A DNA stretch of 64,000 bases. Source: an uncultured Bacteroidota bacterium (GTDB lineage Bacteria > Bacteroidota > Bacteroidia > Flavobacteriales > Flavobacteriaceae). Below, piece after piece: positions 1 to 64,000 of the stretch. The notes below the pieces were generated by a model that was given only the letters and a program-made list of their open reading frames with translations, was not told the origin of the DNA and searched no databases. The stretch spans positions 29,398 to 93,397 of the forward strand of contig CABXBY010000001.1 in NCBI GenBank assembly GCA_902510655.1, in the 5' to 3' direction. Positions within the stretch are counted from its first letter, which is position 1. The number at the start of each line of letters is the position of its first letter. The translations under genes were made by a program, and so were the position numbers.

Positions 1-1535
1 CGTTAAATGAAGGAACAGAGTTTACTACTTTGGATGGTGAAACAAGAAAACTTCTTAAAACTGACTTAATGATATGTGATGCCGACACTCCAATGTGTAT
101 AGCTGGAGTTTTTGGAGGTCAAAATCACGGAATTACTAATGAAACGAAATCGATTTTTCTAGAAAGTGCTTATTTTGATCCAGTATCTGTTAGAAAAACA
201 GCCAAGCATCATGGAATTAACAGCGATGCATCGTTCAGATTTGAACGTGGAATTTGTATTGGTTCTGTTGATTATGCCCTCAAAAGAGCTGCAATTTTAA
301 TTTGTGAACTTTGTGGTGGTAATATATCTAGTGATGTTATTGATGAATTCCCAAAAAAGCCAGAAGAAAAATCAATACTTTTAAATTTTAACAAAACAAA
401 TAAATTAATTGGACAAGAAATTCCAAGAGAGGAAATTAAATCAATTTTAACATCATTAGATTTTAAAATTAATAATATTACCGAAACCGGTGTTGGTATT
501 ACTGTTCCTTTTTACAGACATGATGTTACTAGAGAATGTGATGTAATTGAAGAAATTCTTCGGATTTTCGGCTATAATGAAATTAAATTATCAAATAACT
601 TGTCACTTCCAATTGTTCAAGAGAGTTATAACAAGAATCATAAAACAGAAAATACAATAGCTAACTTATTAATTCCTTTCGGATTTAATGAAATAATGAA
701 TAATTCACTTACAAGTAACAAGTTAAATGTTTTAAATAGAGAAAGTGTAAATATTATTAATTCTATTAGCTCAGACATTTCTCAACTAAGAACAAGCTTA
801 CTCGAGTCAAGTTTAAAAACACTTAAATTTAATTTGAATAGAAAAAATAAGAATAATAAATTTTTTGAGTTTGGAAAAATATATGAAATGATCAACAATA
901 AAACTACTGAATCTAAAAGACTAAGTGTAGTTTTTGCCAATGACTTATTTAATAATTCCTGGAACAATAAATCTGCCAGCTCAGATTTTTATTATCTCAA
1001 AAATATAATTCTTAATATTTTCAGCAAATTATCTATAAATACAACGGAAAAAATAATTAATCATGATGCATTTAATAATACTTTAGGCCTGTTTCATAAA
1101 AAAAATAGTATAGCACTAATAGGTGATGTCAAAAATCAATTCCTCTCTGAAATTGCTATTAAAAACAAAGTTTATTATGCATCTTTAAATCTAGATTATA
1201 TTTTAGAATTAATAAATGATGATTTTATAAAATATAATCAACTATCTAAATTTCCAAACGTAAAAAGAGAATTAAATTTTTTACTTGAAAATAATGTAAA
1301 ATATAATGAAATTGAAAACTATATATTAAATCAATCTAATATTAAAAATTTAGATAAAATGGCTTTAAGTGATGTTTACGAAGATGATAAATTGCCTGAT
1401 GGAAAAAAATCATACACATTAAACTTCACATTGCTTGATCAAATAAAAACACTTTCTGAGAAAGAGATAACAGTAACAATGAATAAAATTCAATCAAAAA
1501 TTGAATCAAAATTTAATGCTGAGCTGCGTTCTTAA
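1..1535 (+). CDS. pheT: Phenylalanine--tRNA ligase beta subunit, C-terminal part (5' end lies upstream of the window)
   Basis: Frame is open from the window edge. B3/4-domain motif CIAGVFGG, YRHDVTRECDVIEEI and C-terminal SKFPNVKRELNF (FDX-ACB-like) are in the supplied translation. Confidence 0.9.
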   Translation, partial: LNEGTEFTTLDGETRKLLKTDLMICDADTPMCIAGVFGGQNHGITNETKSIFLESAYFDPVSVRKTAKHHGINSDASFRFERGICIGSVDYALKRAAILICELCGGNISSDVIDEFPKKPEEKSILLNFNKTNKLIGQEIPREEIKSILTSLDFKINNITETGVGITVPFYRHDVTRECDVIEEILRIFGYNEIKLSNNLSLPIVQESYNKNHKTENTIANLLIPFGFNEIMNNSLTSNKLNVLNRESVNIINSISSDISQLRTSLLESSLKTLKFNLNRKNKNNKFFEFGKIYEMINNKTTESKRLSVVFANDLFNNSWNNKSASSDFYYLKNIILNIFSKLSINTTEKIINHDAFNNTLGLFHKKNSIALIGDVKNQFLSEIAIKNKVYYASLNLDYILELINDDFIKYNQLSKFPNVKRELNFLLENNVKYNEIENYILNQSNIKNLDKMALSDVYEDDKLPDGKKSYTLNFTLLDQIKTLSEKEITVTMNKIQSKIESKFNAELRS

Positions 1536-1541
1536 GAAATT

Positions 1542-1763
1542 ATGATACACAAACAAGTACTACTATACAAAGGTTCTTTTATAAATTGCAAAAGATTAGA
1601 ACTAGAACTTATTTCAAATAAAATCAACCCAATTATTGTTAATAATAAGCAGTCTGCTGTTCTGTCTGGTTTCGGTTTTAACCCAAACGACAACATATTT
1701 GTTTATGTATTTGAAGATCAAATAAAAAAATCTAAAAAAATATTAGAAAGTTTAACTGTATAG
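1542..1763 (+). CDS. Small hypothetical protein (73 aa)
   Basis: ORF starts 6 nt after the pheT stop and its 3' end overlaps the convergent ABC-F gene by 12 nt. No motif recognised. Confidence 0.3.
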   Translation: MIHKQVLLYKGSFINCKRLELELISNKINPIIVNNKQSAVLSGFGFNPNDNIFVYVFEDQIKKSKKILESLTV

Positions 1764-3374
1764 CTTAGTTCTTAGCTCTTTTATTTTCTGGTCATTTATA
1801 TAAGAATCAAAAGTAGTTAACCTGTCTATAACGCCATTAGGAGTCAACTCAATCACTCTGTTTCCTACAGATTTAGCAAATTCAAAATCGTGAGTACTTA
1901 AAATTACATTTCCCTTAAATTTTTTAATTGAATTATTTAAAGCTGTGATAGATTCTAAATCCAAATGACTTGTTGGCTCATCAAACATTAAAACATTAGA
2001 TCTTAACATCATCATCCTTGAGAGCATACACCTTACTTTTTCACCACCAGAGAGTACATCACAATTTTTTAAAGCTTCTTCACCACTAAAAATCATTTTT
2101 CCAAGAAAACCTCTTATAAACACTTCTTCTCTTTCCTCGTCATTTTTAGACCACTGTCTGAGCCAATCAACTAAAGAAATTTTTTCTTGAAAATATGAAT
2201 TGTTATCCAAAGGTAAATATGATTGACTGGTAGTTATTCCCCAATCAAATCTACCGGTATTTGGATTTAATTTATTGTTCAGAATTTCATAAAATGCTGT
2301 TGTTGCTCTTGTATCTTTTGAATACAAGACTACTTTATCACCTTTATTTAGATTAAAATCTATTTTATCAAATAATATACTTGTAGAATCGGAATAACTT
2401 AAATTTTCAACAGAAAGAATTTGATCACCAGCTTCTCTTTCAGATGTAAAAATTACGGCAGGATATCTTCTAGATGAGGGTTTTATATCCTCAATCTTGA
2501 GATTATCTAACATCTTTTTTCTTGATGTTGCCTGTTTAGATTTTGATGCATTTGCACTAAATCTGGCAATAAAATCTTCTAGTTCTTTCTTTTTTTCTTC
2601 AGATTTTCTGTTTTGTTGTGTTTTTTGTCTAAGTGCTAGCTGACTTGATTCATACCAAAACGTGTAGTTTCCAGAATAGTTATTTATTTTTCCAAAATCA
2701 ATATCTGAAATATGGGTACATACAGAATCTAAGAAGTGTCTGTCGTGAGATACTACAATACAAGTATTGTCGTAATTTGAAATAAAATTCTCAAGCCATT
2801 TAATTGTTTCAAAATCTAAATCATTTGTAGGCTCATCCATTACTAATACATCGGGATTTCCAAATAGTGCTTGGGCTAATAAAACCTTTACTTTTTGAAC
2901 ACCATCTAATTCACTCATGTTTTTATAGTGTTGTTCTTCTTTTATATCTAAATTAGACAATAATGCTGCTGCCGAACTTTCTGCGTTCCATCCATCCATT
3001 TCCTCATATTCTAATTGAAGAACTCCTACTCTATCACTATCCTTGTCTGAAAAATCTGGATTAGCATAAATTTCATCCATTTCCTTTTTAATACTAAAAA
3101 GTTCTTTATTACCCATGATAACTGTTTCTAAAACTTGTTTTTCATCAAAAGCAAAATGATTTTGTTCTAAAACCGACATTCTTTTACCAGCTTCTAAATG
3201 GACACTTCCTGAATTTGGTTCAATTGATTTTGATAAAATTTTTAAAAAGGTTGATTTACCTGCACCATTGGCACCTATAATACCATAACAGTTACCTTTT
3301 ACAAAAGAAGTATTAACTTCATCGAATAATACTCTTTTGCCGAATTGAACAGAGAGATTAGAAACACTTAACAT
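1752..3374 (-). CDS. ABC-F family ATPase (two nucleotide-binding domains, no membrane domain)
   Basis: NBD1 has Walker A GANGAGKST and Walker B VLVMDEPTNDLD. NBD2 has signature LSGGEKVR and Walker B VLMFDEPTSHLD. An inter-domain linker is present and no TM segments. Confidence 0.85.
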   Translation of the reverse strand: MLSVSNLSVQFGKRVLFDEVNTSFVKGNCYGIIGANGAGKSTFLKILSKSIEPNSGSVHLEAGKRMSVLEQNHFAFDEKQVLETVIMGNKELFSIKKEMDEIYANPDFSDKDSDRVGVLQLEYEEMDGWNAESSAAALLSNLDIKEEQHYKNMSELDGVQKVKVLLAQALFGNPDVLVMDEPTNDLDFETIKWLENFISNYDNTCIVVSHDRHFLDSVCTHISDIDFGKINNYSGNYTFWYESSQLALRQKTQQNRKSEEKKKELEDFIARFSANASKSKQATSRKKMLDNLKIEDIKPSSRRYPAVIFTSEREAGDQILSVENLSYSDSTSILFDKIDFNLNKGDKVVLYSKDTRATTAFYEILNNKLNPNTGRFDWGITTSQSYLPLDNNSYFQEKISLVDWLRQWSKNDEEREEVFIRGFLGKMIFSGEEALKNCDVLSGGEKVRCMLSRMMMLRSNVLMFDEPTSHLDLESITALNNSIKKFKGNVILSTHDFEFAKSVGNRVIELTPNGVIDRLTTFDSYINDQKIKELRTKLYS

Positions 3375-3467
3375 ATAATAAGTTTAAATTTTTGCAAACT
3401 TAATAAAATCAGGGTTATGAATTTTCTTTATTATTATTTAAATTAAATAAAAAAACTAATTCATTAA

Positions 3468-4823
3468 ATGTTTAGATCAATTGTCAGTTGTTTATTAATT
3501 ACATTTTTTATTGGATGTAATAATCAAAATAAAACTTTTATCAGTGGAAAAATTATCAAACCAACAAATAATGAGATTCTAATTTTAAAAGATGAAAAGA
3601 TTATTAAAAAAATTACTATAAATAATCAGGGAACGTTTTCGTCTTCTTTTGAAGATTTAAATAATGGGCTTTACAATTTTATTCATCTTCCCGAATTTCA
3701 ATACTTAATTATTAATAAGGGAGATAGTTTAGTATTACGATTGAATTCATTGGATTTTGATGAATCATTAGTTTTTTCTGGATTAGGCGCTTCAAAGAAC
3801 AACTACTTAATTGATGTTTTTTTAGAACATGAAAAAGAGGAAAACTATATAAAGTCTAAATACAAATCTTCTAAAATAGAATTCAAAAAAATCATTGATT
3901 CTTTGAAAAATATAAAAACTAAACATTATTCAAATTATAAATCTGTAATTAAAACTAATTTTATTTCTGATTTAATAATAAATCATGCTATGCTTATTCC
4001 ACTCTACTCACACATAGAAAACTTTATAATATTAAACAAAGAAAATCACACGAAAAATATTGAATATTTTAAAAAATATAGAGATAAAATAGACTTAAAT
4101 ATTTCAGAACTGTCACACTTTAAACCCTACTTAGATTACATTACATTAAAATCTATAAACGAATCATTTTCATTAGATAAAGGTTACGATTATAATTTAA
4201 ATTTCAATCTACAAAGATTGAATTATATAGACGATCAAGTGTATGATCAAACAATCAAAACAAAACTATTAAGGTTTATAGCGTATGAATATCTGTTAGA
4301 GGAAAAGCTATTAATAAATATTGATCAATTTATTTATGAGTTTTTAAAAATTTCAGAAAACAATAGTACAAATAATGAAGTTTCAGTTCTATACGACAAT
4401 ATAACTTCTCTTCAAGTAGGAAAAGTATTACCTAAAATCAAACTTTATAATGAAAAATATAATGTGAGAAATATAGGTTCACAAATTAATTATAATAAAA
4501 AAAATATATTTGTTTTTTGGTCTTATGATCAAAACGCCCATCAAGTCAACTTGTTTAATAAAGTAAATTTATTAAGTGCGAAATATTCAAATTATCATTT
4601 TAATTTAATTAATATTAACGACGATAATTTGAAATGGAAAAACAATTATCTAAATAATTTCAGCAGTAATAGAATAAATAATTTTAGAACGGTAAATTTT
4701 GAATCCATGAGTAAAAAAATGGTTTTAAACAATTTAAATAAAGTTCTAATTACTGATAAAAAAGGTGTAATTATAGAAATCCTGACATTAGTAGACTTAC
4801 AAAAATATTTAATAGCTAATTAA
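3468..4823 (+). CDS. Hypothetical lipoprotein (451 aa)
   Basis: Signal peptide with lipobox-like LLITFFIGC. The N-terminal ISGKIIKP...ILILKD region resembles the beta-sandwich found in front of TlpA-like proteins, but no CxxC motif is present. Confidence 0.55.
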
Positions 4824-5473
4824 TTTCCTTTCTTATAGTCTGCTAAGAATTTTTCTAAGCCAATATCAGTAAGTGGATGTTTTATTAAACCTTTAATTGA
4901 AGATAAAGGACCTGTCATAACATCAGCTCCTATTTTAGCACAATCTATAATGTGCATAGTATGTCTTACAGATGCGGCAAGAATTTGAGTATTAAAAGCA
5001 TAATTATCATAAACATTGGCAATTTCTGAAATAAGATTGAGCCCATCTGTAGAAATATCATCTAATCTTCCAATAAATGGTGAAACATATGTAGCTCCAG
5101 CTTTGGCAGCTATAAGCGCTTGACCAACAGAAAAAATTAATGTGCAATTAGTTTTAATACCTTTATTTGAAAAATATTTCAATGCTTTAACTCCATCTAA
5201 AATCATTGGAATTTTTACAACAATTTGAGGATGTAGCTTAGCTAAAGCTTCACCTTCTTTAACCATTCCATTAAAGTCAGTAGAAATCACTTCGGCAGAA
5301 ACATCTCCATCAACAATTTCACATATTTTGACATAGTGATTTAAAATATTTTCACTTCCTGTTATACCTTCTTTAGCCATTAATGATGGATTGGTAGTGA
5401 CTCCATCAAGAACACCAAGATCTTGTGCTTCTTTAATTTGTTCAAGATTTGCTGTATCGATAAAAAATTTCAT
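4820..5473 (-). CDS. fsa: Fructose-6-phosphate aldolase / short (type 3B) transaldolase
   Basis: 217 aa. Has the [17 protein letters not shown]-terminus, Schiff-base lysine context IVVKIPM, and SPFIGRLDD. Confidence 0.85.
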
Positions 5474-5476
5474 AAT

Positions 5477-6280
5477 TTAATTTTTACTATAATTTAAAAG
5501 TATTTTTTCATATAATCTGTCAGGAAGAATGTTTTTTAAAATTATTGAAAATTTCTGAATAAACCGGCCTACTCTATAATGAATTTTTGGGTTTTTTGAA
5601 TTAATTATTTTAAATATCAATTTAGAGATAATTTCTGGCGTCCAAGCATTATCAACATGTTTATTTGCTGAAATTAGAGACTTAGTATAATCATCAGTAT
5701 AATTAGAAAGATTGTGTGATTTTGAATCAATTCGCCTGGAAGCTATATTGGTTTTAAAATCACCAGGAGCAACATTAACTACGTTAATGTTAAACTTTTT
5801 AAGTTCCATACTAAATACTTCACCTATAATTTCAAGTGAGCTTTTTGTCGCACAATACACTCCTCTAAATGGAATTCCAAAATAACCTAATATGGAAGTT
5901 ATATTAATAATTAAACCAGAATTATGATCTCTCATTGATGGTATACACTCCTTAATGATTGCTATTGGTCCCAATAAATTAGTTTGAAATGCACTTTTAA
6001 TATCTGACTCACTTGTTTCCTCAAGAGGACCGGTAATTCCAATACCAGCATTATTAATTAGTACATCGATGCGGTTTTCGACACTAAGAATATATTTTAT
6101 TGTTTTTTTAATTTCGATACTAGATGTTATATCACATTTTAATAATTCATACTCTGAAATATCGTATTTATTTGGATTTCTACAGGTTCCATAAACTTTA
6201 TATCCTTTTGAAGTTAAAAATAGGGAAATGGATTTTCCTATTCCTGAGGATGCGCCTGTAATTAAAATAATTTTAGACAT
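5477..6280 (-). CDS. Short-chain dehydrogenase/reductase (SDR) family oxidoreductase
   Basis: TGASSGIGKS cofactor motif, NNAG, and catalytic YCATKSS (YxxxK). Confidence 0.85.
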   Translation of the reverse strand: MSKIILITGASSGIGKSISLFLTSKGYKVYGTCRNPNKYDISEYELLKCDITSSIEIKKTIKYILSVENRIDVLINNAGIGITGPLEETSESDIKSAFQTNLLGPIAIIKECIPSMRDHNSGLIINITSILGYFGIPFRGVYCATKSSLEIIGEVFSMELKKFNINVVNVAPGDFKTNIASRRIDSKSHNLSNYTDDYTKSLISANKHVDNAWTPEIISKLIFKIINSKNPKIHYRVGRFIQKFSIILKNILPDRLYEKILLNYSKN

Positions 6281-6293
6281 ATTAAAAAAAAAA

Positions 6294-6390
6294 GGGCAAG
6301 CTACTTACATCACACCGCTACGACTATCTACCCTTGCTGCGTTCCCACCCTGGGGGAATTAAATAGGAGCTGGTTGTGTAAGACTTGCCC
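6294..6390 (-). ncRNA. ffs: Signal recognition particle RNA (small, 4.5S-type)
   Basis: GC-rich patch in an AT-rich spacer. The minus strand reads GGGCAAG...CTTGCCC as a long hairpin. Its apex, CAGGGUGGGAACGCAGCAAGGGUAGAU, resembles E. coli domain IV (CAGGUCCGGAAGGAAGCAGCCAAGGCAGAU) with a GGAA tetraloop. A run of 10 U follows. Confidence 0.8.
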
Positions 6391-6394
6391 ATTG

Positions 6395-6402
6395 CAAATA
6401 TA
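6395..6402 (-). promoter_or_regulatory. Bacteroidota-type -7 promoter box (TATATTTG) for the SRP RNA
   Basis: The minus strand reads TATATTTG, an exact TAnnTTTG match, 4 nt upstream of the first G of the SRP RNA hairpin. No clean -33 TTTG was seen. Confidence 0.5.
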
Positions 6403-6453
6403 TATATGTTTTATTAAATAAATATCTTTAGAAAAAATAATTAATAACTAAAT

Positions 6454-7500
6454 TTGAAAAAAAAATTGATAATGATAAATAGACTTTGTTCAATAATAAT
6501 TTTGCTTTTATTAATTTCTTGTGGCTCAACAAAAAAAGAAAATTTTAACATTGATCTTATAAAAACAAAAGAATATTTAAAAAATAATGATCAAATTGAA
6601 TTTACTATCAATAACCCCTTAGATAAAAACATTACAAATCTTAAATTTAAAATTGACGACAATTTAGTTTCAAGTCCATTTTTATTAAATAATAAGCTAG
6701 GTAAAAATATATTAAAAGCTACTTTTAACGTAAATGAAAAAAAATATACTTTAAAGAAAGAATTTGTTATTTATTCATCAGTTAAACCAAAAATATATAC
6801 CTATAAAATAATTAATGAGTTTTCACATGATATGAATTCTTACACACAGGGATTAGAGTTTGATAATAATAATTTTTTATATGAAGGCACTGGTCAATAT
6901 GGATTTTCAATGTTAAAAAAAATAAATTTTGAATCTGGTGAAGTTCTAGAAAAATTATTTTTAGACAAGTCTTATTTTGGTGAAGGAATTACTGTTTTAA
7001 ATAATAAAATTTATCAGTTGACATGGAAAAGTAAAATTGGCTTTATTTATAATTTAAATGATTTCAAATTAATAAGATCCTTCAACTATAAAAATAGTAT
7101 TGAAGGCTGGGGTTTATGTAATGACGGAGAATATTTATATAAATCAGATGGCTCTGAGAAAATATGGAAATTAGATAAAAACAACTTGGAAGAAATTAGT
7201 TTTATTAATGTTGTAACTAATAATAAAGTAATCAATAAAATAAATGAACTCGAATGGTTTGATAATAAAATTTATGCTAACACTTATCAGTTTAATAAAG
7301 AAGTAGGGTTAATAATAGATTCTTCTACTGGTCAAGTTGATGGTGTAATAGATTTTAGTGGATTAAAGGATAAAGTTAAGGACCATCCTAAACTAGATGT
7401 TTTAAATGGAATAGCTTACAATAAAAAAAGGAAAACTTTTTTTATTACTGGAAAAAACTGGAATAAGTTATTTGAAATTAAAATAATAGAGAAAAATTAA
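6454..7500 (+). CDS. Glutamine cyclotransferase (glutaminyl cyclase), lipoprotein
   Basis: [33 protein letters not shown] and a beta-propeller-like repeat pattern. Lipobox LLISCGS. The track start is TTG; the in-frame ATG at 6472 is a more likely start. Confidence 0.8.
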
Positions 7501-8768
7501 TTAAATAAAAGCCTTCCTTTCATTAGATTGTTCACCTCAATTTTAACACTGTTTATTTCATCTAAATTTTGATGATTTTTAATAACTCTATCGATAAAAT
7601 TTACAATCAATACCATGTCTTTTTCTTTCAAGCCTCTTGTTGTTATGGCAGGTGTACCGAATCTAATACCAGATGTTACAAAAGGAGATTTATCATCAAA
7701 TGGAACCATATTTTTATTGGCTGTAATATCTGCTTTAACTAATGCTAATTCTGCATCTTTTCCAGAAATATTTTTATTCCTAAGGTCGATTAACATCATA
7801 TGATTATCTGTGCCTCCTGAAATAATTTTATAATCTTTTTTAACAAATTCTTCTGCCATTGCTTTTGCATTTTGTCTGACTTGAACCATGTAAGTCATGA
7901 AATCATCAGTTAATGCTTCACCAAATGCAATTGCTTTTCCAGCAATAACATGTTCTAATGGACCGCCTTGATTTCCAGGAAAAACAGCTAAATCAACCAA
8001 TGATGACATTTTTTTTAAAGATCCATTTTTAAATTTTAATCCAAAAGGATTGTCAAAATCTTCACCCATTAAAATTAGACCTCCCCTTGGTCCTCTCAAA
8101 GTTTTATGCGTAGTTGTAGTTACAACATGACAATGCGGAATAGGATCATTTAAAATTCCTTTAGCAATTAATCCAGAGGGATGTGAAATATCTGCTAATA
8201 AAAATGCATCAACAGAGTCGGCAATTTCTCTAAACTTTTCAAAATCAATATCTCTAGAGTAAGCTGATGCTCCAGCAATAATTAATTTTGGTTTTTCATT
8301 TAATGCTATTTCAGAAATATTATCATAATCTAATTCACCGGTTATTTCATTTACGCCATAAAATACAGGATTATACAATCGTCCACTAAAGTTAACTGGA
8401 GACCCATGTGTTAAATGTCCGCCGTGAGATAAATCAAATCCTAAAATTTTATCTCCAGGGTTTAAAAAAGCATGATATACTGCAGTATTAGCTTGAGAAC
8501 CAGAATGTGGCTGTACGTTTGCGTATGCTGCTCCAAACAACTCCTTAGCTCTATTAATAGCTATAGTTTCTATTTCATCAACCACTTCACAACCGCCATA
8601 ATATCTCTTTCCAGGGTAACCTTCTGCATATTTATTGGTTAAAACAGATCCAGTTGCTTTCATTACATCAGGACTAGTGAAATTTTCAGATGCTATTAAT
8701 TCAATTCCATTCAACTGTCTATTTTCTTCTTTTTCAATTAAATTAAAGATCTCTTTATCTATACTCAT
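7497..8768 (-). CDS. glyA: Serine hydroxymethyltransferase
   Basis: 423 aa. PLP-lysine motif [14 protein letters not shown] and the LIASENF N-terminal motif. Confidence 0.95.
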
Positions 8769-8862
8769 ATCTAAAAATTTAGAATGTAAATTTAATAACC
8801 AATTAATAAATCATAAAGAAATTAATAACATATTTTCAAAAAACAATTAACAATTAACAATA

Positions 8863-9180
8863 TTAATTTTTTATATTTTTAAATGATATTGCAGAATGAG
8901 ATGAATTATGAACTAAACTTCCATTTTTAATCACTATTAACTGAGGTGATTCGTGATTTATATTAAAATTAGATGCTAATTCGTTTGATAGTTTTTTGTT
9001 TTTAACAACATCAATTAAGTAAAATTTTATATCTGAAAAATTTTTATAATCAAATTCAAATTTCTTTAAAACAATTCTACTAATTATACACCTGTAAGAA
9101 TGTTTGAATATTACAATAAAATCATCTTTATAATTTATATCGTTATAATCATTCGGTTCAATCCATTTAATTTTAGACAT
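8863..9180 (-). CDS. ytxJ: YtxJ-like monothiol thioredoxin-fold protein
   Basis: FKHSYRCIISR matches the YtxJ T/S-x-C-x-I-S monothiol motif. I trimmed the start to the internal ATG (MSKIKW) because the longer ORF would overlap the smpB start region. Confidence 0.6.
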   Translation of the reverse strand: MSKIKWIEPNDYNDINYKDDFIVIFKHSYRCIISRIVLKKFEFDYKNFSDIKFYLIDVVKNKKLSNELASNFNINHESPQLIVIKNGSLVHNSSHSAISFKNIKN

Positions 9181-9206
9181 TTTAAAAATACTTGTAACTT
9201 TGTTTT

Positions 9207-9659
9207 GTGAATAAAAGAGTAAATATATTAAATAAAAAAGCAAAATATGAGTATCAGTTACTTGATCAGTATAATGCTGGAATAGTTTTAACTGGGACAG
9301 AAATTAAATCCATTAGGCAAAATAAAGCCTCTATCTCTGAAAGTTTTTGTGAATTTAATGATAATCAAGAATTATTTATTATTAATATGTTTATTGACGA
9401 ATATGAGTTTGGTAATCATTATAATCACAAAACAAAATCTCAAAGAAAACTCTTATTAAACAAAAAAGAATTAAAAAAACTTAACAAAGATGTTAGGAAT
9501 TCAGGTCTTACTATTGTTCCTTTAAAAGTTTTTATAAATGAAAAAGGGTTTGCAAAAATTTTAATATCATTGGCAAAGGGTAAAAAAACTTATGATAAAC
9601 GTCAAGTTATTAAGGATAGAGAAAATAAAATACAATTAGATAGATTAAAAAAAATTTAA
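9207..9659 (+). CDS. smpB: SsrA-binding protein
   Basis: 150 aa. NKKAKYEYQLLDQYNAGIVLTGTEIKSIR and a basic C-terminal tail. GTG start in the track. Confidence 0.9.
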   Translation: MNKRVNILNKKAKYEYQLLDQYNAGIVLTGTEIKSIRQNKASISESFCEFNDNQELFIINMFIDEYEFGNHYNHKTKSQRKLLLNKKELKKLNKDVRNSGLTIVPLKVFINEKGFAKILISLAKGKKTYDKRQVIKDRENKIQLDRLKKI

Positions 9660-10297
9660 TTTAAATCTTTTAATAATGGAACAAACTTAAAGTTTCCATG
9701 GTTTTCTTGTTCAAATTTTAATTTTGATATTCTTTTAACAACAATCATTTCTTGAATATTTTTTCCAACAGGAATAACCATTATCCCTCCAACTTTAAGC
9801 TGAATTAGTAATTTTTTGGGGATTTCTTCAGCACCTGCAGTAACTAATATTTTATCAAAAGGCTGTTTTTCCTCAAGACCTTTGTATCCATCTCCATAAA
9901 TAATATTTTTTGAGTGGTAATTTAATTTTGAAAATAATTTTTTTGTTTTTCTATATAATTTATGTTGCCTTTCTATTGTATACACAGTTTTACAAATTTC
10001 CATTAAAATTGCAGTTTGATAACCCGAACCTGTTCCTATTTCTAAAACTTTGTCAGATTCAACTAAATTTAATAGTGAAGTTTGAAAAGCAACAGTATAT
10101 GGCTGTGAAATGGTTTGATTTGATTCAATTGGAAAAGCTTTATCAAGATAAGCATGGCTTTCGAAATCACTATCAATAAAGACATGTCTTGGCACTTTAA
10201 GTAATGCTTTTATTACAACAGCAGAATCAATTCCTTTTGTAATTAAATCATCTACTAATCTTTTTCTAAGTCCTTGATGCTTTGAAGAGTCTATCAT
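9656..10297 (-). CDS. pcm: Protein-L-isoaspartate O-methyltransferase
   Basis: QTISQPY and the SAM motif VLEIGTGSGYQTA. Confidence 0.9.
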   Translation of the reverse strand: MIDSSKHQGLRKRLVDDLITKGIDSAVVIKALLKVPRHVFIDSDFESHAYLDKAFPIESNQTISQPYTVAFQTSLLNLVESDKVLEIGTGSGYQTAILMEICKTVYTIERQHKLYRKTKKLFSKLNYHSKNIIYGDGYKGLEEKQPFDKILVTAGAEEIPKKLLIQLKVGGIMVIPVGKNIQEMIVVKRISKLKFEQENHGNFKFVPLLKDLN

Positions 10298-10352
10298 ATT
10301 AAAATAAAGCTAAATTAAATAAATAAGAATTGTATTTTTGAAAAAAAATAAC

Positions 10353-11318
10353 ATGATTAAAGTTGGTGTAATTGGAATAGGACATTTAGGTTCTATTCAT
10401 CTAAAATTATTATTAGAATCAGACTATTTCAAAGTAATAGGTTGCTTTGATAAAAATACAAGTTTGAAATTTGAAATTAGTTCGGATGTGTATTTTTATG
10501 AAGATGTTAATGAAATGATTATAAAATGTGATGCATTATTTGTTTGTTCAAATACACCTTCTCATTTTGAAATGGTAAAATTATGCTTAATAAACAATAA
10601 ACATGTTTTTGTTGAAAAACCTATAACAACTACTTTGGAAGAGGCTTTAGAACTTGTTAAACTTACAGAAAAAAATAATCTAATAGGTCAAGTCGGTCAT
10701 GTTGAAAGGTTTAATCCTGCTATAACCTCTGTTTTAGATATTATAGATAAACCTAAATTTATTGAATGTCATAGATTGGCTGAATTTAATCCAAGAGGAA
10801 ATGACGTCTCAGTTGTATTAGATTTAATGATTCACGATATTGATATTGTTCTCAAGATTATTGATTCAAATATTAAAAATATTAGTGCTAATGGTGTAGC
10901 CGTTATAAGTGATTCCCCTGACATAACTAATGCAAGGGTTGAATTTGAAAATGGAGCGGTTGCTAATTTTACCGCAAGTAGGATATCTTTAAAAAATATG
11001 CGGAAAACAAGATTATTTCAACATAACGCATATATTTCTGTTGATTTTTTAGAGAAAAAAAGTGAGGTTGTAAAAATTACTGATTTTCTAGAAAAAAAAG
11101 ACAATTATGCTATGGTTATAGAAAATCTAAATGGAGAAAAAAAGCAAATATATTATTCAAATCCAGAGTTAAAACCTGTGAACTCAATTATTGAGGAACA
11201 TAACGATTTTGCAAAATCAATAATTAATAAATCTTTACCCCTGGTTAGCTTTCGTGATGGCTTTAACGCACTTGAGCTTGCAAATAAAATAATTAATAAA
11301 GTGAATGGAAATAGTTAA
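10353..11318 (+). CDS. Gfo/Idh/MocA family oxidoreductase
   Basis: Rossmann N-terminus KVGVIGIGHLG and the VFVEKP motif. I moved the start to the ATG at 10353 because the track's TTG (10338) lies inside a TATTTTTG -7 promoter box (10333-10340). Confidence 0.8.
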   Translation: MIKVGVIGIGHLGSIHLKLLLESDYFKVIGCFDKNTSLKFEISSDVYFYEDVNEMIIKCDALFVCSNTPSHFEMVKLCLINNKHVFVEKPITTTLEEALELVKLTEKNNLIGQVGHVERFNPAITSVLDIIDKPKFIECHRLAEFNPRGNDVSVVLDLMIHDIDIVLKIIDSNIKNISANGVAVISDSPDITNARVEFENGAVANFTASRISLKNMRKTRLFQHNAYISVDFLEKKSEVVKITDFLEKKDNYAMVIENLNGEKKQIYYSNPELKPVNSIIEEHNDFAKSIINKSLPLVSFRDGFNALELANKIINKVNGNS

Positions 11319-11958
11319 AAATTTAATTAAGATTTCTAAAACAATTCCTGATAATGTTTTAATCGTAGCTGTAAGTAAAACTAAACCGATAAATTACATC
11401 AAATCAGCTTATGTTCACGGCCACCGTGATTTTGGTGAAAACAAAGTGCAGGAATTGGTAGAAAAACATGATTCTCTTCCAAAAGATATAAACTGGCACA
11501 TGATTGGTCATTTACAAAGAAACAAAGTTAAATACATAGCTTCATTCGTTAATCTAATCCACAGTGTTGATAGTTATAGATTACTTTTTGAAATAAACAA
11601 ACAAGGATTTAAAAATAATAGGGTTATTGATATTTTAGTACAAATTGACATATCTAATGATAATACAAAGTTTGGTTTTACTTATTCTGAATTTGATGAG
11701 TTAATTAAGTTAAATAAATTGAAAAGTTTAAAAAATATCAAATTAAAGGGAATGATGGGTATGGCCTCTTATACAACTGATTTGTCTTTAATTGAAAGAG
11801 AATTTAATGATCTTAATAAATATTTTAAAAAATATAAATTTAATTTAGAATTAGATGTCCTTTCAATGGGTATGAGCTCAGATTATGAAATAGCTATAAA
11901 ATATAATAGTAATATGATTAGATTAGGAAGCACTATTTTTGGAACTAGAATTAAATAA
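11305..11958 (+). CDS. yggS: YggS-family pyridoxal-phosphate homeostasis protein
   Basis: PLP-lysine context VAVSKTK, HMIGHLQRNK, and MGMSSDYEIAI. Confidence 0.85.
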   Translation: MEIVKNLIKISKTIPDNVLIVAVSKTKPINYIKSAYVHGHRDFGENKVQELVEKHDSLPKDINWHMIGHLQRNKVKYIASFVNLIHSVDSYRLLFEINKQGFKNNRVIDILVQIDISNDNTKFGFTYSEFDELIKLNKLKSLKNIKLKGMMGMASYTTDLSLIEREFNDLNKYFKKYKFNLELDVLSMGMSSDYEIAIKYNSNMIRLGSTIFGTRIK

Positions 11959-11967
11959 TTAGTAAAA

Positions 11968-13245
11968 TTGTATTCAATATTAGACGTAGAAACAACTGGT
12001 GGTAAATTTAATGAGGAAGGAATTACAGAAATTGCGATTTACAGGTTTGATGGGGAAAAAATAGTTGATCAATTTGTAAGTTTAATAAATCCTGAAATCC
12101 CTATTCAACCCTTTGTTCAGCAATTAACGGGCATAAATGATAAAATGCTGATTAATGCACCTAAATTTTTTCAAATTGCAAAAAGAATTTTAGAAATTAC
12201 TGAAAACTCTATTCTTGTAGCTCACAACTCTTCATTTGATTACAGAATGTTAAAAATTGAATTCGAAAGACTTGGATATCAATTCAATATTTCACAGCTA
12301 TGTACTGTAAAACTTTCAAAAAAATTAATTCCTGATTTAAAATCTTATAAACTTGGAAACTTAGTAAAAAACTTAGGAATACCTATTTCAAATAGACATA
12401 GAGCATCTGGTGATGCATTAGCAACTGTAGAATTATTTAAGCTACTTCTTTTAAAAGACAATGAAAAAATTATAGTAAATAGTTTAATAACAGAAACAAA
12501 ATCAAGTTCAAAAAATAAATGGCAAAAATTGATAAATAAATTGCCAAACGATGTAGGGATATACTATTTCCATGATCAAAATGGAAAAATAATATACATA
12601 GGAAAGAGCAACAACATAAAAAATAGAGTTAATCAGCATCTAACTGGAAAATCTAAAAAATCATTAAATATTCAATTAGAAGCTTTTGATATTACATTTG
12701 AAAGAACAGGTAGTGAATTAATTGCCCTATTGAAAGAAAATACTGAAATTAAGAAGCATAAACCAAAGTTTAATAAGCTTTTAAAAAAAATTATTAAAAA
12801 ATTCTGTTTAGAAATATGTGAAAACTTTGAAGGTGATAAATATTTAAGAATATGTCATTATGATGACACAATAAATTATTTAGAATGTTATTCATCATTA
12901 AAAACAGCTAATAATAGACTAGAGTTTTTTAAAAAAAAATATGAACTAAGTGACTCAATCAAAAAAAATAATATAAATATTAATCTATTGATAAAAGACT
13001 TAAGTTATAAATTCAAAAACATGTTACTAGTTGATAAAGGAAGAGACATTGATGAAAAAAGTGTTATTGTAGTAAAAAACAATAACTATATTGGATATGG
13101 GTTTTTTACTCTTAATCATCAAATCAGTAACTTTGATGTTTTAGATTCGTTGATAGTCAAAAATGAACATATTGAAAATTCTAAGGAGGTTATACTTAAA
13201 TATTTAAAAAAACATAAAATTGAAAAACTAATTAATTTTGATTGA
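11968..13245 (+). CDS. DnaQ-like 3'-5' exonuclease fused to a GIY-YIG nuclease domain
   Basis: ExoI ILDVETTG, ExoII AHNSSFD and ExoIII HRASGDA, followed by GIYYFHDQNGKIIYIGKSNNIKNRVNQH (GIY-YIG). TTG start. Confidence 0.75.
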   Translation: MYSILDVETTGGKFNEEGITEIAIYRFDGEKIVDQFVSLINPEIPIQPFVQQLTGINDKMLINAPKFFQIAKRILEITENSILVAHNSSFDYRMLKIEFERLGYQFNISQLCTVKLSKKLIPDLKSYKLGNLVKNLGIPISNRHRASGDALATVELFKLLLLKDNEKIIVNSLITETKSSSKNKWQKLINKLPNDVGIYYFHDQNGKIIYIGKSNNIKNRVNQHLTGKSKKSLNIQLEAFDITFERTGSELIALLKENTEIKKHKPKFNKLLKKIIKKFCLEICENFEGDKYLRICHYDDTINYLECYSSLKTANNRLEFFKKKYELSDSIKKNNININLLIKDLSYKFKNMLLVDKGRDIDEKSVIVVKNNNYIGYGFFTLNHQISNFDVLDSLIVKNEHIENSKEVILKYLKKHKIEKLINFD

Positions 13246-14164
13246 TAATAAGCTAAATAAAAAATTAATTACTATCTCTGGCCCTACTGCTTCTGGAAAA
13301 TCAAAATTAAGTTTAGATCTTGCTTTAAAACTAAATTGTTCAATAATTTCCTCAGATTCAAGACAGTTTTATAAGGAGATGAAAATCGGAACCGCAGTAC
13401 CTTCAAAAATTGAATTATCTAAAGTAAAACATTACTGTATTCAACATAAATCTGTAATAAATAATTACACTGTAAACGATTTTCAAATTGAAGCGTTAGA
13501 AATTATAAAACATGAATTAAAAATTAATGATCATATTATAATGGTTGGTGGTTCGGGTATGTACATGGACGCAGTAACTCACGGGATGGATACATTTCCC
13601 AATATTAGTTCTGAAGTTAGCAAAATAGTTAACTCAAATTACAAACTTTTAGGAATTAAATATTTACATGAAAAATTAAGTGAATTAGATCCTGAATATC
13701 TATTAACTGTAGATATTAATAATCATAGAAGGTTGATTAGAGCCCTTGAAGTATCATTGAGTTCAAACAAACCATATTCATCCTATCTTGGAAATAAAAA
13801 AATAAATCACAATTTTCAAATAATTAATACTGCAATTAAAATCGATCGAGCTACTCTTTATGAAAGAATTAATAATCGAGTTGATGAAATGATAAATAAA
13901 GGTCTTTTAAAAGAGGTTAAAGGTTTATTAAAATATAAAGATTTACGTAGCCTAAATACAGTTGGTTACAAAGAGTTATTTCTTTTTCTTGAAAATAAAA
14001 TTTCCCTAGAAATTGCAATTAATGAAATTAAAAAAAACTCGAGAAGATATGCTAAGAGACAAATGACTTGGTTAAGAAAAAAAAAGGATATTATATGGAT
14101 TGAAAATAATATAAATTCCGATGATTTATTAAAAATTATACATCAAAGTAATTTAAAATATTAG
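13238..14164 (+). CDS. miaA: tRNA dimethylallyltransferase
   Basis: P-loop GPTASGKS, then [14 protein letters not shown] and YAKRQMTW. Confidence 0.9.
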
Positions 14165-15083
14165 TTTCAATTCTTTTATCTAGTCCATTCAGTTCTTCTT
14201 TAACAAATTCTAAACCAGTTATTTTTTCATATAATTCTATATATCTATCTGACACCCCTTTTATGTAATCTTTAGACATTTCTGGAATTATTTGATTTTC
14301 TTTTCCTTGAAATCCATTGGAAATCAACCATTGTCTTACAAATTCTTTAGATAATTGTTTTTGTGGGAGTTTAGAATTTTGTAAATCTAAATAACTATCT
14401 AAATAAAAATACCTTGATGAATCGGGGGTGTGAATCTCATCAATTAAAATAATTTGACCGCTTTTATTTTTTCCAAATTCATATTTTGTGTCAACAAGTA
14501 TTAAACCTTGATTTTTAGCTATTCTAGATCCTTCTTTAAATAACTTTAACGAAAAATCTTCCAGTTTTAAATAATCCTCCTCATTTACAATATTATTCAA
14601 AAGTATTTCTTCTCTTGAAATATCTTCATCATGAGATCCATTATCCGCTTTAGTGGTAGGTGTTAAAATTGGATTTACAAATTTGTCATTTTCAAACATG
14701 CCGTCAGGCATATCAACTCCACATATTTTTCTTTCACCAGATTTATAAAGTCTTGCAGCATGGCCTGACAAATATCCTCTAACAACCATTTCAACTTTAA
14801 AAGGTTCGCATGCTTGTCCAATCGAAACGTTTGGATCTGGAGAAGAAATAAGCCAATTTGGAACTATGTGGGATGTAGCATCAAGCATTTTACAAGCAAT
14901 TTGATTTAAAATTTGACCCTTGTAAGGAATTCCTTTAGGAAGAACAACGTCAAATGCAGATAATCTGTCTGTTGATATCATTACTAAAACATCATTTTTA
15001 AATTTATAAACTTCCCTAACTTTTCCAGAATACTTAGAAAGCTGATTTGGAAAATTAAAATTTGTTTCAGTTAATGTGTTCAT
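14136..15083 (-). CDS. purC: Phosphoribosylaminoimidazole-succinocarboxamide (SAICAR) synthase
   Basis: 315 aa. [17 protein letters not shown] and [11 protein letters not shown]. Confidence 0.9.
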
Positions 15084-15088
15084 ATTAA

Positions 15089-16039
15089 TTAATTAGAGTG
15101 TTCAGTATTTTTATAGGCTTCTATAATTCTTTTAACAACTTGATGTCTAATTACATCAGAATCATCGAGATATATCATTTTTATACCCTCAATATTTTTA
15201 AGGACTAAGTTAGCTTCTTTTAAACCTGACATTACTCTTCTTGGTAAATCAATTTGACCCGGATCTCCGTTAATCATAAACTTAGCATTAACCCCCATTC
15301 TTGTTAAAAACATTTTCATTTGATTATGAGTAGTGTTTTGGCCTTCGTCAAGAATAACAAAAGCATTGTCAAGAGTTCTTCCTCTCATATAAGCCAATGG
15401 TGCTATTTCTATAACTCCCCTTTTCAAATAATCATCAAGTTTATCTGTGTCAATCATTTCTTTAAGAGCATCATATAAAGGTTGCATATATGGGTCTAAT
15501 TTATCTTTCATGTCACCAGGCAAAAAACCAAGGCTCTCACCTGCTTCAACTGCTGGTCTAGTTAAAATAATTTTTTTTACAATTTTATCCTTTAAAGCCT
15601 TGACAGCTACTGCAATTCCAGTATAGGTTTTCCCCGTTCCTGCAGGACCAATTGCAAAAACCATATCATTATTAATAAATGCATCAACAATTTTAATTTG
15701 ATTTATTGTATGAGCTTTAATTCTTTTCTTACCAACCCCATGTAATATTAACTTTCCTCTAAGTGAACTAATTAGTTTTTCACCTTGACCAGACATTATC
15801 GAAGTAATAGTTTTATCATTGATACTATCGTTATCTTTCATAATCATGATCAATGAATCTAATCTTATTCTTAACTGAATTATTAAAGCCTCGTCTCCAT
15901 TAGCGACAATTCTATCCCCTTTTATAATAATTTTAATTGAGGGAAAATTATTTTTAATAATTTTTACAACATCAAAATTTTTTTTATCAAAAAACTCTAC
16001 AGGATGAATGTCTTTTATAAAATATTCTAGTTTTTTCAA
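15089..16039 (-). CDS. phoH: PhoH-family ATPase
   Basis: Walker [10 protein letters not shown], Walker [10 protein letters not shown], and [10 protein letters not shown]. Confidence 0.9.
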
Positions 16040-16115
16040 ATTACTTATGTTTTATTAAAGGCATATTGTAAATTTATATAATTTTTAGCCTTAAATATTA
16101 TTTTATTATCATTAA

Positions 16116-16946
16116 ATGAGTGTTATAACTTTAACAACAGATTTTGGAACTAAAGATCATTATGTTGGCTCTGTAAAAGGTGCTTTATTTAATGAATTAG
16201 AAAACGTAAATATCGTTGATGTTTCTCACAATATATCTCCATTTAATATAGTAGAGGCAGCTTATATTATTGAAAACAGTTATAAAAATTTTCCTGAGGG
16301 TTCTATTCACATCATTGGAGTTGATTCTGAAAAAACAATAGAACAAAGTCATTTGGTAATAAAGTTAGATAATCATTTTTTTATTTGTGCTAACAATGGA
16401 ATTATGTCTTTACTTGCATCAAAAATAAATCCTGAAAAAATTATTGAGATTAATATTCATAACGATAAGATTACTACATTCTCAGTGATTGATGTTTTTG
16501 TGAAAATCGCAGCACATATATACAGAGGCGGTTCAATAGATTTAGTTGGAAATCAAATCTATGAATTAAAAGAATTATATAATTTAAACCCTATTTTAAA
16601 TGAAAAATCTAACGAAATTTCAGGAAATGTAATATATGTAGATAATTACGATAATGTAGTTACAAATATTTCTAAAAAAATTTTTATTGAGTTTGGCAAA
16701 TCAAGATCTTTTGAAATTAATGCTAGAAATTACATATTTAAAGAAATTGTTGGGTCATATGGAAATGCTATAAGATTCGATATTAAAAAAGAAAATAGGA
16801 AAGAAATTGGTAAGAAAATAGCACTTTTTAATAAATCTAATTACCTGGAATTATCTATATACAAAAGTAATCCTCAAACTTTTGGAGGTGCAGCTAGCTT
16901 ATTTGGACTAAATTACAGAGATGTCATAACTATAAAATTTAATTAA
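16116..16946 (+). CDS. S-adenosyl-L-methionine hydrolase (adenosine-forming; SAM hydroxide adenosyltransferase family)
   Basis: The N-terminus ITLTTDFGTKDHYVGSVKG is typical of the chlorinase/fluorinase-related DUF62 family. Confidence 0.75.
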   Translation: MSVITLTTDFGTKDHYVGSVKGALFNELENVNIVDVSHNISPFNIVEAAYIIENSYKNFPEGSIHIIGVDSEKTIEQSHLVIKLDNHFFICANNGIMSLLASKINPEKIIEINIHNDKITTFSVIDVFVKIAAHIYRGGSIDLVGNQIYELKELYNLNPILNEKSNEISGNVIYVDNYDNVVTNISKKIFIEFGKSRSFEINARNYIFKEIVGSYGNAIRFDIKKENRKEIGKKIALFNKSNYLELSIYKSNPQTFGGAASLFGLNYRDVITIKFN

Positions 16947-17015
16947 CCAGTGTTAATAAATATGTTTTATTTTAACAATAGTTTCTAATATATTTATTGA
17001 ATATTAATATACTTT

Positions 17016-18134
17016 ATGAAATTTATAGCATCAAGCTCATTATTACTAAAAAACATTCAGATTTTAGGTGGTATTTTAAATACTAATAATACTCTGCCTA
17101 TTTTAGATTATTTTTTATTTGATATTTCTGAATCTGTACTAAAAATAACTGCTTCAGATTTAGAAACCACTCTTAGTGCCGAAATTAAAATTGAATCCGA
17201 AGATAATGGTTCAATAGCTGTTCCAGCTAAGTTGTTAATAGATACTTTAAAAACATTTCCAGAACAGCCACTTACATTTAATGTTTTAGAGAACAATACA
17301 ATAGAAATAAGTTCAAATCATGGGAAATACGCTTTAGCTTATGCTAAAGGAGAAGAATTTCCGAAAACATTGCCTATAACAGATCCTAATAACTCTTCTA
17401 TTTCTTCGAAGGTTTTATATGAAGCTATAAACACTACTATTTTTGCTTCCGGAAATGATGATTTAAGGCCAGTTATGAGTGGGGTCTTTTTTCAATTTTC
17501 GAGTGAAAACTCAACTTTTGTAGCAACAGATGCTCATAAATTAGTAAGATATGTAAGAACTGATTATAAATCTGATAAACTTGTTGAGTTTATAATGCCA
17601 AAAAAGCCTTTAAATATTTTAAAAGGCATTTTAGCCACAAATGAATTTGAAGTGAAAATTGAATTTAATGAAAGTAATGCAAAATTTACTTTCTCAAATT
17701 TATCTTTGACCTGTAGATTAATTGACGGAAAGTATCCAAACTATGAAGCTGTAATTCCGAAAGAAAATCCAAACGTTTTAACTATTGATAGATCATTATT
17801 TTTAAACTCTACTAAAAGAGTAAGTATTTTTTCTAATAAAACAACACACCAAGTAAGACTTAAAATAACTGGAAATGAACTTATTATTTCTGCTGAAGAT
17901 TTAGATTATAGTAATAAAGCTGAGGAAAGATTAATTTGTAACTATAATGGTGATGATATGCAAATTGGTTTTAATTCAAGGTTTTTAACTGAAATGTTAT
18001 CCAACTTAAATTCTGATGAGGTTAAATTAGAATTATCTCTTCCAAATAGAGCAGGAATTCTTACACCAATAAATTCTGGTTCAGATGCTGAAAAAATTAC
18101 TATGCTTGTTATGCCAGTTATGCTAAATAACTAA
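17016..18134 (+). CDS. dnaN: DNA polymerase III beta sliding clamp
   Basis: 372 aa with three-domain length. [33 protein letters not shown] and MLVMPVML. Confidence 0.95.
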
Positions 18135-19711
18135 AGATAATAATCTGTTCTAATGAAATGTGATTTTTTAGAATCAATCATTTCTCTTAAAATTCCTTTA
18201 TTTAATTCATTGTCTTTTGAAGCAACAAATGTTCTTATTGAGAATGATCTAAGTGCATCGTGTACACTTAATGTAGCTACCGCAGAATCTTTTCTTCCAG
18301 TAAATGGATAAATATCTGGTCCCCTTTGACAAGCACTATTTAAGTTAACTCTACAAACTAAATTTACCATAGAATCAATTATTGGACCTAATGTGTCAAC
18401 ATCTTTTCCGAAAATACTAACTTGCTGACCATAATTAGAGGCAGACATATCTTTAATAGGAGTTGAAATTTCAGAAAATGAAATTACCGGAATTACAGGA
18501 CCAAACTGTTCTTCTTTATAAACATTCATATCCTTAGTTACTGGATATAAAACAGCTGGAAAGACAAAATTCTTTTGTTTATTCCCACCTTTGTTATTTA
18601 ATATTTTTGCACCTTTATCAATAGCATCATCAATTAAATCAGAAATATATTTAGGCTTAGCCGGCTCAGGCAAAGGAGTTAATAATGTGTTTTCCCATGG
18701 AAGCCCTAGCTTTAACTCATCAACAGCTTTGACAAATTTAGATAAGAACTCATCTTTAATTTCTTCATGAACGTATAATATTTTAAGAGCTGTACATCTT
18801 TGGCCATTAAACGATAATGTTCCTGAAATACATTCTTTAACAGTTAAGTCAATATCTGCATCTTTTAAAATTATTCCTGGATTTTTTGCTTCTAAACCTA
18901 AAACTAATCTTAATCTATTTTTTTGAGGATGTAAATCTTGGAGGGATATAGCTGATGAACTGTGGCCAATTAAGGCTAATACGTCAACTTTACCGCTTTT
19001 CATAATTGGAGTGGCTATCTCCCTTCCTCTTCCAAAAACTATATTTACAACACCAGCTGGAAAAGATTCTTTAAAAGCATCTAATAATGGTGCAATTAAT
19101 AAAACCCCATGTTTTGCTGGTTTAAATATTGTTGTATTTCCCATTATAATGGCAGGTATCAGTAATGCAAAAGTTTCATTTAAAGGGTAGTTATATGGAC
19201 CTAAACATAATACTACACCAAGTGGACCTCGTCTAATTAAAGCTCTTACACCTGATTTATTTTGAAAAGTAGCTCCCTTTCTGTCAATTCTTTTATACTC
19301 AAGAATTGTATCATTTATGTATTCTACTGTTCTATCAAATTCTTTTCTTGAATCATTTAAATTCTTTCCAATTTCCCACATTAAAAGTTTAACAATCTCT
19401 TCTCTTTTAGTTTTCATTTTTTCTACAAAAGATTCCATGCACTGAATCCTTTCATAAACCTTCATAGTAGGCCAAACACCTTGTCCATAATTAAACGCAG
19501 TGTGAGCAGCATCTAATGCTTTTAAAGCATAATCCCCTGACATTTCTGGCGTATTTCCAATAAGTAATGGCTGGTCATCATTATTACTACAAAGTAATGT
19601 AGAATAAACTTGGGTTTGTTTTCCATCCCAATTGCTTATTTGTCCATTAATCAAATATTCATTATGATTAATTACATTATTAATTTGATATTCTTTTGGA
19701 ACCGTATTCAT
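18131..19711 (-). CDS. NAD(P)-dependent aldehyde dehydrogenase family protein (GapN-like)
   Basis: LGLEAKNPG (general-base Glu region) and catalytic Cys in [10 protein letters not shown]. 526 aa. Lies 15 nt downstream of ilvC on the same strand. Confidence 0.75.
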
Positions 19712-19725
19712 AGTTTTAATTTTAA

Positions 19726-21195
19726 TTAAACAATTGTTTTCATTGAAGTCATCGACGTTCGTAACTTTTTTCCTATAACTTCGACAGGATGAGATCTAAT
19801 AATTTCATTGACTTTAATTAATTCTGTGTTATCAATTTGTTCTGAATGAACAAAAGGCTTTCCAATGTGTTTTGATTCAATTGTATTGAAAAATTCATTT
19901 AATAACGGTTTACATGCATGATCAAACAAATAACAACCATATTCAGCTGTATCGGATATAATTCTGTTCATTTCAAATAATTTTTTCTTTGCTATTAGAT
20001 TAGCAATAAGGGGAGTTTCGTGTAAGGATTCATAGTAAGCAGATTCATCAATAATGCCCGAACTTGTCATTGTTTCAAATGCTAATTCTACACCTGACCT
20101 TATAAAAGCTACCATTAATAATCCATTGTCAAAAAACTCTTGTTCAGAAATTTCACCTTCACATGGTAAAGTTTTTTCAAATGCAGTTTTCCCAGTTTCA
20201 GCTCTCCAATTTAGCAAGTTTACATCGTCATTACTCCAGTCTTTCATCATTGTTGAGGAAAAATGTCCTGACATAATATCATCCATATGTTTGTTAAAAA
20301 GTGGTCTCATTATGTCTTTTAAATTCTCTGAAAGATTAAAAGCTTCAATTTTAGCAGAATTATTTAATCTATCCATCATGTTCGTAATTCCACCATGCTT
20401 TAATGCCTCAGTAATAGTTTCCCATCCATATTGAATTAATTTGGAGGCATATGCTGGGTCAATTCCGTTTTGCACCATTTTATTAAACGATAAGATGGAG
20501 CCTGTTTGTAAAACTCCACATAAAATAGTCTGTTCTCCCATTAAATCTGATTTAACTTCAGCGACAAATGACGACTCCAACACTCCTGCTCTATTGCCAC
20601 CAGTAGCCACTGCATAGGCTTTAGCAACTTCCATACCAATATTTTGAGGATCATTTTCAGGATGAACAGCTATTAATGTAGGAACACCAAAACCTCTTTT
20701 ATATTCTTCTCTAACTTCACTTCCTGGACATTTAGGAGCAACCATAATTACTGTGATATCCTTTCTAATCTCCATTCCCTCTTCAACTATATTAAAACCA
20801 TGTGAATAAGATAAGATTGAATTTTTTTTCATTAAAGGCATCAAACTTGTTACTACACTGGTGTGATTTTTATCTGGTGTTAAGTTTAAAATCATATCCG
20901 ATTTTGGTATCAATTCTTCTAAAGCTCCTACTACAAAATCATTTGATGTTGCGTTTATATAAGAATCTCGTTTCTCTGAAATTGCTTCCTTTCTTAATGC
21001 ATAAGAGATATCAAGACCAGAATCCCTCATGTTAAGGCCTTGATTCAAGCCTTGTGCACCACAACCTATAATAACAATTTTTTTACCAAGAAGTGCAGAA
21101 ACTCCTTCTGAAAACTCAGAGGAGTCCATGAATCTGCATTTGCCCAATTGATCAATTTTTTGACTTAGCGATAATTGATTAAAATAATTTTTCAT
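19726..21195 (-). CDS. ilvC: Ketol-acid reductoisomerase (long, class II form)
   Basis: 489 aa. [19 protein letters not shown], and a duplicated knot domain inferred from the length. Confidence 0.9.
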
Positions 21196-21198
21196 AAT

Positions 21199-21732
21199 TT
21201 ATTTATCTGTGTTTAATCCAAGTAAATTGGAAATATTCATTGGTTCTTTAGAAACCGAAATTCTACCTGATCTTACAAATTGTAACAACCCGTAAGGTTC
21301 CAATTCTTTATATAATTTCTCTGTGTCATCTCTCCAACCGGTTTTTTCTATGACAAAATAATTTGGTGAAACTGTTACAATATTAGCCTGACTATTTTTA
21401 ATAATCTTTTGAATATGCTTTTCATCAAATAGTGATTTAGACTTGACTTTGTAAAGAGCTGTTTCTAGAAATATAGTTTGATCATCAGTATGATAAAAAG
21501 AAGCTATTACTTCAATTTGTTTTTCTATCTGTTTAATAATCCTTTGTATTGAAAATTCAGTTGATTTAACTACAATAACAAATCTGAATATATTATCTAT
21601 TTCGGAGGGCGATGTTGTAAGACTTTCGATATTTATATGACGTTTTAAGAATATTGCAGAAATTCTGTTTAATAAACCTATGTTATTTTCAGTGTATATT
21701 GATACGGTATATGTATTTTTTAAATCTTTCAT
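21199..21732 (-). CDS. ilvN: Acetolactate synthase small (regulatory) subunit
   Basis: ACT-domain N-terminus VSIYTENNIGLLNRISAIFLKRHINIESL. Sits between ilvB and ilvC. Confidence 0.85.
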   Translation of the reverse strand: MKDLKNTYTVSIYTENNIGLLNRISAIFLKRHINIESLTTSPSEIDNIFRFVIVVKSTEFSIQRIIKQIEKQIEVIASFYHTDDQTIFLETALYKVKSKSLFDEKHIQKIIKNSQANIVTVSPNYFVIEKTGWRDDTEKLYKELEPYGLLQFVRSGRISVSKEPMNISNLLGLNTDK

Positions 21733-21733
21733 A

Positions 21734-23431
21734 TTATTCTAATCTAATATCTGAAACTGAAGCACCTGTAGGAATCATTGGAAATACGTTGTCCTCTTTT
21801 TCAACAGAAACTTCTAAAAAATAAGGTTTATTAGATTTTATCATTCTATTCACAGCACCTTTCAAATTTTTTCTTTCACTTACCTTTTCAGCTTCTAAAT
21901 AATATCCTTTAGCTATAGTTACAAAATCAGGATTTACAAGCTCAGTTGAGGCATACCTTTTATCAAAAAACATTTGTTGCCATTGTCTGACCATCCCTAA
22001 AAAATTATTATTTAAAACAACAATTTTAACTGCACTACCAGTTTGAAAAATTGTTCCTAATTCTTGAATGGTCATTTGATATCCGCCATCACCAATAACA
22101 GCAACAACTTCTCTTTCAGGCGCTCCCATTTTGGCTCCAAGAGCAGCAGGAAGAGCAAAACCCATGGTACCTAATCCACCAGAAGTAATATTTGATTTAG
22201 ATTTATTGAATTTAGCATACCTGCAAGTAACCATTTGGTGCTGACCTACATCAGTTACAATAATTGCATCTCCATTAGTCGAATTGTTAATCTCTTTAAT
22301 AACCTCAGCCATAGTTAACCCATTCTTTGTTGGATTAATTTCGTTATTTATAACTTTTTTATATTCAATTTCATAATGAAACGAAAATTTTTCTAACCAA
22401 CTTTTATGAGAACTTTTATTAACCATTGATGTTAATAAAGGAATAGTTTCTTTAATGTTTCCTAAGACTGCAATATCACACTCAACATTCTTATTAATTT
22501 CTGCAGGGTCAATTTCCATATGAATAACCTTAGCTTGCTTGGCATAGGTTTCTAAATTTCCTGTAACACGATCATCAAAACGCATTCCTATAGCAATTAA
22601 TAAATCACATTCGTTAGTTAAAACGTTAGGCCCATAATTTCCGTGCATTCCAACCATTCCTACATTTAAATAATGTTCAGTTGGTAAGGCAGATAACCCT
22701 AGTATAGTCCAAGCAGATGGTATTCCTGTTTTCTCGATAAAATCCTTAAATTCATTTTCAGCTTCACCCAAAATAACACCTTGTCCAAAAACTATAAATG
22801 GTTTTTTTGATTCATTAATTAAATGACTAGCTTTTTTAATTTGATCAATTGAATAATCAGGAACTGGCTTATAACTTCTTACAGATAAACATTTATTATA
22901 CTGAAAATTCATTAATTCAAATTGAGCATCTTTTGTAATGTCTATTAAAACAGGACCTGGTCTTCCAGATCTAGCAATATAAAATGCTTTAGCCAAAATT
23001 TCTGGAATATCTTTAGCTTGAGTTATTTGACAATTCCATTTTGTAACAGGTGTAGATATACCAATTATATCAGTTTCTTGAAAAGCATCAGAACCAAGTA
23101 AATGTGATGCAACTTGACCAGTTATACAAACCATTGCAGTTGAATCTATTTGAGCATCTGCAATTCCTGTGACTAAATTAGTGGCTCCAGGACCGGATGT
23201 TGCCATTACTACACCTACTTTTCCAGAAACTCTTGAAAAGCCTTGAGCAGCATGTGTAGCTCCTTGTTCATGTCTAGTTAAAACGTGATTTAATTTATCT
23301 TGAAACTTATACAACTCATCGTATATGGGCATAATTGCTCCTCCAGGATAACCGTATATTAAATCAACACCTTCTTCGATTAGTGACCTTATGACTGCCT
23401 CTGCACCTGATATTTTATTATTATTACTCAT
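21734..23431 (-). CDS. ilvB: Acetolactate synthase large subunit
   Basis: SGAEAVIRSL, GYPGGAIMPIYD, and the ThDP motif IGDGGYQM...NN. Confidence 0.9.
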   Translation of the reverse strand: MSNNNKISGAEAVIRSLIEEGVDLIYGYPGGAIMPIYDELYKFQDKLNHVLTRHEQGATHAAQGFSRVSGKVGVVMATSGPGATNLVTGIADAQIDSTAMVCITGQVASHLLGSDAFQETDIIGISTPVTKWNCQITQAKDIPEILAKAFYIARSGRPGPVLIDITKDAQFELMNFQYNKCLSVRSYKPVPDYSIDQIKKASHLINESKKPFIVFGQGVILGEAENEFKDFIEKTGIPSAWTILGLSALPTEHYLNVGMVGMHGNYGPNVLTNECDLLIAIGMRFDDRVTGNLETYAKQAKVIHMEIDPAEINKNVECDIAVLGNIKETIPLLTSMVNKSSHKSWLEKFSFHYEIEYKKVINNEINPTKNGLTMAEVIKEINNSTNGDAIIVTDVGQHQMVTCRYAKFNKSKSNITSGGLGTMGFALPAALGAKMGAPEREVVAVIGDGGYQMTIQELGTIFQTGSAVKIVVLNNNFLGMVRQWQQMFFDKRYASTELVNPDFVTIAKGYYLEAEKVSERKNLKGAVNRMIKSNKPYFLEVSVEKEDNVFPMIPTGASVSDIRLE

Positions 23432-25104
23432 TAATTATCTGTAACACATCCTTTTGATGCATTTGAAACATTTTTGCAATATTTATATAATATTCCGTTT
23501 TTAAACTTAAGTTCTGGTTTAATCCAATTATTTTTTCTTTTTGTCAATTCTTCTTCTGAAATATCTAAAGATATTGAATTAGTAATCGCATCAATAATTA
23601 TGTTATCATTATTTTTTATAAGTGCTATGTTACCTCCGTCTTGAGCTTCAGGACAAATATGACCAACGACAAAACCATGAGTACCACCTGAAAATCTACC
23701 ATCAGTTATTAATGCTACTTCCTTTCCTAATCCACAACCCATTATTGCTGACGTAGGTTTTAACATTTCGGGCATTCCTGGGCCACCCTTTGGACCTACA
23801 TAACGTATAACAACTGTATTACCTTTTTTAACTAATCCATTTTTTATACCATCATTAGCTTCCTGTTCAGAATCAAAAACAATAGCTTTTCCTGAAAATT
23901 TTAAACCTTCTTTTCCAGTAATTTTTGCAACTGACCCTTTTGTAGCTATATTTCCGTATAAGATTCTAATATGTCCAGAATCTTTAATAGGTTCTGAGAT
24001 TGGTTTTATTACATTTTGATTAAAATCTAATGATTTTACATCTTCTAAATTTTCTTTTATTGTTTTTCCAGTAACTGTCATGCAGTCTCCATTTAACAAA
24101 TTATTTTCTAACATATATTTCATTACGGCTGGAATTCCACCAACATCATGAAGATCTTCCATAAGAAATTTTCCGCTAGGCTTTAAATCTGCTAAAAAAG
24201 GAGTCTTTTCTGAAATTTTTTGAAAATCGTCAATTGTAAAATTAATATTAGCACTTTTAGCAATGGCAAGCATGTGAAGAACAGCATTTGTTGATCCTCC
24301 TAAAACTGTTATTAATCTTACAGCATTTTTAATAGATTCTTTAGTAACTATGTCTAAAGGTTTTAAATCAAGATTAATTAAATTAAAAATTGCTTTTCCA
24401 ACTAAATCACATTCTTTAGTTTTTTGAGAACTAGTTGCAGGGTTTGATGAATTATACGGAAGTGACATACCCATTGCCTCTATTGCAGACGACATGGTGT
24501 TTGCAGTATACATTCCACCGCAGGCACCAGCACCTGGACAGGCATTTTTTATAATATTACTAAATTCATTTTCATCAATTTTTCCAGAAACTTTTTCACC
24601 CCAAGCTTCAAATGCCGAAACAACATCAAGTTTCTTTCCATTGTGACACCCTGGAGCAATTGTTCCACCATAAACTAAAATTGATGGTCGATTGAGTCTT
24701 AGCATTGAAATTAATGCACCAGGCATATTTTTATCACAACCAACAACAGTTATTAAAGAATCATAAGCCATTGCTTGTACAACAGTCTCAATTGAATCAG
24801 CGATAATATCACGAGATGGAAGTGAATATCTCATGCCTTGAGTTCCCATTGAAATACCATCACTAACTCCAATTGTATTAAATATTAATCCAATTAATTC
24901 ATTTTTATTAATACCATCTTTAATATTCTTAGAAAGATTATTTAAATGCATATTACAGGGATTACCCTCATAACCAGTACTAGCAATACCAACAAATGGC
25001 TTAGATAAATCCTTAGTAGTTAATCCAATTGCATGAAGCATTGCTTTAGCGGCTGGCTGAGTAGGATCTTGGGTGACGGCTTTACTATATTTATTTAAAA
25101 TCAT
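23431..25104 (-). CDS. ilvD: Dihydroxy-acid dehydratase
   Basis: 557 aa. [26 protein letters not shown] and [11 protein letters not shown]. Confidence 0.95.
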
Positions 25105-25108
25105 TTCT

Positions 25109-25139
25109 AAAAAAAAACCCCTTATCTAAAGAGAAGGAG
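25109..25139 (-). promoter_or_regulatory. Terminator-like hairpin plus U9, 4 nt upstream of the ilvD start (possible attenuator)
   Basis: The minus strand reads CUCCUU-(10 nt loop)-AAGGGG followed by UUUUUUUUU, then AGAA-AUG. No minus-strand gene lies upstream for it to terminate. Confidence 0.35.
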
Positions 25140-25254
25140 CAAAATTTAATACTATATAAAAGTAAACAAAAAATCAATTAATTTACCTCATCATTAATTT
25201 AATTCATATTTTTATCAAAATCATAATTTAATTATTCAAAAAAACCCTTTTTTT

Positions 25255-26637
25255 ATGGATAAATCATTAAAATCAACAATTGACAATCAAAAAAATTATT
25301 TTAAATCAAAAAAAACATATAATGTCGACTTTAGAATTCAAAAATTAAAAGATCTTTTAAATGAGATTAAATCAAGCGAAAAAGAAATAGAATTAGCTTT
25401 ATTTAATGACTTAGGTAAATCAAAAGGAGAAAGTTATTTAACTGAAATACATTTTGTTTATTCCGAAATTAAAATTGCTCTTAGAAATTTAAAAAAATGG
25501 ACCAAAAGAAAAGCTGTTAGATCTACCCTACTAAATTTTCCATCATCTGATTACATAATTGCTGAACCTTATGGAAACACACTCCATATTTCACCTTGGA
25601 ACTACCCTTTTCAATTATCAATTGCTCCACTAATCGGAGCAATAGCAGCTGGAAATACGATTCTTTTAAAACCATCTGAATACTCTGAACAAACAAGTCA
25701 AATATTAAATAAAATTTTAAGTTCAGTTTTTGATAAAGGTCACGTAGATGTTGTTCTCGGCGGTCCTGATATATCAACTAAATTATTAGAATTTAAATGG
25801 GATTATATCTTTTTCACAGGAAGTGTTAGCGTTGGAAAAATTATAGCAAAAGCTGCTGCTACAAACTTAACTCCTACAACTCTTGAACTTGGCGGAAAAA
25901 ACCCTTGTATAGTTGACGAAACTGCTTCAATTAAGGTCACAGCAAAACGAATAGTGTGGGGAAAATTTACAAACTGTGGTCAAACATGTATAGCTCCTGA
26001 TTTTTTAATTGTAAATAAAAAAATAAAAAACGATTTAATTAAAGAATTAATTGCCCAAATTATTAATACCTATAGTGATGATGTTATAAAATGTGAAGAA
26101 TATGGAAGAATTATCAGTGATAAACACATGAAATATCTTAATTCATTGCTCAAGAACGAAAAAATATTGCATGGTGGTAAATTTGATATGGATAGTAAGT
26201 TTTTTGAACCAACAATAGTAGAAGTTGAAAATTTAGATTCTAAAATAATGGAAGATGAAATATTTGGACCAATATTACCTATTATTGAATATAGTGATTT
26301 TAAAGAGGTTGATGAATTAGTAAATAAATATTCACATCCTTTAGCATTATATATTTTTACAAACAGAAGTGAATTTGGAAAAAAATTTTTAGAATCTCAC
26401 CCATTTGGAGGTGGTGCTATTAATGATACTGTTATGCATATAGCAAATGATAGACTGCCTTTTGGAGGAGTTGGACAAAGTGGTATGGGAAAATACCATG
26501 GAGAATCAACATTTGATACATTTTCTCATTTCAAGCCATACATTTCTAAGCCTCTATGGATAGATCCTCCACTGAGATATCCTCCTTTTAAAAATAAGAT
26601 AAGTTTCTTAAAAAAAATATTAAAGTTAATATCATAG
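25255..26637 (+). CDS. Aldehyde dehydrogenase (class 3-like)
   Basis: 460 aa. LELGGKNPCIV and catalytic Cys in NCGQTCIAPD. Confidence 0.85.
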   Translation: MDKSLKSTIDNQKNYFKSKKTYNVDFRIQKLKDLLNEIKSSEKEIELALFNDLGKSKGESYLTEIHFVYSEIKIALRNLKKWTKRKAVRSTLLNFPSSDYIIAEPYGNTLHISPWNYPFQLSIAPLIGAIAAGNTILLKPSEYSEQTSQILNKILSSVFDKGHVDVVLGGPDISTKLLEFKWDYIFFTGSVSVGKIIAKAAATNLTPTTLELGGKNPCIVDETASIKVTAKRIVWGKFTNCGQTCIAPDFLIVNKKIKNDLIKELIAQIINTYSDDVIKCEEYGRIISDKHMKYLNSLLKNEKILHGGKFDMDSKFFEPTIVEVENLDSKIMEDEIFGPILPIIEYSDFKEVDELVNKYSHPLALYIFTNRSEFGKKFLESHPFGGGAINDTVMHIANDRLPFGGVGQSGMGKYHGESTFDTFSHFKPYISKPLWIDPPLRYPPFKNKISFLKKILKLIS

Positions 26638-26661
26638 ATTTGCGCAAAAATAATACCAAGA

Positions 26662-27388
26662 ATGAAGAAAGAAAAATCCGTTTCTGACGCCATAAAATAT
26701 CGTAGGTCTGTAAGAGTTTTTTAATAATGATGACATCGACCCTGATAAAGTAAAAAAATGCTTATTTAATGCTAGCTTAGCCCCCAACAGTAGTAACCTT
26801 CAATTATGGGAATTTGTTCATGTTAGTGATAAAAAAATTTTAAAAAAATTATCAAAAGCTTGCTTTAATCAAAATGCTGCTAAAACAGCTAATCAATTAG
26901 TTGTTATTGTTGTAAGAAAAGATCTTTGGAAAAAAAGAGCTCAATGGAACGTTGATGTTATTACAAAGCAATCAAAAAATAATGAAATTTCTGAAAAAAG
27001 ATTAAAACAAGCCCATGCTTATTACAAAAAAATTATACCAACATTATACGCTGATTTTTTTGGCATTTTTGGAGTAATTAAAAGTATAATATTTCAAATT
27101 ATTGGATTGTTCAGACCAACCATGAGACAGGTTACTAGTTCAGACACTAGAATTGTTGCACACAAAAGCGCTGGATTAGCAGCTCAAAACTTTATGTTAA
27201 GTATGTCAGGAATTGGTTATGACACTTGCCCTATGGAGGGATCAGATACTTTAATGGTAAAAAACATTTTAAATCTTCCATATAATTCTGAAATAAATAT
27301 GGTTATAGGGTGTGGAATTAGAACAAAGGAAGGGATTTATGGAGATCAATTAAGAGTTCCTTTTAAAGATGTATATCGTTATATTTGA
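26662..27388 (+). pseudogene. Nitroreductase-family gene interrupted by a frameshift in a T6 run
   Basis: ATG at 26662 gives MKKEKSVSDAIKYRRSVRVF, then TAA at 26722. One frame over, the sequence continues NNDDIDPDKVKKCLFNASLAPNSSNLQLWEF... in phase with the 27107-27388 ORF. Removing one T from the T6 run at 26717-26722 restores a single ~241-codon reading frame. Confidence 0.8.
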
Positions 27389-27400
27389 CAAATTTTATCA

Positions 27401-27871
27401 ATGAACACATCTCTTTTCAAAGAAATATGTAGTACTTATGCTACAGGAGTTACTATAATTACTTCTAAAGACAATAATAAAGATTATGGATTTACAGCTA
27501 ATTCATTTACTTCTGTTTCTATTGATCCACTATTAGTTTTATTTTGTTTAAACAAAGAAGCTAAATCAAATATTGCTTTAAAAAAAAATAGTTTTTTTAA
27601 TGTAAGTATCTTAAGTAATGTTCAAAAAGATATTTGTTATCAGTTTGCTAATAATAAATTAAGTCAAAAAGAAAGGTTTAGTGGAATTAAAACAACTGAA
27701 TCCAAAAATAATATAAAAATAATATCAAATTCTTGTTCTTTCCTAGAATGTAAAATAATAGACACAATAAGTGCTGGAGACCACTTTATATATATTGGTA
27801 AATGTTTGAGTGGTGAAATAAATAAATCTAAGTTAAATCCTTTAATATATCATGAAGGAAAAACACTATAA
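27401..27871 (+). CDS. Flavin reductase-like FMN-binding protein
   Basis: GVTIITS...GFTANSFTSVSIDPLLVLFCL is typical of split-barrel flavin reductases. Confidence 0.8.
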   Translation: MNTSLFKEICSTYATGVTIITSKDNNKDYGFTANSFTSVSIDPLLVLFCLNKEAKSNIALKKNSFFNVSILSNVQKDICYQFANNKLSQKERFSGIKTTESKNNIKIISNSCSFLECKIIDTISAGDHFIYIGKCLSGEINKSKLNPLIYHEGKTL

Positions 27872-29818
27872 ATTATCTAACCCCTCTTTTAACCAATTTA
27901 AGTATTTGTCTTTGGAAGTGTACTGTATTGGTTTATTGAGTATTCTTAAATCATTATCTAAAAGCACATAATACGGTTGCGAAGCACTTTTGAAGTTAAT
28001 TGCTTGAAAGGTAGCTCCTTTCTCTCCTACTGTTTTAATAATTTTTTCTTTACCAGACTTGTATTTTAATGTAATGAAATCTTTGACTTCTAACTCCTTT
28101 CTATCATCAACATAAAGTGATATTAAAACAAAATTATCATTAATCAAATTATAAACTTCAGGATCAGTCCAAACGTTTTCTTCAATCCTCCTACAATTTA
28201 CACATGCCCATCCAGTAAAATCTAATAATATTGGTTTGTTTTGAGATTTAGCGTAACTAAGACCTGAATCAAAGTCTTTAAAGCAAGTAAAGCCCAAAGG
28301 ACAATCATTTGACTTACTATAAATGGAATAAAATGCTGGAGGGGTAAATCCACTTAATATTCTAGCTTTATCAGAACCGTTTTGTAACAAAGCTGGAAAA
28401 AGATAAACAGAAAAACCTAAAACAAAAAAACCTAGAATAAGATTAAATTTTGATGTTATAACATTTTTACTCTCATGTGGGAATTTATATAAACCTAATA
28501 AATACAAAGACAAAGAAAAAGAAATTAATACCCATATTCCAATAAAAACTTCTCTTTTAAGTATCCCCCAATGTTCAACTAAATCGGCGTTAGACAAAAA
28601 CTTGAAAGCAAAACCTAATTCTAAAAAACCTAAAATTACTTTAAACGTATTCATCCATCTCCCAGATTTAGGAAGAGTAGTTAGCAAATTTGGGAATAAA
28701 GCAAAAATTGTAAATGGTAAAGCTAAAGCTACTCCAAAACCTAACATCCCTATGGTTAACTGAATTGCGCCCCCTTGAGATGAAATTGAACCAACTAACA
28801 AAGAACCTAAAATTGGACCAGTACAGGAAAACGATACTAATACCAAAGTTAATGCCATAAAAAAAATTCCTATATAGCCACCAACAGAGTTAGATTTTGA
28901 GTCAATTGAATTAACCCATTTTGAAGGGATTGTTATTTCATAGAAACCAAAAAATGAAAACGCAAACAAAATAAAGACTACAAAAAAGAAGATATTCAAT
29001 CCTGCATTTGTTGATATACTGTTTAATATTTCTGGATCAATTGAATCAAGAAAATGAAAAGGAATACTTAAGGACAAATAGATACCAACTATAAATAGAC
29101 CGTATATAATTGCATTGAACTTGGAATTCTGTTCAGATTTGTTATTTGTAAAGAACGAAACAGTCAGTGGAATCATTGGAAAAACACATGGTGTAAGAAG
29201 TGCTAATAAACCACCAATAAATCCAAGTATAAATAGATTTAAATATGAACTAGAAGTCAAAGCTGAACTATCGTTAATTGTAGATAATAATTCCGTGTTT
29301 TTTAAATCAATTGCTAATGCATTGTTGTTTTCATAGATATCGGATGTTAAATCTATATTTTCAATAGCTAATGTTGATCCGTCAAAATTAAAAATAAGAT
29401 TTGCTTCTCTAAAAATACATACAACGTCGTCACAAGCCTGATATGCAATTACAGCAGAGATATTATAAATAATTTTATTAGTCTCAATTAATTGTGTGAA
29501 AGTTGATTGATTTTCAAAATAAGATTGTTCAATCTGAAAAATAGGATCAAATTTTGTTATTGATTGAGACTCACTAACATCTCCAATTAATTTAACGGAT
29601 TGTGATTTATTATCAAAAATAAACTCTGTTGGAATCGCTCCCCCAGATAATAAGTTCTGTGAATATAACCTCCACTTTTTCTGAATGTTAGCTGTGGTAA
29701 TTAGTTCAAAAGTGTTTTCAGAAATCTTATTTACCTTAGTCTCAAAAGTTATTGGATCCTGAGAATAACCAAGAAAACTTAGAGTTAAAAATAATATTAC
29801 TAAAAAATTATTTTTCAA
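27866..29818 (-). CDS. dsbD: Thiol:disulfide interchange protein DsbD-like
   Basis: N-terminal domain with ACDDVVC, CcdA-type membrane core (LTPCVFPMIP, FSCTGP), and a C-terminal thioredoxin fold GWACVNCR. Confidence 0.85.
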   Translation of the reverse strand: MKNNFLVILFLTLSFLGYSQDPITFETKVNKISENTFELITTANIQKKWRLYSQNLLSGGAIPTEFIFDNKSQSVKLIGDVSESQSITKFDPIFQIEQSYFENQSTFTQLIETNKIIYNISAVIAYQACDDVVCIFREANLIFNFDGSTLAIENIDLTSDIYENNNALAIDLKNTELLSTINDSSALTSSSYLNLFILGFIGGLLALLTPCVFPMIPLTVSFFTNNKSEQNSKFNAIIYGLFIVGIYLSLSIPFHFLDSIDPEILNSISTNAGLNIFFFVVFILFAFSFFGFYEITIPSKWVNSIDSKSNSVGGYIGIFFMALTLVLVSFSCTGPILGSLLVGSISSQGGAIQLTIGMLGFGVALALPFTIFALFPNLLTTLPKSGRWMNTFKVILGFLELGFAFKFLSNADLVEHWGILKREVFIGIWVLISFSLSLYLLGLYKFPHESKNVITSKFNLILGFFVLGFSVYLFPALLQNGSDKARILSGFTPPAFYSIYSKSNDCPLGFTCFKDFDSGLSYAKSQNKPILLDFTGWACVNCRRIEENVWTDPEVYNLINDNFVLISLYVDDRKELEVKDFITLKYKSGKEKIIKTVGEKGATFQAINFKSASQPYYVLLDNDLRILNKPIQYTSKDKYLNWLKEGLDNL

Positions 29819-31094
29819 AGAATGATATTTTTAAATTAGAATCAGTGTCAGTATACTTTCTTCTATCAAATCTTATGCCAATTACCCATAAAATATGATC
29901 TTGATCAGTTAGCACATATTGTTTATCTTTTTCAAATTTAGACAGCTTATTGTCTTTTAATAATTTAGACACTAATTTTTTTCCATTCATGCCTGTTGGA
30001 TAAATCAAATCACCGGGTTGACATTTTCTGATTATTAAAGGAAATTTAATTTGATCTTTAATTAAGTATAAAGATTTTTTGTCATTAACGTAATTACCTT
30101 CTTCTACTAATATATTTTCTGGAAACAAGAAATCACTTTGGTTATTATAAAAATAATCTATTTTAATATTTTTAGTATTTTTTTTAATTATTAGATGTGT
30201 CCTATTGCTTAAAATAGAATATAGTTTAGAAGTAATAATTTTTCCAGTTTCAGCTTTACATAAACTAACAATTTGATCTGTGTTTTTAAATCCATAATCA
30301 GTAAACAAATTAAAAATCATTACACTTGACAAATTTTTTAGTGCTGTTTTTAAGATTAAAATTTCATCATTTTTAGTTTTAAAATTAATGGACTTAAAAT
30401 TTTCTGTATGTTCTTTTAAGATTAAATTAGATTCATTTAGACGAGCTAAGGTTTTAGAAAAGTTACTTGTAAAATTAGAATCAATATCACTTAAGACTGG
30501 AACTAACTTATTACGAATTTTATTTCTCAAATAATCGTTTTTTAAGTTAGAAGAATCTTCTCTCCATTTAATATTAATATCATTAGCATAATCAATTATT
30601 TGAGATTTATTAAAGGGCAGTAAAGGTCGAACTACTTTATTATTAATTGAATTTATACCGGTAAGACCATCAATTCCAGTAGATCTAGTTAAATTAATCA
30701 AAAATGTTTCTATAGAATCATTTAAATGATGAGCAGTTAATATAAAATCATATTTATATAACTCAAGTAATTCATAAAACCAATCATACCTTAATTTTCT
30801 AGCAGCCATTTGGACTGAATGCTTAGGTATATTAATATTAAAATCTTTTGAATAAAACGGGACAGATATTTTATTGCATAAATTTTCAACAAAAAAACTA
30901 TCATCATCACTTTCTTTATGCCTCAATTTAAAATTACAATGTGCAACTCCAATTTTATAATTCATTTTATTTAAAAGGTGCAAAAGAACCACACTGTCAA
31001 TACCTCCACTAACACAAACCAATAATTTTTTGCCATGTAAAAAAGACAAATCATTATCAATGTGTTTATTAATTAGATCTAACATTCTTAACAA
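29808..31094 (-). CDS. tilS: tRNA(Ile)-lysidine synthase
   Basis: PP-loop VCVSGGIDS. TAHHLNDSIETFLINL. C-terminal lysidine-synthase domain. Confidence 0.9.
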   Translation of the reverse strand: MLRMLDLINKHIDNDLSFLHGKKLLVCVSGGIDSVVLLHLLNKMNYKIGVAHCNFKLRHKESDDDSFFVENLCNKISVPFYSKDFNINIPKHSVQMAARKLRYDWFYELLELYKYDFILTAHHLNDSIETFLINLTRSTGIDGLTGINSINNKVVRPLLPFNKSQIIDYANDINIKWREDSSNLKNDYLRNKIRNKLVPVLSDIDSNFTSNFSKTLARLNESNLILKEHTENFKSINFKTKNDEILILKTALKNLSSVMIFNLFTDYGFKNTDQIVSLCKAETGKIITSKLYSILSNRTHLIIKKNTKNIKIDYFYNNQSDFLFPENILVEEGNYVNDKKSLYLIKDQIKFPLIIRKCQPGDLIYPTGMNGKKLVSKLLKDNKLSKFEKDKQYVLTDQDHILWVIGIRFDRRKYTDTDSNLKISFFEK

Positions 31095-31118
31095 TATTAC
31101 ATTAAAAAAGCATATAAA

Positions 31119-32420
31119 TTAAGTTAATGATAAAATCATTGCTTTACCTTTTAACAAGCATTCATCATATTCGTTTACCCCTTTTGATTTAGCAGTAATA
31201 GCACTACCAACATGAAAAGACAAGTGTTTACTCTCAGAATCATATATAAGTGACCTTATTACTACATTAAAATCAAAATTACCATAAGGATCTATAAAAC
31301 CAACAGCTCCACTGTAAAGCCCTCTTTTTGTTTCCTCTAGTTCATCAATTATTTTCATTGCTTTAACTTTAGGAGCTCCAGTCATACTGCCCATTGGAAA
31401 ACTACCCTCAATTATTTTACTAATTTTCAAAGAAGAATCAACTTTAGATTCAATTGTAGAAATCATTTGATGAACTTGTTTAAAAGGATAAACCTCACAT
31501 AATTCCTTAACCTTAACAGAACCTGGTTTTGAAAATCTTGACATATCATTTCTTACTAAATCTACAATCATTATATTTTCAGACCTTTCTTTAGGATCAA
31601 GGCTTAAATTATCTTTTAATTTTTTGTCAATAACAAAATCTATATCTCTTCTACTTGTACCTTTAATGGGTTGACTAATTAGTTTGTTATTATTTCTTTT
31701 TAAATATCTTTCTGGAGAAGAGCAAATTAAATGTAATTTTTTGTTTTTAAAATAAACACTCATCGGAGATTTAGATATTTTATTAAGATTTTTATAAACG
31801 TAAAGTGGATTTATTTTAGCATGTTCACTAAACCACTCAAAACAAAAGTTAGCTTCATATACATCTCCTCTATTAATATGGTTTTTTAATACATCTATCT
31901 TATTTAAATATTGTTCTTTATTAAGTTTTTGGCTTAGTTTAGGAGGATTAAAAGGATTGTTTTCATTTTTACAATTCAAATTATTAATAGTGTTCCAATC
32001 TTCAATAATTAAATTAGATTCTAAATACAAAGCTTCAACATAATCATTTTTTATTATCCATATTTTTTTTGGCTGATAAAAATATAGATTAGGTAAGTTA
32101 AAATTGTCAGGATTATTACTTTTTAAATTTTCAATCTCATTTTTTAAATCATAATTTAAATATCCGAATACCCAGTCATCAACTTTTTTTAAATAATTAT
32201 CCAGTTTTTGTGTGGAATTATTTTTTGTAAAAGGTATCTCCGACTCCAGTTCAACAGCACATATGCACTCATATTGTTTAATATTAGAACTGTAGTTGTT
32301 TGAATTTAAAAATGAAGAGTAAGTAAACTTATTTGACCACTTTAATAATTTATCTCTAAAAAGATTTAAATCTTCAAGTTTAAATTTTTTAGAAAATCTT
32401 TTCAATTTTTTTTTCTTCAA
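31119..32420 (-). CDS. pabB: Aminodeoxychorismate synthase component I (chorismate-binding enzyme)
   Basis: FPMGSMTGAPKVKAM, RGLYSGAVGF and SPERYL. Lies beside tilS rather than trp genes. Confidence 0.75.
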   Translation of the reverse strand: MKKKKLKRFSKKFKLEDLNLFRDKLLKWSNKFTYSSFLNSNNYSSNIKQYECICAVELESEIPFTKNNSTQKLDNYLKKVDDWVFGYLNYDLKNEIENLKSNNPDNFNLPNLYFYQPKKIWIIKNDYVEALYLESNLIIEDWNTINNLNCKNENNPFNPPKLSQKLNKEQYLNKIDVLKNHINRGDVYEANFCFEWFSEHAKINPLYVYKNLNKISKSPMSVYFKNKKLHLICSSPERYLKRNNNKLISQPIKGTSRRDIDFVIDKKLKDNLSLDPKERSENIMIVDLVRNDMSRFSKPGSVKVKELCEVYPFKQVHQMISTIESKVDSSLKISKIIEGSFPMGSMTGAPKVKAMKIIDELEETKRGLYSGAVGFIDPYGNFDFNVVIRSLIYDSESKHLSFHVGSAITAKSKGVNEYDECLLKGKAMILSLT

Positions 32421-32518
32421 ATTTACTTAATTGTTTTTTTTAAAATATATTTTGTTTGTTAAATATTTTTGTAGACATTTACAATGTGATTAACAATAGA
32501 TATTTTAATTTTTCTTTA

Positions 32519-32592
32519 AACGCACCGGCTGTCCGTCGTGCCCGCCCTTTTGGGTATATATCTATTTAGGAAACTAGGTGAGTCCAGTTTCA
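32519..32592 (+). promoter_or_regulatory. GC-rich structured patch plus hairpin in the spacer upstream of the arg operon (possible leader)
   Basis: ACGCACCGGCTGTCCGTCGTGCCCGCCC stands out in AT-rich DNA. It can form GCAC-CGG-[CTGT]-CCG-(TC)-GTGC. A perfect 6-bp hairpin GAAACT-(10 nt)-AGTTTC lies at 32570-32591. Confidence 0.3.
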
Positions 32593-32626
32593 TTTCAATT
32601 CATTCTTAACTAAAACTTTAAACATC

Positions 32627-33151
32627 TTGGAAATTACTGTTGCTTCATTGAAGCATATAAAATATTGTGATATTATATCAAAATCTATTAGTTCTTCAGC
32701 AAAGACTAGAGGAACAGGAATAGCTTTAAGATCGCCTGAATACATTAGAAAAAAAATTGAAAATGGCAATGCAGTTATTGCAATCAAAGAAAATGATTTT
32801 GCTGGGTTTTGTTATATAGAAATATGGGGGCACGGAAAATATGTTGCTCATTCAGGACTGATTGTTAATCCGTTATTTAGAGGAAAAGGGCTTGCAAAAA
32901 AAATTAAAAAATTAACATTTGAACATTCAATTTATAAATATCCAAACGCTAAGATATTTGGAATTACTACTGGGTTACCCGTTATGAAAATAAATTATCA
33001 ATTAGGTTATAAGCCAGTAACATTTTCTGAGTTAACAAGCGATGAAGAATTTTGGAAAGGATGTCAAACATGTAAAAATTATGACGTTTTAAACAGAACA
33101 AATAAATCCATGTGTCTTTGCACTGGGATGCTTTATGAACCAAAAAAATAA
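32627..33151 (+). CDS. GNAT-family N-acyltransferase, first gene of the arginine operon (probable N-acyl-glutamate synthase)
   Basis: GNAT core GLIVNPLFRGKGLAKKIK. Ends 3 nt before argG. TTG start. Confidence 0.7.
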   Translation: MEITVASLKHIKYCDIISKSISSSAKTRGTGIALRSPEYIRKKIENGNAVIAIKENDFAGFCYIEIWGHGKYVAHSGLIVNPLFRGKGLAKKIKKLTFEHSIYKYPNAKIFGITTGLPVMKINYQLGYKPVTFSELTSDEEFWKGCQTCKNYDVLNRTNKSMCLCTGMLYEPKK

Positions 33152-33154
33152 ATC

Positions 33155-34333
33155 ATGAAAAAAATAGTACTTGCTTACAGTGGAGGATTGGACACTTCTT
33201 ATTGCTTAAAAAAATTATCAATTGACAACGAAGTTCATGCTGTAAACGTCAATACTGGCGGTTATACAATTGAAGAATCTAATAAAATTAAAGAAAAAGC
33301 AATCAAATTAGGAGCTTATTCGTTTACAACTATTGATGCAGTTGATTTATTTTACAACACAATAATTAAATATCTAGTTTTTGGAAACGTATTGAGAAAC
33401 AATACATATCCCCTATCGGTAAGTTCTGAAAGAACAATCCAAGCTATGGAAATAGTAAATTATGCTAAAAAAAACAAAGCAACTCATATAGCTCACGGAA
33501 GTACAGGTGCAGGAAATGATCAAGTTAGATTTGATACGATATTTCAGATACTTGCACCAGAAATAAAAATATTATCACCAATAAGAGATTTAAAATTAAC
33601 AAGAGAGGAAGAAATTGATTATTTAAACCAGCAAGGAATAAAATTATCATGGGAAAAAGCTAAATATTCAATTAATAAAGGGCTCTGGGGAACGAGTGTA
33701 GGTGGGGATGAAACTTTGACTTCAGATTTAAAATTACCAAGTTCAGCATATCCAGGAAATTTAAAAAACAAAGATTCTAAAGAAATAACCCTAACATTTA
33801 AAAATGGAGAAATAAGTGGGATAAATGGAGAAAAATATGATTCAGTCACATGTATTGAATTAATTTCAAAACAATGCGACGATTACTGTATTGGAAGAGA
33901 TATTCATGTTGGTGACAGTATTATTGGAATTAAAGGAAGGGTAGGATTTCAAGCTGGCGGACCTATGTTGATAATAAAATCCCATCATCTTCTTGAAAAA
34001 CACACATTAACAAAATGGCAACAGTTCCAAAAAGATCAACTTTCTAATTTCTATGGAATGCACTTACACGAGGGTCAATATTTAGATCCTGTTTTAAGAG
34101 ATATTGAAAGTTTTCTTCAAAGTAGCCAAAACAATGTTAATGGAGATGTTCATGTTACATTACACCCATTCAGATTTGAATTAAATGGAATTTGTTCTAA
34201 AAATGACTTAATGAACAGAAAATTCGGAACATATGGAGAGATTAATAATAAATGGTCTGCAGATGATGCGAAAGGCTTTATAAAGATAGTTTCAAATCAA
34301 AATAAAATACATCAATATGTCAACAAAAAATAA
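33155..34333 (+). CDS. argG: Argininosuccinate synthase
   Basis: N-terminal ATP motif AYSGGLDTS, then AHGSTGAGNDQVRF. Confidence 0.9.
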   Translation: MKKIVLAYSGGLDTSYCLKKLSIDNEVHAVNVNTGGYTIEESNKIKEKAIKLGAYSFTTIDAVDLFYNTIIKYLVFGNVLRNNTYPLSVSSERTIQAMEIVNYAKKNKATHIAHGSTGAGNDQVRFDTIFQILAPEIKILSPIRDLKLTREEEIDYLNQQGIKLSWEKAKYSINKGLWGTSVGGDETLTSDLKLPSSAYPGNLKNKDSKEITLTFKNGEISGINGEKYDSVTCIELISKQCDDYCIGRDIHVGDSIIGIKGRVGFQAGGPMLIIKSHHLLEKHTLTKWQQFQKDQLSNFYGMHLHEGQYLDPVLRDIESFLQSSQNNVNGDVHVTLHPFRFELNGICSKNDLMNRKFGTYGEINNKWSADDAKGFIKIVSNQNKIHQYVNKK

Positions 34334-35309
34334 AATTAAAGTAGGTATTGTTGGAGCATCTGGATACACTGGAGGAGAACTTTTAAGACTGTTAGTTAAT
34401 CATGAAGGTGTTGAGATAGTATTTGCTTACAGCAAAACTAACACTGGTAAATTAGTTAGTGATATTTACACTGATTTAATTGATGAAGTTAATATTGAGT
34501 TTACTAATACAATTAAAGAAAGTGATGTAATTTTTCTTTGTCTGGGTCATGGAAAATCGTATAATTTTTTATTAAAAAATTCAATTAATCAAAAAACTAA
34601 AATCATTGATTTAAGTCAAGATTTTAGATTAGAGAAATCTATTACAATAGGAAACAATACAAGAAAATTCACTTATGGGTTACCCGAACTACAAAAAAAT
34701 CTAATTAAAACCTCAAAAAATATAGCAAACCCGGGCTGTTTTGCCACAGCACTACAATTAGCTTTATTACCTTCAATTAATTCAAACATTATAAACGGCG
34801 AAATACATTCAAACGCAATAACTGGTAGTACTGGAGCAGGAATAATACCAACTAACACTACTCATTTCAGTTGGAGAAATAACAATGTGTCGTCTTATAA
34901 AGAATTTAATCATCAACATCTTGATGAAATTAAATATTCATTTAATAAAAAATCAATAAATAAATACAATATAAATTTTATCCCTGTTAGAGGATGCTTC
35001 ACAAGAGGTATTTTTTCAACAAGTTATTTTAATTGTGAATATGAAATAAATGATATTAAAGAAATTTACAAGCAATTTTATCACGATCATCCCTTTGTAA
35101 TCATTTCTGAAAATGAAATCAATTTAAAACAAGTAATTAATACTAATAAGTGTATTCTTCATCTTTCATTTTTAAATGGAAAATTAATAATTACTTCAAT
35201 CATCGATAATTTATTAAAAGGCGCTTCAGGACAAGCTATTCAAAATATGAATTTAATGTTTGGATTAAATGAAAATGAGGGTTTAAAACTAAAATCATCA
35301 ATTTTTTAA
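34317..35309 (+). CDS. argC: N-acyl-gamma-glutamyl-phosphate reductase
   Basis: VGIVGASGYTGGELLRLL and catalytic Cys in ANPGCFAT. Confidence 0.9.
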   Translation: MSTKNKIKVGIVGASGYTGGELLRLLVNHEGVEIVFAYSKTNTGKLVSDIYTDLIDEVNIEFTNTIKESDVIFLCLGHGKSYNFLLKNSINQKTKIIDLSQDFRLEKSITIGNNTRKFTYGLPELQKNLIKTSKNIANPGCFATALQLALLPSINSNIINGEIHSNAITGSTGAGIIPTNTTHFSWRNNNVSSYKEFNHQHLDEIKYSFNKKSINKYNINFIPVRGCFTRGIFSTSYFNCEYEINDIKEIYKQFYHDHPFVIISENEINLKQVINTNKCILHLSFLNGKLIITSIIDNLLKGASGQAIQNMNLMFGLNENEGLKLKSSIF

Positions 35310-35321
35310 AAAAAATTTAAA

Positions 35322-36116
35322 ATGAAAATAGCAATTATAGGAGCAGGAAATTTAGGAAGCAGTATCGCTGATGGGTTGTATATCAATAATATGATTACTG
35401 AATTATACTTAACTAAAAATAATTTATCCACACTTACAAAATGGAAAAAAATCCCAAATGTTTCTGTTTCATCTAACAATGTTGAAGCTGTAAATAGTTC
35501 TGATATAATTATTCTTTGTGTCCAACCTTCACAGTTTAAAAACCTTTCTAATGACTTAAAAAAGCATATAAAAGAAAAACATACTATTATATCAACTATT
35601 ACTGGTTTAACCTTAGGTATTCTTGAAAGTACTTTTGGAATAAACAGAAATATTGTGAGAGCTATGCCAAATACTGCAATTTCCGTTGGAAAATCAACAA
35701 CATGTTTGTGCAGCAACTCATTTGGTAAAACAAAATTAAATTTAGCACAATCCATATTTAACAATCTTGGTGAAAGTTTCATCGTAAAAGAGAAAAACAT
35801 GCAAGCTGCAACTGTACTTTGTGCTAGTGGAATTGCATTTTGGATGAGATTAATAAGGTCTACAGCACAGGGAGGAGTTCAATTAGGATTTGAAAGTAGT
35901 GAATCATTAAATATGTCAATTTCAACAGCATTAGGTGCAGTTTCATTATTAATGAAAAACAACAGTCACCCAGAAGAGGAAATAGACAAAGTTACCACAC
36001 CTAGTGGATGTACTATTAAAGGATTGATAGAAATGGAGCATCATGGATTAAGTTCAGCCTTAATTAATGGTTTAATATCATCATTCGAAAAAATAAATCA
36101 AATATCATTAAAATGA
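35322..36116 (+). CDS. proC: Pyrroline-5-carboxylate reductase
   Basis: IAIIGAGNLG Rossmann motif, RAMPNTA, and TTPSGCTIKG. Confidence 0.85.
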   Translation: MKIAIIGAGNLGSSIADGLYINNMITELYLTKNNLSTLTKWKKIPNVSVSSNNVEAVNSSDIIILCVQPSQFKNLSNDLKKHIKEKHTIISTITGLTLGILESTFGINRNIVRAMPNTAISVGKSTTCLCSNSFGKTKLNLAQSIFNNLGESFIVKEKNMQAATVLCASGIAFWMRLIRSTAQGGVQLGFESSESLNMSISTALGAVSLLMKNNSHPEEEIDKVTTPSGCTIKGLIEMEHHGLSSALINGLISSFEKINQISLK

Positions 36117-37240
36117 GTTTATTCAATGTTTACCCTTTGTATCAAATGACACCATCTCATGCTAAGATGTGTTATGTATATGAAAAAAATGGAACAAAAT
36201 ATTTGGATCTGTATGGCGGTCATGCAGTGATATCAATAGGACACAGTCATCCAACTTATGTTAAGGCATTAACAAATCAGCTAAACAATATTGGGTTTTA
36301 CTCAAATTATATAATAAATGAATTACAACAAAGTGTTGCTAATGAAATAAAAATTCAATCCAAGTGTAATAACTATAATCTTTTTATGACTAATAGTGGC
36401 GCAGAATCAAATGAAAATGCACTTCAAGTTGCATCATTTTACACTAAAAAATCTAGAATAATAGCATTCAAAAATTCTTTTCATGGAAGAAGTAACGCAG
36501 CATTAAGTATTACTGACAATCCTAATATTAAATCAAAGATGAATGAGAAAATAAATGTAACATTTCTTGATTTTAACGATAAAAATAATTTCAATAAAGA
36601 AATTTCTAAAGGAGATGTAAGTTCGGTAATATTTGAGTCAATTCAAGGTGTTGGAGGATTAGATGAACCAGAAACTGAATTTGTAAAATACATTTCGAAA
36701 CAATGTAAAAAATACAATACTTGTCTAATAGCAGATGAAGTTCAATCTGGATTTGGAAGAACCGGAGATTTCTTTGCGTTTCAAAAGCATGATATTGATC
36801 CTGATATAATTTGTATTGCCAAAGGAATGGGTAATGGATTTCCTGTTGGTGGAATTTTAATTAAAGATCATATAAAATCAAAATATGGTATGCTAGGAAC
36901 AACATTTGGAGGAAATCATTTAGCTTGTACTGCAGTTTTAGCAGTACTAAGTACTATCAAAAAGGAAAAATTATTACAAAATTCCAAGTCATTAGAAAAT
37001 TATTTTAGAGAAAAAATTTCATTAATTAAATCAGTAAAAAAAATTAAAGGAAGAGGGCTTATGTTGGGTTTAGAATTTGATTTCGAAGCTTCTGAGTTAA
37101 GAAAGAATTTAATTTTTAAACATAAAATTTTCACTGGAGGAAGTGCAAATAAGAATTTATTAAGAATTCTTCCTCCGTTGAATATTCAAAAAAAGCATAT
37201 AGATAAACTTTACAATGCATTAAAAATAGAATTATCATGA
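36113..37240 (+). CDS. argD: Acetyl/succinyl-ornithine aminotransferase (class III PLP aminotransferase)
   Basis: SGAESNE, DEVQSGFGRTG, and the PLP-lysine context IAKGMGNGFP. Confidence 0.85.
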   Translation: MSLFNVYPLYQMTPSHAKMCYVYEKNGTKYLDLYGGHAVISIGHSHPTYVKALTNQLNNIGFYSNYIINELQQSVANEIKIQSKCNNYNLFMTNSGAESNENALQVASFYTKKSRIIAFKNSFHGRSNAALSITDNPNIKSKMNEKINVTFLDFNDKNNFNKEISKGDVSSVIFESIQGVGGLDEPETEFVKYISKQCKKYNTCLIADEVQSGFGRTGDFFAFQKHDIDPDIICIAKGMGNGFPVGGILIKDHIKSKYGMLGTTFGGNHLACTAVLAVLSTIKKEKLLQNSKSLENYFREKISLIKSVKKIKGRGLMLGLEFDFEASELRKNLIFKHKIFTGGSANKNLLRILPPLNIQKKHIDKLYNALKIELS

Positions 37241-38187
37241 AAAACTTTTTAAACTCAGATGATATAATTAATTATCAGTATTTATTGAACGAAATTAATA
37301 AACTTAAAAATGATAAGTCAGACATAAGTCATATTGGAAAAAATAAAGTTATGGGTCTTTTATTTTTTAATCCAAGTCTTAGAACCAGGTTAAGTACTCA
37401 AAAGGCAGCAATGAATCTTGGATTTAAATCCATTATAATGAACTTTAAGGATGATGGATGGCAACTTGAATTTGATGAGAATATTATTATGTCAGGAAAT
37501 AAAGCAGAGCATGTAAAAGATGCAGCTAAAGTAATATCTCAATATTGTGATATTTTGGGAATTAGGGCGTTTGCTGAACTGAAAGACAAAGAAATTGATA
37601 ACAGTGATAAAATAATTAATTCTTTTGTTAAATACGCAACTATTCCCATTTTAAACTTAGAAAGTTCAATAGCACATCCTCTTCAAGCACTTGCTGATGC
37701 TGCTACGATTAATGAAAATATAAATTCAAACAATCCTAAAATAGTTTTATCATGGGCACCTCATCCAAAGCCTCTTCCACATGCTGTAGCTAACTCATTT
37801 ATAAATATGTGTAAAATCAACAACTATGACTTAACTATTACAAATCCCAAAGGATATGATTTAAGTAAAAAAATTACAGAGGGGATTCAAATTATAAACA
37901 ATCAAGAATTAGCTTTTGAAAATGCTGATTTTATTTACGCTAAAAATTGGTCTAGTTATGACCAATATGGTAAAGTACTTTTAAATGATGATTCATGGTT
38001 AATAAATGAAAATAAAATGAAATTAACTAACAATGCTTTTTTCATGCATTGTCTTCCAGTAAGAAGAAATGTAGTGGTAACAGATTCAGTGTTAGACTCA
38101 AATAGATCACTTGTTATACAACAGGCTAATAATAGAACATATGCAACTCAAACTATATTAAAAGAATTAATAAGTAATGAAAAATAA
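37237..38187 (+). CDS. argF': N-acyl-ornithine (acetyl/succinyl) carbamoyltransferase, ArgF'-type
   Basis: FFNPSLRTRLS and HCLP carbamoyltransferase motifs. It has YAKNWSS where classical OTCases carry the DxxxSMG ornithine loop. Confidence 0.75.
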   Translation: MKNFLNSDDIINYQYLLNEINKLKNDKSDISHIGKNKVMGLLFFNPSLRTRLSTQKAAMNLGFKSIIMNFKDDGWQLEFDENIIMSGNKAEHVKDAAKVISQYCDILGIRAFAELKDKEIDNSDKIINSFVKYATIPILNLESSIAHPLQALADAATINENINSNNPKIVLSWAPHPKPLPHAVANSFINMCKINNYDLTITNPKGYDLSKKITEGIQIINNQELAFENADFIYAKNWSSYDQYGKVLLNDDSWLINENKMKLTNNAFFMHCLPVRRNVVVTDSVLDSNRSLVIQQANNRTYATQTILKELISNEK

Positions 38188-38953
38188 ATTAACAATTATA
38201 AAAGTTGGAGGAGGAATATTAAATGAAAGAAAATTATTTGAAATTTTTCTAGAAAATTATTCAAAAATTAAGGGATTAAAATTATTAATTCATGGTGGAG
38301 GTGTTATTGCCTCTAGTTATATGATTAGACTTGGAATTCCAGTCAAAATGAATAAAGGAAGAAGAATAACAGATTCAAACACATTAGATATTGCTGTAAT
38401 GACTTATGCTGGACTTATAAATAAAAATATAGTTTCAATTCTTCAAAAGTTCAATTGTAATGCTATTGGTCTTTGTGGTGCAGATGCAAATTTGATTACA
38501 TCAAAAATTAGAGAGATTAAAGAAATTGATTATGGATTAGTTGGAGATATTATAAGTGTAAATGATAATTTTATTAATCAATTATTGAAATTAAAAATTT
38601 CTCCAATTATTTGTTCTTTAACTCATAACGGATATGGTCAATTACTAAATACTAATGCAGATAGTATTGCATCTGAAATTTCAATAAAACTATCTAAAAA
38701 TTACGATGTGACTTTAAAGTATTGTTTTGATAAACCTGGTGTTTTAATTGATAAAAATGACAATTTAAGTTTAAAAAAAACAATTAGTAAAACTGATTAT
38801 AAGCAGCTTGTTAATAATAAAATTATTTCTGATGGAATGGTGCCTAAAATTGAAAATTGCTTTTATGCATTAGAAAATGGTGTAAATAATGTTTTTATTG
38901 GAGATCACGATATAATAAAAACAACAGATGATTGTTCTAAAATAATTTTATAA
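38177..38953 (+). CDS. argB: Acetylglutamate kinase
   Basis: IIKVGGGIL, LIHGGG and LLNTNADS. Confidence 0.85.
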   Translation: MKNKLTIIKVGGGILNERKLFEIFLENYSKIKGLKLLIHGGGVIASSYMIRLGIPVKMNKGRRITDSNTLDIAVMTYAGLINKNIVSILQKFNCNAIGLCGADANLITSKIREIKEIDYGLVGDIISVNDNFINQLLKLKISPIICSLTHNGYGQLLNTNADSIASEISIKLSKNYDVTLKYCFDKPGVLIDKNDNLSLKKTISKTDYKQLVNNKIISDGMVPKIENCFYALENGVNNVFIGDHDIIKTTDDCSKIIL

Positions 38954-40008
38954 TGAATGAGTTAACAACAAATGCAATTAAGCTATTAGAGGATTTAATA
39001 AAAATTGAATCATATTCTTTCAATGAAATTAAAACAGGCAACAGAATAGAAAAATGGTTCAAATCACATGGAATTGAATTTAAAAGAAATCAAAATAACG
39101 TATATGCTTTCAATAAATTTTATGACTCTAACAAACCCACGATACTACTTAATTCTCACCATGACACAGTCAAACCTAATAAAGGATATAAAAATGATCC
39201 TTTTGAAAGCAAGATAGAAAATGGTAAGCTATACGGGCTTGGAAGTAATGATGCTGGCGGAGCTTTAGTTTCATTAATTGCAGTTTTCACCTATTATTAT
39301 AATAAAAAAGATTTAAAATATAATTTAATAATTCTTGCTTCAGCTGAGGAAGAATGTTCAGGTGAAAATGGAATTGCTTCAATTATTCCAATTCTTCCAA
39401 AAATTGATTTTGCAATAATTGGTGAACCAACATTGATGAAAATGGCTATTGCTGAGAGAGGGTTAATTGTATTTGACATTAAAATTAGAGGAACATCAAG
39501 TCATGCAGCACACATAAATGATGATAATCCAATTATTAAATCAATAGAAGTACTTAAATGGATTGATAATTTAAAATTTGAAAAAAAATCTAAATTTTTA
39601 GGAAATGTAAAAGCTACAGTAACTCAAATACAATCTGGGAATCAGCACAATGTCGTTCCTTCAGAGCTAAAAATAGTTTTAGATGTTAGAGTAAATGATT
39701 GTTACACAAATCAAGAGATATATGACATTTTAAAAAAAGATTCACCATGTGAAATTACACCTAGATCATTAAATCTTAATTCCTCATCAATTTCTACTGA
39801 TCATGCAATTGTTTCAGCAGCTAATAAATTAGGAGTTCAAAAATACGGCTCACCTACTCTATCAGATCAATCTAAAATTTCGTTTCCATCGATAAAAATG
39901 GGTCCTGGTGATTCTTTAAGGTCACACAGTGCTGATGAATACATATATGTTGATGAAATTAAAAATGCAATACCATTATACATTCAACTTTTAAATAAAA
40001 TAATTTAA
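38953..40008 (+). CDS. argE: M20-family acyl-ornithine deacylase (ArgE-like)
   Basis: LNSHHDTV, GSNDAGGALV, and EEE in SAEEECSG (the M20 metal/catalytic pattern). Confidence 0.75.
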   Translation: MNELTTNAIKLLEDLIKIESYSFNEIKTGNRIEKWFKSHGIEFKRNQNNVYAFNKFYDSNKPTILLNSHHDTVKPNKGYKNDPFESKIENGKLYGLGSNDAGGALVSLIAVFTYYYNKKDLKYNLIILASAEEECSGENGIASIIPILPKIDFAIIGEPTLMKMAIAERGLIVFDIKIRGTSSHAAHINDDNPIIKSIEVLKWIDNLKFEKKSKFLGNVKATVTQIQSGNQHNVVPSELKIVLDVRVNDCYTNQEIYDILKKDSPCEITPRSLNLNSSSISTDHAIVSAANKLGVQKYGSPTLSDQSKISFPSIKMGPGDSLRSHSADEYIYVDEIKNAIPLYIQLLNKII

Positions 40009-40010
40009 TC

Positions 40011-41294
40011 ATGAAACTCTGGAACAAAGAAGATAATTTAAATATTAAAATTGAAAAATTTACTGTTGGTAAAGACAGGTACTATGATCTTTACTTAGCT
40101 GAATACGATATTAGGGCTACTATTGCACATGCAAAAATGTTACATAATATTAAAATTATAACTCATTATGAACTTGATAAAATTATATCAGAATTAGAAA
40201 AAATTGATAATGATATTAAAATAGGACAATTTACTATTGAAGAGGATTATGAGGACGTTCATTCAAAAATAGAATCAATACTTGTTGAAAAATTAGGAAA
40301 AATTGGAAAGAAAATTCATACTGGAAGATCTAGAAATGATCAAGTATTAGTTGCAACACAACTTTATTTGAAAAATGAAATATTTGAAATAAAACTATTA
40401 ACAAAAAGTTTATTTAGTACATTAATTGAATTAGCAAAAAAAAATAAAAACCTTTTACTTCCTGGATACACTCATTTACAAGTGGCTATGCCCTCATCTT
40501 TTGGTTTATGGTTCTCCTCATACGCAGAATCATTGATTGATGACATTTTTTATTTAAATACTGCATTTAAAATTAATGATCAAAATCCTCTTGGGAGTGC
40601 TGCAGGATATGGAAGTTCATTTAAAATAGACAGAGATTTTACAACTAAAGAATTAGGTTTTAATGAATTAAAATACAATGTAATATCTTCTCAAATGAAC
40701 AGAGGAAAAGTTGAAAAATCCGTTGCTATTGCTATAGGTTCTTTAGCTAGTACATTATCAAAGTTTTCAGCTGATATTTGTTTTTATATGACTCAAGAAT
40801 TAAATTTTATATCATTTCCAGATGAAATCACAACTGGTTCAAGTATAATGCCCCATAAAAAAAACCCTGATGTATTTGAACTAATAAGAGGCAAGTGTAA
40901 TATCATACAATCTCTAATAAGTGAATTTAATTCTATTTCTATAAATCTTACAAGTGGATATCACAGAGATTTACAATTGTATAAAGGAAAAGTAATTGAG
41001 TCCATCATTGATATTAAAAACTGCTTAGAAATATTTAACTATTCAATAAATAAAATCAGAATCAGAAAAAATATTTTAGATGATGATAAATACAAATATG
41101 TATTTTCAGTTGAAAATTTAAATGAACTAGTTAATAGTGGCTATTCTTTCAGGGATGCATATTTAAAAATATCCGATGATATTAAAACTGATAACTTTAT
41201 CCCAAAAAAAGATTTTAATCATTCCTTAAAAGGTAGTATTGGTAATCTTTGTTTGAAAGAAATAGAAATAAAAATGAAAAAGGCACTAAATTAA
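40011..41294 (+). CDS. argH: Argininosuccinate lyase
   Basis: TGRSRNDQV, YTHLQVAMP, and the signature GSSIMPHKKNPD. Confidence 0.9.
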   Translation: MKLWNKEDNLNIKIEKFTVGKDRYYDLYLAEYDIRATIAHAKMLHNIKIITHYELDKIISELEKIDNDIKIGQFTIEEDYEDVHSKIESILVEKLGKIGKKIHTGRSRNDQVLVATQLYLKNEIFEIKLLTKSLFSTLIELAKKNKNLLLPGYTHLQVAMPSSFGLWFSSYAESLIDDIFYLNTAFKINDQNPLGSAAGYGSSFKIDRDFTTKELGFNELKYNVISSQMNRGKVEKSVAIAIGSLASTLSKFSADICFYMTQELNFISFPDEITTGSSIMPHKKNPDVFELIRGKCNIIQSLISEFNSISINLTSGYHRDLQLYKGKVIESIIDIKNCLEIFNYSINKIRIRKNILDDDKYKYVFSVENLNELVNSGYSFRDAYLKISDDIKTDNFIPKKDFNHSLKGSIGNLCLKEIEIKMKKALN

Positions 41295-42688
41295 ATATGT
41301 AAAGCTCTATCTTCTGTAGCTGCTAATGCTGCTTCTTTAATAGCTTCAGCATAAGTCGGATGAGAATGACTCATTCTAGAAATATCTTCTGCAGAGGCTC
41401 TAAATTCCATTGCGGTTACAGCTTCTGCAATTAAATCAGCAGCTCTAGCACCAATAATGTGTACACCAAGAATTTCATCGGTTTTTTTATCTGCTAAAAT
41501 CTTTACAAAACCATCAATATCCATACTTGCTCTTGCCCTACCTAATGCTCTCATAGGAAATTGCCCAGTTTTAAAGTCAATTCCTTCACTTTTCAATTGT
41601 TCTTGAGTTTTACCAACAGATGCTACTTCAGGCCAAGTATATATAACGTTTGGAATTAAATTGTAATTAATATGAGGCTTTTGTTTTGCTAATATTTCAG
41701 CTACTAAAACTCCTTCTTCCTCAGCCTTGTGAGCTAACATAGGACCTTTAATAACATCTCCAATGGCATATATATTTTCAATGTTAGTTTGAAGTTTATC
41801 ATTTACTTCAATTTGACCTTTATCATTTGTATTAATTCCAACAGAACTGAGATTTAGTCCTTTTGTGTAAGGTTTTCTGCCAACAGAAACAAGACAATAA
41901 TCTCCTTCAAAATTAACATTTGAACCGTTTGAATCTTCAGCAGTCACATTAATAGTGTTGTTTTCAGATTTTACTGAGGTTACTTTATGAGATAAATAAA
42001 ATTTAATTTTTTGCTTCTTAAATATTCTTAATAATTCTTTAGAAATAGCACCATCCATAAAAGGAGTTATTTTGTCAGAATACTCAATAACCGAAACCTC
42101 TGATCCTAACCTACTGTAAACCTGACCTAATTCAAGCCCTATTACACCTCCGCCTATAACAACTAATTTTTTTGGTATTTCTTTTAATTTCAAAGCTTCA
42201 GTCGAAGAGATAATTCTTTTCTTATCGATGTTTGCAAAAGGTAATGAAATTGGTTTAGATCCAGTAGCTATAATAGCGTTACTAAATTTTATTTTATCAG
42301 CACCTTCAATGTTAATGACTTGATTATTTTCAAAAGACCCAATACCGTTAAAAACTTTAATTTTGTTTTTAGACATTAGATAATCAATTCCTTTTGTAGT
42401 CTGATCTACAACTAAATTTTTTCTAGAAATCATTTTATTTAAATCCACTTTAATTGAACCTTCAATTTCAATACCGTGGGTTGAAAAATTATGAATAGCT
42501 TCATGATAATGGTGAGAAGAATCTAATAATGATTTGGATGGAATACATCCAACGTTTAGACAGGTACCGCCTAATGTATTATACTTCTCAATAATAGCTG
42601 TTTTCATACCTAATTGTGCGCATCTTATAGCGCAAACATATCCACCGGGTCCTGAACCTATTACAACAACATCAAAATGTTCCATCAT
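41291..42688 (-). CDS. lpdA: Dihydrolipoyl dehydrogenase
   Basis: VVIGSGPGGY, redox disulfide GGTCLNVGCIPSK, and C-terminal HSHPTYAE. Confidence 0.9.
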   Translation of the reverse strand: MMEHFDVVVIGSGPGGYVCAIRCAQLGMKTAIIEKYNTLGGTCLNVGCIPSKSLLDSSHHYHEAIHNFSTHGIEIEGSIKVDLNKMISRKNLVVDQTTKGIDYLMSKNKIKVFNGIGSFENNQVINIEGADKIKFSNAIIATGSKPISLPFANIDKKRIISSTEALKLKEIPKKLVVIGGGVIGLELGQVYSRLGSEVSVIEYSDKITPFMDGAISKELLRIFKKQKIKFYLSHKVTSVKSENNTINVTAEDSNGSNVNFEGDYCLVSVGRKPYTKGLNLSSVGINTNDKGQIEVNDKLQTNIENIYAIGDVIKGPMLAHKAEEEGVLVAEILAKQKPHINYNLIPNVIYTWPEVASVGKTQEQLKSEGIDFKTGQFPMRALGRARASMDIDGFVKILADKKTDEILGVHIIGARAADLIAEAVTAMEFRASAEDISRMSHSHPTYAEAIKEAALAATEDRALHI

Positions 42689-42770
42689 TTTTTTTTCAAA
42701 AATACAAATGTTTTAATTTATTTCATAAATCAATCACGTTTTTAATTGAACTAAATTATATATTAGCTAG

Positions 42771-44234
42771 ATGACAAAAACAGGAGAAAAAAATCAGAAA
42801 AAAGTAAGTTTATCATTAAATGAGTCATTATTTCCAATAGTACTTTTAATAATATTTTTATCATTTAATGTTTATGTTTATGGAGATGATGCCATGGGAG
42901 GTTCAAATCAATTTATACTTCTACTTGGGGCTGCAGCTGGAATCGGATTAGGTATTTTCAAAGGATTTAAGTTTAGTAACATGATGAGTCAAGTTGCCGA
43001 AAATTTAAAATCTGTAACTGGTGCAATAGTCATTTTACTTTTTGTTGGTGCATTATCTGGAACATGGTTAATAAGCGGTATTATACCCTCAATGATATAT
43101 TATGGTTTAAACATACTTCATCCATCAATTTTTCTTCCAGCATGTTTAGTTATCTGTGCAATTATTTCAATTGCGACTGGAAGTAGTTGGACAACATCTG
43201 CTACAGTTGGAATTGCGTTAATAGGCATTTCTAAGGCAATAGGAATACCTGTAGAAATGTCAGCTGGCGCAATTATATCAGGAGCTTATTTTGGAGATAA
43301 ATTGTCTCCGTTAAGTGACACAACAAATCTAGCCCCTGCAATATCTGGTTCTGATTTATTTACTCATATAAAATATTTAACAATAACTACAATTCCAACA
43401 ATAACAATTAGCCTTATAATATTTGTTATTTTAAACTTTTACATGATTTCTTCTGGACCAACAGATAATACTGTTTTGCTAGAAGCAATTAATCAAACTT
43501 TTAACATTACTCCTTTAATATTTATAGTACCATTTATTGTAATTGTTTTAATTATAAAAAAAACACCACCTATTATTGCTCTGTTTACTGGAACAATTTT
43601 AGGAGCAATATTTGCTCTTATTTTTCAACAAGATATTTTAACGCAATTATCAAATTCTAGTTCCTTAACATTTGAAGGTGCCTATAGTGCTATTATTAAT
43701 TCAATAACTGTAGATACAAATATTGAATCTGGAAATTCTGAACTAAATGATCTATTTAAAAGTGGAGGAATGCTTGGAATGATGAATACAATTTGGTTAG
43801 TAATTAGTGCAATGGTTTTTGGAGGAGTTATGGAATCAATTGGTGCTTTAAAAACTATAACAACATCGTTACTAAACTTAGGTAAATCAACTTTTTCATT
43901 ATTTGCAAGTACTGCTGGAAGCTGCTTAGCTATTAACCTAACAACATCAGATCAATATTTAGCTATCGTAATTCCAGGAAAAATGTTTGAAAAAGCATTT
44001 AAAGAAAAAAATTTAGCGCCTGAAAACTTAAGTAGAACCTTAGAAGATACTGGAACAGTAACATCAGTGTTAATACCATGGAATAGCTGTGGTGCTTATC
44101 AATCTGGAGTTTTAGGGGTAAGTGTCTTAGATTACTTCTTTTACGCTATATTTAATTGGTTAAGTTTCTTTATGACGTTAATAGTAGCAGGGTTAAATTA
44201 TAAAATAAAAAAACTTGAAATTAAGAAAGCTTAA
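42771..44234 (+). CDS. nhaC: Na+/H+ antiporter NhaC family
   Basis: 487 aa polytopic membrane protein. GDKLSPLSDTTNLAP and IPWNSCGAY motifs. Confidence 0.8.
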   Translation: MTKTGEKNQKKVSLSLNESLFPIVLLIIFLSFNVYVYGDDAMGGSNQFILLLGAAAGIGLGIFKGFKFSNMMSQVAENLKSVTGAIVILLFVGALSGTWLISGIIPSMIYYGLNILHPSIFLPACLVICAIISIATGSSWTTSATVGIALIGISKAIGIPVEMSAGAIISGAYFGDKLSPLSDTTNLAPAISGSDLFTHIKYLTITTIPTITISLIIFVILNFYMISSGPTDNTVLLEAINQTFNITPLIFIVPFIVIVLIIKKTPPIIALFTGTILGAIFALIFQQDILTQLSNSSSLTFEGAYSAIINSITVDTNIESGNSELNDLFKSGGMLGMMNTIWLVISAMVFGGVMESIGALKTITTSLLNLGKSTFSLFASTAGSCLAINLTTSDQYLAIVIPGKMFEKAFKEKNLAPENLSRTLEDTGTVTSVLIPWNSCGAYQSGVLGVSVLDYFFYAIFNWLSFFMTLIVAGLNYKIKKLEIKKA

Positions 44235-44275
44235 TATTATTAATTATAAATATTTACTTTTGTTAAACACTTCTT

Positions 44276-46633
44276 ATGTCTAAAACTAAAAGTAAGTTAA
44301 AAGGATATTTTTCATTATCAAGAACTCAACAAATCATGTTTGGAGTTTTTTTAGTGCTATTTTCAATTATTATTTTTTCTTCTTTAGTCTCTTATTTCGG
44401 AACATGGAGAGCTGATCAATCTGAACTAACTCAATTCTTTGATAAAGATGTAAATTCAGTAAATATTGCCAGCAAATTTGGCGCTCTTATAAGTCATTTT
44501 TTAATTTATTTAATGTTTGGTGTTTCCTCTTTTATTTTACCAATTTTATTATTTATTTCGGGTTTAACTTTATTTGTAAATGCAGATTTAAAAAAACTTT
44601 ATAATAGATGGTTTTGGGGTATATTGATAATGATTTGGATTTCATTATTTTTTGGATATTATTCTCCAAATTATATTTATTCAGGTAGTGTTGGATTTGA
44701 AGCAAATGAGTTTTTAAAAATTTATATTGGTGAAATCGGAATAATTTTAATATTAATTTTCGGATTACTTACATACCTAGTTGTAAGATTAAAAGTAACT
44801 CCAGAAAAAGTTTTTAATTTTTTCAAAAAAATGTATCCCAAAGTAAAGAGTGAATTAATTGATGAAAATCAAACTAATCCAATTGAAATAGATCTCTCAA
44901 CCAAATTAAATCCAGAAAAGTCTGAATCTAAATTTAATATCAAAAGTGAAGATTTGAAACCTACAATTACAAATTTTTCCTCATATAATGATAAGGTTGA
45001 TGTTAAGCCTACTGAAAATAGCGAAAGCGAAAGTGAAATTAAAATTGAAATTGAAAAAAATGAAGAAGAAGAAATACTAGATGAAGACGCTATCGCAAAA
45101 GGATTGGTAAAGAAATTCGGTGAATATGACCATACCTTAGAATTAAAAAACTACAAAACTCCATCAATTGAATTATTAAACGAATATGATAACGGTGGAG
45201 TAATTACTATAAATGAAGAAGAATTAGAGGAGAATAAAGAAAAAATAATTGAAACTCTTAAAAATTATAAAATTGGTATTGACCAAATAAAAGCTACGAT
45301 TGGACCAACTGTAACTCTTTATGAAATTATTCCGGAAGCAGGAATTAGAATATCAAAAATTAAAAATTTAGAAGACGACATAGCATTATCATTAGCTGCA
45401 TTAGGAATTAGAATTATCGCACCAATCCCCGGAAAAGGAACAATTGGAATAGAAGTTCCAAATAAAAATTCAACTATTGTTTCTATGAAATCAGTATTAG
45501 CTTCAAAAAATTATCAAGAAGCTGAAATGGAACTTCCTATCGCATTAGGAAAAAATATAAGTAATGAAACTTATGTAGTTGATCTGGCGAAAATGCCACA
45601 CTTATTAATGGCAGGTGCTACAGGTCAGGGAAAATCAGTTGGACTTAACACAGTCTTAACATCACTTCTTTATAAAAAACACCCCTCTGAAGTAAAATTT
45701 GTTTTAGTTGATCCAAAAAAAGTTGAATTAACTTTATTTAATAAGATAGAAAGACACTATTTAGCAAAGCTTCCTGATACAGATGAAGCTATTATTACTG
45801 ATAATAAAGCTGTAATTAAAACCTTAAATTCATTATGTATCGAAATGGATAACAGGTATGAAATGTTAAAAAATGCACTTTGTAGAAACATTAAAGAATA
45901 CAATGCAAAATTTAAACAAAGAAAATTAAATCCAGATTCTGGTAATGTTTTTCTCCCTTATATTGTTTTAATAATTGATGAATTTGCTGATCTAATTATG
46001 ACAGCAGGAAAAGAGGTAGAAACTCCTATTGCAAGATTAGCTCAATTAGCTAGAGCTGTAGGTATTCACTTAATAATAGCAACTCAAAGACCATCTGTAA
46101 ATGTTATAACTGGAATAATTAAAGCTAATTTTCCTGCAAGAATTGCATTTAGGGTTACATCAAAAATCGATTCCAGAACTATATTAGATAGTGGCGGTGC
46201 CGATCAGTTAATTGGAAAGGGTGATATGCTTTATACTCAAGGAAATGAATTAGTAAGAATACAATGTGCTTTTGTTGATACTCCTGAAATAAATAAAATT
46301 ACAGATTTTATAGGCTCTCAAAAAGCATATGCTACAGCCTATGAATTACCAGAGTATGTTGGTGAAGAAAGTTCAAGTTCTTTAGATAATAACATTGAGG
46401 ATAGAGATGTTTTATTTAGAGAAGCTGCTGAAATTATAGTAATAGCTCAACAAGGTTCAGCATCATTATTGCAACGTAAAATGAAACTGGGTTATAACAG
46501 AGCTGGTAGAATTATTGACCAGCTAGAAGCTGCGGGAATAGTAGGTGCATTTGAAGGAAGTAAAGCAAGAGAAGTTTTAGTTTTAGATTTAGCTTCACTA
46601 AACACTTTATTAGAAAGTGAAAAAAATAAATAA
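44276..46633 (+). CDS. ftsK: DNA translocase FtsK
   Basis: N-terminal TM segments, acidic linker, Walker A AGATGQGKS, Walker B LIIDEFADL, and a C-terminal gamma winged-helix (LLQRKMKLGYNRAGRIIDQLE). Confidence 0.9.
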   Translation: MSKTKSKLKGYFSLSRTQQIMFGVFLVLFSIIIFSSLVSYFGTWRADQSELTQFFDKDVNSVNIASKFGALISHFLIYLMFGVSSFILPILLFISGLTLFVNADLKKLYNRWFWGILIMIWISLFFGYYSPNYIYSGSVGFEANEFLKIYIGEIGIILILIFGLLTYLVVRLKVTPEKVFNFFKKMYPKVKSELIDENQTNPIEIDLSTKLNPEKSESKFNIKSEDLKPTITNFSSYNDKVDVKPTENSESESEIKIEIEKNEEEEILDEDAIAKGLVKKFGEYDHTLELKNYKTPSIELLNEYDNGGVITINEEELEENKEKIIETLKNYKIGIDQIKATIGPTVTLYEIIPEAGIRISKIKNLEDDIALSLAALGIRIIAPIPGKGTIGIEVPNKNSTIVSMKSVLASKNYQEAEMELPIALGKNISNETYVVDLAKMPHLLMAGATGQGKSVGLNTVLTSLLYKKHPSEVKFVLVDPKKVELTLFNKIERHYLAKLPDTDEAIITDNKAVIKTLNSLCIEMDNRYEMLKNALCRNIKEYNAKFKQRKLNPDSGNVFLPYIVLIIDEFADLIMTAGKEVETPIARLAQLARAVGIHLIIATQRPSVNVITGIIKANFPARIAFRVTSKIDSRTILDSGGADQLIGKGDMLYTQGNELVRIQCAFVDTPEINKITDFIGSQKAYATAYELPEYVGEESSSSLDNNIEDRDVLFREAAEIIVIAQQGSASLLQRKMKLGYNRAGRIIDQLEAAGIVGAFEGSKAREVLVLDLASLNTLLESEKNK

Positions 46634-47268
46634 TGAAAAAATTCTTATTAATAATTGTCATATTTAGTTTAAATATAAACGCTCAGAATGATCCTAGAGC
46701 AGAAAAATTGTTAGCTAAAGTTTCAAATAAAATAGATTCAGCAAAAAGTTATAAAATCGATTTTAAGTACACCTTAGAAAATAAATTAGAGGGAATTAAC
46801 CAAGATGCAGATGGAACTGTAACTATTCAAGGAGATAATTATTTATTAAATTTTATGGGAATTACTCAAATATGTGATTCTAATAATATCTATTCTATCG
46901 TTCCAGAAAATGAAGAAGTTATAATATCTAGTATTGAAGAGGAAGAAGAACAAACCATAAAGCCATCTAAGTTGCTAAATTTTTACAGAGAAGGTTACTT
47001 AATTTTATGGGATAAACTTCAATCAGATTATGACAACAAAATTCAATTTGTTAAGCTAATTCCGAGTAATTCAAATTCAGATATAGATTACTTACTTCTT
47101 GGAATTAATATTTCAAACAATAATATTTCTAAACTTATTGAAATTGGAAAAAATAAAACAAAGACTATTCTTAATGTAAATTCAATTGTTTTTGACCCTG
47201 TTTTAGAGAAAGATATTTTTATTTTTAATGAAAATAATTATATAGATTATTATATAGAAAAATTATAA
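46633..47268 (+). CDS. lolA: LolA-like outer-membrane lipoprotein carrier protein
   Basis: Signal peptide, ~200 aa. Start overlaps the ftsK stop by 1 nt (TAATG). The ftsK-lolA arrangement is a common synteny. Confidence 0.55.
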   Translation: MKKFLLIIVIFSLNINAQNDPRAEKLLAKVSNKIDSAKSYKIDFKYTLENKLEGINQDADGTVTIQGDNYLLNFMGITQICDSNNIYSIVPENEEVIISSIEEEEEQTIKPSKLLNFYREGYLILWDKLQSDYDNKIQFVKLIPSNSNSDIDYLLLGINISNNNISKLIEIGKNKTKTILNVNSIVFDPVLEKDIFIFNENNYIDYYIEKL

Positions 47269-47269
47269 A

Positions 47270-48730
47270 ATGAAGATAATAGATCGTTATATATTAACAT
47301 CTTATCTAAAGATATTTTTTAGTTTCTTTTTTATATTGATGTTTATTTTCATTATTCAAATAATATGGGTATTTATTGATGATTTAGCTGGAAAAGAAGT
47401 TGATTTTGAAATAATATTTAAATTTCTTTTGTTCTACTCACCCAAACTACTTCCACTAGTTATTCCGTTAACAGTTTTACTAGCCTCAATAATGACTTTT
47501 GGTAATTTATCTGAACAATATGAACTGGCAGCTATTAAATCTTCAGGAATATCACTTTTTAGATCAATGAGAAGTCTTCTAGTTGTTAATATTATTCTAT
47601 GTGTTGGAATGTTTTTTATAGCTAATAGCCTTATCCCTTATGCAGAATTCAAATCTTATAACCTTAGAAAAAATCTAGCTAAATTAAAACCAGCTTTGGC
47701 CATTACAGAGGGTGTTTTCAGTGATATAAACAACATGAATATTAAAGTTGAAAGAAAATACGGTCCAAATAATAATCTTCTTGAGGATATTATTATACAT
47801 CAAAATAATTTTAATTCTAGAAACACGTTAGTTATAAAAGCTGAATCTGGAGAACTTAAAAGTCAAGATTCAAGTGAAATTTTACAGCTTGTTTTAAATA
47901 ATGGTAAAAGATATGAGGAAATAGAAAGTAGAAGTCCAAACAACAAACAGGTATCTCCGCATACCCTAGTTTCCTTTGAAAAGCATGTAATGAATATAGA
48001 TTTAAGAGAATTCAATAAAGTTGATTTTGATGATGAAAAGTTCAGTAATACTTACAGAATGCAAAATATTTCTCAGTTAAATTTTAGTATCGATTCCTTA
48101 TCCAAAAACTTAGTTTTTAGATATAATAATTTTGCAAAAAATTTTTATGCTAGAACTGGAATCTCAAATTTTGGAAGAAATGTTAGAACAGATAATAGTT
48201 TTAAAGATTCGATTTTATACACAAACTACAATTCGCATTTAAAAGATTTTCCAAGGAATAAACAATTAGACGTATTAAACGAATCTTTAAATTTAACAAA
48301 CAGTCATGTTCAAGTTTTATTAAACCAAAAGGACAATTTTTTTATTAAAGAAAAAATAGTTAATCTTCATAAATCTAATTTATATGATAAGTATGCTTTA
48401 GGATTTGCTTCTTTGATTCTATTTTTTGTTGGTGCACCTCTTGGTGCAATAATTAGAAAAGGAGGTATTGGACTTCCAATGGTTGTTTCATTGATATTAT
48501 TTCTTAGCTATCACTTCATAGGAACTTTCAGTAGAAATGCAGCAGAAGATGGAAGTATTGACGCACTAATTGGAAGCTTAATTCCTAATGCAATAATGTT
48601 ACCACTAGGATTATATTTAATTTACAGAGCTAGTTCTGATAAATCTATATTTAATTTTGATAAAATATCATATCCTTTTAGACTATTTTTGAAAAAAATT
48701 AGTTCTATAAAATTTCGATTAAAAAAATAA
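47270..48730 (+). CDS. LptF/LptG-family permease (YjgP/YjgQ)
   Basis: The MKIIDRYIL N-terminus is typical of the family. TM segments flank a large periplasmic insert. Confidence 0.75.
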   Translation: MKIIDRYILTSYLKIFFSFFFILMFIFIIQIIWVFIDDLAGKEVDFEIIFKFLLFYSPKLLPLVIPLTVLLASIMTFGNLSEQYELAAIKSSGISLFRSMRSLLVVNIILCVGMFFIANSLIPYAEFKSYNLRKNLAKLKPALAITEGVFSDINNMNIKVERKYGPNNNLLEDIIIHQNNFNSRNTLVIKAESGELKSQDSSEILQLVLNNGKRYEEIESRSPNNKQVSPHTLVSFEKHVMNIDLREFNKVDFDDEKFSNTYRMQNISQLNFSIDSLSKNLVFRYNNFAKNFYARTGISNFGRNVRTDNSFKDSILYTNYNSHLKDFPRNKQLDVLNESLNLTNSHVQVLLNQKDNFFIKEKIVNLHKSNLYDKYALGFASLILFFVGAPLGAIIRKGGIGLPMVVSLILFLSYHFIGTFSRNAAEDGSIDALIGSLIPNAIMLPLGLYLIYRASSDKSIFNFDKISYPFRLFLKKISSIKFRLKK

Positions 48731-48732
48731 AT

Positions 48733-49860
48733 ATGAGTAAAGTAATTTTAGATAAAATATCAGATGCAATTGAAGATGTTAAGAATGGGAAAATTATTAT
48801 TGTTGTTGACGACGAAAATAGAGAAAACGAGGGAGATTTTATTTGTGCTGCTGATCTAGTTACGCCTGAGTCAATAAATTTTATGGCTAAACATGCTAGA
48901 GGCCTCATATGTACTCCGATAACAGAAAAAAGATCAAGAAAGTTGAATTTATATCCAATGGTTACTAATAATACTGATCCAATGGATACGGCATTTACGG
49001 TTTCTGTAGATTTAAAAGGTTCTGGAGTAACATCTGGAATATCTGCTTCAGATAGATCAAAAACTATAAAAGCAATTGTAGACAACGATACAAAACCAGA
49101 CGATTTAGCACGTCCTGGTCACATTTTTCCATTAATCGCTAAAGAAGGTGGTGTATTAAGAAGAACTGGACACACAGAAGCTGCTATTGACTTTGCAAGG
49201 TTAGCAGGATGTTCACCCGCAGGTGTTATTTGTGAAATAATGTCCGAGGATGGATCTATGGCTAGAGTTCCTGAACTAATTAAAGTAGCTAAGAAATTAG
49301 ATTTAAAAATTGTATCAATTGAGGATCTTGTTGCTTACAGAATGAAACATGATAGTCTAATTACTAAAAAGGAATCTTTTGTTTTTAATACAAAATTTGG
49401 GGATTACAATTTATCCGCTTTTCAACAAACAAATAACAATCAAATACATTTGGTATTGTCAAAAGGAGAATGGAAAGAGAATGAGCCAGTTTTAGTTAGA
49501 ATAAACTCTTCGATCACTAATAATGATTTGCTAACAACTCTTACGTCTAAATCAAAAAATAAACTTGATGGTATTTTTAATAAAATAAATGAAGAGGAGA
49601 AAGGTGTGATAGTCTTTATTAACCAACCTCCTAACCCAGTAAATGTTTTATTTAGACTTAACGAAATAAAAAAACTACAATCTAAAGGAGAATACAAAAC
49701 ACCGCCTGTTGTAATGGATGAAAAAGATTTTGGGATTGGAGCTCAAATACTTCACGATCTGAAAATTCACAAGATAAGATTGTTAACGAATAGTACTCAG
49801 ATAAAAAGAGTTGGAATGATAGGTTATGGATTAGAAATTGTTGAATATATTAATTACTAA
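48733..49860 (+). CDS. ribBA: 3,4-dihydroxy-2-butanone-4-phosphate synthase with a degenerate GTP cyclohydrolase II-like C-terminal domain
   Basis: RibB motifs RENEGDFI, SGISASDR and RPGHIFPL...RTGHTEA are present. The C-terminal half aligns in length with RibA, but reads VRINSSITNNDLL where RibA has VHSECLTGD, and shows no Zn-binding Cys cluster. Confidence 0.8.
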   Translation: MSKVILDKISDAIEDVKNGKIIIVVDDENRENEGDFICAADLVTPESINFMAKHARGLICTPITEKRSRKLNLYPMVTNNTDPMDTAFTVSVDLKGSGVTSGISASDRSKTIKAIVDNDTKPDDLARPGHIFPLIAKEGGVLRRTGHTEAAIDFARLAGCSPAGVICEIMSEDGSMARVPELIKVAKKLDLKIVSIEDLVAYRMKHDSLITKKESFVFNTKFGDYNLSAFQQTNNNQIHLVLSKGEWKENEPVLVRINSSITNNDLLTTLTSKSKNKLDGIFNKINEEEKGVIVFINQPPNPVNVLFRLNEIKKLQSKGEYKTPPVVMDEKDFGIGAQILHDLKIHKIRLLTNSTQIKRVGMIGYGLEIVEYINY

Positions 49861-50620
49861 AGAACCATAATTTAGCTGACATTAATAGTACCATAATCAA
49901 AAGGAAAAATTTAATTGTTTTTTCACCTTTTTTCACTGACCACCTACTTGATGTCCATCCACCAAGAAAATTTCCCGAAGCTAAAAACAATCCATAAACC
50001 CAATTAATTTTGTCAGCCAAAGCAAAGGTTACAATAGCACCTGTTGTGTATATTAAAACAATAACAACTTTAGTAGCATTAACTTTTACAAGACCCAACC
50101 TATTATAATAATGAAGAAACAACATTATAACAAATCCAATTCCTGCATTGATAAAACCACCATAAACCCCTATGAAAAAGAAGGCTATCATAGAAATAAA
50201 TAAATATTTTCCAGTAAGTCTTTCTGAAAGGTTTTTATAATCAATAGTTGGTTTAAAAACTATTAAGAAAACTACTACTATCATTATAATAGCAAGAATT
50301 TTATTAAAAAGCTCACCTTCAATATCAATTGCTATTTGTGCACCAATTAAAGCGCCTAATAGACCAGCAAAACCTAAATATGCATTAAATGGGTAATTTG
50401 AAACTCCTTTACTTTTAAAACCAGCTGTAGCTGAAAAAGCTGACATAAATATTGCTATTCTATTCGTACCATTAGCAACTGCAGAGGGTAATCCCATAAA
50501 AATAAGTAAAGGAAGAGTTAATAACGAGCCTCCTCCTGCCATTGTGTTTATAAATCCTGCAATAAATCCAGCAAGAATTAACAGAGGATAATGCCATGAA
50601 AACCATTCTAATTCAAACAT
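49850..50620 (-). CDS. TauE/SafE-family (DUF81) anion exporter membrane protein
   Basis: 256 aa with ~8 TM segments and GGGSLLTLPLLIF near the N-terminus. Confidence 0.8.
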   Translation of the reverse strand: MFELEWFSWHYPLLILAGFIAGFINTMAGGGSLLTLPLLIFMGLPSAVANGTNRIAIFMSAFSATAGFKSKGVSNYPFNAYLGFAGLLGALIGAQIAIDIEGELFNKILAIIMIVVVFLIVFKPTIDYKNLSERLTGKYLFISMIAFFFIGVYGGFINAGIGFVIMLFLHYYNRLGLVKVNATKVVIVLIYTTGAIVTFALADKINWVYGLFLASGNFLGGWTSSRWSVKKGEKTIKFFLLIMVLLMSAKLWFFSN

Positions 50621-50666
50621 ATTTCAAATGTAACAAAAAGGAATCTATATAATAATTAAATAAAAA

Positions 50667-50697
50667 TTTGTACTAAATAAAAAGGAAGTTATATTTG
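50667..50697 (+). promoter_or_regulatory. Bacteroidota sigma-A type promoter for tRNA-Ser (TTTG-N19-TATATTTG)
   Basis: TTTG at 50667-50670 and TATATTTG at 50690-50697, an exact TAnnTTTG with 19-nt spacing. It ends 9 nt before the tRNA 5' end. Confidence 0.6.
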
Positions 50698-50706
50698 CAT
50701 TCCATT

Positions 50707-50791
50707 GGAGAAATGGCAGAGTGGTCGAATGCGGCAGTCTTGAAAACTGTTGAGGGTCACACCTCCGGGGGTTCGAATCCCTCTTTCTCCG
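50707..50791 (+). tRNA. tRNA-Ser (anticodon UGA)
   Basis: Acceptor GGAGAAA/TTTCTCC. Anticodon stem GCAGT/ACTGT with loop CTTGAAA (anticodon TGA). Long variable arm (class II). T-loop GGTTCGAATCC. CCA is not encoded. Confidence 0.9.
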
Positions 50792-50799
50792 CTTAGTCA

Positions 50800-50845
50800 A
50801 ACCCTAACTACTTTATAAACAAGTGATTAGGGTTTTTCTTTTTAA
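50800..50845 (+). terminator. Intrinsic terminator after tRNA-Ser
   Basis: AACCCTAA...TTAGGGTT stem, with additional inner pairs, followed by TTTCTTTTT. Confidence 0.6.
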
Positions 50846-50905
50846 AATTTGTATGATTATTGTACGGCCAGCACTACTAAAAACCCAAAAAATCTCAATA
50901 GTAAT

Positions 50906-50995
50906 TTTTAATTGGTACTACCCTACTCAAATAATATCGGTTTTCTTTAGAGGGGAGGTGTTTGTGTAATGATGTATAATAGTAAGTGTCTTAGT
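50906..50995 (+). repeat. Direct repeat copy 1 (~90 bp)
   Basis: TTTTAATTGGTACTACCCTACTCAAATAATATCGGTTTTCTTTAGAGGGGAGGTG... My ungapped hand alignment gives 11 mismatches in 90 against copy 2. Confidence 0.85.
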
Positions 50996-51045
50996 CATAT
51001 ATTATTCAAAAATCTTAATTAACTTTAATAAAAAAATAAATATCT

Positions 51046-51339
51046 ATGAAACTTAATAATGAATATATTGAAAAGCTAAAAAATGTAGACCTTGAGTGGG
51101 ATTTTGAATATTATGAATTCTTAGATGGAGACGATGAACCAGGGCTTTATTTACTTCGAGGTGAAGATGCAAAGACTTGGAAAAAAGCTAAAGGATGGTC
51201 AGAAGAAAATATTGAAGAAAATAGTTCTATTGAATTTTCACAAACTCAAATTGCTGAAATTCAATCAAATGCTATATCAAATGAAAGCTGCCCTGAACAT
51301 GACAAAATACTCCTTGATCACTTACTAAATTTAATGTAG
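51046..51339 (+). CDS. Small acidic hypothetical protein (97 aa)
   Basis: ORF with D/E-rich stretches (DLEWDFEYYEFLDGDDEPG, EENIEENSS). No motif recognised. Confidence 0.45.
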   Translation: MKLNNEYIEKLKNVDLEWDFEYYEFLDGDDEPGLYLLRGEDAKTWKKAKGWSEENIEENSSIEFSQTQIAEIQSNAISNESCPEHDKILLDHLLNLM

Positions 51340-51399
51340 ATTATTAATTCTAAAAACATTATATGAATTCATTTATTAAAAGATGCTTAAAATTTAAAA

Positions 51400-52392
51400 T
51401 TATTTTACTTTATAAATTAATTCTACATAATCAGGATTAAATTTTTTATTTACTTCAAAATAAAAATTTTTGATTTCATCCATTTTTTTCCATTCGCTAA
51501 CTACAGCATTCATTTTCCTTGCTAAATCAATTGAATTAGGGTAATCTTTTTTGCTAATGAACTTTTCATTATTTTTTAATAGTTTTAAAATTTCTTTTTC
51601 AAAAAATTTAAAATTTGTTTTAAAATCCTCGTTTAAGGCTACCTCAAAAAAACTTCTTGGTATTGAATCGCTCTTATATCGATTGAGACTTAGCCCTATT
51701 GGTACTAAATTTTCAATAATATTTCCAGGTCCCCCTACACTTTTAGGAACAAAATGATCAATATCAACGAGATGCCCAATTGAATAATTTTGATTAAAAA
51801 AAGAGTATATTTTTAGTCTTAAATCGCCTGGTATTTTAGGATCTAATTTTTTGACTTGTTTTAAACTGCAATCTGGATTATCATTTAAGTATTTAACATC
51901 TTTTTCTTTTAATTCAAAAAATATACTTGCTAAACCACGTTTAATGGAAGCATCATACTCTTTTAACGGTCCATTATAAGGGATTGTCCTTTTAAGTAAT
52001 TTTTGATTTGTATAATATTGATGACATCTTAACTTATAATTTGAATCAGAAGAGAGCTTATCTTTAAATAATCTTATTTTATCTAACCAATAAGAATCAT
52101 CTTTAAATTGTTTAGAATAATCTAACACCTCTTCAATTGTGCTAAATACATCAACAGACAAAGTTTTCACAACTTTACCTTTTGCATAAATACCTCCGCT
52201 TGTTTCTGCTACATAAATAATATCATACATTTTTAATTTATGGGAAGGTGGATTTCTTTTATCCTTACCAATAGTAATCTCGAAATACCCTTTTTTCTTA
52301 GAATTGTTTTTTTTTAAATCTCTAAAAGAGTTACTTCTTTTTATCAAGAATGATTTTATTTTTTGATTTTCCAATAATTTTATTTTAATCAC
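51400..52392 (-). CDS. HNH endonuclease with an uncharacterised N-terminal domain
   Basis: HNH motif DIDHFVPKSVGGPGNIIENLVPIGLSLNRYKSD (D-H...N...N). The N-terminal segment MYDIIYVAETSGGIYAKGKVV loosely resembles PUA/EVE/ASCH-type barrels. The GTG start overlaps the upstream gene's stop (GTGA). Confidence 0.7.
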   Translation of the reverse strand: MIKIKLLENQKIKSFLIKRSNSFRDLKKNNSKKKGYFEITIGKDKRNPPSHKLKMYDIIYVAETSGGIYAKGKVVKTLSVDVFSTIEEVLDYSKQFKDDSYWLDKIRLFKDKLSSDSNYKLRCHQYYTNQKLLKRTIPYNGPLKEYDASIKRGLASIFFELKEKDVKYLNDNPDCSLKQVKKLDPKIPGDLRLKIYSFFNQNYSIGHLVDIDHFVPKSVGGPGNIIENLVPIGLSLNRYKSDSIPRSFFEVALNEDFKTNFKFFEKEILKLLKNNEKFISKKDYPNSIDLARKMNAVVSEWKKMDEIKNFYFEVNKKFNPDYVELIYKVK

Positions 52393-53228
52393 TCAATATG
52401 ACATACTTCACAAACAATTGCATATTCAAACATTGAATAATTTTTTTCAACTAATGAAATGTCTTCATCACCAATTTCGGAAATAAATTTTAGGCCATCG
52501 TTATCTATAAACCATAAATGATCAAAATTAAATTTTAAAAATTTATCAAAAAAGTCTTTCGCTGAAGTAATTTCATTTTTAAAAACATCACTGCCTAATT
52601 CTTGGGATGAAGTTAACCCTTCAATACTATCAGAATACATGTAGCTTTGAATTTCCCCATCATCACCATCTGTTAACCCATAGTAGTCTAACAATTCCTC
52701 TTCATCTAAATTTTTAATGTTTTTTTTCAATGATACAATAACTAATCTTGCAGAAGAATTATCTGTATCCCACCCTTCGAATTCTTGAAATAGATTTTCC
52801 TGTAAATCTTCATCCTCTTCCTGAGAAGATGAATCTTCAACTGAAAAAACCCATATCATCTCATATGTATCTGGATCCTCATCTGTGATCAATGTTCCTG
52901 ATTCATATTCACCTCCGCAGGATAATTCAATTTCAAATTCCAAATCCCAACCAAATACTTGAAATAATATAGCCAGTTTTTCTCCATCTAACCCTCCTTC
53001 CCCCATACTTATAGAAGCTTCCTTAGCAGAGTCAGCGATTTGCATACAGAATTTACTGTAAGGCTTGTTATATGTTCTACTTTGGACATCTACTGTTCCC
53101 TTACTAATTAAATAAATCTTTTCATCATTAATTTCAAATGGAATATCATTAGATTCCAACTTTTGAACTTTATCTTCGTTAAAATCTGTGCTGTTTAAGC
53201 TTTTTATAGAAAGTGATACTTTTGCCAT
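52389..53228 (-). CDS. Highly acidic hypothetical protein (279 aa), translationally coupled to the HNH gene
   Basis: Long D/E runs (SSSQEEDEDLQENLFQEFEGWDTD; DEEELLDYYGLTDGDDGE). 4-nt GTGA overlap with the HNH ORF. No catalytic motif recognised. Confidence 0.6.
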   Translation of the reverse strand: MAKVSLSIKSLNSTDFNEDKVQKLESNDIPFEINDEKIYLISKGTVDVQSRTYNKPYSKFCMQIADSAKEASISMGEGGLDGEKLAILFQVFGWDLEFEIELSCGGEYESGTLITDEDPDTYEMIWVFSVEDSSSQEEDEDLQENLFQEFEGWDTDNSSARLVIVSLKKNIKNLDEEELLDYYGLTDGDDGEIQSYMYSDSIEGLTSSQELGSDVFKNEITSAKDFFDKFLKFNFDHLWFIDNDGLKFISEIGDEDISLVEKNYSMFEYAIVCEVCHIE

Positions 53229-53286
53229 TATTTTTTAATATTATAATTAATTTTAAATTAATATTTTATTCCTTAAATTCAAAAAT

Positions 53287-54015
53287 ATGAACGTATTTAA
53301 TAATAGGTTTTTTCTAAACCATTTGAAGGACAAGGATTTAATAAGTTATAATGCTAATTCTTTGTGTGATGTTAAACAAGAAAAGTTAAACCATATTTTT
53401 AGGACGAACGATGTGTCTTATATTCCTATAATAAGGAGAGATTCTGAATGTTTAGGTGTTGTTAGTAGAAAAAAATATTTTTTTTCTATTCTAGATAATA
53501 AAAAGTTTGATATTAAATCTTTAATTATTGAAATGCAAGAGGTTGATAAGGAGGATTCTCTAGAAAAAACTCTTTTAAAACTTAAAAATGAGTCAGGTCT
53601 TTTATTAAAGATTGATGGTAAGATTAGAAAATTTATTTCTCCTCGGGTAGTTTCTAATGCATTTGCAACTTACTCATATAGATATATGATGATTGAAAAA
53701 GTTGAGATTGCTATTAGAAAATATATTATTAAAAATAACATTGATTTTATTGAATTATTGAAAGAAAAAAAATTAGACAAAAAATTTAATAATAAAGAGA
53801 AGGAATTAGATGACCTTTTTTTCTTTGATTATTTGATAATCTTTGGAAGCGCTTGGGAAACTTTGGATTTATTTAAAAATAATTTAGCTGATAAAAAAAT
53901 GTTTTTATCTGATTTATCACAAATTGCTCAAGTTAGAAATGATCTTTTACATTTTAGAAATAATTTAGAATTTGAGGAAAATATTTTTAAAAATATCCTC
54001 AAGTTTTTGAAATAA
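53287..54015 (+). CDS. CBS-pair domain fused to a Swt1-like HEPN domain (putative ligand-gated RNase)
   Basis: Two CBS-like units (YIPIIRRDSECLGVVSRKKYF; LLLKIDGKIRKFISPRVV). The C-terminal helical region has LFFFDYLIIFGSAWETL and the HEPN R-x4-H motif in AQVRNDLLHF. Confidence 0.6.
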   Translation: MNVFNNRFFLNHLKDKDLISYNANSLCDVKQEKLNHIFRTNDVSYIPIIRRDSECLGVVSRKKYFFSILDNKKFDIKSLIIEMQEVDKEDSLEKTLLKLKNESGLLLKIDGKIRKFISPRVVSNAFATYSYRYMMIEKVEIAIRKYIIKNNIDFIELLKEKKLDKKFNNKEKELDDLFFFDYLIIFGSAWETLDLFKNNLADKKMFLSDLSQIAQVRNDLLHFRNNLEFEENIFKNILKFLK

Positions 54016-54488
54016 TGAAAAAAATAATCTTTATCGATATGGATGGTGTACTTGTAGATTTTGGAAAGCAAGTCAAGAAAGCTAGAGAAAATCCTAATTT
54101 AAGTGATAGATTAAAAAATCATCCTGATCAAATTCCAAATATTTTTAAAAACCCTCCAGTGTATGAGGGAGCAATTGAAGGTGTTAATCAGTTGTACTCT
54201 TCAAACTTGTATGATCTTTTTATTGCTACATCACCAGCTTGGTTTAATCCAATGAGTTTTACTCATAAAAGATTATGGATTGAGAAGTATTTCGGTCAAT
54301 TGTTTAAAAAAAAAATGATTATAACTCATAGAAAAGATTTACTTATTGGAGATTATTTGATTGATGATAGATTAGCCAATGGGGCTAAAGATTTCAAAGG
54401 AAAGTTATTGAGATTTGGTTATGATTATGAAAAAAAAACATGGAACGAATATCGAGATTGGGATTCGATTATTAAATATTTATTATAA
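54015..54488 (+). CDS. 5'(3')-deoxyribonucleotidase (NT5C-type HAD phosphatase)
   Basis: HAD motif I IFIDMDGVLVDF, motif II LFIATSP, and motif IV LIGDYLIDDR. 157 aa. The ATG overlaps the upstream stop (TAATG). Confidence 0.7.
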   Translation: MKKIIFIDMDGVLVDFGKQVKKARENPNLSDRLKNHPDQIPNIFKNPPVYEGAIEGVNQLYSSNLYDLFIATSPAWFNPMSFTHKRLWIEKYFGQLFKKKMIITHRKDLLIGDYLIDDRLANGAKDFKGKLLRFGYDYEKKTWNEYRDWDSIIKYLL

Positions 54489-54493
54489 AAACT

Positions 54494-55279
54494 ATGGAAA
54501 AATTAATTAATGAGGCTTTTAAGAGTTATTTGAAAACAGCCAAGCTAGAAAGTAATGAATCAAATATGCCTTATTACATAAACAATAGAAATATTGTTCC
54601 TGTTAAAATTAAAATTGAACAATTTCTTCATTTGATTTCAGTTGATAAAGAATTTAGAAAAAGGTGGTGGAAAACAGCTCCCTCGTTTGAAAATTTAAAG
54701 GATAATTCATTAATTCAACAGGACTCTCTGATGAAAATAATTATAGGAATTTTGAATGATCCTAATCTAAAGGAACTAAATCAACATGGAAAGAAAGGTC
54801 AAGTTTTATATCTTTTTGGAAATGCTGTTGCTTCTTACAGCAACTACAATCATTATTATTTAATCTCAAAAGAAGCTCTTTTGGTTCTTAAAAACAATGA
54901 TATTGATGTTAGTTCACCAGTTAGTAGATCTAAAATCTTCGAAATTAGACACAATAGAAAAAAACTATTAACCTTTGAACATATGTGTCCTTCATCTCAG
55001 TTAATAAAATTATTGATTGAACTTAGAGAAAATCATGAAAGTGGAAAAAATAAATCTTCGAATTTAAGTTTAAATGAAAAGATTTTAGAGAAGTTTTATA
55101 ATTATGGTTTAGTATGTATAATTACTAAAGATGAAGATATGGGATTGAAAGGAAAATTAAGAACAGATTTATCATTTAGCTCTAAAACCAGTACTTCTCA
55201 AATGTTAAATAGATATGAAAAAGCAAATATAGAATTAGCCAATACACTAATTCCAGTTTATGGAAAAATGTACAGATGA
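54494..55279 (+). CDS. Hypothetical protein (261 aa), operon member
   Basis: 5-nt gap to the upstream gene and 4-nt ATGA overlap with the downstream gene. The only suggestive motif is LTFEHMCPSS (E-H-x2-P, as in some His-Me finger/DUF1524-type nucleases), which is weak evidence. Confidence 0.5.
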   Translation: MEKLINEAFKSYLKTAKLESNESNMPYYINNRNIVPVKIKIEQFLHLISVDKEFRKRWWKTAPSFENLKDNSLIQQDSLMKIIIGILNDPNLKELNQHGKKGQVLYLFGNAVASYSNYNHYYLISKEALLVLKNNDIDVSSPVSRSKIFEIRHNRKKLLTFEHMCPSSQLIKLLIELRENHESGKNKSSNLSLNEKILEKFYNYGLVCIITKDEDMGLKGKLRTDLSFSSKTSTSQMLNRYEKANIELANTLIPVYGKMYR

Positions 55280-56766
55280 AATATAAACTTTCCAAATCGA
55301 CTTTTATTAGAGGGCTTCAATGTGAGAAGTCACTGTATCTATACAAGAAACATTATAAATTAAAAGATCCCACTAGCCCATCATTACAAGCTGTTTTTGA
55401 CCAGGGAAATAAAATTGGTGTATTAGCTCAATCCTTATTCAAAGGAGGTGTAGATGCTTCTCCTTCAAGTCATTTTAGGATGATGGAATCCGTAACAAAA
55501 ACCAAAGCATTTTTAGGAAGTGGAGAATCCATAATTTATGAAGCTACATTCACCTACAATGAAGTATTAGCTGCACTTGATATATTGGTAAAAGATAAGG
55601 ATGGTTGGAAAGCTTACGAAGTTAAAAGCTCAACCTCTGTTTCAGAGACCTACATTAAGGATGCAGCTATTCAATATTACACAATTGTAAACTCAGGAAT
55701 CGATTTAGTTGATATTTCTGTAGTTCATATAAATAATCAATATGTCTTAGATGGAAATTTAGATATTGATCAGTTATTTACTATTGAATCAGTAAAAGAT
55801 AGAGTCTTAGATTATCTTCCTGAAATCCCTAGTGAAATCACAAGATTGAAGAACGTTATCGAACTTGATTCAGCTCCTAATATTGATATTGGATCTCATT
55901 GTAATGAACCTTATGACTGTGATTTTAAAGGAACTTGTTGGAAACATATTCCCGAGTATTCTGTATTTGATATCTCTAATCTAAACAAAAAGAAAAAGTT
56001 TGATTTTTATAATAGGGGTATTCTAACTTTAGATCAGGTAGATTTATCACAAACAAAGCTTAGTGAAAATCAAATATTACAAATTGAATCTGAAGTTGAA
56101 GGAAAGTCTTATATCAACAAAAATGAAATTGGAAATTTTTTACATAATCTTAATTACCCTTTATACTATCTAGATTTTGAAACCATTAACCCTGGTGTTC
56201 CTAAATATCAAGGTTTAAGGCCCTATCAAAATAGTATATTTCAGTATTCTCTACATGTTAAACAATCAGAACATTCAGAACTAATACATAAAGAATTCCT
56301 TGCTGATCCAATAAAAGATCCTAGGGTTGAACTTATTGAGCAGTTAATAAGTGATTGTGGACATTCAGGCGATATATTAGTTTACAACATAAGCTTTGAA
56401 AGAAGCAGATTACATGAACTAATTGAGCAATTTCCTGAACATAAAGATCCGTTACAATGCATTATAGAAAGACTTAAGGATCTTATGATACCATTTCAAA
56501 ATAAGTGGTATTATACGCCTGAAATGAGAGGCAGTTATTCTATCAAGAGTATACTTCCAGCACTTATTCCAGAACTATCATACAATGATCTTAATATTAA
56601 TGATGGTGGAACAGCATCTTCAACATTTCAATCTATGATGAATGGTAGTTTTAAAGGAGATGAATTATCAACTAGAAAAGATTTATTAGAATATTGTAAG
56701 TTGGATACATATGCTATGGTTAAAATTATAGATAAGCTGAAAAATAAAATTATTTTAAATTTTTAA
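55276..56766 (+). CDS. DUF2779-like protein: Cas4/RecB-like PD-(D/E)xK nuclease domain fused to a DEDDy-like exonuclease domain
   Basis: N-terminus KLSKSTFIRGLQCEKSLYLY. PD-(D/E)xK elements IIYEATF / AALDILV / AYEVKSS. Cysteines in a 1+3 arrangement (C16, and HCNEPYDCDFKGTCW). The C-terminal half has YLDFET (DxE), VYNISFE (Nx2FE) and EYCKLDTYAM (Yx3D). Confidence 0.65.
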   Translation: MKYKLSKSTFIRGLQCEKSLYLYKKHYKLKDPTSPSLQAVFDQGNKIGVLAQSLFKGGVDASPSSHFRMMESVTKTKAFLGSGESIIYEATFTYNEVLAALDILVKDKDGWKAYEVKSSTSVSETYIKDAAIQYYTIVNSGIDLVDISVVHINNQYVLDGNLDIDQLFTIESVKDRVLDYLPEIPSEITRLKNVIELDSAPNIDIGSHCNEPYDCDFKGTCWKHIPEYSVFDISNLNKKKKFDFYNRGILTLDQVDLSQTKLSENQILQIESEVEGKSYINKNEIGNFLHNLNYPLYYLDFETINPGVPKYQGLRPYQNSIFQYSLHVKQSEHSELIHKEFLADPIKDPRVELIEQLISDCGHSGDILVYNISFERSRLHELIEQFPEHKDPLQCIIERLKDLMIPFQNKWYYTPEMRGSYSIKSILPALIPELSYNDLNINDGGTASSTFQSMMNGSFKGDELSTRKDLLEYCKLDTYAMVKIIDKLKNKIILNF

Positions 56767-56850
56767 TTGGTAATACCCTACTCTAATAATATCGGTTTTC
56801 TTTTGATGGGAGGTGTTCGTATCAGTATGTATAATAGTGAGAGTCTTAGT
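56761..56850 (+). repeat. Direct repeat copy 2 (~90 bp)
   Basis: TTTTAATTGGTAATACCCTACTCTAATAATATCGGTTTTCTTTTGATGGGAGGTG... Its head contains the TAA stop (56764-56766) of the DUF2779-like gene. Confidence 0.85.
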
Positions 56851-56861
56851 TCCTTATTCTA

Positions 56862-57839
56862 TTAGTTTATCAATTTTATTCTAGTTAAATACTGATGAGA
56901 AGTCATGTACAAATATTCATATTTGTCATCAAAAGCACAATTTGCACTTCTAACTTCAATTCGAATTGTACCAATATGATTTCCGTCGCTTTTAATCAAC
57001 AAAACTCCACCAGGACCTGTTGCAAAAATAGTACCTGATGGATGTATTTTTAAACCATCAAATGCCCCAATATCTTTTTTAGATAAAACAGAGCCATCAA
57101 AAAATATTTCAGGATTTCCTACACCATAATCATTGATTTGATATTTCATAATTATAGGACTTTTTGAATCAGAATTAGCAACATATAAAGTTTTTTCATC
57201 ATTTGAAATAGCAATACCGTTGGGTCTTGATAAGTTTTTAATTAAAAGTTTTAGTTCACCATTTGGGCTAAGTCTAAAAACACCGTTGAATTGTAATTCT
57301 TTTAATTCGTCATTATCCCCATTTTTAAACCCATATGGTGGATCAGTGAAAAATAACTCGTTTTTGCTATTATATACTAAATCATTCGGGCTGTTAAACA
57401 GTTTCTTGTTGAATGATGTTGCTATAGGAATAACTTTATTGCTTTGCCAATCTTCAAGTTTTACTATTCTTCTATCACCATGCATACAGATTATTAAGTT
57501 TCCTTGCTGATCAATTGTTAAACCATTTGTACCATCTTTTTTTGAATTAGCAACAATTCCTGAGTATCCAATTTCGTTTAAAAAAACATCCAAACCATTT
57601 AGTTCATCCCATTTATAAATAACATTATTAGGAACATCAGAAAAAAGAACAGCATTTAGTTTTTTAGACCATACTGGACCTTCTGACCAACTAAACCCTT
57701 TTGCAATAATTTCAATTTTTGAATCTTTAGAAATAAAATCATCTATTTCATTTGATATTCTTTCAACAGAACCAATAAAATCATATTGCCCAAAAGAAAC
57801 AAGTGGAATATACAGTAATAGTAGTATTAGCTTTTTCAT
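56862..57839 (-). CDS. SMP-30/gluconolactonase/LRE-family protein (secreted)
   Basis: Signal peptide. SEGPVWS, NSPNDLV and RPNGIA beta-propeller motifs. Confidence 0.75.
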   Translation of the reverse strand: MKKLILLLLYIPLVSFGQYDFIGSVERISNEIDDFISKDSKIEIIAKGFSWSEGPVWSKKLNAVLFSDVPNNVIYKWDELNGLDVFLNEIGYSGIVANSKKDGTNGLTIDQQGNLIICMHGDRRIVKLEDWQSNKVIPIATSFNKKLFNSPNDLVYNSKNELFFTDPPYGFKNGDNDELKELQFNGVFRLSPNGELKLLIKNLSRPNGIAISNDEKTLYVANSDSKSPIIMKYQINDYGVGNPEIFFDGSVLSKKDIGAFDGLKIHPSGTIFATGPGGVLLIKSDGNHIGTIRIEVRSANCAFDDKYEYLYMTSHQYLTRIKLIN

Positions 57840-57917
57840 TTTTTATTTTTAATTAAATATGTCCTGATATAACAGCAATTAATCCAGGAAAATGCTAAAT
57901 TCTAAAGTGAGAATTTT

Positions 57918-58886
57918 TTATAGATTTTTTATATAGCTTATTAATCCATTAAAATAATTTTCTGAATCATCCCACATTGCCATATGACTTCCGTTTGGAC
58001 AGTGCAAGTATGATCCGTTCTGAACTTCGTTAGCCATCCATTCCATTTGTTTTGGATCCATAGTATCGTATTCTGCTCCAATGGATAGAAAAGGAACATT
58101 TATTTTATTTAACTCTTGGGTTACATCCCAATCTTTTAAGCTCGCGTTTCCAACTATTCCAAATTCGGATGGACCTTGCATTTTTAAATATATTGGAAAA
58201 TTAATTTCTGCAAATGCATTAGAAACATCTTCAGGCCAATCTTCGGCAGGTATTCTTAAGACATGTTCAGGATAGTAATTGTCATGAATTAATTTTAGAT
58301 AATTTTCATTTGTGTAATCTTCGACTGCTTCATATGATCGAATTTCTTTTAATATTTCTGGATCTAGTTTAAGAGCTAGTACATTTTTAGCATAATCATT
58401 ATAATCAGGAACAGATGGCACCATATTGGAAACTATCAAAGCTTTGAGGTTTTGTTGATATTTTAAAGCATATTCTATTCCCAGAATACCTCCCCAGGAG
58501 TGACCCAACAATATGAAGTTATCTTTATTTAACCCTAATGCTTTTCTAACCTGTTCAACTTCCTCAACATAATGATCTATTGTCCATAAATTATCGATTT
58601 GTGGATTATCACTTAACGTAGAACCTAATTGATCATAGTAGTAGTATTCTATTTCTTCACCTGGAAAATAAGATTCAAATCCTTTAAAATATTGGTGATT
58701 AGCTCCTGGACCCCCATGGAGTAATAAAACTTTTTTAGACGGATTATTGCCAATACGTTTTGTCCACACATTAAAATCACCATATTCTGTTGAGATTGGA
58801 ATCATTTTAATTGGATCAGTATTTTTTTCGTTGCAAGAAGTAAAAAAGATAAGTAAAATCAATAAAGTTGTTGATGTAGCTTTCAT
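57918..58886 (-). CDS. Alpha/beta hydrolase, proline iminopeptidase-like (lipoprotein)
   Basis: Lipobox FFTSC. LLHGGPG oxyanion motif and nucleophile elbow GHSWGG. Confidence 0.7.
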   Translation of the reverse strand: MKATSTTLLILLIFFTSCNEKNTDPIKMIPISTEYGDFNVWTKRIGNNPSKKVLLLHGGPGANHQYFKGFESYFPGEEIEYYYYDQLGSTLSDNPQIDNLWTIDHYVEEVEQVRKALGLNKDNFILLGHSWGGILGIEYALKYQQNLKALIVSNMVPSVPDYNDYAKNVLALKLDPEILKEIRSYEAVEDYTNENYLKLIHDNYYPEHVLRIPAEDWPEDVSNAFAEINFPIYLKMQGPSEFGIVGNASLKDWDVTQELNKINVPFLSIGAEYDTMDPKQMEWMANEVQNGSYLHCPNGSHMAMWDDSENYFNGLISYIKNL

Positions 58887-58944
58887 AGAATTATTTTAAA
58901 AATTTAGTGAACTAACTGCAATTTAATAAATTAAAACTTATGAA

Positions 58945-59034
58945 TTTTAATTGGTTCTACCCTACTTTAATAATATCGATTTTCTTTGGAAGAGAGGTGT
59001 TTGTATATTGATATGTAAGAGTAAGAGTAAGATT
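58945..59034 (+). repeat. Direct repeat copy 3 (~90 bp, most diverged)
   Basis: TTTTAATTGGTTCTACCCTACTTTAATAATATCGATTTTCTTTGGAAGAGAGGTG... My hand alignment gives 17 mismatches in 90 against copy 1, with the first ~55 nt best conserved. Confidence 0.8.
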
Positions 59035-59056
59035 ATGAGTGCCTTAATTAAGTGAA

Positions 59057-60358
59057 TTATAAATTTTTATAAACTCTGGAACCATACCAAGCAACATAAA
59101 AAAAGCATAATAAAGGAAGAATAAATGAAAAATTAATTTCAGATATTCCTAAAATTTGAATATCGTTTACACCTCTTCCCCCAGCATCTATAACAATTCC
59201 TTGAACTTTTGGTAATAAAGCACTACCAACAATAGCCATAACTAATCCAGCGGAACCAATTTTAGATTGTTCCTCTGTAAGATTACCAAGAGCAATACCA
59301 TAAATTGTTGGAAACATCAAAGAAAGAAAAAATGAAACTGCTACTAAACAATACAAACCAATAACACCATTAATAAGAATAGTTCCTAAGACAAACAACA
59401 TAGCTAATAAAGCAAAAGACATTAATAGTTTTCCTGAATTTATAAATCTTAGTAAATATGTGCCTACAGCTCGGCCAATTGCAAAAAGAACAAAAGCTAC
59501 CATTTGGTAGTATCCAGTTGTTACACTATCCATTCCAAAACCCTCTGCATATTGATAGATATAAGTCCAACACATTACCATACCACCTACATTTAAAAAT
59601 TGAGCCAATACACCCAATACATAATTACTGTCTTTAGCTAAAGTTGAAAATGTATTACTAATACTTGGCATCCCATTTTCATCTTTAAAATGTGGCATTT
59701 TGATAGTTGCAAATAATATAAAAACTACTATAATTACTAAACCTAAAACAACATAAGGATCTCTAATGACTAATAAATCAGATGTTTTTATTAGAATTTT
59801 AGAAGCTTCATCTAAAGTGCTAAAATCTGAAATATCATCTGATTGCAAATTTTTAAGAACAAATTGTTGAGCTACAAGTAGTCCTGCAATAAGTCCTAAA
59901 GGATTGAAGGCCTGTGCTAAATTTAAGCGTTGAGTCGCAGTTTCTTTATCTCCTAAGGACAGTATATATGGATTTGCTGCTGTTTCCAAAAACGCTAGTC
60001 CAAATGTTAATATATAAAGTGCCAAACAAAAAAACCAAAACTTTTCATTTAATGCAGCTGGATAAAATAATAACGCCCCGGTAGCATATAAACCTAATCC
60101 TATCAAAATACAAGTTTTATAAGAATATTTTCTCATTAACATAGCTGCAGGTAATGCCATACAAAAATAACCTCCGTAAAATGCCATTTGTACCCAAGCT
60201 GCTTGAGAATTTGTTAACTCTAACACCTTTTTAAATGCTTGAACCATTGGATCTGTTACCGCATTAGCAAACCCCCACAATACAAAAAGAGATGTTACCA
60301 AAACAAATGGAATTAATAATTTTTTTGAAACTACTTTTGGTTTACTGAGTTTATTCAT
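59057..60358 (-). CDS. FucP/GluP-family sugar:H+ symporter (MFS)
   Basis: 433 aa, 12-TM pattern. The N-terminal VLVTSLFVLWGFANAVTDPMVQAFKK is typical of fucose/glucose-galactose permeases. Confidence 0.8.
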   Translation of the reverse strand: MNKLSKPKVVSKKLLIPFVLVTSLFVLWGFANAVTDPMVQAFKKVLELTNSQAAWVQMAFYGGYFCMALPAAMLMRKYSYKTCILIGLGLYATGALLFYPAALNEKFWFFCLALYILTFGLAFLETAANPYILSLGDKETATQRLNLAQAFNPLGLIAGLLVAQQFVLKNLQSDDISDFSTLDEASKILIKTSDLLVIRDPYVVLGLVIIVVFILFATIKMPHFKDENGMPSISNTFSTLAKDSNYVLGVLAQFLNVGGMVMCWTYIYQYAEGFGMDSVTTGYYQMVAFVLFAIGRAVGTYLLRFINSGKLLMSFALLAMLFVLGTILINGVIGLYCLVAVSFFLSLMFPTIYGIALGNLTEEQSKIGSAGLVMAIVGSALLPKVQGIVIDAGGRGVNDIQILGISEINFSFILPLLCFFYVAWYGSRVYKNL

Positions 60359-60386
60359 TTAATAAAAGATTTAAAACGGTTATTAG

Positions 60387-62720
60387 TTATTTGCCATCAT
60401 ATGATAATGAAAATGGTCTAGATGAATTATCGACTCCAAAATTTTTGTTTGGAGTTTTAGTCATATTAAAATTTAAAGTTCCACCATTTATAATGTCATT
60501 GTAGTCAATCCATGTTTTATTATAATTATAACCATTTAATTTTAATGATTCAATATAATGACTGTCATAGTTATTATTTTCAGAATTTATTGTAAATGTA
60601 TTCCCATTTTCCAAATTCATTGTAACCTTCTCAAAAAGTGGACTACCAAAAACATATTGAGGTACGCCCGGCGTAACAGGGTAAAATCCTAATGCGCTAA
60701 AAACATACCAAGCAGATGTTTGACCATTGTCTTCATCTCCGCAATATCCATCAGGAGTTGCTGAATAAAGCTTCTTCATTACATCTCTTACTTTATTTTG
60801 TGCTTTCCAGGGTTGTTTAGCATAATTATAAAGATAGATCATGTGTTGTATCGGTTGATTTCCATGTGCATAATTTCCCATATTTACAATTTGCATTTCT
60901 CTAATTTCGTGAATAGTAAATCCGTAATAAGAATCATCAAATTTTGGAGGCATTGTAAATACTGAATCTAACTTATCAGTGAATTCTAAATCTCCTCCCA
61001 TTAAATCAATAAGACCTTGGATATCATGAAATACTGACCATGAATAATGTAAACTATTTCCTTCGGTAAAAGCATCTCCCCATTTTAGCGGATTAAAAGG
61101 GGATTGAAATGATCCGTCTTCATTCTTTCCTCTCATCCATTTAGTTTCTGGATCAAAAAGATTTGTATAGTTCATAGATTGCCTTAAAAATCGTTTTGAA
61201 ATTTCTGGTTTATTCATCTTTTTAGCCATTTGTGCAATTGTAAAATCTGCATAAGCATATTCAAGCGATCTAGCTGCATTTTCATTAATTCCAACGTCAT
61301 AAGGTACATATCCTAACATATTGTAATAATCTACACCCTCTCTTCCTACTGATTTTGCTGGACGACCTTCGTTTATATCAGCATTTTTTATTACTGCTTC
61401 TAAAAGAATTTTTTCATCTTTTTCGTTCATATTTCCTTTTAAATAAGCATCAGCAATAATTGGTGCAGAGTTAGAACCAATCATAATATCTCTATGACCT
61501 GGACTTGCCCACTCAGGTAACCAACCTGATTCTTTATAAGTATTAGCTAAGCCTTCCATAATCTGTTTATTTAGTTCAGGGTACATTAAGTTAAAAAACG
61601 GAAAGACAGCTCTAAAAGTATCCCAAAAACCATTATCTGTAAACATATATCCAGGCAAAACTTCCCCATTGTAAGGGCTGTAGTGGACTACTTGACCAGA
61701 TTTGTCAATTTCATAAAATTTTCTTGGGAATAATAAAAGTCTATAAAGACAAGAATAAAATGTACGAATATTATCAAGATTTTCGTCCTCAACTAATAAT
61801 CTTTGAAATTCATTTTCCCAGGAAGATTTAGCTTCTGATTTAACTTCATTAAATGATTTTTTTCCAATTTCCTGTTGAAGATTTAATTCCGCTTGTTCTA
61901 AGCTAATAAATGAAGAAGCCACCTTTACATTAATTTCCTCACCTAATTTAGTTTCAAACCCTATAATTGCTCCTACATGAAATCCCTCACTATCTGTATT
62001 ATCTTCTAATAGTTTCCAATTATCATCCCAGGTGTGATTCAATTTAAAATCTTTATCAAATACCGCTACAAAATAATTATGAAAATTATCAGGAACTCCT
62101 CCATTATTATTTTTACAGTAACCAATAATTTTTCTTTCTTCTGGGATTATTTTTACCATTGAACCCTTATCAAAAGCATCTAAAACAATATAAGAATTAT
62201 CATTTTCAGGAAAAGTAAATCTAAACATTGCTGCCCTCTCTGTTGGTGCAACTTCTGCTGTAACATCGTAGTCTGCTAAATAAGTTTTATAAAAATATGG
62301 TCTAGCCTCTTCAGCTTTGTGTGAAAACCATGAAGCTCTTTCATCTTCTTGAAATTTTAATTCGCCTGTTACAGCCATTAAAGAAAAAGAAGCATAGTCA
62401 TTAAGCCAAGGACTTGGCTGATGCGTTTGTTTTATTCCTCTAATAGTTTCATCATCATATTTATAAGCCCATCCATCTCCCATTTTAGCAGTCTGGGGTG
62501 TCCAAAAATTCATTGCCCACGGAGTTGCGATAGCTGGATATGTATTCCCATTTGATAGACTAAATTTAGAATCCGTGCCCATCAAAGGATTGACTAAATC
62601 AACCAAACTAGAATATTGCTCATTGTTAAATGAGTTGTTAATTTTTTCTTTTTTATCGGAACAAGAATATATTGATAGAATTAAAATTGATGTTAATAGA
62701 ATTTGAAAATGCTTTGTCAT
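60387..62720 (-). CDS. Glycoside hydrolase family 92 (alpha-mannosidase-like), lipoprotein
   Basis: 777 aa. VNPLMGTDS, GNTYPAIATPWAMNFWTPQT and CGDEDNGQTSAWYVFSALGFYP are classic GH92 motifs. Confidence 0.85.
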   Translation of the reverse strand: MTKHFQILLTSILILSIYSCSDKKEKINNSFNNEQYSSLVDLVNPLMGTDSKFSLSNGNTYPAIATPWAMNFWTPQTAKMGDGWAYKYDDETIRGIKQTHQPSPWLNDYASFSLMAVTGELKFQEDERASWFSHKAEEARPYFYKTYLADYDVTAEVAPTERAAMFRFTFPENDNSYIVLDAFDKGSMVKIIPEERKIIGYCKNNNGGVPDNFHNYFVAVFDKDFKLNHTWDDNWKLLEDNTDSEGFHVGAIIGFETKLGEEINVKVASSFISLEQAELNLQQEIGKKSFNEVKSEAKSSWENEFQRLLVEDENLDNIRTFYSCLYRLLLFPRKFYEIDKSGQVVHYSPYNGEVLPGYMFTDNGFWDTFRAVFPFFNLMYPELNKQIMEGLANTYKESGWLPEWASPGHRDIMIGSNSAPIIADAYLKGNMNEKDEKILLEAVIKNADINEGRPAKSVGREGVDYYNMLGYVPYDVGINENAARSLEYAYADFTIAQMAKKMNKPEISKRFLRQSMNYTNLFDPETKWMRGKNEDGSFQSPFNPLKWGDAFTEGNSLHYSWSVFHDIQGLIDLMGGDLEFTDKLDSVFTMPPKFDDSYYGFTIHEIREMQIVNMGNYAHGNQPIQHMIYLYNYAKQPWKAQNKVRDVMKKLYSATPDGYCGDEDNGQTSAWYVFSALGFYPVTPGVPQYVFGSPLFEKVTMNLENGNTFTINSENNNYDSHYIESLKLNGYNYNKTWIDYNDIINGGTLNFNMTKTPNKNFGVDNSSRPFSLSYDGK

Positions 62721-62792
62721 AATAATTGATTTTTTTAAAACGTTTGGAGTAAGTTTTAAAGTAAAAGTGATTTCTATTTTTGTTAATTAGAT

Positions 62793-62830
62793 AAAAAAAT
62801 TACTCTCCAATATTATTGAAGAGTAATTTT
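62793..62830 (-). terminator. Intrinsic terminator between the SusD-like gene and GH92
   Basis: The minus strand reads AAAATTACTCT-(13 nt loop)-AGAGTAATTTT followed by further T residues. The A-tract on the 5' side makes it potentially bidirectional. Confidence 0.5.
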
Positions 62831-62877
62831 ATCCAAAATATTAACTCAAACAAAAACTTTATTAATCTTCAACCTTT

Positions 62878-64000
62878 TTAATAACCTGGGTTTTGTACTA
62901 AATTTGGATTGATATCTAAATCTCTTTGAGGAATTGGTAAATACAATTGATCTACACTAGTAGGATTTTTACCTAAGTTATTTCCACCTGTATCAGTAAG
63001 TCCTTTTAAGTAAGTTACAAGACCTTCTTCCCCGTAGTAACGTTTTAAATCCCAGAATCTTTGACCTTCCATTGCTAACTCTAATCTTCGTTCTTTTAAA
63101 ATAGCCAATGCAACTTCAGATTGAGATGCTGCTGTAGTTGGGGCAAGTTTAACTCTCGCACGAACTTGGTTAAGATAAGTTATTGCTTGTGCAGTTTGAC
63201 CTATTTGATTAAGAGCTTCTGCTCTAAGCAATATGATATCTGAATAACGCATTAATAATATATTCCAACGACCTGAAAACCCATCCCAATGTCTTCCATT
63301 TTTATAAGTATGTGAAACTGGTTCAGTTGGGTCAGCAAATCCAAGAGGAGGATCTGACATTAAAGATCTATCAGTTACAGTAAGAGTTGATGACCATTTT
63401 CTTATTGAATCTCCCATTTCATCAAAAGCTTCGATAAGCTCATGATTGAGTACATTAAATCTAGGAAAAGCCCAACCAACTCCCTCTCCTGGTTTGTCAG
63501 CTTCATGAATTGTTAAATCTCCCGGAGGAAGCATTTGTGCTGGATGATATGTACCAGTCATTGTGCTAGCAACATGTTGAAGTTCAAAAATTGATTCAGT
63601 TGTATTTTGATGATTACCGTCCCATAAGTGATCGTATGTATCCACTAAAGAATAAACACCACTGTCCATAACCTTACCTGCATATTCTGCTGCTTTTGCA
63701 TAATCTCCAGTTTCTACATATACTTTTGCTAAAAGTGATTGAGCAGATCCTTTTGTTCCCCTAGAACTTGTTAAAAATCGATTTGCATGTTCTGTAGGTA
63801 AATAACTTTCAGCCAGTTCTAAATCTTTTACAATTTGAGCATAGACCTCAACTTCAGGACTTTTCGCTGGAAGCAAGTCACCATCTTGTGATAAAATTAA
63901 TGGAACATCTCTGTACTGTCTAGCTAAGTGATAGTAATGAAAAGCTCTTAAAAAATAAGCTTGTCCTAAAATATTTTTTCTTTCAGAATCGGAAAAATTA
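62878..64000 (-). CDS. SusD/RagB-family nutrient-binding outer-membrane lipoprotein, C-terminal part (N-terminus beyond the window)
   Basis: The frame stays open upstream of the track's TTG to the window edge (…NILGQAYFLRAFHYYHLARQYRDVPLIL…). TPR-like SusD motifs are present and the protein ends in QNPGY. Confidence 0.85.
   Translation of the reverse strand, partial: NFSDSERKNILGQAYFLRAFHYYHLARQYRDVPLILSQDGDLLPAKSPEVEVYAQIVKDLELAESYLPTEHANRFLTSSRGTKGSAQSLLAKVYVETGDYAKAAEYAGKVMDSGVYSLVDTYDHLWDGNHQNTTESIFELQHVASTMTGTYHPAQMLPPGDLTIHEADKPGEGVGWAFPRFNVLNHELIEAFDEMGDSIRKWSSTLTVTDRSLMSDPPLGFADPTEPVSHTYKNGRHWDGFSGRWNILLMRYSDIILLRAEALNQIGQTAQAITYLNQVRARVKLAPTTAASQSEVALAILKERRLELAMEGQRFWDLKRYYGEEGLVTYLKGLTDTGGNNLGKNPTSVDQLYLPIPQRDLDINPNLVQNPGY

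Follow-up and report, generated by a model that had tools for sequence, protein, structure and literature searches.

The region at 50.8-59.0 kb of the window (the whole 64-kb stretch of DNA that was analysed) probably forms the tRNA-proximal portion of a flexible genomic island of the additive kind at tRNA-Ser(tga), built by successive insertion and later loss in the manner set out below. The repeat that punctuates this region, here named R1, appears from sequence comparisons to be a conserved module that cargo-carrying integrative elements of marine Flavobacteriales have at their tRNA-proximal end. The region is thus a gene-swapping island, of an established general type; the element family itself is not known to have been described before.

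Three R1 copies in one orientation were found when the whole 64 kb was searched (Table 1). A direct-repeat search returned a single three-copy family, 93 nt in register (50903-50995, 56758-56850, and 58942-59034), in which the second and third members are 88% and 80% identical to the first, in agreement with the 11/90 and 17/90 mismatches counted in the original prediction. A 22-nt head pattern allowing ≤3 mismatches matched three times only in the 64-kb window, always on the + strand, where shuffles gave a chance expectation of 0.02 matches and reached three in 0 of 100 cases, and an nhmmer profile built from 32 copies recovered only 50875-50992, 56758-56855, and 58943-59046; neither pattern nor profile found a copy in the other 55 kb. 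The unit had been described as ~90 bp, which holds for the existence of the three copies and falls short of the family consensus of 155 nt, copy 1 having an additional 5′ head that starts at ~50875. The placement of the copies was described correctly: copy 1 follows tRNA-Ser and its terminator (hairpin and T-run), copy 2 includes the TAA stop (56764-56766) of the last cassette 1 gene (ORF 55276-56766), and copy 3, expected within ~25 nt of the stop of the minus-strand FucP gene, ends 11-23 nt from it. The tail of copy 2 stops 7 nt short of the SMP-30 stop codon.

Table 1. Features of the tRNA-Ser(tga) region of the window, in order of position.
Feature	Coordinates	Strand	Basis or description
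tRNA-Ser(tga)	50707..50792	+	ARAGORN, Rfam tRNA
Spacer type A (spA)	50793..50886	+	Terminator hairpin and T-run, then TTGTATG-N4-TTGTACG direct repeats
R1 copy 1	50875..50995	+	Head and core; tRNA-adjacent; most complete copy
Cassette 1 (5.8 kb)	51046..56766	mixed	Pfam, PADLOC, NCBIfam. 97-aa ORF (+), HNH-like protein (-), 279-aa protein (-), 242-aa protein (+) weakly resembling a DS11 anti-phage protein, NT5C nucleotidase (+), 261-aa protein (+), DUF2779/Cas4-like nuclease (+)
R1 copy 2	56758..56855	+	Diverged head fused to DUF2779 stop codon
SMP-30/gluconolactonase-family gene	56862..57839	-	Pfam
Proline-iminopeptidase-family alpha/beta hydrolase (PIP)	57918..58886	-	NCBIfam TIGR01250, 301 bits
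R1 copy 3	58943..59046	+	Core without head; most diverged copy
L-fucose:H+ symporter (FucP)	59057..60358	-	NCBIfam TIGR00885, 496 bits

Complete elements in related genomes carry the argument. Locus L159 holds an ~11-kb element at the same TauE-tRNA-Ser site as the window, in the order TauE, tRNA-Ser, type B spacer (spB), R1, restriction-modification cargo (GmrSD, HsdR, HsdS, HsdM), excisionase, tyrosine integrase, P arm, the 13-nt tRNA 3′ repeat CCTCTTTCTCCGC as its far end, spA, and an older R1. Tandem accretion at a reusable site by tRNA-Ser, as originally proposed, is supported by this integrase-bearing element, behind which the older spacer and R1 have been pushed inward. Similarly, L162 reads spB, R1, cargo (helicase/MTase, HNH, GIY-YIG), excisionase, integrase, P arm, and a tRNA fragment, followed by polysaccharide-utilisation genes without R1; since R1 lies only on the element side there, it is element-borne, and the two layouts together identify R1 as the conserved feature that this family of integrative elements has at the tRNA-proximal end. 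The spacers may carry the integrase-binding sites. Of the occurrences of the motif GTTGCC-N6-GTTGCC, 28 lie in spB ahead of R1, 10 upstream of L076-type integrase starts (all 10 of them), and one elsewhere. TTGTACG-N4-TTGTACG is present upstream of the L052-type integrase as well as in the P arm, at the far end, of L140, an element that has no integrase; the TTGTATG-N4-TTGTACG repeats of the window, whose spacer matches the spA module at 97%, are presumably arm-type sites of the tRNA-proximal (P′) arm. The island integrases combine a Phage_integrase domain with Arm-DNA-bind_5 or SAM_5 and are genuine by these domains. No integrase was found beside a type A P arm, and L140 has both ends complete with no integrase. 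In L028, an array directly follows intact tRNA-Ser; in L076, an integrase, a partial tRNA, spA, and R1 precede that array, and the two loci form an occupied/unoccupied pair before one downstream array.

The R1 family comprises ~180 copies at 137 loci in marine Flavobacteriales MAGs and metagenome contigs, counts that exceed the number of independent events because the same populations contributed many of the metagenome contigs. The genome scan placed R1 at ~22 loci of marine Flavobacteriaceae and Cryomorphaceae MAGs, with several copies per genome, and the metagenome scan added 148 copies on 115 marine contigs. An intact tRNA or tmRNA gene in the same orientation lies directly before 38 copies (Ser-tga, Ser-gct, Ala, Gly/Leu, Pro, or tmRNA), R1 islands occur at no fewer than seven different tRNA/tmRNA genes, and R1 comes next after 29 of the 36 tRNA/tmRNA genes at the metagenome loci. 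In other genomes, spA likewise follows tRNA-Ser, tRNA-Ala, and tmRNA. Seventeen internal copies have a full spacer, most of them preceded by a 13-16-nt 3′ end of tRNA-Ser or tRNA-Ala, an att scar; two of the 17 follow a full tRNA/tmRNA 3′ end (truncated where the contig ends or not called by ARAGORN), and before one no tRNA fragment can be recognised. The original statement that the repeat does not derive from the tRNA 3′ end stands for the 90-nt repeat itself, and has to be amended by the spacer and tRNA fragment that precede internal copies in relatives. Some fragments are variants foreign to their host island, for example TTCTTCTCCGC in L028 against its own CTTTCTCCGC, or a Ser(gct)-type fragment inside the Ser(tga) island of L128. 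Mean identity to the consensus is 96% for tRNA-adjacent copies and 90-94% for internal copies, values biased upward by the exact-pattern matches with which copies were gathered, and in the window identity to copy 1 drops from 88% to 80% farther from the tRNA; together these values suggest a gradient of age.

This distribution bears on whether R1 could have nothing to do with tRNA integration and be a genome-wide dispersed repeat of the REP/MITE kind or the end of a Tn7-like transposon. Its multiple intergenic copies of ~150 nt, their sharp borders, and the location of 31 of 162 copies at contig ends, typical of assembly-breaking repeats, would suit such an origin. However, R1 lacks terminal inverted repeats and target duplications, every copy found sits in a variable island near tRNA/tmRNA genes or integrases, with none in the remaining 55 kb of the window, and the complete elements have direct repeats of the tRNA 3′ end as their boundaries and encode a tyrosine integrase, with no transposase genes. 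Apart from adhesin-like proteins, no large gene family recurs. A dispersed repeat is thus hardly credible and already largely refuted.

Gene content at the TauE-tRNA-Ser junction is variable in 19 related contigs, which have at least 10 different first cassettes. Relatives thus do not have one cassette content in common, and R1, though multi-copy, is tied to variable islands next to tRNA genes; both results speak against the refutations set out in the original prediction. L128, with a core 98% identical to that of the window, has another cassette 1, yet the same R1 and SMP-30 unit; the next gene is PIP in the window and a sulfatase in L128. This unit is 93-97% identical in L128, L098, and L054, with a different context in each, and the first 54 nt of its SMP-30 gene are a shared signal-peptide DNA module (R2sp). 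The cassette 1 block recurs in L053 and L134 at 91-97% identity, with other junctions and without the HNH gene, and DUF2779 followed by R1 was seen again in at least six contigs; for DUF2779 plus R1, the window and FRAM18_bin141 are 92% identical, against 75% for the core genes of FRAM18_bin141, which speaks for horizontal flow. In L063 and L119, R1 is split into two halves with the PIP gene and its upstream region between them (tRNA-Ser, spB, R1 head, PIP, R1 core in L063). FucP is the first gene past the last R1 of the window, with GH92 and SusD genes next (Pfam). Cassettes recombine combinatorially and are not strictly nested, and accretion alone is an insufficient explanation.

Such reshuffling could also be expected if R1 were itself a recombination site, at which a recombinase encoded elsewhere cut a fixed point near the AATT-TTT-AATT palindrome and shuttled R1 and gene cassettes between tRNA islands in the manner of an integron. 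R1 borders are sharp and reproducible, gene stops lie 0-3 nt from the end of the R1 tail in many cassettes, and truncated copies begin or end at consensus positions 31-50, AATTTTTAATTGGTACTACC (7 left and 13 right boundaries, with almost none at positions 51-75). In addition, the PIP cassette has the R1 head on one side and the R1 core on the other in L063, L119, and the window, one R1 and gene unit is found in at least four contexts, and R1 arrays that lack a tRNA are immediately preceded by an integrase in L052 and L150, the two integrases being 50% identical. Nevertheless, R1 has no attC-type hairpin or dyad symmetry, and no integrase is consistently linked to it; the L052-type is always beside mnmE, with R1 missing at 8 loci, and island integrases score ~27 bits against a cut-off of 265 with the integron-integrase model. 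Homology between genomes ends at further R1 positions (core 45-50, 61), as in homologous recombination, and the clustered breakpoints represent a handful of independent events. A dedicated recombination site is accordingly an unlikely reading of R1.

The window array is best read, by analogy with its relatives, as the product of tandem accretion from which the integrase modules were later lost; the argument is by analogy because copies 2 and 3 have neither spacer nor partial tRNA and no integrase remnant was seen. The absence of an integrase stated in the original prediction agrees with Pfam searches of the ORFs of 46.6-64 kb and with tblastn searches of the window using XerD and three island integrases, neither of which gave a match. 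A complete element comprises, from the tRNA side, a reconstituted tRNA 3′ end, a spacer with terminator and arm repeats (spA or spB), R1, cargo mostly pointing to the tRNA, an excisionase (HTH_17), a tyrosine integrase, the P arm, and a 13-16-nt tRNA 3′ repeat. Each new element would enter the intact tRNA gene and displace earlier ones inward, so that R1 copies would pile up in one orientation, and later deletion could strip integrase, excisionase, P arm, tRNA fragment, and spacer, leaving R1-bounded cargo blocks such as those of the window. Full spacer and tRNA fragment are absent at 76 of 131 R1 copies of known context; if these are relics, deletions would have to be common and to halt often at R1 borders. 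Leftover R1 (~100-150 nt, 80-97% identical) probably serves as portable homology for deletions and for cassette reshuffling between islands. Integrase-less units may move in trans, and L140 or the 4.7-kb block of L028/L076 would be candidates for such mobilisation.

The function of R1 inside the element is a separate matter. It may be mainly transcriptional, a Rho-dependent terminator or insulator on the cargo strand that ends each co-directional gene block and keeps read-through from reaching the tRNA/tmRNA gene and the cassette that follows; this is a possible but rather doubtful reading, and is compatible with accretion and loss. Genes downstream of R1 converge on its tail (117 convergent, 28 in the same orientation), with stop codons 0-70 nt away and often directly adjoining. 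The 3′ half of R1 has 24 G and 5 C on the + strand in a genome of ~27% GC, so the cargo strand is C-rich and G-poor, and copies 1 and 2 fold worse than shuffles on both strands (z +1.2 to +1.7), the values for copy 3 being close to zero (-0.09 and +0.40 for the + and - strands, respectively). R1 is also common to elements whose arm sites differ (spA or spB), and its function is therefore apparently independent of integrase specificity. On the other hand, neither an intrinsic terminator nor a promoter pattern was found in R1, Rho-utilisation sites are normally not conserved in sequence, and the best-conserved 5′ half is not C-rich on the cargo strand. Far less probable is a small non-coding RNA gene or cis-regulatory RNA that came to lie in islands by chance. 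Its fixed orientation and a conservation that stops just past a TATAAT-like box, as in a promoter with a variable transcript, would fit an RNA, but Rfam gave no match at gathering or E-value thresholds, RNAalifold on 31 copies gave -1.55 kcal/mol with 0 covarying pairs, single sequences fold no better than shuffles, and the element-end position accounts for the distribution with no need of an RNA. A candidate ATG in R1 is likewise not conserved, and downstream indels are out of frame. The genome-wide repeat or ncRNA family raised as an alternative in the original prediction is thus not supported, R1 having no Rfam match, no conserved structure, and, in the window, no copy outside the island. 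Our best guess is that R1 acts as an end-of-element insulator or terminator for co-directional cargo genes, or as an accessory recombination region.

Several known systems resemble these islands. Integron arrays (attC, Vibrio VCR) share with R1 arrays cassettes of one to few genes, a repeat of ~100-150 nt in one orientation that starts directly at the preceding gene's stop codon, and a combinatorial cassette order; R1 differs in having no imperfect palindrome, IntI-type integrase, or attI/Pc, and its arrays begin at tRNA genes. In Streptococcus, ICE accretion-mobilisation involves CIMEs, integrase-less units that have att ends and share one tRNA site, in tandem, with elements that encode an integrase, and Bacteroides has the mobilisable transposons NBU1 and NBU2, of which NBU2 integrates in the tRNA-Ser 3′ end. 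Integrase-less units in tandem at one tRNA site, a short tRNA core (~13-16 nt), a long attP, and integrase-binding repeats in both arms are features that R1 islands and elements have in common with these systems; R1 elements differ in that neither mob nor oriT transfer genes were seen in them.

Additive flexible islands have tRNA/tmRNA hotspots, cassette sets that differ by strain, and cassettes that are nearly identical across divergent cores (Alteromonas, PMC4898812; Methylophilaceae, PMC10872708). R1 islands are alike in all three respects, and differ in that the repeat of additive islands is the last ~20 nt of the tRNA, whereas R1 is a longer, element-borne module. Prochlorococcus tycheposons use Pro-tgg, Ser-tga, Ala-ggc, Thr, Arg, Met, and tmRNA sites (Hackl et al., bioRxiv 10.1101/2020.12.28.424599), of which Ser-tga, Ala-ggc, Pro-tgg, and tmRNA are shared with R1 elements. 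Tycheposons also resemble R1 elements in carrying cargo and a tyrosine recombinase at few tRNA genes or tmRNA of streamlined marine bacteria, with new elements pushing old ones inward, partial tRNAs scattered, and most islands without an active element. The preprint reports related tycheposons in Alpha-, Gamma-, and Deltaproteobacteria only (bioRxiv 10.1101/2020.12.28.424599), unlike the Bacteroidota hosts of R1 elements. Replication or hallmark genes were not seen in R1 elements, whose integrases have Arm-DNA-bind_5 or SAM_5 N-terminal domains. The repeats visible in Prochlorococcus are, in the passages of the preprint that were consulted, partial tRNAs, whereas the visible repeat of R1 elements is a conserved ~155-nt non-tRNA module that, together with conserved spacers, marks the element end.

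Three same-orientation copies of R1, the repeat under study, lie downstream of tRNA-Ser(tga) in the window and form a single three-member family in a repeat search, as the original prediction had it. A 22-nt head pattern (up to three mismatches) occurs only at these sites, with 0.02 matches expected by chance, and a profile built from 32 family members matches just these three in 64 kb. The repeat is therefore real; its predicted length of ~90 bp has to be revised, since aligned family members give a longer unit with a 155-nt consensus and sharp left and right borders. Identity to copy 1 is 88% for copy 2 and 80% for copy 3, so that divergence rises away from the tRNA. The surroundings of the copies agree with those predicted: copy 1 follows the tRNA gene, a hairpin, and a T-run, the TAA stop codon of the DUF2779 gene falls inside copy 2, and copy 3 ends 11 nt from the stop of the minus-strand FucP-family gene. 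Copy 2 also ends 7 nt short of the stop of a minus-strand gene. The window, from a Bacteroidota genome with a GC content of ~27%, carries a small SRP RNA of the Bacteroidales type, which supports its assignment to Bacteroidota. Core genes (LptF/G, RibBA, and TauE) lie upstream of tRNA-Ser, and three blocks lie downstream of it, namely a nuclease-rich block (HNH-like, NT5C, DUF2779/Cas4-like, and a weak DS11-like protein; cassette 1), an SMP-30-family gene with a proline-iminopeptidase-family hydrolase (PIP), and FucP, GH92, and SusD. The window's GH92 protein, looked up by exact sequence in order to extend the window, had no record.

Positions of R1 copies and associated features in the window and in related loci
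Sequence	Positions	Strand	Feature
Window	6290-6397	minus	Small SRP RNA, Bacteroidales-type, 103 bits
Window	50707-50792		tRNA-Ser(tga)
Window	50903-50995		R1 copy 1
Window	56758-56850		R1 copy 2
Window	58942-59034		R1 copy 3
Window	50996-52392		97-aa ORF and HNH-like gene
Window	51347-52838		HNH gene and 3' part of 279-aa gene, missing in L053
Window	57786-57858	minus	R2sp at start of SMP-30 gene
Window	58890-58940		R3, degenerate form
L010	3275-3312		R3
L024	6098-6135		R3
L028	4924-4945		R3
L098	4843-4879		R3
L091	4291-4312, 4854-4872, 6131-6159, 8355-8383		Lone R1 end, AAGAAGAAGATATGCCTATGGTTTA
L020	1512-1540		Lone R1 end, AAGAAGAAGATATGCCTATGGTTTA
L015	4646-4674		Lone R1 end, AAGAAGAAGATATGCCTATGGTTTA
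L150	10001-11292		mnmE-linked L052-type integrase
L052	8809-10110		mnmE-linked L052-type integrase

True R1 copies are limited to marine Flavobacteriaceae, Cryomorphaceae, and Flavobacteriales MAGs, with several copies per genome; the first scan used exact patterns and one genome per species, and scanning metagenomes brought in another 148 copies on 115 marine contigs. In the genome loci annotated with ARAGORN, R1 immediately follows tRNA-Ser(tga), tmRNA, or tRNA-Ala(ggc), and 29 of the 36 tRNA/tmRNA genes in the metagenome loci have an R1 in the same orientation within 300 nt (Ser-tga 12, Ser-gct 7, Ala-ggc 3, tmRNA 3, Gly-gcc 2, Leu-taa 1, and Pro-tgg 1, where the Gly and Leu genes adjoin each other and their three counts represent the same few R1 copies). 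The spacer between tRNA and R1 is ~100 nt long, opens with a terminator hairpin, and belongs to one of two types (spA or spB), independently of which tRNA comes before it. An intact tRNA or tmRNA precedes 38 of 162 R1 copies; another 17 show a full spacer with no intact tRNA called by ARAGORN, 26 have a partial spacer, 40 have the R1 head only, and 10 have the core only. For the other 31 copies, a contig end is no more than 160 nt away (e.g., in L006, L015, L026, L031, and L087), which indicates that assemblies of MAGs and metagenomes frequently break at R1 and its islands. A 13-16-nt 3' end of tRNA-Ser or tRNA-Ala stands before most of the 17 full-spacer copies and is sometimes of a variant other than the host island's own tRNA; L092 and L113 have a full tRNA or tmRNA 3' end that was clipped by the contig end or missed by ARAGORN, and L132 has no recognizable fragment. 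Copies adjacent to a tRNA are the best conserved (96% identity, against 90-94% for internal copies). Genes downstream of R1 mostly converge on it (117 vs. 28), with stop codons 0-70 nt from its tail.

No integrase was found in the window by Pfam on the ORFs of 46.6-64 kb or by tblastn with XerD and three island integrases, as predicted, and the window keeps the intact tRNA end only, with no tRNA fragment at copies 2 and 3. Among the related loci, a jackhmmer screen of 718 ORFs (E. coli XerD query, with Pfam confirmation) yielded three tyrosine integrases, each bearing an Arm-DNA-bind_5 or SAM_5 domain and lying on the tRNA side of an R1; a regex screen for tyrosine recombinases had overlooked all three. 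None of the 20 R1-adjacent ORFs of the first loci encodes an integrase, and a PDB search with the integrase of the type found in L076 gave no match. Homologues of this integrase, retrieved with 10-kb flanks, gave 10 loci with the integrase and an HTH_17 protein, one of which (L159) occupies the same TauE-tRNA-Ser site as the window, with ~88% DNA identity over TauE, tRNA-Ser, and R1 and, by eye, the same 100 nt upstream of the tRNA. L159 begins with TauE, tRNA-Ser(tga), spB, and R1, continues with genes for 92-aa and 486-aa proteins, GmrSD, HsdR, HsdS, and HsdM, and then has an HTH_17 excisionase, the integrase, the far-end (P) arm, CCTCTTTCTCCGC, spA, R1, and onward, where CCTCTTTCTCCGC equals 13 nt of the tRNA 3' end. 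It is an ~11-kb element that has its own R1 at the tRNA-proximal end and was placed before an older spA-R1, which is exactly the step expected from the predicted accretion of inserted DNA at a reusable tRNA-Ser site.

L159, L076, L028, L023, L071, L140, and others have, opposite the intact tRNA, a second copy of its 3' end as a direct repeat. L162 has the order spB, R1, cargo (helicase/methyltransferase, HNH, and GIY-YIG), excisionase, integrase, P arm, and tRNA fragment, and its far flank is a polysaccharide-utilization locus without R1, so that R1 is part of the element and not of the host flank. The comparison of occupied and empty sites proposed in the original prediction was supplied by L076 and L028, which form an occupied/unoccupied pair before one identical downstream array, and other site states are seen when the window is set against L159, L128, and L063. 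The tandem-accretion reading of the island is thus supported by its relatives (L159, L162, and L076/L028).

The motif GTTGCC-N6-GTTGCC was found 28 times in spB, 10 times upstream of the starts of all ten L076-type integrases, and once elsewhere; it fits putative arm-type sites on both attP arms and could otherwise be a promoter or operator of the integrase. Its spA analogue, TTGTACG-N4-TTGTACG, recurs in L140 within the P arm. L140 is a 5.4-kb unit without integrase on a 5539-nt contig; spA and R1 are followed there by a TonB-dependent receptor, a PepSY_TM protein, the P arm containing the TTGTACG repeats, and a fragment of the 3' end of tRNA-Ala. With both ends complete, L140 is a candidate non-autonomous nutrient-uptake cassette, and the cargo of the relatives' elements consists of defence or nutrient-uptake genes.

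Marine metagenomes widely contain another integrase (405 aa, L052-type; 90-98% identity), which in every case starts 178 nt after mnmE (L150, L151-L158, and L052) and has TTGTACA-N5-TTGTACA directly upstream of its start. These loci represent a second island hotspot, with variable genes after the integrase and an HTH_17 excisionase in most. A fixed link between this integrase and R1 was rejected, as L151-L158 lack R1; R1 arrays follow it only sometimes, so that the association is not specific.

The tRNA-side flank is a syntenic core with 74-98% DNA identity, and the content beyond R1 differs between genomes. The suggestion that the region behaves as a flexible island was upheld by 19 TauE-tRNA-Ser(tga) contigs, which contain at least 10 different first cassettes and in which cassettes reappear in differing orders. 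For example, L128, with a core 98% identical to that of the window, replaces cassette 1 with three different small genes, followed by spB, R1, and SMP-30 (97% identical) and by a sulfatase where the window has PIP. In L063 (core identity 90%), tRNA-Ser and spB are followed by an R1 head fused straight to the PIP gene and then by an R1 core, which is the counterpart of copy 3 in the window. Cassette 1 is 91-97% identical in L053 and L134, where it lacks the HNH gene and has other junctions. The window and FRAM18_bin141 share 92% identity in the DUF2779 gene and R1, against 75% in their core genes, so that cargo similarity exceeds core similarity in this pair. At the R1 tail itself, L134 has R1 abutting the stop of a 279-aa gene, relative to which the 97-aa ORF and HNH-like gene of the window are an insertion; L053 retains the 97-aa ORF and lacks the adjoining stretch, and the difference from these two loci is an indel right at the tail.

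The proposed alternative that R1 is a non-coding RNA family found no support in Rfam, which gave no match at R1 at gathering or E ≤ 10 thresholds. Folded singly, both strands were no more stable than shuffles (z-scores between +1.2 and +1.7 in copies 1 and 2, and of −0.09 and +0.40 in copy 3), and the RNAalifold consensus of 31 copies had −1.55 kcal/mol with 0 covarying pairs. A small ORF behind a GGAGGTG box was rejected, as 5 of the 31 copies lack its ATG and the indels that follow do not keep the reading frame. The three copies in the window have no consistent sigma-70-type promoter or intrinsic-terminator pattern, and R1 by eye has no good match to the Bacteroidetes -33/-7 elements (TTTG/TAnnTTTG). 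Mimicry of phage attP, cos, or pac sites was discarded after two R1 patterns had 0 matches in IMG/VR viral contigs, and so was a resemblance to the region upstream of the L085 integrase (score 25, against 18.3 ± 2.6 and a maximum of 31 for shuffles). A Tn7-like end or MITE was rejected for the lack of inverted terminal repeats, target duplications, and transposase genes. R1 has no imperfect-inverted-repeat hairpin of an integron attC site (fold z mostly ≥0, with the same weak consensus fold), and the island integrases score ~27 bits with the integron-integrase model, which has a cut-off of 265.

Further short sequences recur in these islands. R2sp, which spans the opening ~54 nt of the SMP-30 gene, encodes the signal peptide MKKLILLLLYIPLVSFGQ and recurs with 83-96% DNA identity at the starts of many unrelated island genes (L015 with six copies, L020, L021, L023, L024, L028, L076, and L091), so that it looks like a signal-peptide DNA module common to cassette genes. 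R3 (AATTCTTAGTGCAATCAAAATAGTTAACAGTAGTTACA, ~38-60 nt) lies 15-25 nt upstream of many cassette-gene start codons, at the sites in the table and others, often between a gene and the next partial tRNA or R1, and is possibly a common promoter or 5'-UTR. The final ~30 nt of R1 (AAGAAGAAGATATGCCTATGGTTTA) are also found alone, exactly at cassette-gene stop codons, where the terminal TTA often provides the TAA stop of the opposite strand.

The role of R1 is probably independent of integrase specificity, as it is common to elements with different arm sites. Its 3' half has 24 G and 5 C on the plus strand, so that the cargo-gene strand is rich in C and poor in G. Copies 1 and 2 fold less well than shuffles on both strands, whereas copy 3 is on a par with them, and R1 starts where the last co-directional gene has its stop codon. 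Given these three features, it is reasonable to guess that R1 is an insulator at the end of the element or a Rho-type terminator. R1 may have a recombination function, since truncated copies preferentially begin or stop inside AATTTTTAATTGGTACTACC and the PIP cassette interrupts an R1 exactly within it, although these truncations and splits represent few independent events. It is improbable that R1, R3, and R2sp constitute an integron-like cassette platform of marine Flavobacteriales, in which R1 would be a true recombination site with a crossover near AATT-TTT-AATT and a trans-acting recombinase would use it to insert and excise single-gene cassettes for secreted enzymes and to reshuffle them between islands seeded at different tRNAs. 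The high identity of R1 between genomes need not reflect strong constraint, because cargo genes and spacers are equally similar, as would be expected for a rapidly circulating pool of elements.

Marine Flavobacteriales are main degraders of algal polysaccharides, and their gene content varies widely at the strain level. R1, the two spacers with their arm repeats, and the two integrase families provide a sequence-defined handle on the organization and exchange of this flexible gene pool. R1 marks island boundaries, accounts for frequent assembly breaks in MAGs, and can be used as bait for metagenome cargo including defence systems, TonB receptors, sulfatases, and peptidases. No description of R1 or its element family was found in the searchable literature. 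The units that lack an integrase are similar to CIMEs, and the NBU elements of Bacteroides offer a parallel to the short tRNA-Ser core and its long arms.

The region is a marine Flavobacteriales family, with a recognizable 155-nt end module, of an already known tRNA-island system. It qualifies as an additive flexible genomic island (PMC4898812; PMC10872708): its location beside a tRNA is fixed, close relatives differ in their cassettes, and the similarity of cassettes exceeds that of the core. It functions like the tycheposon-seeded islands of Prochlorococcus, and its tRNA/tmRNA targets (Ser-tga, Ala-ggc, Pro-tgg, and tmRNA) overlap the set given there (10.1101/2020.12.28.424599). Membership of the tycheposon clade is not supported by the integrases, which have an arm-binding and SAM_5 architecture and no curated family match, and the relatives that the tycheposon preprint reports are from Proteobacteria only (10.1101/2020.12.28.424599). 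The model of tRNA-seeded islands derived from transient integrative elements, known mainly from Prochlorococcus and some Proteobacteria, now extends to Bacteroidota.

Follow-up and report, generated by a model that had tools for sequence, protein, structure and literature searches.

A DUF2779 nuclease gene borders exchangeable defence cargo, including a predicted CBS-HEPN relative of DS-11, in marine Flavobacteriaceae

The comparison of 47 related loci shows that the DUF2779 gene closing the region studied here (g4) is a lineage-wide conserved anchor whose 5' end marks a recombination hotspot for defence cargo, and that the genes in front of it (g1-g2-g3) constitute a swappable cargo cassette, moving as a block between genomes with different g4 alleles. 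With moderate confidence, we interpret the region from the tRNA-Ser gene to g4 (about 50.8-56.8 kb of the window, the 64,000-nucleotide stretch of a marine Flavobacteriaceae genome that was analysed) as a mosaic defence islet of separable modules and not as one four-gene machine.

Organization of the region

The initial annotation described four tightly packed plus-strand genes as a candidate defence operon. All four ORFs were found where it had placed them (Table 1), and its junctions were confirmed by reading the sequence: the TAA of g1 (54013-54015) shares one nucleotide with the ATG of g2 (54015-54017; TAATG), a 5-nt gap separates the TAA of g2 (54486-54488) from the ATG of g3 at 54494, and g3 and g4 overlap by ATGA at 55276-55279. 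The motifs RNDLLH, DMDGV, GDYLIDD, YEVKSS and YLDFET and the 1+3 cysteine pattern were each seen in the translations, the domain calls (CBS-HEPN for g1, NT5C for g2, dual nuclease for g4) were upheld, and the defence-related context of the cluster was borne out. No terminator was found between g1 and g4, and no compositional anomaly in the region. The four genes co-occur outside this genome (L007-L010, L025 and L041); nevertheless, a single obligate four-gene system is not supported, as g1 to g4 are separable across the 47 loci and the full set is confined to close relatives, with g1 identities of at least 80%.

Table 1. Features of the region and of the repeat copies in the window.
Feature	Coordinates	Strand	Description
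tRNA-Ser(TGA)	50707..50792	+	Left border of the variable region; ARAGORN; Rfam tRNA 59.7 bits
Left repeat copy	50903..50995	.	Dispersed ~110-nt intergenic repeat; 88% identical to the 56758-56850 copy
o97	51046..51339	+	97-aa island neighbour; no family match
HNH330	51400..52392	-	330 aa, separate island module; weak C-terminal HNH_4 match
acid279	52389..53228	-	Acidic 279-aa protein, divergent from g1; no family match
g1	53287..54015	+	Compact CBS pair + HEPN (R-x4-H), 242 aa; predicted distant DS-11-family relative
g2	54015..54488	+	Predicted NT5C-family HAD 5'(3')-deoxyribonucleotidase, 157 aa; Pfam PF06941
g3	54494..55279	+	Small unnamed family, 261 aa; conserved motifs
g4	55276..56766	+	DUF2779 dual nuclease, 496 aa; Pfam PF11074; hotspot anchor gene
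Right repeat copy	56758..56850	.	Begins within the final 9 nt of g4
Third repeat copy	58945..59028	.	Between housekeeping-type genes; blastn 81-85% identity

The genes had also been described as lying next to a tRNA, beside an HNH module and between direct repeats. The tRNA-Ser and a weak HNH neighbour stand, and the repeats are real but dispersed. The flanking copies, 93 nt long, belong to an intergenic family represented three times in the window and many times in related loci, for which no Rfam match and a weak consensus structure were found. Therefore, given the third copy in the window and the many others in related loci, the flanking repeats are not an island-specific att pair. An att-bounded integrative island or integron cassette was rejected, the repeat being dispersed and no integrase domain being detected by Pfam in the island ORFs.

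The DUF2779 gene and the cargo in front of it

The C-terminal DEDD-type domain of g4 matches Pfam DUF2779 (PF11074) with 150.3 bits (cut-off 23.3) and conserves DFET and YCKLDT. Profile matches of the Cas4-like domain are weak (PADLOC Cas4, E 3.4e-4; PHROG 1706), and four homologues, the most distant of them with 22% identity, retain its D104, E-V-K, QxY and Cys cluster; the DEDDy residues, too, persist in the 22%-identity homologue. The dual-nuclease architecture of DUF2779 has already been published (PMC3985635; PMC13621843). DUF2779/UU173 corresponds to the RNase H-like family F.17 (Majorek 2014, PMC3985635), and g4 presents the same two domains, a Cas4-like PD-(D/E)xK (D...ExK, QxxY) and a DEDDy 3'-5' exonuclease (DxE, Yx3D) domain. 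It falls below the cut-off of the NCBIfam UU173 subfamily (NF045869; 56.8 bits vs 225) and has four Cas4-type cysteines, whereas the mycoplasma protein MMSYN1_0389 has two (PMC13621843). More than 4250 homologues of g4 were found, against 15 clusters for g1 and 33 for g3.

Orthologues of g4 that are 84-98% identical to each other immediately follow six or more unrelated defence cargos, among them BREX, pAgo, PglZ/SNF2, SNF2/MTase/ResIII and McrBC-containing ones, and this level of identity is maintained across loci where BrxL is 43% and PglZ 21% identical or where the cargo is unrelated. L035 and L044 share 97% identity from the g4 start to +5.3 kb and nothing upstream (BREX vs pAgo), while L040 and L043 share 97.6% from +16 to +7.5 kb and differ in their upstream cargo; in such comparisons, homology ends at the start codon of g4. 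L041 is a recombinant, in which g1-g3 match the window at 88-91% identity and g4 at 71%, the window-type sequence stopping about 9 nt into g4. The defence neighbours encountered comprise McrBC, Type I R-M, BREX, pAgo, T5orf172 with a helicase, and KAP NTPases. In most contexts, g4 begins directly at, or within, the end of the gene before it and, as no terminator separates g1 from g4, co-transcription and a functional contribution of g4 are possible.

In core-gene-flanked defence hotspots, such as those of Pseudomonas aeruginosa, a conserved flank gene adjoins variable defence cargo exchanged by recombination, a position equivalent to that of g4. The present hotspot differs in that homology breaks at the start codon of the anchor or no more than a few nucleotides away from it, and in that this anchor is a nuclease gene that often abuts the last gene of the cargo translationally. 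To our knowledge, DUF2779 has not previously been described as a defence-hotspot anchor. In marine Flavobacteriaceae, an ecologically important and poorly studied clade, this gene offers a practical handle for finding new defence genes, and the hotspot, with its BREX, pAgo, McrBC-type and unknown cargos, raises the question of the role of the widespread DUF2779 nuclease.

The cargo genes g1, g2 and g3

Judged from its sequence, g1 is a distant and shorter relative of DS-11, a CBS-HEPN anti-phage RNase validated in 2026 as a single-protein system (DefensePredictor, Science 2026, PMC13092281). It matches the NCBIfam family DS11_antiphage with an E-value of 2e-16 over profile positions 96-288 of 305, covering both the CBS and the HEPN parts, and fails the full-length equivalog cut-off of this family (NF053863; 60 bits vs 260). 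Thus, the earlier statement that no named system could be recognised holds in part: no component model of PADLOC-DB v2 matches g1-g3 or the three upstream genes, but g1 matches a named NCBIfam family. Foldseek aligns residues ~1-120 of the AlphaFold2 model of g1 (pLDDT 87.7) with CBS-pair structures (E ~3e-5, target TM 0.6-0.75); the Pfam CBS match is weak. R217 and H222 of the RNDLLH motif (217-222) are invariant across 11 g1 homologues, as is Y45. The family is rare, with its 15 clusters found among 5.8 billion. A HEPN-MNT toxin-antitoxin was ruled out, since no adjacent MNT nucleotidyltransferase domain was detected by Pfam in any of the seven island ORFs.

DS-11 ("CBS domain-containing anti-phage protein", E. 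coli WP_000257686.1) shares with g1 a CBS module followed by an R-x4-H HEPN domain. It protects E. coli as a single gene, and its defence depends on a Tyr of the CBS module and on the Arg and His of the HEPN domain, the R330A and H335A mutants losing defence (PMC13092281). The offset between R330/H335 and R217/H222 would put the essential Tyr157 of DS-11 near g1 positions 44-45, where the invariant Y45 is found. In contrast to DS-11, which has about 365 aa, comes from Enterobacteria and was validated as a one-gene system, g1 has 242 aa, lacks the N-terminal ~100 residues (the first ~95 profile positions), comes from marine Flavobacteriaceae and usually has an NT5C gene behind it. The gating of a HEPN RNase by a CBS pair, put forward for g1 in the initial annotation, matches what has been experimentally shown for DS-11 (PMC13092281). 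By analogy, g1 is probably also a ligand-gated abortive-infection RNase, and its homology to DS-11 makes it likely an autonomous effector of this kind: the CBS-pair (Bateman) module would bind an adenine-type nucleotide appearing or disappearing upon infection, the ligand state would control the dimeric HEPN R-x4-H RNase, and the latter would cut RNA and thereby halt the infected cell.

On profile and motif evidence, g2 is a true NT5C deoxyribonucleotidase. It matches Pfam NT5C (PF06941) with 55.1 bits (E 1e-14; cut-off 24.8), the mdN/cdN structures of the PDB (E 5e-12) and PHROG 420 and 2643, and it contains HAD catalytic motifs I (DMDGV) and IV (GDYLIDD), as do human mdN and cdN and the phage enzymes of PHROG 2643. 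It differs from these 5'(3')-deoxyribonucleotidases by its length (157 aa vs about 195) and by its unusual location in a defence island. The protein would dephosphorylate (deoxy)nucleoside monophosphates, most likely as a dispensable accessory, and may tune the nucleotide pool or the ligand sensed by g1, or act alone on phage-derived dNMPs.

The third cargo gene, g3, belongs to an uncharacterised family (33 clusters; 113 representatives among 1.84 billion proteins) and is a defence-island gene in its own right. Its conserved motifs are Y..N, FEHxxP, T..E(D/N), MP..W, RY and a C-terminal G...R. Searches of Pfam, PADLOC, NCBIfam and PHROG gave no family and, despite a confident model (pLDDT 88, pTM 0.88), no fold match was found in the PDB; structural matches were confined to uncharacterised phage proteins. 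The gene is missing in the class of loci with 67% g1 identity (L011-14, L029-32), and in L015 it is intact next to degraded g1 and g2. In other phyla, it is found alone or with different conserved partners (L001-L005, L045, L046): it is solitary in L001 and L002, accompanied by c10, c11 and c12 in L003-5, which represent three taxa, and located behind TerC and a KAP NTPase in L045. The g3 family and its cross-phylum partner set (c10, c11 and c12) are two candidates for follow-up.

One system, a gene pair or a mosaic

The steadiest neighbour of g1 is g2, inverted or decayed in some loci. Their adjacency holds in three g1 clades, down to 44% g1 identity and usually across at most 17 nt. This persistence is more than expected for unrelated neighbours, and a functional link is plausible. 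All the g1-bearing loci belong to one narrow group of marine Bacteroidota, however, so that linkage and its loss are hard to tell from shared ancestry and assembly error. A rival explanation, which we regard as rather unlikely, takes g1 and g2 as a two-gene system in which the NT5C enzyme makes, removes or proof-reads the CBS ligand, and could serve as off-switch or threshold setter, with g3 and g4 as unrelated neighbours. It agrees with the close spacing (1-nt overlap or gaps of up to 17 nt) of the two genes in nearly all loci with enough sequence (100-44% g1 identity) and with the divergence of g2, which roughly follows that of g1. CBS-HEPN proteins fused to an HD phosphohydrolase provide an independent, non-homologous precedent (Anantharaman et al. 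2013, PMC3710099); compared by description only, these proteins, like g1, combine a CBS sensor with an active HEPN RNase, and some add the phosphohydrolase, which here is a separate HAD/NT5C gene and not a fused HD domain. The same explanation is at odds with the 67%-identity class, where g2 lies on the opposite strand beyond a 72-aa ORF, with two independent assemblies in which g2 is a pseudogene with an in-frame stop and g1 is intact (L033/L034), with a locus having g1 without g2 (L016), with another in which g2 adjoins a distant DUF2779 gene and not g1 (L018), and with the protection conferred by DS-11 alone (PMC13092281). The compact marine g1 subfamily, almost always followed by a deoxyribonucleotidase gene, offers a concrete, testable clue that the signal read by the CBS sensor is of the nucleoside-monophosphate type, and hence a lead on the activating ligand of DS-11, a system validated only in 2026.

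The initial annotation had instead joined a sensor-RNase, a nucleotidase, an unknown adaptor and a dual DNA nuclease into one integrated system. The tight packing with overlaps and without terminators, the translational abutment of g4 to g3 and the recurrence of the full arrangement in six loci fit this model, but it is largely refuted by the neighbourhood data, and we consider it highly improbable: the complete set occurs in close relatives only, g1, g2 and g4 remain without g3 in L029-32, g3 is accompanied by different conserved genes in other phyla, g4 orthologues follow BREX, pAgo, PglZ/SNF2, SNF2/MTase/ResIII and McrBC-type cargo, and L041 joins a ~90% identical g1-g3 block to a 71% identical g4 by a crossover at the g4 5' end. 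It is also very unlikely that the genes have no immune role, g2 and g4 serving salvage and repair, g1 being a nucleotide-responsive regulatory RNase and the packing reflecting genome streamlining. NT5C proteins are classical salvage enzymes, g4 behaves like a core gene, the region lacks a compositional anomaly and JCVI-syn3.0 carries a quasi-essential DUF2779 homologue (PMC13621843), all in favour of housekeeping; in contrast, g1 and g3 have an extremely rare and patchy distribution, a homologue of g1 is a validated anti-phage protein, known defence genes abound in every sampled neighbourhood, and the presence/absence/pseudogene polymorphism is typical of accessory defence cargo. A joint reading, in which the DUF2779 protein would be more than a passive anchor, acting as a shared nuclease module co-transcribed with any upstream defence or sensor cassette, be it BREX, pAgo, PglZ/SNF2 or g1-g2-g3, and NT5C would set the ligand of the DS-11-like sensor, seems quite improbable; if true, cassette exchange at the DUF2779 start codon would represent plug-in swapping of upstream modules, and NT5C would point to the ligand class of DS-11.

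The genes upstream of g1 were also followed across the loci. HNH330, whose match to Pfam HNH_4 is below the cut-off (E 0.0021), is found alongside g1 in L026-28 and L033/34 and is missing from L006-L010 and L041. For o97 and acid279, no family was found in Pfam, PADLOC, NCBIfam or PHROG; o97 accompanies g1 in L009, L041, L028 and L033/34 (81-97% identity), and acid279 adjoins g1 in the type-A loci. In L021, a 1259-aa TPR protein located upstream of g1 begins with a stretch 47% identical to the N-terminal ~120 aa of acid279.

Distribution of the four genes across related loci

The four plus-strand open reading frames, g1 (a CBS pair joined to a HEPN domain), g2 (an NT5C nucleotidase), g3 (an orphan) and g4 (a DUF2779 dual nuclease), were found exactly where the initial annotation had placed them; its reading of the junctions (a TAATG overlap between g1 and g2, a 5-nt gap between g2 and g3, and an ATGA overlap between g3 and g4) was confirmed, and every motif that it had quoted is present in the translations. 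No intrinsic-terminator-like site was found on the plus strand from g1 to g4, and the base composition of the islet (GC 0.24-0.30) is the same as that of its surroundings. Matches in a sigma-70 promoter scan were no commoner than in shuffled sequence; the sigma-70 model is unsuited to Bacteroidota.

Positions of the features in the window and in related loci
Feature	Sequence	Position (strand)	Remark
tRNA-Ser(TGA)	window	50707-50792	
Repeat element	window	50903-50995	93-nt pair
o97	window	51046-51339 (+)	97 aa
HNH330	window	51400-52392 (-)	
acid279	window	52389-53228 (-)	acidic protein
g1	window	53287-54015 (+)	CBS pair, HEPN
g2	window	54015-54488 (+)	NT5C
g3	window	54494-55279 (+)	orphan
g4	window	55276-56766 (+)	DUF2779
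Repeat element	window	56758-56850	93-nt pair
Repeat element	window	58945-59028	third copy
HNH330 and o97	window	51046-52392	
HNH330 and o97	L033	1597-2976	
HNH330 and o97	L034	952-2331	
TPR-repeat protein	L021	6074-9853	1259 aa
Truncated g4, repeat copy	L008	3126-3916	
Truncated g4, repeat copy	L025	3078-3868	
g4 orthologue	L035-L044	8001-9479 or 7001-8479	
Block between g4 and 525-aa gene	L035	9759-15134	
Block between g4 and 525-aa gene	L038	9807-16419	
Block between g4 and 525-aa gene	L044	8759-15479	
g3-c10-c11-c12 cluster	L003	2478-7062	c12 inverted
g3-c10-c11-c12 cluster	L004	2142-6919	c12 inverted
g3-c10-c11-c12 cluster	L005	577-5260	c12 inverted
g3 and adjoining KAP NTPase	L002	10001-12861	
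g3 after TerB, KAP NTPase, Castor_Poll_mid and TerC	L045	2227-7774	

The proposal that the four genes act as one system is not supported; their distribution across related loci is modular. We gathered 47 such loci, located the window proteins in them and grouped all ORFs into clusters. The order g1, g2, g3, g4, all in one direction, is found where g1 is 80-100% identical (class A; L006-L010, L025-L028, L041). At 67% identity (class B; L011-L014, L029-L032), g1 is followed by a 72-aa ORF, an inverted g2 and a forward g4, without g3, and in L029 McrBC lies downstream. At 44-48% identity (class C), the arrangements are g1, g2 and g3 (L020, L022), g1 and g2 followed by other genes (L019, L021), an inverted pair of a DUF2779-like gene and g2 several genes from g1 (L018), g1 without g2 (L016), and a g2 with an in-frame stop beside an intact g1, observed in two independent assemblies (L033, L034). 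An intact g3 is also found with a frameshifted g1 and an internally deleted g2 (L015).

Three further genes, o97, HNH330 and acid279, lie between the tRNA gene and g1, and none of them received a significant family assignment in Pfam, PADLOC, NCBIfam or PHROG, HNH330 showing only a weak HNH_4 match and no assignment for its N-terminal half. HNH330 and o97 recur jointly, with changed order and orientation, beside a 44%-identity g1 (L033, L034), and they seem to be a mobile module in their own right because they are absent from the other g1 loci. The first ~120 residues of acid279 recur, at 47% identity, at the start of the TPR-repeat protein whose gene immediately precedes a 45%-identity g1 in L021, which hints at an association of this N-terminal domain with g1.

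The direct repeats around the islet are real (88% identical) and belong to an intergenic element, about 110 nt long, that is dispersed and well conserved (consensus ...TACTACCCTACTCAAATAATATCGGTTTTCTTTTGAnGGGAGGTGTTTGTATAAT...) and of which related loci carry two or three copies each, often bracketing gene modules (L008, L013, L025, L029, L030, L031). In L008 and L025, g4 is cut short at 216 aa, with a repeat copy immediately after it, which suggests a repeat-mediated deletion. The idea that the 93-nt repeats are att sites of an integrative island was rejected because the element is dispersed, without an Rfam family and with little predicted consensus structure, and because no integrase was found in the window islet. 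The element may serve in recombination, as a substrate, or act as a promoter/terminator.

The DUF2779 gene and its upstream cargo

The g4 protein is a strong DUF2779 member (Pfam, 150 bits), with Cas4-like residues in its N-terminal part (C16, D104, E-V-K, QxY and the Cys cluster) and DEDDy-type residues in its C-terminal part (DFET, Yx3D), both sets being kept even in a homologue of 22% identity. This dual-nuclease architecture has been published before (PMC3985635, family F.17; PMC13621843), and the mycoplasma homologue is quasi-essential (PMC13621843). g4 is an ordinary member of a known family, with over 4250 homologues (E < 1e-10), hundreds of which, from marine Flavobacteriaceae, are about 70% identical.

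Upstream cargo was surveyed with eight g4 homologues picked for long contigs. The genes preceding g4 encode BREX (PglX-PglZ-BrxL) in L035-L037, a different BREX in L043, SNF2 with an N6_N4 methylase and ResIII in L038/L039, methylases with SNF2 and PglZ in L040, pAgo (Piwi) in L044, McrBC with DUF6339 in L042, DUF2357/PDDEXK_7 in L046, and the g1-g3 cassette in L041. In most of these loci g4 starts 0-14 nt from the end of the preceding gene. The g4 proteins are 84-98% identical among L035, L038 and L041-L044, the two BrxL proteins 43% and the two PglZ proteins 21%. The comparisons at the DNA level, with which the protein identities agree, are decisive: L035 and L044 are 97% identical from g4 position 0 through +5303, and L040 and L043 97.6% from +16 through +7500, with nothing in common upstream in either pair.

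L041 is a recombinant. Its g1, g2 and g3 are 91, 88 and 90% identical to those of the window, but its g4 only 71%, and this g4 is 93% identical to that of L035; its opening codons (ATGAAATATAAACTT) are of the window type, and the L035-type sequence begins at about +9. Therefore, g1-g2-g3 travels as a cassette while g4 remains in the recipient genome, with the crossover at the very 5' end of g4. This cassette exchange and its defence-island context are shown by the data; in that context g4 looks like the anchor of a defence hotspot, with homology between loci breaking at the DUF2779 start codon. g4 may contribute functionally to whatever cargo stands upstream.

In two divergent BREX loci, the DUF2779 ATG comes immediately after the BrxL stop. 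Beyond g4, on the opposite flank of the anchor, a block conserved in L035, L038 and L044 separates the DUF2779 gene from a 525-aa gene and makes up a second site of variation. Encoded in it are a small integrase or resolvase, proteins of 146, 70 and 58 aa, a 538-aa N6_N4 methylase, and either an HTH_17 protein or a large serine recombinase; L040 and L043 are without it, the 525-aa gene coming directly after the DUF2779 gene.

The CBS-HEPN protein and its nucleotidase neighbour

The g1 protein matches the NCBIfam model NF053863 ('DS11_antiphage, CBS domain-containing anti-phage protein') below threshold but clearly (E 2e-16, 60 bits, for a cut-off of 260 bits), its residues 33-226 aligning to profile positions 96-288 of 305. 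The DS-11 system, a single protein with CBS and HEPN parts, was validated in E. coli, and its defence is lost on mutation of the CBS tyrosine (Y157A) or of HEPN R330 or H335 (PMC13092281). In the AlphaFold2 model of g1 (pLDDT 87.7), the N-terminal ~120 residues superpose on CBS-pair (Bateman) structures, including DarB, CorC and the human CBS regulatory domain (E ~3e-5, target TM 0.6-0.75); the remainder is helical, with RNDLLH on one long helix. All 11 homologues available keep R217, H222 and Y45 unchanged, and DS-11 Y157 would fall at about g1 position 44-45 if placed by the catalytic-residue offset (330 to 217) rather than by an alignment. The protein is rare (15 clusters among 5.8 billion), with no relatives in IMG/VR and nothing on plasmids or phages by tblastn. 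Compared with DS-11, g1 falls short of the equivalog model in both score and length; it would work like DS-11, and the most fitting description is a new compact subfamily. By extension from what the DS-11 experiments showed, g1 would be a nucleotide-gated dimeric HEPN RNase acting by abortive infection.

The g2 protein is an NT5C-family HAD deoxyribonucleotidase (Pfam 55 bits, cut-off 24.8; E 5e-12 to mdN/cdN in the PDB) that also matches PHROG 420 and 2643, and is likewise an ordinary member of a known family. It may tune the g1 ligand. The persistent adjacency of g1 and g2 favours such a role, as does the precedent of the CBS-HEPN fusions catalogued in 2013, some with an added HD phosphohydrolase (PMC3710099), whereas the inversion of g2, the g2 pseudogenes and the autonomy of DS-11 argue against it. 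A link between NT5C and the still-sought DS-11 ligand is a lead that could raise the value of the finding, the DUF2779-anchored defence hotspot being the second. In L046, the 156-aa gene that precedes DUF2779 was considered as a cryptic NT5C and ruled out, having no significant similarity to g2.

The orphan family of g3

No family assignment was obtained for g3 in Pfam, PADLOC, NCBIfam or PHROG, and tblastn retrieved nothing from plasmids or phages. It belongs to a very small family (33 clusters; 113 representatives among 1.84 billion), the majority of relatives having 160-200 aa, equivalent to g3 residues ~75-261. The conserved positions (Y106, N110, E162-H163-x-x-P166, T211..E214, MP..W, R240-Y241 and a C-terminal G...R) look catalytic or ligand-binding. 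The structural model is confident (pLDDT 88, pTM 0.88), without PDB neighbours (best E 0.59) and with only three uncharacterised phage proteins as structural matches, one of them from Synechococcus phage S-T4. An assignment to the HNH or His-Me nucleases, prompted by the invariant FEHxxP and one PHROG 'HNH endonuclease' match, was dropped because this match lies in P0220 residues 6-87, beyond the g3-homologous core, and no Pfam or PDB profile matched. g3 is an orphan family.

Away from g1, g3 is found with only an 18-aa g2 remnant upstream (L001), with another DUF2779 gene 1.5 kb upstream (L046), and in other company (Table). A cluster with g3 first (44-47% identity), followed by c10 (~280 aa, possibly a membrane protein), c11 (~730 aa) and c12 (237 aa), is conserved in Algoriphagus, an unclassified Bacteroidota and Limnohabitans MAGs (L003-L005). 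These three partners have no match in Pfam, PADLOC, NCBIfam or the PDB, and the recurrent neighbours as a whole (c5, c6, c9, c10-c14, c25) gave nothing informative in the first three databases; the g3-c10-c11-c12 cluster is a candidate uncharacterised system. KAP-family P-loop NTPases adjoin g3 homologues in two unrelated contexts (L002, L045), and the g3 homologue of L045 overlaps the end of the TerC-like gene by 4 nt.
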